In this document: positions 1-20,000 of the stretch, one piece after another | Numbering within the stretch: position 1 is the stretch's first letter | Layout: every line of letters starts with the position of its first letter | Source: an uncultured virus (IMG/VR IMGVR_UViG_3300031963_000086) | Lineage: Duplodnaviria; Heunggongvirae; Uroviricota; Caudoviricetes | IMG/VR virus record: IMGVR_UViG_3300031963_000086 | Length of the DNA stretch: 20,000 nucleotides | Reading direction: 5' to 3' (one strand) | Notes under the pieces: model-generated | Told to the model about the DNA's origin: nothing | The model's input: only the letters and a program-made list of their open reading frames with translations | The model's database searches: none | Made by a program: the position numbers and the translations under genes

Positions 1-80
1 CCAAACCACGCCTTAAATTCGCGTGTACGCACTAACTTGTATTGTTCGGGCGTTAAGTTACTTTCCTTTCCGTTGGGTGC
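1..80. repeat. Direct repeat of 1027-1106 (duplicated ART-module N-terminus)
   Basis: 65/80 identical by manual ungapped alignment; both copies begin CCAAACCACGCCTTAAATT and end CGTTGGGTGC. Confidence 0.9.
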
Positions 81-1361
81 AATTAAACCACCCTTATCAA
101 ATCTAATATCGGGGTTGTTCACGACCTTGTAAAAATCATTGTTGCCCTCACATATTTCATATCCGTTACTTTGTAGCCAATTTTTAATCATAGCAACATC
201 ATCCAAATTTGATTCTATTGAATCATCTTTTGAAAAAGATGCTTTTTGTGTAATATGACCAAACATTACATCGTGTCCATTTTCTATAGCAAAATCATTC
301 AGATACTTCAAAACCTTTTTACCAATACCTTTTAATCTTTGATTTTCGGAAATAAATATAGTTTGAATGTACAAAGGATTTTCGGATTTAAGCCCATACA
401 AATTTGCGTGTTTAGGTGTGGTTGGATATACTTTAAGTTCAATTTCACCTTGGTCTATTAAATTTTCTATTTCCCCACCTTTGGCAAACCGAATATCGGG
501 ATTGTTGCCATCAAAGGTTGTGTTACTACCATCGGCTAACTTGATTTCATTTGGAGATAGCGCAATAAACGATTTGCCTTTCCCCTCGTATTTGTTGTTG
601 TACACAAACCCGACCGAACTACCATATTTTGATTTAATGTAGTCCCTAATGATAGCATTATCTTCTCGACTATATAAAGATAAAAACCCTTTTTGTTTTG
701 CAACTTTTTCTTCAATAATGTTATCGGATATTAACTCATCAATATATCGTTGTGGATATTGCCATTCTCCCGCATCACTCATTTCAAATAAAACTCTTAT
801 GTTTAGGAAAAATGAATTGACGATTGATTTTCTTTTTGGCAAAACTCCTTTACTTTCTACTCTATTTTTTGCTTGTTCTTTCGTGCCAAAATGAAAACCT
901 AAATCCGCTTTTTGGTAATCAAATATATCAAAGTTGGTTTCAACAATAGCCCCATGATGTACCACCAATGGCTCACCATTCTCATCCACTACCTTACTCG
1001 CATTTTTTGGGTCGTTTTCCCAATCGCCAAACCACGCCTTAAATTTGGGTGTGCGAACTAAATGCCATTGTTCGTGTGTTAGGTTACTTGGTTTCCCGTT
1101 GGGTGCTAAATGCTTTGACATATCACCACCTAAGTGCATTTTCTCAATGTTATCCAATCGGTCATAATAGTCGGGGAACTCTACCAAGTGGTCAAGTGCT
1201 ATTCGCCTTGCTTCGGCAACGCTCTCGGTGTGTTCAAGTTCGTGTTTAATACCCTTTTTTAATTGGTGCTTTAATTGCTCGGCATTCATATTGTGTAGTT
1301 TTGCTACTTGAGCCAAAGTCATGCCCTCGCTTTTGCCCCCTTTTAAGTATTTATTTACCAT
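1..1361 (-). CDS. Polyvalent protein, N-terminal 453 aa (runs off the left edge): DUF5661-like domain, ART-PolyVal-like ADP-ribosyltransferase, GNAT acetyltransferase-like domain, start of a second ART-like module
   Basis: Manual translation from the ATG at 1361 has no stop before the edge. Motifs: QLKKGIKHELEHTESVAEARRIALDHLVEFPDYYDRL (DUF5661-like); FKAWFGDWENDPKNASKVVDENGEPLVVHHG...GFHFG...SPNEIK...NTTFDGNNPDIRF (ART-PolyVal-like); YIQTIFISENQRLKGIGKKVL (GNAT acetyl-CoA motif A); then APNGKESNLTPEQYKLVRTREFKAWF again. Confidence 0.88.
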   Translation of the reverse strand, partial: MVNKYLKGGKSEGMTLAQVAKLHNMNAEQLKHQLKKGIKHELEHTESVAEARRIALDHLVEFPDYYDRLDNIEKMHLGGDMSKHLAPNGKPSNLTHEQWHLVRTPKFKAWFGDWENDPKNASKVVDENGEPLVVHHGAIVETNFDIFDYQKADLGFHFGTKEQAKNRVESKGVLPKRKSIVNSFFLNIRVLFEMSDAGEWQYPQRYIDELISDNIIEEKVAKQKGFLSLYSREDNAIIRDYIKSKYGSSVGFVYNNKYEGKGKSFIALSPNEIKLADGSNTTFDGNNPDIRFAKGGEIENLIDQGEIELKVYPTTPKHANLYGLKSENPLYIQTIFISENQRLKGIGKKVLKYLNDFAIENGHDVMFGHITQKASFSKDDSIESNLDDVAMIKNWLQSNGYEICEGNNDFYKVVNNPDIRFDKGGLIAPNGKESNLTPEQYKLVRTREFKAWF

Positions 1362-1564
1362 CGGATTTTACTTGATATTGCTAAATTTTGTTTTCAATTA
1401 TATATGTTTATCAACAATGATTATCTCTTGTAAATCAATTACATACTATGCTAATTAATTTATCAACATCAAAATAATTGACAATAAGATAAAATCATAG
1501 TGCAAGTTAGTTATTGTTTGAGCATATTTGTATGTCAAATATAAATCATTTGACACAAACTAAA

Positions 1565-1669
1565 ATGACAGGTTTCTTAGACATCAAATCTCCTAATTTC
1601 CTTGGCGGTACTAACGTACACTCTTTGGTTATTATCGGATTGCTCGGCTACATCATCTACAAGAAGTAA
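1565..1669 (+). CDS. 34-aa small membrane peptide MTGFLDIKSPNFLGGTNVHSLVIIGLLGYIIYKK
   Basis: A-rich context before the ATG (CTAAAATG), C-ending codon bias (TTC, GAC, ATC, AAC, TAC), hydrophobic C-terminus ending KK, and its own downstream terminator. Confidence 0.7.
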   Translation: MTGFLDIKSPNFLGGTNVHSLVIIGLLGYIIYKK

Positions 1670-1715
1670 TTCTTGTTAGGGATGTTTGTCTGCGCAAACC
1701 CAAGATTGGGAAGTC

Positions 1716-1747
1716 GGGCGATACGGAATGTGTCGCCCTTTTCTTTT
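1716..1747 (+). terminator. Intrinsic terminator
   Basis: GGGCGATAC-GGAAT-GTGTCGCCC stem-loop followed by TTTTCTTTT. Confidence 0.8.
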
Positions 1748-1750
1748 ATA

Positions 1751-1784
1751 CGAAAAAAGGGAGTCCAACACCCCCCTTTATTCG
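1751..1784 (-). terminator. Intrinsic terminator for the ParB/tRNA transcript
   Basis: Minus strand reads AAAGGGGGGT-GTTGG-ACTCCC-TTTTTT; it sits back-to-back with the plus-strand terminator. Confidence 0.7.
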
Positions 1785-1866
1785 ATATTAAGAAATGATT
1801 AATTTATCCAAACAGTACATGGAACTTTGAATCCCCAAGTGATTCGGGTTATTGTTGGCTAACCTT

Positions 1867-1940
1867 TGGTGCGGGGGTAGAAATCGAATCTACTACCTCG
1901 TGGTTATGAGCCACGGATGCAACCATTACACCACCCCGCA
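1867..1940 (-). tRNA. tRNA with CAT anticodon (Met most likely; Ile2 not excluded)
   Basis: Cloverleaf: acceptor TGCGGGG/CCCCGCA, D arm GTGT-AATGGTT-GCAT, anticodon arm CGTGG-CTCATAA-CCACG, T arm GTAGA-TTCGATT-TCTAC, followed by CCA. Confidence 0.92.
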
Positions 1941-1947
1941 CTCTTAT

Positions 1948-2715
1948 TTAGAAGAAACGCAATTTCTCGCCCCTCTCCTTAAAGTTGTATATTTCCTCCA
2001 ACAAAGTTAAGTAACCTTTCGTATCGGTGCAATCAACTAATTTAGTTTGTTGGTATTGCAACTTTGCGACAAGTTGTTTGAAGTCGAATTGACGATTTGA
2101 ATACAACTTGGAAAGCGCATTGATAAAAGACCTCCGCTTTACGCCACCATACATCGGTTCTATTTGTTTAACCCAACCCGCCACAACCGCACCTCTTCCT
2201 TTATTTGGCAAGGTCATTTTACCATCCATAATGTTTTGCGCTTTGTCACCACCCATGTTTGAAAGTAATTGTACGGAGTTTGTCATTCCCAATTTGTGTT
2301 CCTTGATAAAAGAACGCAAGAATAAATACTCTTCTTTGCCCATGTCGCAATAGCCATCTACATAGTCCTCCAATCTCCAATTTTTCATATTGGCGTTTAA
2401 CATTTGTACCTCGCGCAAACCATACCCAACCTTGAGTATGTAATGAATTGGCTTTTTGAGTTCTTTGCACACCTCAAATCGGTGTTGGCCATCAATAATC
2501 TCAAAGTTTTCATTCACCAAAATTGGATTGGTTTCGGTCAAATCCGTTTCGGCAATTGACTTTTTCAACCTCTCTTGGTGCATTTTGTTGAGTTGGCGGT
2601 TTCCTTGAATAAAAGAAAACCTTTCGTAGTTGGTGGTGCGGTAAACTTGGCTTACCACAACATCCCGCACTTGAGTACCTTCCGTTCTCATTGGTGCATC
2701 TTCTTGGTTTAACAT
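1948..2715 (-). CDS. ParB/Srx-like N-terminal domain protein
   Basis: GNRQLN...LKKSI...PILVNENFEIIDGQHRFEVCKEL, the ParB/Srx DGxHR motif. Confidence 0.8.
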   Translation of the reverse strand: MLNQEDAPMRTEGTQVRDVVVSQVYRTTNYERFSFIQGNRQLNKMHQERLKKSIAETDLTETNPILVNENFEIIDGQHRFEVCKELKKPIHYILKVGYGLREVQMLNANMKNWRLEDYVDGYCDMGKEEYLFLRSFIKEHKLGMTNSVQLLSNMGGDKAQNIMDGKMTLPNKGRGAVVAGWVKQIEPMYGGVKRRSFINALSKLYSNRQFDFKQLVAKLQYQQTKLVDCTDTKGYLTLLEEIYNFKERGEKLRFF

Positions 2716-2737
2716 ATTGAATATTTGTTTGACAATT

Positions 2738-2768
2738 CAAAGGTAATGTTATCTCTAAAAATAACAAG
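2738..2768 (-). promoter_or_regulatory. Bacteroidota sigma70-type promoter with palindromic operator (2749-2764)
   Basis: Minus strand CTTG-N19-TACCTTTG; the spacer holds TTATCTCTAAAAATAA (plus-strand reading). Confidence 0.75.
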
Positions 2769-2804
2769 AACTTTTTGAAAAAACTTTGTGAATGACCGAT
2801 TCCT

Positions 2805-2948
2805 TTATTCTATGGTCGCATTATAGAACGAATTGTACATTGGTCGCTTCTCTTTTATCTTTTCACAAGCCTCTTCGTAGGTATTGGCTTTTACCAAAAC
2901 CAAGTTGGTGGGGCTATCAACCCCACAACCTATTAAATAGTAGTTCAT
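2805..2948 (-). CDS. 47-aa hypothetical protein MNYYLIGCGVDSPTNLVLVKANTYEEACEKIKEKRPMYNSFYNATIE
   Basis: ATGA overlap with the GT4 stop. It contains a GC-rich hairpin (2904-2929) that could instead be a terminator. Confidence 0.5.
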   Translation of the reverse strand: MNYYLIGCGVDSPTNLVLVKANTYEEACEKIKEKRPMYNSFYNATIE

Positions 2949-4207
2949 AATTTGAGCAATCGTTTAATTGACAATTTCCATTGGTCGGCAATCTTATCCC
3001 AATTGTACTCCGCAAACTTATGCTCGTAATTTTTAATACTCACCTTACGCGTGGCACTATCTTTCCAAGCGTTTATCATTTGTTCGCAAACGCTTTTTGG
3101 GTGCAATACCAACCGCACATTCTCGGCATCTTCTATTTGAAAGTGAGGCACTAGGTCATTTACGATATAAACCAAATCGCCATTATCGGTTATCTCGGTC
3201 AAAGAGGTGTGGTTGCCACAAATAATTGGCAAACCTACGCTCATCGCTTCGGTGATGGTCAATCCCCACCCTTCGGCCGTGGTCGTAGACACGAAACAAT
3301 CCAAACAATTGTACACCTCATTCATCTCTTGAGTCGAATAGGAGTTGCTATTGTATTTGTCCTCTATCGGCAAAAACACATCCTTGCCAATTACCAATCC
3401 AAGTCGCTCACACGCTACATACACTTTAATGCCCGTTTTGTCGGAGTGATAACAATGCAAGTATAATCCAACTTTTGATGGTCGGTTGGGGGTTACGGGT
3501 TGGCTCTCAAACCATTGCTTAAATTCCGCAAACGCTAACAAGGTTGTACCGATGTCTTTGCGCGGTTGGTTCTTATTGATGTTTCCGAATACAAACATAT
3601 CTTGAGGGATGTCGTATTTGGCTCTCAATGATTGTTTATCAAACAATGGTTGAAACTCGTATCTATCCATTCCGTGCGGGATAATACCAATTTTCATTTT
3701 GCGGTTATTAACTTTTTGAAATGCTTTTTCCGCTTCCCTACGCCCATAATCGGTGTAAGTGAACACTTCATCCCATACATCCAAATCTTTGAAATATCGC
3801 GCAAAGGGTACGCTATCAATCGGGGTGTACATCAACATTTTGAACTCCTTTTGTTTTTGGAATTGCTTTTGTTGACGGACATGGCGTAAGATTGGCGACA
3901 TCGGCCCAAGTACGGGTACATCATTCATAGCCCACAATAGGTCGTAATCGCCCACTTGCAACATTTTTAACACACCATCGCGATAATAGTAATCCTCTTC
4001 GTTACGCGCAAACATACGCGGGTTAACGGCCATGATTTGCTCGTTATACACTTCGCTTTGGCGGTTTCCAAAATTCAAACACGCTACATCTACTTCTACG
4101 CCCACCCGCTTGAACCAAGGTGTCAATCTATCCATTACGTTGTGGGAAACAGTTCCGAAGCCCGTAGGACACATAAAGTCCATGTACGCTAATATCTTTT
4201 TTGTCAT
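2945..4207 (-). CDS. GT4 (GT-B fold) glycosyltransferase
   Basis: PTGFGTVS N-terminal loop, IIPHGMD, NKNQPRKD, and the GT4 E-x7-E motif AEGWGLTITEAMSVGLPII. Confidence 0.9.
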   Translation of the reverse strand: MTKKILAYMDFMCPTGFGTVSHNVMDRLTPWFKRVGVEVDVACLNFGNRQSEVYNEQIMAVNPRMFARNEEDYYYRDGVLKMLQVGDYDLLWAMNDVPVLGPMSPILRHVRQQKQFQKQKEFKMLMYTPIDSVPFARYFKDLDVWDEVFTYTDYGRREAEKAFQKVNNRKMKIGIIPHGMDRYEFQPLFDKQSLRAKYDIPQDMFVFGNINKNQPRKDIGTTLLAFAEFKQWFESQPVTPNRPSKVGLYLHCYHSDKTGIKVYVACERLGLVIGKDVFLPIEDKYNSNSYSTQEMNEVYNCLDCFVSTTTAEGWGLTITEAMSVGLPIICGNHTSLTEITDNGDLVYIVNDLVPHFQIEDAENVRLVLHPKSVCEQMINAWKDSATRKVSIKNYEHKFAEYNWDKIADQWKLSIKRLLKL

Positions 4208-4211
4208 ATGT

Positions 4212-5273
4212 CTATTGTAATATTGTATTGTAAATATTCTCTGCTACTGATTTCATCATCAAAGGAGGTACACTTCTTCCTAACCTTTCCCATTGTTGCG
4301 CATAATTCCCCGTCAATATGTAATCTTTGGGAAACGAGCATATCACTTTCAACTCATCAATCGTGAACCTATTTGTATCATCCGACTTCATTTTGCTGAT
4401 TTCCATGTCGGTTTTATCATCGTAAAAACCTTTCCGCTTTATTCGATAAACTCTTGTAGCACCTAATCCCCTTGTTAGTATTGTAAAAGAAACATCATCT
4501 AGTCCAAGCGTAGTTATTTGCCCCCATTTAGCAAACCCATCACTACATATCATTTTTTCAATTTCGCCTCCAAATGCCTTTCCCAAGGTATTAATTTCTT
4601 GATTGGGTTTCGGGAATGATATTTTCTTTTCTAGGTCATTCCTTACTCCAATAAATATTGTCCTTTCCCGCGATTGGGGAACATTGTAATTTTTGGCATT
4701 TAAAACCATAAAGCGAACATTGTAGCCACAATTTACAAGCGAGTGGTAAATGGTGCTATCTTGACTATCAAACATATCAAATTGGTCACTACCCAACAAC
4801 TTACTTGATGCCCCTTGGGTTAATCCCTTCACATTTTCAGCAACAAAAACTTTGGGTTGAATCTCTTTCAACAATCGTGCAAATTCAAAAAACAAGTCAT
4901 CTACCCTTTGCTCGGTGCTTGAGTATTTTTTCACTTGCCCCCACATTTTCTCTTTTTTACCCGCAGTTGAAAATGATGCGCATGGCGGTGAACCATCCAA
5001 TATATCCAACTCACCACGCTTTAATCCGATTTGGTTTAATATCATATCCCCCGTCAATTCACGAATGTCTTGTTTGAAAATATGAGTATCGGGATAGTTG
5101 GCTTGGTAGGTGTCTTGCGCTTCTTGTAAAAATTCATTAATCGCCAACACTTTGCCTCCCGCAAGTTTGTAACCCGTACTACTACCACCCGCCCCCGCGA
5201 ATAAACTAACGACATTGAATAACTCCTTTTGAGATTGTTCATGTACCAATCTCATATCGTAGTTCGTGTTCAT
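4212..5273 (-). CDS. C5 cytosine DNA methyltransferase homolog; predicted Cx-SAM-dependent DNA carboxymethyltransferase
   Basis: Motif I FAGAGG, IV GSPPCASFS, VI ENVKG, VIII PQSRERTIFIG and IX RFTIDELKVICSFP. Motif X reads GRSVPP instead of GNSV/GNAV. Family call is strong; the carboxymethyl activity is inferred. Confidence 0.9.
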   Translation of the reverse strand: MNTNYDMRLVHEQSQKELFNVVSLFAGAGGSSTGYKLAGGKVLAINEFLQEAQDTYQANYPDTHIFKQDIRELTGDMILNQIGLKRGELDILDGSPPCASFSTAGKKEKMWGQVKKYSSTEQRVDDLFFEFARLLKEIQPKVFVAENVKGLTQGASSKLLGSDQFDMFDSQDSTIYHSLVNCGYNVRFMVLNAKNYNVPQSRERTIFIGVRNDLEKKISFPKPNQEINTLGKAFGGEIEKMICSDGFAKWGQITTLGLDDVSFTILTRGLGATRVYRIKRKGFYDDKTDMEISKMKSDDTNRFTIDELKVICSFPKDYILTGNYAQQWERLGRSVPPLMMKSVAENIYNTILQ

Positions 5274-5518
5274 AATTCCGTTTGGATTTCTACTGAATCC
5301 GTGTGTATTCTTAAATAAAGAGATGTGCCGAACATTCCAAGGGTGTTGTTGTATTTCTTTTTTGTCAACTCGAATGCCTCCTTGTTTTCATAGGGCTTAT
5401 TGGTTGCATCTTTAACGATGCCAATACGCTTTGATAATTTCCTACGCTCGTTTAATAATTGAATAATTTGGTCATCAATTTCACTCAATTCGTTTCGCAA
5501 TATTTCTAAACTTTCCAT
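5270..5518 (-). CDS. aroQ: Chorismate mutase type II (AroQ)
   Basis: LEILRNELSEIDDQIIQLLNERRKLSKRIGIVK...IHTDSVEIQ. R8, R25, K36, S75 and Q79 match E. coli chorismate mutase R11, R28, K39, S84 and Q88. Confidence 0.85.
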   Translation of the reverse strand: MESLEILRNELSEIDDQIIQLLNERRKLSKRIGIVKDATNKPYENKEAFELTKKKYNNTLGMFGTSLYLRIHTDSVEIQTEL

Positions 5519-5519
5519 A

Positions 5520-6170
5520 TTATTTAACCGCTAAGTAACCAATGAAATTAAAAGATTGCCAAAAGGTCGTAACCTTTTCAAAACCCGCATCTTTGAGCAT
5601 CTTTAAAATCTCGACATTTGTATTTGGCTTCATGATTGAGCGCAAATCTTTTTCTTTTGAATAAATTGTCGATGGAGAAAAGTTATTCTCTTTATAATCG
5701 TAGTGACTGAATGAAAAAACCTCTTGAAACCACCCATGCTTTTGATAGATTTTTTCGCATAAAAACAATGCCCCGCCATCTACAAGCCCTTCATAAATGG
5801 TTTCCAAATAATTACTCCTTTCACTCTTTTTAAGAAATTGCATGGTGAAAATACTATACACTATACACGCATCATCTATATCCCAAAAATTTGTATTCAA
5901 ATCTTCGCTAAGAAAAGATATTGGTTCATCATTGTCCTTTGGTAGCAAGTTTATACTTAGGTCAATACCTACCTTGGAGTTTTCATAAGGTAATGACTTC
6001 AATAATTTGCCCGTAGAACAACCAAGGTCATAAATTGTGGTGTCTTCCACTACAAAATAAGAACTCATACTATGAATCATATTCCATAGAATATCGTAGT
6101 TAGGTATAGATTGGAGAATGTGTTGGTCGAAATCTTGAATTGTATCAAAACTGAATTTTTCGTTTGTCAT
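5520..6170 (-). CDS. cmoA: CmoA-like carboxy-S-adenosylmethionine synthase
   Basis: Colinear with E. coli CmoA as recalled: FSFD...FDQHILQSIPNY, YDLGCSTG, FTMQFLKKSER, IYEGLVDGGALFLCEK, AGFEKVTTFWQSFNFIGYLAVK. Confidence 0.85.
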   Translation of the reverse strand: MTNEKFSFDTIQDFDQHILQSIPNYDILWNMIHSMSSYFVVEDTTIYDLGCSTGKLLKSLPYENSKVGIDLSINLLPKDNDEPISFLSEDLNTNFWDIDDACIVYSIFTMQFLKKSERSNYLETIYEGLVDGGALFLCEKIYQKHGWFQEVFSFSHYDYKENNFSPSTIYSKEKDLRSIMKPNTNVEILKMLKDAGFEKVTTFWQSFNFIGYLAVK

Positions 6171-6190
6171 AATCTAGGGAGGGGTAATAT

Positions 6191-6490
6191 TTACAACATT
6201 TGGATTTTGGGTTTTGCTTCCGCGTTCTCTAGCGGAAACTTTTGGGCTTGAACTTCGCAAGTTTGAATGAACACCAACTTGCCATCGTTTTCCAACGCAA
6301 TCAACGCGCGGGTGCAATGTGTTGTGCAATGCTCGTAGACGGGTACAAAATCTCCCGTTAGTTGGTTTGGTATAATGTTAGCACCTACTTTATGGCACTT
6401 GCAAGGCTGACCATCCTTGAGTAACATTTTACCTCCTTTGATTGTGTTGTACTCTCCTATTGAGTATTTATGAATATATTCTAGTGACAT
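6191..6490 (-). CDS. Hypothetical Cys/His-containing protein; first gene of the cmoA transcript
   Basis: 99-aa ORF directly behind a promoter; contains CKCH and HCTTHC motifs. Confidence 0.65.
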   Translation of the reverse strand: MSLEYIHKYSIGEYNTIKGGKMLLKDGQPCKCHKVGANIIPNQLTGDFVPVYEHCTTHCTRALIALENDGKLVFIQTCEVQAQKFPLENAEAKPKIQML

Positions 6491-6495
6491 ATATG

Positions 6496-6525
6496 CAAAT
6501 ATAGATTATTTTCAAAAATAACAAA
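6496..6525 (-). promoter_or_regulatory. Bacteroidota promoter with perfect-arm palindromic operator (6506-6521)
   Basis: Minus strand TTTG-N18-TATATTTG; operator TTATTTT-CA-AAAATAA. Confidence 0.8.
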
Positions 6526-7242
6526 CTATTGCACCAAATAAATATCCCCATATTTATCCTCACCCCAATAATGAACCCAATCGGGGTATTGAGTAGGTAG
6601 CAATTCCGCAATCCTTGGTGTGTTCAAAGCACTTGCAATAGCAAGGGGCGCACTTTGGTTTCCCATAAACCTATTGCTTTTTGCAATGTATGTAAACCAA
6701 TCCTCCATCGTTTGTGGAACGACCAATTGACACATATCCTTTAGTGGGAATAAATCGTAATCGTGTTGGCTTCCAAGGAATATGGTTTTTTCGTGTTGTT
6801 GAATTTGCATCAAATAAGAATCGCGAATATGGTCGCTCATCGGGTTTTTGTATCTCCGATTAATGACAAGGGTGTCATTCCAATCACGAACTTCATTGTA
6901 AGTCATCCAAGCACCACTTACGGGTTCATCATTCGGGAAAAAGGTAAGCGACATTATTTCAGTCCAACACCTCCGATACAAATGCGGACTTGTTCTAAAC
7001 AAAGTCGTATTGTACTCGATAGGTTGACCTTCCCAAATTTCAAATCCTTCATTCCCCTTTTGTTGACGAATTATCGGCCTTAACTCCTTTCGGGTATTGT
7101 GAACACCATTCTCAAAAGGCTCTACAACTTCGGTAATGTAAATCTTTGACCTTTGCCCGTGGCGAACCCACAAATGGTTCGCCACATACATAGAGTGAAT
7201 CAAATCACCCAACTTGCCACTTACTAAAATGCTACTTGCCAT
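6526..7242 (-). CDS. GT9-like glycosyltransferase (heptosyltransferase-like fold)
   Basis: N-terminal SGKLGDLIHSM and C-terminal YIAKSNRFMGNQSAPLAIASALNTPRI, resembling the GT9 motif FIGNDSGPMHLAAALGTP. Start placed at MASS (7242) rather than 7293. Confidence 0.65.
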   Translation of the reverse strand: MASSILVSGKLGDLIHSMYVANHLWVRHGQRSKIYITEVVEPFENGVHNTRKELRPIIRQQKGNEGFEIWEGQPIEYNTTLFRTSPHLYRRCWTEIMSLTFFPNDEPVSGAWMTYNEVRDWNDTLVINRRYKNPMSDHIRDSYLMQIQQHEKTIFLGSQHDYDLFPLKDMCQLVVPQTMEDWFTYIAKSNRFMGNQSAPLAIASALNTPRIAELLPTQYPDWVHYWGEDKYGDIYLVQ

Positions 7243-7483
7243 ACATTTTACTATCGCCTTGCTTGTAAAGTTTTTGTTGCTCTCCTTTGGCAATGGCGTT
7301 CATCTCTTCGTCAATGGCTTGGATTAAGTCATTCCGTTGTTGGTTGGCAATGTTTGTGGTGCGCGTGGCCTTCGCAATATCGGCATCCGTTGCTTTGGGG
7401 TCGCGCTTTATATCCTCGGCCATCCAAATCTTGATGTTTACGATGGATAGTTGGTCAATCAAGTTTCCTATGGTCACTTTCAT
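7232..7483 (-). CDS. DUF4254/DUF6165-like helical protein
   Basis: IGNLIDQLSIVNIKIWMAEDIKRD...NQQRNDLIQAIDE resembles DUF4254, which is usually found beside GT9 genes. Confidence 0.6.
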   Translation of the reverse strand: MKVTIGNLIDQLSIVNIKIWMAEDIKRDPKATDADIAKATRTTNIANQQRNDLIQAIDEEMNAIAKGEQQKLYKQGDSKMYGK

Positions 7484-8715
7484 TTCAAGTCCTCCTTGGT
7501 GTAAATTCTAAATTGTGGGCAAGGAACGATGAACGCGCCTCCTTTTTCTAAATACTCGCGCTCTCGTTCCACGAACTCCGAAATAAAGTGCCAAGGCAAT
7601 ACCAACACATAGTCGGGTTGTGCCTCTCGCATCTCCTTTTCGCTTTTGATGACAATATTGCTTCCAATGGTGCGTAACCCCCACTTATCGGGATTGCGTT
7701 CCGCTATGGCTTCAATTTTGGTATTATCCAAATCAAAATATTGCAACAAAGTATTGCCTTTTGTACTAGCACCATATCCCCAAACGCTTTTTCCATCTCG
7801 GTTTGCTTTATCAATAAAATCCGTAGTTTTCATTCTTAACATAGCAACATTGTTGGCAAAATCATTCCACACGGGTAAGTTGTCATAGTGATGTTCGTTG
7901 TTGAATAACGCTTGGATATTCATCGCCCACACATCGCGTAATGGCGCACTACCAAAACTATTCATATCCGCGGTTTTCTTAACCGCATAAATACGAATTG
8001 ACCCACCATTCACATCATTCAACTCGGCATTTAAGACCTTCATGTTGGCGAGGTTCAAGATTCTTTGAACACTAGTCAAGTTGTGATAAGCCCAATGTTC
8101 GTGACAAATATTGTCGAACGCAAGTTGCTTCATCATAAGCGGGGTGTAAGAGAGTTGCAATACCCAAATACCATTTTCGTCAAGCACCTTTTCTACATCT
8201 TCGGCAAAAGTGAACGGGTCTTGCAAATCATAGAACATAGCAATGCTTGTAACCACATCCGCTTTTTTGGGGGCGTTCGCTTTTAACCACGCATCGTAAG
8301 TGAAATAATCTTGAACTATGCTATTTGCGTGATGCAATGCTTCCGCTATATACTTGTCTTCAATCGGGTCAATACCAACACGAAAAAACTTGCTCTCATC
8401 TACCCAAGATAAAAGAGTACCATCGTTACACGCGATGTCAAGCCACACATAGTTACTTCCCATCAATTTCTTATGGTCAAAAATGGAATCCACTACATCG
8501 CGTAGGGCTTCTCGCATAGATGCGTTTGTACCACTCTTGTACCAATATTTGCCCCACATTTCTTCTCCACTCGGTTGCTCGGTCAAAGTTGGGCAACCCA
8601 ACCTCTCATTCCAAACAAGGTCAAGTGAATACTTTTTTCGGGTCGCGTACTCCGCGGAACTATGCACAAAGTCGCTTGTGTACATACTCCCTAATTCTAT
8701 TAATTTATGGCTCAT
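7480..8715 (-). CDS. NDP-hexose C3-methyltransferase family (TcaB9/NovU/EryBIII-like)
   Basis: YWYKSG, LDIACNDGTLL, FDNICHEH, GGSIRIY, GYGASTKGNTLLQY, PDYVLVLPWHF...GGAFIVPCP. Confidence 0.88.
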   Translation of the reverse strand: MSHKLIELGSMYTSDFVHSSAEYATRKKYSLDLVWNERLGCPTLTEQPSGEEMWGKYWYKSGTNASMREALRDVVDSIFDHKKLMGSNYVWLDIACNDGTLLSWVDESKFFRVGIDPIEDKYIAEALHHANSIVQDYFTYDAWLKANAPKKADVVTSIAMFYDLQDPFTFAEDVEKVLDENGIWVLQLSYTPLMMKQLAFDNICHEHWAYHNLTSVQRILNLANMKVLNAELNDVNGGSIRIYAVKKTADMNSFGSAPLRDVWAMNIQALFNNEHHYDNLPVWNDFANNVAMLRMKTTDFIDKANRDGKSVWGYGASTKGNTLLQYFDLDNTKIEAIAERNPDKWGLRTIGSNIVIKSEKEMREAQPDYVLVLPWHFISEFVEREREYLEKGGAFIVPCPQFRIYTKEDLK

Positions 8716-9326
8716 TTCGTGTAAAAATCGTTAACCTCGTGTCGTCTAACCTTACGATAACCGAACAATGCAAGGTATTGCTCAATTTCGGGGTCGTTAA
8801 AATTATTCTCAATGCAAAACATTTTCACATTCCATTTTGGGATGTCAAAACCTTTCAACACATCCAACTCCGTGCCTTCGGTGTCAATTGAAATAAAGTC
8901 AATATGACTAACCCAATCAAAGTCCGCAATAATGCTATCCAAAGTCCTTTCGGGTACTTTTACGATATTCACTTGGGGATTTAAGAAAGCGTGGCTTTGC
9001 ATCAATCGTTGGTCAAGTTCCAATCCGCTAATAGCCGTTTGGTTTCCACCTTCTAGGGTTACTACTTTGAACTCCACCTCTTTGTTGTTGTATTGGCCGA
9101 CCGCGCAATGCACGGCATTGGCACGGGTTTGTTGTAACGATGGTATCATCGCGGGGTTCGCTTCTACGCAAATCGCCTTCCAACCATGTTGTTCAAAGTG
9201 ATAGGTGTTACTCATACCTATACCATCGGTTGCCCCAATGTCAATGCAAATACCCTTGTAGTCGGGTTCAAAGTGTTGGGCGATGAATACGTCTTCGCCA
9301 AATTGTGAATAGGAATGTATGCTCAT
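8712..9326 (-). CDS. FkbM family methyltransferase
   Basis: YSQFGED, IDIGATDG, GWKAICVEANP, IDFISIDTEGTELDVLKG. Confidence 0.9.
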   Translation of the reverse strand: MSIHSYSQFGEDVFIAQHFEPDYKGICIDIGATDGIGMSNTYHFEQHGWKAICVEANPAMIPSLQQTRANAVHCAVGQYNNKEVEFKVVTLEGGNQTAISGLELDQRLMQSHAFLNPQVNIVKVPERTLDSIIADFDWVSHIDFISIDTEGTELDVLKGFDIPKWNVKMFCIENNFNDPEIEQYLALFGYRKVRRHEVNDFYTK

Positions 9327-10240
9327 AGTGTCATTTTGTATATAAAGTCGTCAAATTTAGTTGTTGGTTGCCATCCAATTGTTTCTTTTGCTTTGGAGTA
9401 ATCCCCCCAAATGTTGTTTCTTTCCCCCAGTCGCACAAGTTGACTATCGGTTAAAACATATTTTTTCCAATCATATCCGTGCGGGGCAAATGCTTTTTCA
9501 AGCAAATCTTCTACCGAATAAGTAACCCCCGTAGCAAATATCAATTCGCTTGGCTCTCCTTGAACTTGGTCGTAAAACCCTTGTACAAAGTCGGGGGCAT
9601 ACCCCCAATCTCTTCGTGATGTTAATGCGCCTAATTTTAGCAATTCGCTTGTAGCCCCATTTCGGAGTTGCTTGACATAGTTGCATATTTTAGCGGGTAA
9701 GAAATGTAGCCCTCTACGCTCACACTCATGGTTGAATGATATAGCCGTGTAAAATTTGCCACCTTGCTCCCGCATATATCTCATCATCTTATCCACTTCG
9801 TTCTTTGCTTCGGCATAAGGAGTGTGGGGATTTCTCGGACTATTCTCGTTTAATTGTTGGTCTTTAATATTTCCAAATACTTCACTTGATGACGCTTGGA
9901 AAAACTTCCGATTAGTATAAAAACAAACCTCCATCAATTTGAAAACGGCCGAATGATTCACCACTTTCGTGTATTCGGGCAAACGCTCACTATCGGGAGA
10001 AAAAGTAACCCCCCCAAAGTTATAAACCTCGGTTGGTTGTTTGTTTATTACGAATTGCGCTATGGAATCCTTATTACTCAAATCAAATTTGTGTAACGTA
10101 AAATTCGGGTGAAACAAATTATCCACCCAACGCTTGTTGGATGCGTAAGTTCCGTGAACCATATACCCTTTTGATAGCAATAACTCACACATGAGTGAGC
10201 CATCCATACCACTTGCGCCTATTACTATTGCCGTTTTCAT
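9323..10240 (-). CDS. gmd: GDP-mannose 4,6-dehydratase-like protein
   Basis: GASGMDGS Rossmann motif, QASSSEVFG, PYAEAK (YxxxK), FNHECERRG, LGALTSRRDWGYAPDFV. Confidence 0.85.
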   Translation of the reverse strand: MKTAIVIGASGMDGSLMCELLLSKGYMVHGTYASNKRWVDNLFHPNFTLHKFDLSNKDSIAQFVINKQPTEVYNFGGVTFSPDSERLPEYTKVVNHSAVFKLMEVCFYTNRKFFQASSSEVFGNIKDQQLNENSPRNPHTPYAEAKNEVDKMMRYMREQGGKFYTAISFNHECERRGLHFLPAKICNYVKQLRNGATSELLKLGALTSRRDWGYAPDFVQGFYDQVQGEPSELIFATGVTYSVEDLLEKAFAPHGYDWKKYVLTDSQLVRLGERNNIWGDYSKAKETIGWQPTTKFDDFIYKMTL

Positions 10241-10689
10241 ATTTCGTCTTCTATCAATCTTGCGTATGTCCTAACAAGCGGTCTTCCACCCGTGTTTTCT
10301 ACTTTCTCTATAACCCTTTTATATGAAACATACTTCCCTTCGGGGTCAATACCATCCTTTTTCCATTGCATTATTTTCATAACATCATCGGGGTGTACGG
10401 AGATTTCAAACATAGCCAAACGAACTACCCACCATACTTTAGTTTCGCGTAAATACCCATTCAAAATTTTGGGTTCTTTTTTTTGGGCTTGGTGGAATTG
10501 GTCAAAACTTGGATTCCCTTCTTCGGTACACGCTATACCTCCATTCCAATATTGCATCAAAACCTCTTCTTCTTTCTTGAGTAACTCTTCGGCTTTGTCG
10601 ATTGCTTGGCCGAAACCAAGTTCCTTCATGGGGTATTTCAACATCATTTCATCACCCCACTCTATAAATTCTTGTAATGCGCTTTTCAT
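10237..10689 (-). CDS. Hypothetical protein with N-terminal QTAVEWL-like module
   Basis: ATGA-coupled; MKSALQEFIE...AIDKAEELLKKEEEVL resembles the repeated module at 18481-20000. Confidence 0.65.
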   Translation of the reverse strand: MKSALQEFIEWGDEMMLKYPMKELGFGQAIDKAEELLKKEEEVLMQYWNGGIACTEEGNPSFDQFHQAQKKEPKILNGYLRETKVWWVVRLAMFEISVHPDDVMKIMQWKKDGIDPEGKYVSYKRVIEKVENTGGRPLVRTYARLIEDEI

Positions 10690-11093
10690 TTTCGTAATGT
10701 TTTATCCCAATATTTTCTTGTGTAGCAAACGAACATCCATTTATTAAGGGAATACCAATGGCGGAGTTTTTTGTACCAAGGGTCGTTACGCATCTCATCC
10801 TCTAAATCTTGCAAGGTTTCGCTATGGTGAACCCGTGCGGTTGGTTTTGAACTTTTCGACTCTCCTCCTTGGGAAATTGCTCCATAAATATCAAATCCTT
10901 TATTGAACGCATACAAAAATGCTCTAGCGTATGACTCTTGTAGATGTGGTGGGATTTTTGAAAAATCGGCATGGCATTCTATGGGCAATTCCGTATTACT
11001 ACCCACTATCGTCATTTGAGTTTTTATTGTTGCCATACTTGACGTTTCAAGCGATAAATATAAATATTCTTGCGAATTGTTAATGGTTATCAT
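10686..11093 (-). CDS. Hypothetical protein
   Basis: ATGA overlaps at both ends if the start is 11093. Confidence 0.6.
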   Translation of the reverse strand: MITINNSQEYLYLSLETSSMATIKTQMTIVGSNTELPIECHADFSKIPPHLQESYARAFLYAFNKGFDIYGAISQGGESKSSKPTARVHHSETLQDLEDEMRNDPWYKKLRHWYSLNKWMFVCYTRKYWDKTLRK

Positions 11094-11476
11094 AAGTCCC
11101 ATGCGCTAATTGTTTTGGTGTGGTTGCTTTGGAAATGTCCGCAATTCAAACACTTGCCACCCGTTGTATTTAATCCATCCCCTACAAAGTGTCCGCATGG
11201 GGTATTTGCATTTGAATCAAGATTTACCGATGAAGGATAGCGATTCGCAATCACCGACCCAACTTTAGGCTTTTGTGTTTTAGTGAACACTCTACCAAAA
11301 GTCACATTGTCCTTAACAACAATATCCTTGTGTGTAAATTGCCAAATTTGGCCATTGTTTAGAATGATGGTGTACATAGTATCGGTTTCGTGTCCGTACT
11401 CGGTTACTAGCCATATTACGCCATCCCCTTGGGGTGTTGTGACATCAACTCGGTTATGTGGTTCGTGTATGTGCAT
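11090..11476 (-). CDS. Hypothetical phage protein with C-terminal Cys/His cluster
   Basis: TAATG-coupled; PCGHF...CLNCGH. Confidence 0.65.
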   Translation of the reverse strand: MHIHEPHNRVDVTTPQGDGVIWLVTEYGHETDTMYTIILNNGQIWQFTHKDIVVKDNVTFGRVFTKTQKPKVGSVIANRYPSSVNLDSNANTPCGHFVGDGLNTTGGKCLNCGHFQSNHTKTISAWDL

Positions 11477-12144
11477 TAGAATAATTTTTGTTGTGGGCTT
11501 GGTGGAATAAATAAATTTTTTGCATTATTACGAACCCCCGTATATTCGGTTGCTTTCACTTTTTCCACAGAAAAAGCAAACCTCCAAATACTTTTACAAT
11601 CTATTTCGTCTATGAGTTCGATTTTTCTCCAATGACATAATCCAAATAGACCAATCTTCTCAATTATTTCCTCTTTACTTGGATTGTGTGTTCCGTAATA
11701 GCAAGTTAAATGCGTTTGGGTTATTCCGTTAAGAATATTAACATATGGTTTGGGCATAGTAATAAACAAAAACCCCTTATCTATCAGTAAAAAAATGTCG
11801 GGGAAAAACCTATTTGGGAATCCGTATGGGTCTAAATCAATTATAGTGAATTTTTTTTTGTCACTAATCAACCTATGGTATTCTAAAAAACTATCGCCCG
11901 TTTTTAAGTGTTTTTTATCGTATGCGCTAACACACCCATAGGTTTCATACAATTTTGTTAGATTTCCTTGTCCCGAAAACAATTCAAGTATTTTAATATT
12001 ATTTTTATTTGTTTCATCAAAATTCAATAACACTCGTTTCACTTGCTTCGTTTTTTCGTTAGGATGATGCACTTCATTAGAATTTTCTAATTGTTTCTTT
12101 CTAACCACATCGTGTCTTAACGCTCTATATGTTTTCGGTGTCAT
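11476..12144 (-). CDS. SAM-dependent amino-methyltransferase-like protein (DLDPYG motif)
   Basis: ILELFSGQG (motif I), SAYDKK, GDS and FTIIDLDPYGFP (a Trm1/DPPY-like motif IV). Confidence 0.6.
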   Translation of the reverse strand: MTPKTYRALRHDVVRKKQLENSNEVHHPNEKTKQVKRVLLNFDETNKNNIKILELFSGQGNLTKLYETYGCVSAYDKKHLKTGDSFLEYHRLISDKKKFTIIDLDPYGFPNRFFPDIFLLIDKGFLFITMPKPYVNILNGITQTHLTCYYGTHNPSKEEIIEKIGLFGLCHWRKIELIDEIDCKSIWRFAFSVEKVKATEYTGVRNNAKNLFIPPSPQQKLF

Positions 12145-12171
12145 AAAATGTAATTAAAACAAGTGCGGGTT

Positions 12172-12843
12172 TTACAGAAAAAATTTACCTACAACCAAGG
12201 CCACGCTTCCAACAAACCACCACCTTTGATAAAAGGGCGGTCTTTGTTTGATGGTAACATTGGTCATGGCCGTTACGCGTGTTTTGGGGTTTTCGTTTTT
12301 AATCTCCACGATTGGTTCGGCCTTACGGAATATCCCGCGCTTTTTCTCACCAATGGTTATTCTCATCTTGTTTTCCGAACCGAATGAATCCATTTGAAAA
12401 CCATCGTGCTTTACTACGCCACCAAAAAAGTTCCATGAATCTTTCCACGATACGGGAATGGGGGTCTTTACATAGTAAGTCGTATCAAAGGTGTTGCTAT
12501 CCACGAATATCTTTTTCTCAACTTCGTATGGAACAAACACTTTCTCAATGATGGTTTTAGTACCCACCTTGGTTTGACTTGCAATTGACTTCATGTATTT
12601 CTCCTTTTCCAAAAGGTTATTTTTGAGTGCCACTTTCAAACTCACGATTTGTTGGCGTTGCTCAACTATCTCACGACCATTTTTGTCAATGGTACTTTTG
12701 TAGTAGGTGTTTTGTTGTTGGAGGTCAAAGTCGCCATCGCCATTTTTGAGGTACAACAACAATACGGCAATTAGCACACCAATAGCGATATAGAAAGCGC
12801 GTTTGTAATTAAACCCCTTTACTTGGAATTGTGGTACTTGCAT
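12172..12843 (-). CDS. Membrane-anchored coiled-coil protein, possibly spanin-like
   Basis: N-terminal TM (AFYIAIGVLIAVLLLYL), a coiled-coil stretch, and C-terminal PPFYQRWWFVGSVALVVG. Confidence 0.55.
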   Translation of the reverse strand: MQVPQFQVKGFNYKRAFYIAIGVLIAVLLLYLKNGDGDFDLQQQNTYYKSTIDKNGREIVEQRQQIVSLKVALKNNLLEKEKYMKSIASQTKVGTKTIIEKVFVPYEVEKKIFVDSNTFDTTYYVKTPIPVSWKDSWNFFGGVVKHDGFQMDSFGSENKMRITIGEKKRGIFRKAEPIVEIKNENPKTRVTAMTNVTIKQRPPFYQRWWFVGSVALVVGKFFL

Positions 12844-13072
12844 AGTTTTTTGGAATAGTTATTTCGGTGTAATTGAGGTGTATCTTATTCAAGATAGCGG
12901 ATATTTTACTCGCATCTTTTAGCGTAAACTTTTGCGCACCATAATCAAAGTCGCAAGTTTTGTAAGTCCTATCCGATGGCTCATATTCGGCCACATAGCA
13001 CAATTTAGGTTCTTGCTCTTCCCATGGTGGGCGTGAGTTAATTTTCAAAATAAAAATTTTGGGAGTTTTCAT
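12809..13072 (-). CDS. Hypothetical protein
   Basis: Overlap-coupled ORF in the minus-strand run. Confidence 0.55.
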   Translation of the reverse strand: MKTPKIFILKINSRPPWEEQEPKLCYVAEYEPSDRTYKTCDFDYGAQKFTLKDASKISAILNKIHLNYTEITIPKNYASTTIPSKGV

Positions 13073-13284
13073 TTATTATAGATTGCTTTAAATATTGTTA
13101 GTCCATCTTGGGTAACTACGCCCATCTTTAGCAATTGGCGATAATACCGATTACCCATATCAACAAGTTGGTCTTGCTCCACTTCCAAAAATCGCTTGGC
13201 GTGATAAATGACATTTTGCTTTGTCAATACCTCATTTGGATTTTTTTCTAGTTCTTCGATGTATGCTTGGAAAGCGGTTTTCAT
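13069..13284 (-). CDS. Hypothetical protein, QTAVEWL-like module
   Basis: MKTAFQAYIEEL...HAKRFLEVEQDQLVD...IYNK; start placed at the second Met. Confidence 0.6.
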   Translation of the reverse strand: MKTAFQAYIEELEKNPNEVLTKQNVIYHAKRFLEVEQDQLVDMGNRYYRQLLKMGVVTQDGLTIFKAIYNK

Positions 13285-13359
13285 ATGTTGTTGGGGTATA
13301 TTTAATAAACACTTTTTCATTTGTAGTCGTAGTTACGACATAGTTAAAACGCACATGGG

Positions 13360-13566
13360 TTATAGAAGAGAAATACATATATATGCGGATAAAAGCGTAT
13401 AATATCCGACCAATATAGGAGTTACATATTTGGCCATATAAAACTCTTCATCACTTTCTAATGCCACTCTTTCAAATGTTATTTCAAACCATATTGTCCA
13501 AATTATATAGCCCAACAACAATACGGGTAAAGCGAAAGTGATAAATATTAGTCGGAGGTTTTTCAT
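13360..13566 (-). CDS. Small two-TM membrane protein
   Basis: ATGA overlap with the GT2 stop; two hydrophobic segments. Confidence 0.55.
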   Translation of the reverse strand: MKNLRLIFITFALPVLLLGYIIWTIWFEITFERVALESDEEFYMAKYVTPILVGYYTLLSAYICISLL

Positions 13567-14189
13567 CGGTTGTAAGGGGTCTTGAAAGTTTCTTGACTTG
13601 GCGCACCACCCCACTTGTCAATAAAGAAATTTCTATTCCTATCAAAGTTTTGGTTCAATGAGGGGTCACGCGCGATGGTTTGAGAATTTCTAAACACTTC
13701 GGGATTAAAGAAAGGTGAATTTTCACGCTTCAACCCTTGCAACCTCATTCGGTAGCAATAGTCATTGTCCTCAAAGTATGCGGGGAAAAATTGCTCATCA
13801 AATTTGCCTACACTTTCCCAAGTAGTCAATGGAATAACAAACAAACACCAAGTACCCAAGCCTACATAAAAATCGTTGGGATTGGCATCAATATGCTCTT
13901 CTATTTCATCGGCCGTTTTGCGCCAAATAACATCGTCATTCAATAACGCGACATGGGTATATCCTTTGGCAAACAAAGTTTTGCAAAGCAAGTTCCACGA
14001 ACCACTTACGCCAATGTTTTGTGGCATTGTCATAACTCTTTGGTTCGATGCGGTAAGGTTGATTGTTTGGTGTCCATTATCTACAATATAGACGTGACGA
14101 CCATACCAAGTTTCTTTGTAAATCTCCAATGCTTCTTGTAGTAAATCGGCCCTATTTATGGTTGGGATTCCAAGTGCTATCATTGCCAT
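13563..14189 (-). CDS. GT2 (GT-A fold) glycosyltransferase
   Basis: IPTINRADLL, YIVDNG, NIGVSGSWN, LLNDD (DxD-like), VGKFDEQFFPAYFEDNDYCYR. Confidence 0.88.
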   Translation of the reverse strand: MAMIALGIPTINRADLLQEALEIYKETWYGRHVYIVDNGHQTINLTASNQRVMTMPQNIGVSGSWNLLCKTLFAKGYTHVALLNDDVIWRKTADEIEEHIDANPNDFYVGLGTWCLFVIPLTTWESVGKFDEQFFPAYFEDNDYCYRMRLQGLKRENSPFFNPEVFRNSQTIARDPSLNQNFDRNRNFFIDKWGGAPSQETFKTPYNR

Positions 14190-14195
14190 ATTCTA

Positions 14196-14234
14196 TTATT
14201 TTCAAAGATAATTAATTCACATTATTTTTTTCAA
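14196..14234 (-). promoter_or_regulatory. Promoter with operator (14196-14211) overlapping the -7 element
   Basis: Minus strand TTG-N21-TATCTTTG; operator TTATTTTCAAAGATAA. Confidence 0.65.
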
Positions 14235-14445
14235 TATTTTTATTGTGCATTGCTTTCATCATTTCAATATCACTTTGCTCGTCTAGTGCATCGAGAACTA
14301 CATCAATTACCACTTTTGACAAGCAAGTTAAACACGCACATGAATCATCATCGGATTGTGGATTTGTCGCATTCAATAAATGCAAAGTCATTGTTTCGGC
14401 ACACCTTTCGGCTACCATTTGCCTCCATTCGTTATCAAGTATCAT
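14212..14445 (-). CDS. Hypothetical protein with CACLTC motif
   Basis: ATGA-coupled to the upstream gene. Confidence 0.55.
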   Translation of the reverse strand: MILDNEWRQMVAERCAETMTLHLLNATNPQSDDDSCACLTCLSKVVIDVVLDALDEQSDIEMMKAMHNKNIEKNNVN

Positions 14446-15308
14446 TTTTTCTTGGGTATTATTTGTTCATCGGTAAAACTAGATAACCAATCTTCCACAT
14501 TATCCACGCTTCTAAAAAATTGTTGCATAACGAAAAACTTGCCATACATCTCATCCAACTTGTCGTACTCCTTTTGCCTATCCTCGGAGGTCATCTTTTC
14601 CAAAAACTTGCTAAATACATTGTTACAATGATTGAGGCGCATCTCCTTGGCTAGTTCCCGCGCGGTTTCAAAGTCAATATTATCAATTGTCAAAATGTTG
14701 TTTCGGGTTAAGAACGCCCATACTACGCCACCATAATCCCCAATATATTTGTACGAGTTCCGTGTTTGGTGATAATACCACACGATTGACTTTTTGCGGT
14801 TTTCTATTTTCTCATCGTAAGTTAATTCTTTCGGTGGTGGTGTTTTTGCATCCATTTGGCGTTTGCGCTTCAAAACCTCGGTCATTACATCGGAACAATA
14901 CACGCCATAAGCGTTAAGAACTTTTGCGATATACAACGGAGAAAATTTACCATAAGCCTCGGCATCTACATTCAACTTGCCAACTAGCGCAAACTTGTAG
15001 GCCAACTCAATATCCTTGAGCGTATAGTTTTTGTAGTTCTCCCGAATGAAATTGACATTCAATATGTTTTCCTCTTTAGAAGCATCCTCGCGAATCCCAA
15101 GGTGCAACCGCCAAGTCGTTACAACTTTCAACAAGTCGTTGACTTCATTGTTGCTTTGAAAATGCCCTATCTTTTTTTCGTATTGGGCAATATAGATTTC
15201 TTTCTCCGTGTCATTGGTTATCCAAGCCCCAATCGACACTTGCGGTTTCGTGAGCGGTGCTAATGGTTTTTTGGATTGTGCTAACTCTTTGGATGGTTGG
15301 GTTTTCAT
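14442..15308 (-). CDS. Phage replication-associated protein, possible helicase-loader analog
   Basis: Directly follows the initiator gene; FIRENYKNYTLKDIELAYKFALVGKL...FSPLYIAKVLNAY. Function is inferred from position only. Confidence 0.55.
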   Translation of the reverse strand: MKTQPSKELAQSKKPLAPLTKPQVSIGAWITNDTEKEIYIAQYEKKIGHFQSNNEVNDLLKVVTTWRLHLGIREDASKEENILNVNFIRENYKNYTLKDIELAYKFALVGKLNVDAEAYGKFSPLYIAKVLNAYGVYCSDVMTEVLKRKRQMDAKTPPPKELTYDEKIENRKKSIVWYYHQTRNSYKYIGDYGGVVWAFLTRNNILTIDNIDFETARELAKEMRLNHCNNVFSKFLEKMTSEDRQKEYDKLDEMYGKFFVMQQFFRSVDNVEDWLSSFTDEQIIPKKK

Positions 15309-15813
15309 TTAGGTAGGAATTAAATTTATTGCCAAATAATGTAATTGGGCGTAGGTAATCTTCAAATTCGGTATTAAGCCATTTTGTGCATTTGTTATCT
15401 ATGACTTTTTTAAAGTCATCAAGTGAGTAGCCCTCTTTTATTCTCGCTTGAACAACCTTTATGGTGTCTTTGGATGATGCGGTATAGTGCTTACCACTTT
15501 TTTCATTCAAGTGGTTAATGATGGTGGTCACAAGGGCTTCGTCCTTTGCGATTATTTGCGGTTTATAAACGCTAAAATTAAATGTTACCCCACCACGCCC
15601 ACTCTTATACTCAAAATCGATTTGGTGCAACTTCATTTTCTTTAAGCCCCATTGAATAATTTGATGAATATACGATTTGCTAATACCATTCGCACTCTTT
15701 GATATGTCGGCATACGATACCTCGTCACCAACATTACCAAGAATGTATATCCATACCACTCCGTATAGTTGCGGTTGTTGGGAAAGGGCTTTATAGAACG
15801 CTTTAGTTTTCAA
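15211..15813 (-). CDS. Replication initiator with conserved phage C-terminal domain (Phg_2220_C)
   Basis: IINHLNEKSGKHY...VQARIKEGYSLDDFKKVIDNKCTKWLNTEFEDYLRPITLFGNKFNSYLN, plus an HTH-like N-terminus. Confidence 0.82.
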   Translation of the reverse strand: MKTKAFYKALSQQPQLYGVVWIYILGNVGDEVSYADISKSANGISKSYIHQIIQWGLKKMKLHQIDFEYKSGRGGVTFNFSVYKPQIIAKDEALVTTIINHLNEKSGKHYTASSKDTIKVVQARIKEGYSLDDFKKVIDNKCTKWLNTEFEDYLRPITLFGNKFNSYLNENPTIQRVSTIQKTISTAHETASVDWGLDNQ

Positions 15814-16021
15814 GAATGTCTTCTATCGGCAACTCTAACGCATTACTTATCGCACGTGCGGTACTTGTAAAGTAATTGGTTATTTGGCCACTTACAATTT
15901 TGGACATACGATACTTCTCAATATTGACCCCTTGGGTTTCACGAATCTTCTCAATCAACTCGGTCTGCGAAATACCTCTCTTGATTAGAATTTGGGCAAG
16001 TTTGGTTTTTTTTTGACTCAT
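15803..16021 (-). CDS. XRE/Cro-like helix-turn-helix regulator
   Basis: KLAQILIKRGISQTEL...MSKIVSGQ...TARAISNALELPIEDIL; an alternative start exists at 16033. Confidence 0.8.
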   Translation of the reverse strand: MSQKKTKLAQILIKRGISQTELIEKIRETQGVNIEKYRMSKIVSGQITNYFTSTARAISNALELPIEDILEN

Positions 16022-16079
16022 ATAGTTCCCCATTTCGGTCCCGCCCCGAACTAACCAACTATGGTGGGGATAGGCAATT

Positions 16080-16445
16080 TTAGTTGCCCTTGTACTTAAT
16101 TAACTTGTAGTGCGAGAATTTACCATCCACAATCACATTGTCAATCTTGTAGTGTTTTCTCAAACGGAAAATAACGCCCGCCAATCTTTTAATACCAAGT
16201 TCTTTTGCACGGGCAAAATCAATCGTGCCATTCACCATCAATTCGGTGATAACGATGTTCTTTTGGTCTACCTTTAATTCCGACTCTCCTTTTTCGGGAT
16301 GGTGGGGTCGTTCCGCAAACAAATGCACCTCATCCTCAACTACGGGGTGTTCTACTACGGGGCTTTCCAAACGGCTCGTCTTAATGGTTTGCTTTGCTAC
16401 CATAATTAAAACTAGCACTAACAATGTGATGATTGCAATAATCAT
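16080..16445 (-). CDS. N-terminal TM segment plus C-terminal winged HTH (HTH_39-like)
   Basis: MIIAIITLLVLVLIMVA; then LMVNGTIDFARAKELGIKRLAGVIFRLRKHYKI...FSHYKL. Confidence 0.65.
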   Translation of the reverse strand: MIIAIITLLVLVLIMVAKQTIKTSRLESPVVEHPVVEDEVHLFAERPHHPEKGESELKVDQKNIVITELMVNGTIDFARAKELGIKRLAGVIFRLRKHYKIDNVIVDGKFSHYKLIKYKGN

Positions 16446-16597
16446 AAGTACGCCTCCTCTTCTTCTAGTTCTTCATCTTCGTCTTCAACGATGTCCGCTT
16501 CGTCTTCGTCATCATGGTGAATTGGTTCTCCCGAACCATCGTAAGGCTCTATCAAGTGATAGGCTTCTTCTTCGTGATAATTTGGTTGTGTTGTCAT
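16442..16597 (-). CDS. 51-aa highly acidic protein MTTQPNYHEEEAYHLIEPYDGSGEPIHHDDEDEADIVEDEDEELEEEEAYL
   Basis: Manual translation. It starts 8 nt after a -7 element, its stop overlaps the next ATG (ATGA), and it has 22 D/E with no K/R. Confidence 0.75.
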   Translation of the reverse strand: MTTQPNYHEEEAYHLIEPYDGSGEPIHHDDEDEADIVEDEDEELEEEEAYL

Positions 16598-16605
16598 AGT
16601 GTTTT

Positions 16606-16632
16606 CAAATGTAATGTTATTTTTGAGAATAT
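16606..16632 (-). promoter_or_regulatory. -7 promoter element with operator-like site (16617-16632)
   Basis: TACATTTG on the minus strand; operator TTATTTTTGAGAATAT; same layout as 2738-2765. The -33 element is weak. Confidence 0.6.
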
Positions 16633-16983
16633 CTATTTATTGTCCAACAATTTTGATAACTCTCTCCCCACATACGCCCCTACAACCATTGTTGCCAATA
16701 CTCCAATAAAGTTCAAACCCAACACAATTAGCGAATTTACAAATGGTTGCGATACAATAATGAATGTCTTTTCAAAGATTGGCTTAAATGTAATTAGCGT
16801 TGCGCCAACGATACACAACGATATAATTACTTTGTAGATGACTTTACTTTTCTTTTGATAGGTATTCCTATTCTCAAAGTAAACCCAACTAAACGATTTG
16901 ATTTTGTCGTGTATTGGGATAAGCACCCCAACAAGAGAAAAAATTACGAGAGAAACGATGGTAAATAAATGTAAGTGTATCAT
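16633..16983 (-). CDS. Three-TM membrane protein
   Basis: Three hydrophobic stretches; ATGA-coupled. Confidence 0.6.
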   Translation of the reverse strand: MIHLHLFTIVSLVIFSLVGVLIPIHDKIKSFSWVYFENRNTYQKKSKVIYKVIISLCIVGATLITFKPIFEKTFIIVSQPFVNSLIVLGLNFIGVLATMVVGAYVGRELSKLLDNK

Positions 16984-17177
16984 TTTGCTAATATGGTTTG
17001 TATTGCTTGTTTGGCTTCGGCAACGACTTGCTTTCTCAATTTGGCTTCGCGCTTGGTAATATATTCAACCATGATGTCATTCAACTTCTTGGGGTCAATA
17101 CTTGGGTTGCCTTCCAAATCGTGGTGTAGTGTACTATCCTCTACCGCGTATTCGATAAAATTTACGATTTCTTCCAT
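16980..17177 (-). CDS. Hypothetical protein
   Basis: Coupled ORF in the minus-strand run. Confidence 0.6.
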   Translation of the reverse strand: MEEIVNFIEYAVEDSTLHHDLEGNPSIDPKKLNDIMVEYITKREAKLRKQVVAEAKQAIQTILAK

Positions 17178-17512
17178 TCTATGATTATTTTACTCATTAT
17201 TTGTATCGGGTACTCTTTGCCCAAACATCCAACCTCGTCACACATACCACAAGGCACATCGCACTTTACGCTTTGGTAGTGTACATCAATAGGGGTGTTG
17301 GTATCCACAAGTTCTTGCATGGTTTTTGGTGACACACACTCATAACCTTTTACAACACTACCTTGGGTTATATATTTGTCAACGCAAGGTGTAACGGCTA
17401 TTTGCTTACCCCATGCTATTTCAACATTGTTTTCGGGATTGTATATCGTATAGTGTGGGCGTTCTTTATCCCTAGTGGGATATTCAACCCTTATCACGCA
17501 TCTCTTTTTCAT
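17162..17512 (-). CDS. Hypothetical Cys-rich protein; first gene of the leftward transcript
   Basis: CDVPCGMCDEVGC; lies directly behind the promoter. Confidence 0.65.
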   Translation of the reverse strand: MKKRCVIRVEYPTRDKERPHYTIYNPENNVEIAWGKQIAVTPCVDKYITQGSVVKGYECVSPKTMQELVDTNTPIDVHYQSVKCDVPCGMCDEVGCLGKEYPIQIMSKIIIEWKKS

Positions 17513-17517
17513 TGTTG

Positions 17518-17551
17518 CAAAGATAAGTTTGGCGGTTATTTTTCAAAATAA
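17518..17551 (-). promoter_or_regulatory. Leftward promoter with perfect-arm operator (17536-17551)
   Basis: Minus strand TTTG-N18-TATCTTTG; operator TTATTTT-TC-AAAATAA overlaps the -33 element. Confidence 0.8.
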
Positions 17552-17611
17552 ATTTTTTAAGGGGATTCACAAATAAAATCGGTTGTTTACTAACAACTTG
17601 CATACAATTAC

Positions 17612-17642
17612 TTGTTATTTTCAAAAAGTGGATGTAGTTTCG
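17612..17642 (+). promoter_or_regulatory. Rightward promoter with degenerate operator (17615-17630)
   Basis: TTG-N20-TAGTTTCG; TTATTTTCAAAAAGTG lies in the spacer. Confidence 0.6.
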
Positions 17643-17649
17643 TTTCGTA

Positions 17650-17943
17650 ATGATAACCTCCCCAATGGAACAAAACGATTATTCTCTCCGCAAGCCCAAT
17701 GAAGCCAAGCGTGAATTGCTTACTTCTATGTTTTACGACACCTTGAACTATATTGAAAACAATGGTGGTGACAAAGCAACATTAGACCGCGTTCGTGATG
17801 CAATCTTCATTCTTGATGGATGGGAAGAGATTTATTTGAACATGGCTTTTCATATGGGTGTTGCCATAGTAGAACCCAATATGCCAAAAGGTCTTTTAGG
17901 CCATAACTACGCTAAAGATTTTTACCATGAACTCAAAAAGTAA
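17650..17943 (+). CDS. Hypothetical protein
   Basis: First gene of the rightward run. Confidence 0.65.
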   Translation: MITSPMEQNDYSLRKPNEAKRELLTSMFYDTLNYIENNGGDKATLDRVRDAIFILDGWEEIYLNMAFHMGVAIVEPNMPKGLLGHNYAKDFYHELKK

Positions 17944-18346
17944 ACCCATTCGCGTAGCCATTCACAAAGACGGAAATGGCAACAAGTTGATTATTGACCA
18001 TTACCCAACGTATGCAAACATCAAGTTGCAACTCAATGCGGAAAAAAGGTCGCGCAACGTAGGTACTTTGGATTTTTCAACACGGGTACTTTGGGTGAAA
18101 CGAGAAAGGGAAAAACACTTGTTCCGTAAAATGAACGCTTATGGGTTGAACCATTACTTGCTCAAGGAAGCAAAATTGTTTGACCATGTTCGTTTGCGCG
18201 ATGAACAACACGATTGGCTTATACCAAGAGAGTTTATTCTTGAGAATGGCAAATTCTTAAACTTTAGCAACCACGGAGGATTTGAATTACAAATATTCAT
18301 ACCCATTGACCTTATCATGGATTTCAAACAAATACCAACTCTATAA
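17927..18346 (+). CDS. Hypothetical phage protein
   Basis: 139-aa coupled ORF; KREREKHLFRKMNAYG...FELQIFIP. Confidence 0.7.
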   Translation: MNSKSKPIRVAIHKDGNGNKLIIDHYPTYANIKLQLNAEKRSRNVGTLDFSTRVLWVKREREKHLFRKMNAYGLNHYLLKEAKLFDHVRLRDEQHDWLIPREFILENGKFLNFSNHGGFELQIFIPIDLIMDFKQIPTL

Positions 18347-18738
18347 TGAACACTTGTAAAAATTGCGATACCGCACTAATTGGGCGTACCGACAAAAAGT
18401 ATTGTAACGACCTATGTAAAAGTCGGTTTCACAACAAAGCCAACAAGGAAACCAACACGGGGGGTTTCGACAAAAACGAAATGACGAATAAACGAAGTAG
18501 CGTTAATTGGTTGATTGAAAAATTTAGTAGTGTTCTTCGTGACACTAATTTTAGTGATGAGCAAAATTTTGATTTGATAAAATACATAGAACAAGCCAAA
18601 GCGATGGAAAAAAAACAACACGGAAAAACTTGGGATGCCTCAATGGACAATTATAAAGCGCGTGGTGGAAACTATGTAAGGGCATATTGTGATTTTGATG
18701 ATTACTATAACGAAACTTACGGAGGTAACAATGAGTGA
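18346..18738 (+). CDS. Zn-finger (CxxC...CxxxC) fused to a QTAVEWL-like module
   Basis: CKNCDTALIGRTDKKYCNDLCK, then MTNKRSSVNWLIEK...IEQAKAMEK...YYNETYGG. Confidence 0.75.
   Translation: MNTCKNCDTALIGRTDKKYCNDLCKSRFHNKANKETNTGGFDKNEMTNKRSSVNWLIEKFSSVLRDTNFSDEQNFDLIKYIEQAKAMEKKQHGKTWDASMDNYKARGGNYVRAYCDFDDYYNETYGGNNE
18703..18731 (+). repeat. Gene-end repeat; second copy at 19235-19263, partial copy at 19536-19547
   Basis: TACTATAACGAAACTTACGGAGGTAACAA vs TACTACAACGAAACCTACGGAGGTAACAA, 27/29 identical. Confidence 0.85.
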
Positions 18739-19267
18739 TACCCAAAATCATAGAATGGAAGCCCTAGAGTGGTGGCGACAATTAACACGACTTGAACAAC
18801 TTGAAATAGTGGGCAAATACTCAAATGGTAAGGACTTTGAATTTATAGCAACGTCATCATCACAAATTCAAAAACTTTACATTGTCGCTACGGCCTACAA
18901 AACCGATTCAATAGAAAAAAATAAATGGCGTATTGAAAACCGAGAACAACTAAGAGAGCAAAGAAAAAAAGAACTAAAAGAACTTATCGAAAAAGACAAA
19001 GAAATGAGCGACAATAAACAAAGTAGCGTAGAGTGGTTGGTTGAACAAATCAAAAAAGACATCAATTTGAGATTGAGAGGATTTGATATTGACAAAGCAC
19101 TTGAACAAGCCGAAGCAATGCGAAAGGATGAAATTAAAAATGCTCAAATGGATATGTTTATTCATGTTAATAATTTGCCTTATGGTTTAGAATATCTTGA
19201 AAAACGACAAAGTGCAGAAGATTTTTCACAACAATACTACAACGAAACCTACGGAGGTAACAAATGA
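18731..19267 (+). CDS. Hypothetical protein with C-terminal QTAVEWL-like module
   Basis: Start placed at MSDTQN; internal MSDNKQSSVEWLVEQI...LEQAEAM...QQYYNETYGG. Confidence 0.7.
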   Translation: MSDTQNHRMEALEWWRQLTRLEQLEIVGKYSNGKDFEFIATSSSQIQKLYIVATAYKTDSIEKNKWRIENREQLREQRKKELKELIEKDKEMSDNKQSSVEWLVEQIKKDINLRLRGFDIDKALEQAEAMRKDEIKNAQMDMFIHVNNLPYGLEYLEKRQSAEDFSQQYYNETYGGNK

Positions 19268-19560
19268 AACTATACACCGAAGAACAAGTGCTAAACACTG
19301 CTGAGGCAATTAGAGATTACCTTAAAAATTACCCAGAAAAATTTCATGAATCAATGATTAAGAAACATATTATGAATTTAGCACCAATCACCACAAAAAG
19401 AACTCTCATCATCTACAATACTAAAGAAACAATGGAAGAAGAAGCAAGACATTTATTAGAGATTCTAAATTGTGATGATTCAACTTTATGGGATAACGCA
19501 GACCATTGCGGAGTTCAAGTAATTGAGGTACCATTAACCTACGGAGGAGGTGAGCAATGA
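19264..19560 (+). CDS. Hypothetical protein (MKLYTEEQV type)
   Basis: ATGA-coupled; ends TYGGGEQ. Confidence 0.65.
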   Translation: MKLYTEEQVLNTAEAIRDYLKNYPEKFHESMIKKHIMNLAPITTKRTLIIYNTKETMEEEARHLLEILNCDDSTLWDNADHCGVQVIEVPLTYGGGEQ

Positions 19561-19766
19561 AACAAACTAGCAAAGAGTGGTTAGAAGACATAGGAACAAC
19601 TATCGCTCCACCAAAGCCAAAAAAGATAGTAGGATGGTATCGTTTAGGTACAAATAAACCATATTGTTCAATTGCTTTTGCTACTTACATAAAACCTAAT
19701 TTAATTAAGCGTTTTTTTATGAGAACCCTATTAGATTTTTACTGGATTAAAGAAGAACAGCAATGA
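19557..19766 (+). CDS. Hypothetical protein
   Basis: ATGA-coupled; starts MKQTSKEWL. Confidence 0.6.
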   Translation: MKQTSKEWLEDIGTTIAPPKPKKIVGWYRLGTNKPYCSIAFATYIKPNLIKRFFMRTLLDFYWIKEEQQ

Positions 19767-19987
19767 CAAACAATAAACAACAAACGGCAGTGGAGCAACT
19801 ATTTGTAAAAATGCTCGATATTCAAGAATCATGCAATCAATTAACTTTTGATGAATATTCAGAATTACTAAACAAGTATCATGAAATCGAAAAGAATCAA
19901 GCAATTAATTTTGCTTTAGATTGCCATGGAATGACCAAAGACCAAATAGAAGAACACTACATTAAAACATACGGACTATACTTATGA
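19763..19987 (+). CDS. QTAVEWL-like module protein
   Basis: MTNNKQQTAVEQL...EIEKNQ...HYIKTYG. Confidence 0.7.
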   Translation: MTNNKQQTAVEQLFVKMLDIQESCNQLTFDEYSELLNKYHEIEKNQAINFALDCHGMTKDQIEEHYIKTYGLYL

Positions 19988-20000
19988 CAAACAATAAACA
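19984..20000 (+). CDS. Start of the next paralog (MTNNK...), truncated by the window edge
   Basis: ATGACAAACAATAAACA is identical to 19763-19779; ATGA overlap. Confidence 0.6.

Follow-up and report, generated by a model that had tools for sequence, protein, structure and literature searches.

A chorismate mutase homologue between cmoA and cmoX in a putative phage operon for DNA cytosine carboxymethylation

Three adjacent genes in the window (the whole 20,000 nt stretch of viral DNA that was analysed, part of a 35.8-kb contig) probably form a self-contained phage module that carboxymethylates cytosines in the phage's own DNA, a reading drawn from sequence comparison. They encode homologues of a carboxy-SAM (Cx-SAM) synthase (CmoA, P0001), an AroQ-class chorismate mutase (CM, P0002) and a carboxymethyltransferase acting on C5 of DNA cytosine (CmoX, P0003). 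In the proposed pathway, the CM would convert host chorismate to prephenate, CmoA would combine prephenate with SAM to give Cx-SAM, and the CmoX-type transferase would attach the carboxymethyl group to cytosine C5 in double-stranded DNA, with 5-carboxymethylcytosine (5cxmC) as the product. This base would most likely guard the phage genome from host nucleases. Some related phages have a fusion of DAHP synthase and CM (DAHPS-CM) instead, which would additionally widen access to the shikimate pathway at its first step. The positions of the genes and associated features are given in Table 1.

Table 1. Features of the cassette and its surroundings (window coordinates).
Feature	Position	Strand	Remarks
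cmoA, carboxy-SAM (Cx-SAM) synthase homologue (P0001)	5520..6170	-	216 aa
AroQ-class chorismate mutase (CM) homologue (P0002)	5270..5518	-	82 aa; proposed prephenate supplier
cmoX, DNA cytosine C5-carboxymethyltransferase homologue (P0003)	4212..5273	-	353 aa
Swappable cassette	4208..6170	-	begins at the start codon of cmoA and ends directly ahead of that of GT4; from comparison with sister contig L089
GT4 glycosyltransferase	2945..4207		same operon as cmoX
orf99	6191..6490		first gene of the proposed operon orf99-cmoA-CM-cmoX-GT4
Two TAnnTTTG boxes	6496-6503 and 6513-6520	-	upstream of orf99; candidate Bacteroidota-type promoter of orf99-cmoA-CM-cmoX-GT4

The initial annotation had described three tightly coupled genes, and the layout agrees with this. 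All three are minus-strand ORFs, with a 1-nt gap between cmoA and CM (5520 is the last base of the cmoA stop codon, 5518 the first of the CM ATG) and a 4-nt overlap between CM and cmoX, where the ATGA at 5270-5273 is common to the CM stop and the cmoX ATG. The outer genes, cmoA and cmoX, are 249 nt apart in this one operon, and the operon extends beyond these three genes, since GT4 starts 4 nt past the cmoX stop.

In E. coli, CmoA converts prephenate and SAM to Cx-SAM, which CmoB uses to form cmo5U34 in tRNA. The window carries a CmoA-type enzyme that matches E. coli CmoA (4iwn/4gek) over its full length (residues 11-216, E ~1e-21), but the other parts of the pathway differ. The acceptor is tRNA ho5U, modified via CmoB, in E. 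coli, whereas DNA cytosine, modified via a C5-MTase-fold enzyme, is proposed here; and prephenate comes from housekeeping metabolism in E. coli, whereas a dedicated gene is proposed for the window.

The two outer genes are already known from another phage, and the CM is the add-on. A cyanophage pair of CmoA and a carboxymethyltransferase, which the initial annotation had cited, does exist in print: it consists of CmoA and CmoX from Synechococcus phage S-B43, with a CmoX structure (8YF3) and 5,615 candidate CmoX sequences (Yang et al. 2025, Nat Commun, PMC12783734). As in the window, S-B43 carries cmoA upstream of cmoX in one operon, has no CmoB, and shows the SPPC/Arg signature and the Cx-SAM contact residues. 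The slot between cmoA and cmoX is occupied by an asparagine-synthetase-like ligase (CmoY) in S-B43 and by the CM in the window, and the complete 214-kb genome of S-B43 has no CM (no PF01817 match). The hosts also differ, a cyanobacterium for S-B43 and probably a member of the Bacteroidota for the window phage. Anti-restriction was seen for SpCmoX-modified DNA, against HhaI only, and the availability of prephenate for carboxymethylation of the phage genome was flagged as an open issue by Yang et al. (PMC12783734). Chorismate is absent from the text and supplements of PMC12783734, and a literature search found no paper tying a CM to a CmoA/CmoX system. The CM, which had been suspected to be the undescribed part, is missing from that report yet recurs in the same operon slot of related phages.

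P0002 matches CM_2 (PF01817) with an E-value of 3.5e-10 and 40.4 bits (gathering cut-off 27), over profile positions 1-49 of 80 only. A profile of eight phage CM homologues matched P. furiosus CM (PfuCM, 1ybz) over the full length (E 7e-17), and the family profile also matched E. coli CM (1ecm; E 8e-7). Six residues (R8, R25, K36, H72, S75 and Q79) do not vary among the phage CM homologues (17 of 17), and R8, R25, K36, S75 and Q79 align with 1ecm and 1ybz. We take these five to be the equivalents of E. coli R11', R28, K39, S84 and Q88, that is, the Arg pair for the carboxylates, the ether-oxygen Lys and Gln, and a Ser. Their invariance at an overall identity of about 35% points to selection acting on the catalytic pocket.

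Three canonical AroQ residues are replaced in the window CM, with N45, A48 and F49 at the positions of D48, R51 and E52 (E. coli numbering), of which D48 and E52 are hydroxyl-binding and R51 a second-shell Arg. Cellular Bacteroidota-type fusions carry Q, R and W at the same positions. Cellular relatives and most of the fusions have the R51 equivalent, which is lost in the subgroup of the window CM; because the cellular Bacteroidota-type lineage bearing Q and W is catalytically active, this loss alone sets the subgroup apart. AroQ enzymes build their active site in an intertwined homodimer. A homodimer was modelled for the CM with a score of 0.79 (best control 0.00), although solved AroQ dimers exist and the score may reflect likeness to these only; among proteins of solved structure, 20 of 30 one-chain pairs attained the mark, as did 1 of 23 single chains. 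The model runs agreed in at least 98% of their contacts, with a partner pLDDT of at least 83. The alignment of phage CMs is too variable for a pattern scan. A tblastn search of the window CM against 50,697 cultured phage records gave nothing at E 1e-3 or better, and single-protein scans of viral contigs with either the CM or CmoA returned no relatives, so that alignment queries were needed instead.

We infer the CM step from the fold, from the conservation of catalytic residues and from the statistics of gene neighbourhoods. The 82-aa AroQ-like protein could instead be no working mutase, either a prephenate- or chorismate-binding or regulatory domain, or the decaying remnant of a DAHPS-CM; it might, for example, associate with the CM part of the host DAH7PS-CM and upset feedback control. 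The N, A and F residues, the partial Pfam match, and membership of a lineage in which CM-bound prephenate inhibits DAH7PS (PMC8408635) fit such a role. However, the five invariant residues speak for selection on the pocket, an aromatic residue in place of E52 also occurs in cellular enzymes of a lineage with measured CM activity (PMC8408635, PMC12202928), and the gene is tightly coupled to, and moves with, cmoA and cmoX, leaving a non-catalytic protein an unlikely reading.

Residue and domain patterns place the phage CMs as descendants of the Bacteroidota-type DAH7PS-CM lineage. In both groups an aromatic residue stands where E. coli has E52 and an invariant His, at position 72, precedes the Ser/Gln pair, and the phage fusions share the DAHPS-N/CM-C order of the cellular proteins (5 related clusters). 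The closest cellular CM homologues are about 40% identical, and those named belong to Bacteroidales and Amoebophilaceae. Isolated CM domains of the DAH7PS-CM proteins of Prevotella nigrescens and Porphyromonas gingivalis are reported to be active dimers with a kcat of ~1-2 per second (PMC8408635, PMC12202928), and Bacteroidota DAH7PS is reported to be allosterically inhibited by prephenate at the CM domain (PMC8408635). The window CM differs from these proteins in standing alone as well as in lacking the R51 equivalent. The phage DAHPS-CM fusions are shorter than the cellular proteins (313-319 aa versus 345-370 aa) and lack a ~10-residue extension of the alpha2-alpha3 loop, which the Prevotella study tied to interdomain communication (PMC8408635). 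Since this extension is missing, the phage fusions may be free of prephenate feedback, and they offer natural variants for the study of allostery.

If the CM serves the modification of DNA, its gene would be expected to keep company with cmoA and cmoX in related phages. The initial annotation had suggested surveying cmoA-aroQ-dcm neighbourhoods, and such co-occurrence was found among the 43 informative clusters of related cmoA loci that formed the unit of the survey. A C5-MTase homologue is present at the locus in 40 of these, and 14 have a CM domain inside the operon, stand-alone or fused to DAHP synthase. Eight of the 14 have the order cmoA-CM-cmoX, five have a DAHPS-CM fusion in the CM slot, and one has cmoA-cmoX-CM; the CM is therefore between cmoA and cmoX in 13, and directly after cmoX in the remaining one (L031). 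All five viral contigs bearing a DAHPS-CM fusion have cmoA and/or cmoX adjoining. Two thirds of the related operons are without a CM and, because these operons and S-B43 run without it, the CM is dispensable in some hosts. The CM is probably an optional precursor-supply accessory, repeatedly gained or lost.

[quoted passage not shown] This is very unlikely, given the operon counts above and the adjoining of cmoA or cmoX to every viral DAHPS-CM fusion. Nor was any prephenate dehydratase, prephenate dehydrogenase or aminotransferase found among the 26 window ORFs that were profile-scanned, which included every ORF of at least 200 aa. With prephenate supply for the modification as the preferred reading, viral 'auxiliary metabolic genes' labelled chorismate mutase, asparagine synthase and DNMT may belong to one DNA-modification pathway, not to amino-acid metabolism. 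The presence of a CM or a DAHPS-CM fusion in about one third of one large clade suggests an answer to how phages are supplied with prephenate, one molecule of which would be spent per modified cytosine. A CM would also be a practical add-on for producing DNA that contains 5cxmC in heterologous hosts.

Homology to enzymes whose biochemistry has been published makes P0001 a putative Cx-SAM synthase and P0003 a putative C5-carboxymethyltransferase. P0001 is 37% identical to SpCmoA over its full length (E 2e-47) and matches phrog_4752 (E 7e-53); its best cultured-phage matches are Synechococcus phages, S-B43 included. Against the CmoA model TIGR00740 it scores 106.1 bits (E 2.2e-30), which does not reach the curated NCBIfam equivalog cut-off of 193.3. 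The biochemically verified SpCmoA, taken as a control, is likewise under the cut-off at 115.6 bits. Because this verified enzyme fails too, the cut-off shuts out the whole phage clade, and the sub-threshold score of P0001 is therefore no argument against function.

P0003 matches DNA_methylase (PF00145; E 2.6e-53), and its best PDB match is SpCmoX (8yf3_A, E 2.1e-69; 40% identity), followed by the ordinary methylase M.HaeIII (E 2.5e-20). Residues F25, E47, F48, D69, S95-P96-P97-C98 and R333 of P0003 align with F25, E47, F48, D69, SPPC and R350 of SpCmoX, and R333 (in ERLGRSVPP) corresponds to R350 (in ERVGRMVPP). Every Cx-SAM contact named for SpCmoX (PMC12783734) is kept in P0003. According to the same report, SpCmoX R350 is at the position of the motif-X Asn and touches the carboxymethyl group; the wild-type enzyme took only Cx-SAM, and an R350N variant took neither cofactor (PMC12783734). 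P0003 thus carries the cmoX signature of a C5-MTase fold, SPPC, and an Arg replacing the motif-X Asn, and the Gly-Arg signature is present in 54 of 60 C-terminally complete MTase ORFs (redundant loci included). The engineered M.MpeI N374K resembles CmoX in that a basic residue in place of the motif-X Asn allows use of Cx-SAM (per PMC12783734), but it is a laboratory variant acting at CG sites with E. coli's own CmoA, whereas the window carries a natural phage operon. If P0003 acts at GpC, like SpCmoX, the window would offer 761 sites, or about 1,500 cytosines.

The transfer of Cx-SAM to the adjacent DNMT-fold enzyme, as first proposed, is in this way supported at the sequence level by the SPPC and Arg signature together with the CmoA identity. 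NCBIfam and Pfam give only the names dcm/DNA_methylase and tRNA-related CmoA, consistent with an ordinary 5-methylcytosine MTase next to a CmoA that serves tRNA cmo5U via a host CmoB, but this combination is highly improbable: the motif-X Asn is changed to Arg exactly as in SpCmoX, an enzyme selective for Cx-SAM (PMC12783734), no CmoB-family match was found among the 26 window ORFs scanned, CmoB-family matches in five related viral records were all below the cut-off, and the sole tRNA of the window is a tRNA-Met with anticodon CAT. The last observations bear out the earlier statements that the window has no CmoB and that its only tRNA has C34.

Comparison with a sister viral contig (L089) shows the limits of the cassette. 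L089 is syntenic on both sides, with DNA about 85% identical up to the cmoA ATG and again from the GT4 ATG, and between those ATGs it has orf137 and a TAGT-family glycosyltransferase instead of the cassette. As L089 replaces exactly this block, cmoA-CM-cmoX is one discrete, swappable module. GT9-like, GT2, GDP-mannose dehydratase and sugar methyltransferase genes are found around the cassette. In L089, GT4 (88% identity) and these sugar genes are retained but cmoA and cmoX are absent from the locus, and no C5-MTase was found anywhere in its 86%-complete record, indicating that GT4 and the sugar genes are independent of 5cxmC. It would accordingly be most improbable for 5cxmC to be a mere intermediate whose carboxymethyl handle is decorated by GT4 or the nearby sugar genes, even though GT4 is in the cassette operon, sugar genes surround the cassette, and 5cxmC has been called a handle for hypermodification (PMC12783734); the other 74 loci, moreover, have no GT4 homologue near cmoX. 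Since the 20-kb window of the 35.8-kb contig contains no amide ligase (CmoY), 5cxmC itself may be the final base.

The host is probably a member of the Bacteroidota. The initial annotation had called this a Bacteroidota-type phage, which is indirectly supported by the CM lineage, by an intergenic enrichment of TAnnTTTG, and by the occurrence of SD-like cores ahead of only 4 of 34 genes. TAnnTTTG, which we take to be the Bacteroidota-type promoter consensus, occurs nine times in the intergenic DNA of the window (2.1 expected; 0 of 2000 shuffles reach nine); across the whole window it is not enriched (28 versus 27.5 expected). A scan of the window for sigma-70 promoters and terminators was at chance level. 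The replication protein gave broad matches only, to phages of Firmicutes and Flavobacterium, and a second protein used for host inference gave no match.

On one further viral contig (L087), a CM and a DAHP synthase, encoded separately, are coupled with a peptidase-U32 protein, and dCMP deaminase and UDG-like genes are also present. TrhP, a uridine hydroxylase that depends on prephenate, belongs to the U32 family, and this gene combination could lead to 5-hydroxyuracil in phage DNA. A broader and rather doubtful extension is that the stand-alone CM and the loop-less DAHPS-CM represent a mobile, feedback-free precursor module serving a broader range of DNA modifications, as yet undescribed, that depend on prephenate.

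The three genes of the putative carboxymethylation cassette lie at the coordinates given in the initial annotation and are tightly coupled, as it had described. The cmoA stop is followed after a 1-nt gap by the start of the chorismate mutase (CM) gene, and an ATGA at nt 5270–5273 is common to the CM stop and the start of the C5-methyltransferase (MTase) homologue. The operon is larger than these three genes, since a GT4 glycosyltransferase starts 4 nt past the MTase stop and a 99-aa ORF (orf99) ends 20 nt ahead of cmoA. No CmoB-family match was obtained among the 26 ORFs of the window that were scanned, and the only tRNA there is a tRNA-Met with anticodon CAT, both in agreement with the earlier reading.

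Features of the window and of two related viral contigs (L087 and L089)
Feature	Position (nt)	Strand	Details
Polyvalent protein (C-terminal part) and ParB-like protein	3–1361 and 1948–2715	minus	DUF5661, ART-PolyVal, weak GNAT; phrog_12305 (ParB-like)
GT4 glycosyltransferase	2945–4207	minus	part of the sugar-modification set around the cassette
C5 DNA methylase ORF (cmoX)	4212–5273	minus	353 aa; PF00145 E 2.6e-53
Chorismate mutase type II ORF (CM)	5270–5518	minus	82 aa; PF01817 40.4 bits, cut-off 27
cmoA-like ORF	5520–6170	minus	216 aa; TIGR00740 E 2.2e-30; phrog_4752 7e-53
Sugar-modification set, remaining members	6526–10240 and 13563–14189	minus
222-aa ORF	11476–12144	minus	weak Trm1-like match; Pfam E 0.0019, NCBIfam E 0.0089, both under cut-off
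TAGT-family (TET-associated) glycosyltransferase and 137-aa ORF of no known family	L089:2271–3504		cassette slot; TAGT 292 aa, PF20691 E 7e-26
L087 locus (viral contig, 9,320 bp)	L087:64–5317		UDG-like, orf123, dCMP deaminase, CM, DAHP synthase, U32, UDG/RNaseH-like

The cyanophage enzyme pair named in the initial annotation is published: in Synechococcus phage S-B43, carboxy-SAM (Cx-SAM) is made by CmoA, the C5-MTase homologue CmoX then forms 5-carboxymethylcytosine at GC sites, and CmoY ligates glycine to the product (main text of Yang et al., Nat Commun 2025, PMC12783734). According to the same text, Arg350 of the S-B43 enzyme (SpCmoX) stands in place of the motif-X Asn and contacts the carboxymethyl group, and 5,615 candidate CmoX sequences were identified by SPPC together with an Arg replacing this Asn. 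The closest solved relative of the window MTase is SpCmoX itself (8YF3, E 2.1e-69; M.HaeIII, 2.5e-20), with 40% identity, and its F25, E47, F48, D69, SPPC (95–98) and R333 all align with SpCmoX residues named in the paper. By this signature the window transferase fits the published definition, and the proposal that the DNMT-fold enzyme beside cmoA is of the CmoX type appears sound. The window CmoA is 37% identical to SpCmoA, and its best cultured-phage matches are Synechococcus phages, S-B43 among them. It scores below the NCBIfam CmoA cut-off of 193 bits (106 bits), as does SpCmoA (116 bits) despite being verified. On sequence grounds, the window carries a known DNA-modification system joined by an unpublished, recurrent and putatively precursor-supplying accessory, the CM.

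A search with an alignment of 31 CmoA homologues yielded 22 viral and 52 metagenomic loci, one of the latter (L024) being the window's own contig. Grouping at 95% CmoA identity gave 51 clusters, and exclusion of the eight with less than 300 nt downstream of cmoA left 43 informative ones. A C5-MTase homologue is present in the locus in 40/43, and a CM domain lies within the operon in 14. The stand-alone order cmoA-CM-cmoX, for which a survey had been advised, recurs in 8/43 clusters (window counted), while cmoA-cmoX-CM occurs in one, cmoA-[DAHP synthase-CM fusion]-cmoX in three, and the latter order with an Asn-synthase-like gene ahead of cmoX in two. Of the 60 MTase ORFs with a complete C-terminus (redundant loci counted), 54 carry the Gly-Arg signature and the other six fall outside the search pattern. 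When 16 fusion proteins served in turn as queries, the fusion turned up in five viral contigs, each time beside cmoA and/or cmoX, and a sixth contig showed a different gene arrangement. On a quick CmoA tree (42 rows, L064 omitted, many weak branches), the presence of CM requires at least seven changes, indicating that this accessory was gained or lost repeatedly. Unlike the window cassette, the complete S-B43 genome has no match to PF01817, and a positive-control record was matched.

The words chorismate, mutase and AroQ do not occur in the main text of Yang et al., nor do chorismate, DAHP, mutase, PF01817 or prephenate in four of its supplements, and its Discussion flags prephenate availability as needing study (PMC12783734). 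No paper tying a phage CM to the CmoA/CmoX pathway was found in the open-access and bioRxiv literature, consistent with the earlier suspicion that this addition is undescribed. In the accessible text of a rumen virome survey, viral chorismate mutase, asparagine synthase and DNMT1 are given as unrelated auxiliary genes (PMC10465536).

Eight residues (R8, D15, R25, G33, K36, H72, S75 and Q79) are invariant among 17 phage CM homologues of about 35% identity. Alignment to 1ecm and 1ybz places five of them at catalytic positions of the E. coli CM, which we take to be R11', R28, K39, S84 and Q88. The positions of D48, R51 and E52 are occupied by N45, A48 and F49 in the window CM. This is less alarming given that cellular DAHP synthase-CM (DAHPS-CM) homologues, about 40% identical to the fusions and some named Bacteroidales or Amoebophilaceae, carry Q..RW there along with the same His as the phage CMs. 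By published accounts, the Prevotella and Porphyromonas enzymes of this architecture, linked to the phage CMs via these named homologues, are active, and their isolated CM domains are active dimers (kcat 2.0 and 1.0 per second; PMC8408635; PMC12202928). Loss of the R51 equivalent is specific to the subgroup of the window CM, and leaves real doubt about its predicted activity. A modelled CM homodimer scored well above its best control (nil), with at least 98% of contacts the same across runs and pLDDT of at least 83; among proteins of solved structure, the mark for this score was attained by 20 of 30 that are pairs of one chain and by 1 of 23 that are single chains. Because AroQ dimers have already been solved, the score would indicate likeness only.

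The phage fusions match DAHP synthase models at 1e-38 to 1e-43, versus about 1e-7 to 1e-9 for KDO8P synthase, all under the model cut-offs. They are shorter than the cellular enzymes (313–319 versus 345–370 aa) and lack the alpha2-alpha3 loop extension of about 10 residues, a loop that the Prevotella study, in its accessible text, links to interdomain cross-talk (PMC8408635). We infer that the phage fusions would be free of prephenate feedback. One 32,214-bp viral contig, whose two ends are L086 and L088, carries cmoA and the start of a fusion gene at one end and the remaining operon at the other, the split that a cut within this gene would give in a circular or circularly permuted genome.

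A sister viral contig, L089 (72,652 bp, 86% complete), shares synteny with the window on either side of the cassette, the common genes being the sugar C-methyltransferase, DUF4254, GT9-like, orf99, GT4 (88% identity), ParB-like and polyvalent protein genes. DNA identity is about 85% as far as the cmoA ATG, and again from the GT4 ATG. These exact breaks define nt 4208–6170, CM included, as a discrete exchangeable module. No C5-MTase was found anywhere in the L089 record, and a TET/JBP search of it gave no match, its control being likewise silent. As L089 keeps the flanking sugar genes without the cassette, these genes are independent of it. In the window, the set comprises, besides GT4, a GT9-like 255-aa protein (a lead only), DUF4254, a sugar C-methyltransferase (Methyltransf_14), an FkbM methyltransferase, GDP-mannose 4,6-dehydratase and a GT2 with a weak TAGT match (E 0.0019).

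The earlier assignment to a Bacteroidota-type phage fits four indirect observations, which fall short of proof. The CM lineage is Bacteroidota-type, and the one cellular relative of the cmoA-cmoX clade found belongs to Telluribacter humicola (Bacteroidota). The sequence TAnnTTTG, presumably a Bacteroidota-type promoter box, occurs nine times in intergenic DNA against 2.1 expected (0/2000 shuffles reached nine), and just 4 of 34 genes have an SD-like core upstream. The T. humicola locus (L076:4956–6733, on a 990-kb contig) has a cmoA-like gene (41% identity) overlapping the start of a C5-MTase homologue, and no CM.

ParB-like homologues also lie near cmoA in L046 and L050–L053, and these loci and the window agree with the ParBc association reported in the main text of Yang et al. 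(PMC12783734). In L021 (nt 5676–10215), one cmoA is followed by four consecutive CmoX-like genes, each of which has both SPPC and the Gly-Arg signature, and L023 has two CmoX-like genes; several target specificities may be served by one Cx-SAM source. An amino acid:DNA transferase gene (ADDT, PF18724) and a P-loop kinase-like gene lie immediately upstream of cmoA-cmoX in L009:2051–3755 and L010:797–2501, which suggests thymidine hypermodification and cytosine carboxymethylation within one phage. In the window, the Trm1-like match of the 222-aa ORF centres on a 'DLDPYG' stretch; Trm1 is the N2,N2-dimethylguanosine tRNA methyltransferase, and this ORF may encode another nucleic-acid methyltransferase. 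The 5.3-kb L087 locus contains no cmoA. It encodes a stand-alone CM (84 aa), a stand-alone DAHP synthase (236 aa; TIGR01361 308 bits, above cut-off), a peptidase-U32 protein (340 aa; Pfam match weak and partial) and a UDG/RNaseH-like protein of 642 aa. TrhP, a tRNA hydroxylase that depends on prephenate, belongs to the U32 family, and the locus may represent a second type of prephenate-fed nucleic-acid modification.

Follow-up and report, generated by a model that had tools for sequence, protein, structure and literature searches.

Does an arginine in the cofactor pocket of a phage C5-cytosine methyltransferase homolog mark a change of cofactor, from SAM to carboxy-SAM (Cx-SAM)? This question is raised by a 20,000-nucleotide stretch of DNA from an uncultured virus of the Caudoviricetes (IMG/VR record IMGVR_UViG_3300031963_000086), hereafter the window, which carries on its minus strand a gene for such a protein, P0001. 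We conclude that this gene, at 4212-5273, very probably encodes a CmoX-type enzyme that uses Cx-SAM instead of SAM and makes 5-carboxymethylcytosine (5cxmC) in the double-stranded DNA of the phage. The chemistry, the cofactor preference and the base expected in phage DNA are drawn, by homology, from SpCmoX, the enzyme of the CmoA-CmoX-CmoY system of Synechococcus phage S-B43, described in December 2025 by Yang et al. (Nat Commun 2025;17:281, PMC12783734). This kind of system is thus already published and, judged by its sequence, P0001 joins the known CmoX family, sharing about 40% of its residues with the type enzyme. The cofactor switch that a sequence-only reading had deduced from the raw letters is the one set by a crystal structure and assays in December 2025, and the present analysis is in this respect a method check and not a discovery. 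The remaining value of the locus lies in an add-on for prephenate supply and in the position of the cassette within an island of sugar genes.

The motif X arginine and its counterpart in SpCmoX

The gene and the two motifs that matter most are located as follows.
4212..5273, minus strand: CmoX-type DNA cytosine C5-carboxymethyltransferase homolog, 353 aa, P0001 (PF00145, match to 8yf3_A, AlphaFold model)
4275..4277, minus strand: codon AGA of Arg333, at the position of SpCmoX Arg350 and M.HhaI Asn304 (sequence, HMMER alignment, published overlay)
4980..4991, minus strand: SPPC catalytic-cysteine motif, S95-P96-P97-C98 (translation; SpCmoX S95-C98 numbering; invariant in alignment A1)

First, the codon itself was read directly. 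The longest open reading frame over the GRSVPP site is the 353-aa frame at 4212..5273 on the minus strand. The plus-strand letters tct at 4275-4277 give AGA on the minus strand, and GGA AGA AGT GTA CCT CCT (minus-strand 4280-4263) translates into G332-R333-S334-V335-P336-P337, the range 4266-4292 spanning W328 to P336. The sequence-only reading had placed an AGA codon for Arg333 in GRSVPP at 4275-4277, and this is borne out. P0001 matches Pfam PF00145 (C-5 cytosine DNA methylase) with an E-value of 2.6e-53, the match covering residues 19-348 of the protein and positions 1-323 of the 324 in the profile, and it also matches TIGR00675 (NCBIfam). Since the PF00145 match runs nearly end to end, GRSVPP corresponds to the conserved motif at the C-terminus, which we take to be motif X of C5-cytosine methyltransferases.

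Arg333 is a property of the whole clade and not a chance substitution. We took P0001 together with the best 120 of its 7,478 homologs at E <= 1e-10; of these 121 proteins, 120 have G-R-[ASM]-V, and 120 likewise have SPPC. The sole protein missed for motif X, P0045, is extended at its C-terminus, which placed the motif beyond the region searched. In a 28-sequence alignment (A1), Arg333, Cys98, Glu146, Arg202 and Arg204 are invariant. Scans with P0001 alone gave one locus among viral sequences and six among metagenomes, one of the six being the window itself, and a megablast comparison of the window with 50,697 phage records gave no match. Among the homologs, a 99% identical copy of P0001 is carried by a 96-kb contig.

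The top PDB sequence match of P0001 is 8yf3_A (E 2.1e-69, residues 4-352), the second best being M.HaeIII (E 2.5e-20). Entry 8YF3 is SpCmoX of Synechococcus phage S-B43, solved with Cx-SAM (PMC12783734). HMMER pairs 'QQWERLGRSVPPLMMKSVAENIY' of P0001 with 'QQTERVGRMVPPLMMKAIAENIY' of 8yf3_A, and R333 stands opposite the R of G-R-M-V-P-P, which is Arg350 when counted back from the alignment end at 369. In SpCmoX, Arg350 replaces Asn304 of M.HhaI and contacts the carboxymethyl group, or carboxylate, of Cx-SAM, and Phe25, Glu47, Phe48, Asp69 and Cys98 are named as Cx-SAM or catalytic contacts (Yang et al., PMC12783734). The wild-type enzyme accepts only Cx-SAM, with 5cxmC as its product on dsDNA, and the R350N variant accepts neither cofactor (PMC12783734). 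In the assay of that study, 5-carboxymethyl-dC has m/z 286.1. F25, E47, F48, D69 and C98 of SpCmoX are the same residues with the same numbers in P0001, and the SPPC motif is also numbered as S95-C98 of SpCmoX, because the N-terminal alignment is ungapped. The two proteins thus share the C5-methyltransferase fold, SPPC, the Arg at position 350 and the five contact residues. On the other side, their overall identity is only about 40%, and the target-recognition region (about residues 220-300) of P0001 aligns poorly with 8yf3_A. SpCmoX recognises GC.

Structure prediction points in the same direction. The AlphaFold model of P0001, built on the 28-sequence alignment (pLDDT 83.1, pTM 0.87), has 8yf3 as its best Foldseek match (E 1.5e-28, TM 0.72/0.76), with HaeIII and HhaI next (E 3e-20 to 5e-19). 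Fold and catalytic motifs are common to P0001, M.HhaI and M.HaeIII, but the latter two have Asn at the motif X position, take SAM as cofactor and are not paired with a CmoA. HMMER sets R333 opposite the Asn of HaeIII G-N-A-V-P, in a C-terminal stretch that is non-significant alone (i-Evalue 1.7e3).

The sequence-only reading had also likened Arg333 to an engineered enzyme, M.MpeI N374K, in which a basic residue at the motif X Asn would allow use of Cx-SAM by pairing with its carboxylate, and had suggested that P0001 is a natural equivalent. Its account of the engineered enzyme holds: according to PMC12015181, the Lys of N374K is believed to make a salt bridge to the cofactor carboxylate, and engineered Lys variants of CpG methyltransferases keep methylation with SAM. 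The placing of R333 at the conserved Asn position stands as well, R333 aligning with SpCmoX Arg350, which itself replaces M.HhaI Asn304. The correspondence between R333 and M.MpeI N374 is supported transitively through SpCmoX Arg350, since no direct alignment to M.MpeI was obtained: the 43 PDB sequences matching P0001 at E <= 1e-5 do not include M.MpeI, nor do the 50 Foldseek matches listed for the model, and a 51-residue C-terminal query of P0001 against the PDB gave 8yf3 and one spurious match only. The authors of the SpCmoX study write that the Arg350 arrangement 'strikingly mirrors' the engineered M.MpeI N374K (PMC12783734, Discussion). The notion of a natural equivalent is thus supported, and for the homolog SpCmoX it was published in December 2025. 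With M.MpeI N374K and M.MedI N377K, P0001 shares a basic side chain replacing the cofactor-pocket Asn and pairing with the Cx-SAM carboxylate (PMC12015181; PMC12783734); these two enzymes, however, are engineered, carry Lys, are CpG-specific and still use SAM, whereas the Arg of P0001 is natural and clade-wide.

In PMC12783734, CmoX sequences were selected by SPPC and Arg350, which gave 5,615 candidates, with 4,257 CmoA, 2,251 ligase and 1,660 ParBc sequences on the contigs concerned. P0001 has every sequence-level trait of CmoX: it belongs to the C5-methyltransferase family and has SPPC, an Arg at the Arg350 position, the contact residues and a CmoA nearby. Among the literature matches listed, 'CmoX' in the carboxymethyltransferase sense occurs only in Yang et al.

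CmoA and a chorismate mutase-like gene in the same operon

Around the CmoX gene, the following features were identified.
6191-6490, minus strand: orf99
5520..6170, minus strand: CmoA-like carboxy-SAM synthase, 216 aa (TIGR00740, phrog_4752, PDB CmoA/YecO)
5270..5518, minus strand: AroQ-type chorismate mutase-like protein, 82 aa (PF01817, PDB chorismate mutases)
2945..4207, minus strand: GT4-type glycosyltransferase, 420 aa, a context gene (PF00534, E 2e-10; phrog_2170, E 3e-31)
1948..2715, minus strand: ParB-like protein, 255 aa (phrog_12305, E 3e-33)

On the minus strand, the genes follow each other in the order orf99, CmoA-like, chorismate mutase-like, CmoX, GT4 and ParB-like. The chorismate mutase gene starts 1 nt past the CmoA stop and overlaps the CmoX start by 4 nt; CmoA, chorismate mutase and CmoX are translationally coupled in a tight operon. 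The CmoA-like protein matches TIGR00740 with an E-value of 2.2e-30 and 106.1 bits, below the equivalog cut-off of 193.3 bits, and NF011995 with 84.9 bits against a cut-off of 285. It matches phrog_4752 at E 7e-53, its sole PDB matches at E <= 1e-3 are the CmoA/YecO entries 4iwn, 4gek and 1im8, and with the assayed SpCmoA it shares 36.8% identity. The ParB-like protein, which has no Pfam match at E <= 0.05, is of a kind also reported on CmoX contigs (1,660 ParBc sequences; PMC12783734), and a CmoA in the same operon together with a ParB-like gene nearby is common to the window and the S-B43 system.

The chorismate mutase-like gene between CmoA and CmoX is a difference from S-B43. The 82-aa protein matches PF01817 with an E-value of 3.5e-10 and 40.4 bits (cut-off 27), and its best PDB matches are chorismate mutases (1ybz, E 1.7e-5). 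Since only the first 49 of the 80 PF01817 positions are matched, chorismate mutase activity is not assured for this protein. The arrangement recurs in other Arg-type loci. In L017 and L020, CmoA and CmoX are separated by a stand-alone CM_2 gene, and the chorismate mutases of these loci cover PF01817 positions 1-80 and 2-80; L074 and L078 have a CM_2 gene just upstream of CmoX; and L025 and L026 encode a DAHP synthase-chorismate mutase fusion, which immediately precedes CmoX in L025 and precedes a ligase and CmoX in L026. A tblastn search of phage records with the 82-aa protein gave no match, which is weak evidence of rarity given so short a query.

A phage chorismate mutase, fused to DAHP synthase in some relatives, bears on the source of prephenate for genome-wide carboxymethylation. 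Prephenate supply is left open in the Discussion of PMC12783734, whose main text never uses the word 'chorismate'. In the literature searched, we found nothing linking phage CmoA to chorismate mutase. We can propose the following sequence of steps. The chorismate mutase (5270-5518) would convert host chorismate into prephenate, from which, with SAM, CmoA (5520-6170) would make Cx-SAM. CmoX would then flip out a cytosine, and Cys98 would attack C6; the C5 carbanion would take the carboxymethyl group from Cx-SAM, whose carboxylate would be held by Arg333, and beta-elimination would free the enzyme. In this way, 5-carboxymethylcytosine would be written in double-stranded phage DNA after replication.

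The window further differs from S-B43 by the lack of a CmoY amide ligase within 25.8 kb. A CmoY-type amide ligase was not found among the window ORFs with four ligase queries (phmmer), nor was PF00733 found in Pfam scans of the window and of 5.8 kb that contig L092, identical to the window over 15,273 bases, adds on the left (25.8 kb in total). L092 and the sister contig G001 served as extra sequence in this search for ligase and CmoA. No asparagine-synthetase-like ligase, and hence no complete CmoA-CmoX-CmoY set, was found in the window and these 5.8 kb, and Pfam and NCBIfam scans of the same ORFs gave no CmoB-type gene.

The sugar-gene island and the final base

A third difference from S-B43 is that the GT4 gene is translationally coupled downstream of CmoX, its start lying 4 nt past the CmoX stop. 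Besides the matches given above, the GT4 protein has a weak one, below the cut-off, to PF20706 (GT4-conflict, E 9e-5). The cassette lies inside an island of sugar genes, the further members of which are at 6526-10240 and 13563-14189.
Within 6526-14189: weak GT9-like protein
Within 6526-14189: sugar C-methyltransferase (PF08484, E 7e-41)
Within 6526-14189: FkbM methyltransferase
Within 6526-14189: GDP-mannose-4,6-dehydratase-like enzyme (PF16363, E 5e-69)
Within 6526-14189: GT2 with a weak, sub-threshold TAGT match

These neighbours raise the possibility that Cx-SAM is used by P0001 and that 5cxmC is a transient form to which the adjacent glycosyltransferase(s), or some unrecognised enzyme, would add a further group, with another base as the final product. 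We regard this outcome as unlikely. It has a precedent in S-B43, where the final base is a glycine amide and free 5cxmC was not seen (PMC12783734), and the closeness of GT4 to CmoX speaks for it, but no amide ligase lies within 25.8 kb and a homolog of the window GT4 is present in 0/80 Arg-type loci (the best 80 of 518 IMG/VR relatives, defined below). This last count also led us to reject GT4 as a general companion of CmoX.

The most informative comparison in this respect is a sister phage, the 72.6-kb IMG/VR contig behind locus L098 (CheckV completeness 86%). On either flank its nucleotide identity to the window is 76-83%, and the gene order is preserved throughout, but window positions 6159..4209, which are exactly CmoA, chorismate mutase and CmoX, are replaced by two ORFs. 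The first encodes a ParB-C-like protein of 137 aa. The second encodes a protein of 292 aa that matches PF20691 (TET-associated glycosyltransferase, TAGT) above the cut-off (E 7e-26) and phrog_842 ('beta-glucosyl-HMC-alpha-glucosyltransferase') at E 1e-62, and the last 4 nt of its gene are shared with the start of GT4, so that the same GT4 gene is translationally coupled to both versions of the cassette. This swap shows the site to be one of exchange between DNA-modification modules, and the sugar genes around it become candidates for a part in DNA glycosylation. The TAGT-type DNA glycosyltransferase found where the cassette would be counts in favour of decoration; against it, this sister phage keeps the sugar island while having no match to a C5-methyltransferase, and the island is in this sense independent of CmoX.

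An enzyme making hydroxymethyl bases, which would explain the TAGT of the sister phage, was looked for and not found: the L098 contig has no match to PF00145 or to PF00303 (thymidylate-synthase family), and a Pfam scan of its 64 ORFs gave no such enzyme. It has no PF12851 (TET/JBP) match either, a result that is uninformative because the PF12851 control matched in no genome.

More specifically, the cassette might be an interchangeable module in a DNA-glycosylation island, with the carboxymethyl handle glycosylated by GT4 and the deoxysugar and methyl-sugar genes instead of being amidated. As the island persists without CmoX and a GT4 homolog occurs in 0/80 loci, we give this proposal a low probability. 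If it were true, a sugar-bearing derivative of 5-carboxymethylcytosine would be a kind of base not yet described; in the literature searched from 2024 on, we found nothing that links phage use of Cx-SAM to a glycosyltransferase. Glycosyltransferases near CmoX were found in one other phage only (L013, L015 and L090, of identical sequence), which has CmoX without CmoA and without ligase. There, three glycosyltransferases, a methyltransferase and a ParB-fused N6/N4 DNA methylase lie 2-4.5 kb past CmoX, a gene set that may lend weak support at best to glycosylation of the carboxymethyl group.

With no ligase found and a cassette that sits in a sugar-gene island, at the site taken by a DNA glycosyltransferase in the sister phage, this lineage is a good candidate for studying carboxyl chemistry other than amidation.

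Arginine and CmoA across related phages

The sequence-only reading had expected that methyltransferases with Arg in motif X would be enriched next to cmoA. We compared the best 80 of 518 confirmed IMG/VR relatives obtained by a profile scan with A1 (Arg set) with the best 80 of 561 relatives obtained by a profile scan with A2, an alignment of the five nearest non-Arg phage methyltransferases (control set). The Arg is present in 79 of the 80 Arg-set loci, the exception, L035, ending before the motif; in the control loci, GMSVPP was read in 77/80, three being unreadable, so that the control clade has Met, and not the canonical Asn, at the position of R333. Median locus lengths are similar, 11.8 kb in the Arg set against 11.7 kb in the control.

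A CmoA homolog is found in 69 of the 80 Arg-type loci, at 300 bp or less in 52 of these 69, whereas neither CmoA nor ligase was found in any of the 80 control loci, counts that are not phylogenetically independent given the many near-duplicate loci (L013, L015 and L090, for example). Fisher's exact test gives a p of about 1e-33 for the CmoA split, a value overstated by this non-independence. The expected enrichment is thus supported against the nearest non-Arg clade. In the Arg set, a ligase homolog occurs in 30/80 loci and a ParB-like ORF in 40/80.

The same split is seen in a smaller set made mostly of cultured phages. CmoA lies within 6 kb in 5/5 Arg-type loci (S-B43, Mcat8, TurkishDelight, PaBG and the IMG/VR locus L001) and in 0/5 non-Arg loci (CL131, with GNCV, and tooticki, FpV9, PD491P1 and BMBtp14, all with GMSV). 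Searches of whole records gave a CmoA-family match in the Arg-type Erwinia phage pEa_SNUABM_5 and Moraxella phage Mcat8, and none in the non-Arg FpV9, BMBtp14 and CL131. The enzyme of pEa_SNUABM_5 is Arg-type (GRVCVP), and its CmoA lies about 17 kb away. The FpV9/BMBtp14 clade (GMSVPP) is 31-35% identical to P0001 over the full length and shares SPPC with it, but has Met at the R333 position, and CmoA or ligase is nearby in 0/80 of its best loci.

These results bear on whether P0001 could be an ordinary SAM-dependent 5-methylcytosine methyltransferase, whose motif X Arg would serve structure or DNA binding and have nothing to do with the cofactor. P0001 does possess the full C5-methyltransferase motif set along with its strong PF00145 match, and the engineered Lys variants of CpG methyltransferases still use SAM (PMC12015181). 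However, wild-type SpCmoX refuses SAM (PMC12783734), CmoA accompanies the Arg clade and not its sister clade in the two sets of best 80 loci, and in the window CmoA and chorismate mutase are translationally coupled to the P0001 gene; we therefore consider ordinary methylation very improbable. Least probable of all is that CmoA and chorismate mutase serve RNA (cmo5U-type wobble modification of tRNAs of the host or the phage) or a drain on host SAM and that the methyltransferase homolog has a target other than DNA cytosine: tRNA cmo5U synthesis is the classical role of CmoA according to the Introduction of PMC12783734, which also raises SAM depletion as a question, but no CmoB-like carboxymethyltransferase was found among the window ORFs, P0001 combines a DNA C5-methyltransferase fold with the PPC cysteine, ENV and RxR motifs, and SpCmoX acts on dsDNA (PMC12783734).

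Finally, in 11 of the best 80 Arg-type loci, CmoA was not found within the DNA of the locus, which indicates that an adjoining CmoA is not obligatory for an Arg-type CmoX. SpCmoX was able to draw on host Cx-SAM in E. coli (PMC12783734) and, by analogy, host Cx-SAM could be the source for Arg-type phages that lack CmoA.

The cassette site in the sister phage

The cassette encoding the Cx-SAM synthase CmoA, a chorismate mutase and CmoX (window 4209-6159) corresponds to L098 6771-8004 in the contig of the sister phage. On either side of it, the two sequences share 76-83% nucleotide identity and gene order is kept. At the cassette position itself, the sister phage carries instead a ParB-C-like ORF and a DNA glycosyltransferase of the TET-associated type (TAGT; PF20691, E 7e-26; phrog_842, E 1e-62). 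The GT4 glycosyltransferase gene is common to both phages and, in each of them, is translationally coupled to the respective module.

The window also harbours an island of sugar genes (6526-10240 and 13563-14189) that is conserved in the sister phage.

Genes of the sugar-gene island
GT9-like protein, 255 aa
Sugar C-methyltransferase (PF08484)
FkbM methyltransferase
GDP-mannose 4,6-dehydratase-like enzyme
GT2 glycosyltransferase, whose TAGT match is weak (E 0.0019, below cut-off)

Among the further genes of the sister phage (G001) are those for a sulfotransferase and an APS-kinase-like protein (L181 15739-17404) and, at other positions, for two GDSL lipases and one RelA/SpoT-domain protein. Auxiliary carbohydrate and nucleotide genes are abundant in its lineage.

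Motif X in other phage methyltransferases

The nearest clade of phage C5-methyltransferases without the motif X Arg (loci L099-L178, plus L004, L005, L008 and L010) has a Met (GMSVPP) where the canonical residue is Asn, as read in 77 of 80 loci, the other three being unreadable. An Arg-type methyltransferase is encoded by the Erwinia jumbo phage pEa_SNUABM_5 (L184, record 29887-33228), in a 704-aa frame in which an insert of ~350 aa, whose ends (C...HN|C) resemble those of an intein, lies at the catalytic PPC cysteine. The CmoA and the ligase of this phage are located ~17 kb from the methyltransferase.

Genes accompanying CmoX in relatives

In two relatives, a DAHP synthase-chorismate mutase fusion was found upstream of CmoX: at L025 (3833-4822) CmoX follows immediately, while at L026 (25-969) the fusion is followed by a ligase and CmoX. 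These fusions suggest that some phages drive the entire shikimate branch to prephenate.

At some CmoX loci, a TET/JBP oxygenase (PF12851, E 1.6e-25 and 2.3e-9) and an amino acid:DNA transferase (PF18724, E 3.6e-21) are encoded within 4 kb, these matches lying at L022 1172-2041, L021 797-1921 and L041 4491-5285. With such neighbours of CmoX, hypermodification may follow a mixed route or an alternative one.

The CmoX locus of L013 (9278-16816), a phage also represented by L015 and L090, has neither CmoA nor ligase in 20 kb. Downstream of its CmoX lie GT1_4, GT2 and PLOD-type glycosyltransferases, a Methyltransf_24 protein and a ParB-fused N6/N4 DNA methylase, and this gene run ends just ahead of the terminase.

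Other ORFs of the window

A 222-aa ORF (window 11476-12144) gives a weak TRM1-like match (E 0.002-0.009, far below cut-off), TRM1 being the N2,N2-dimethylguanosine tRNA methyltransferase; it could be another nucleic-acid methyltransferase. At the left edge, an open-ended ORF (window 3-1361) extends into L092 13913-19369, a locus identical to the window over 15,273 bases, and forms the N-terminus of a polyvalent protein of 1818 aa, in which DUF5661 is accompanied by three stretches of the ART-PolyVal (ADP-ribosyltransferase) type. Farther along comes an AAA ATPase.
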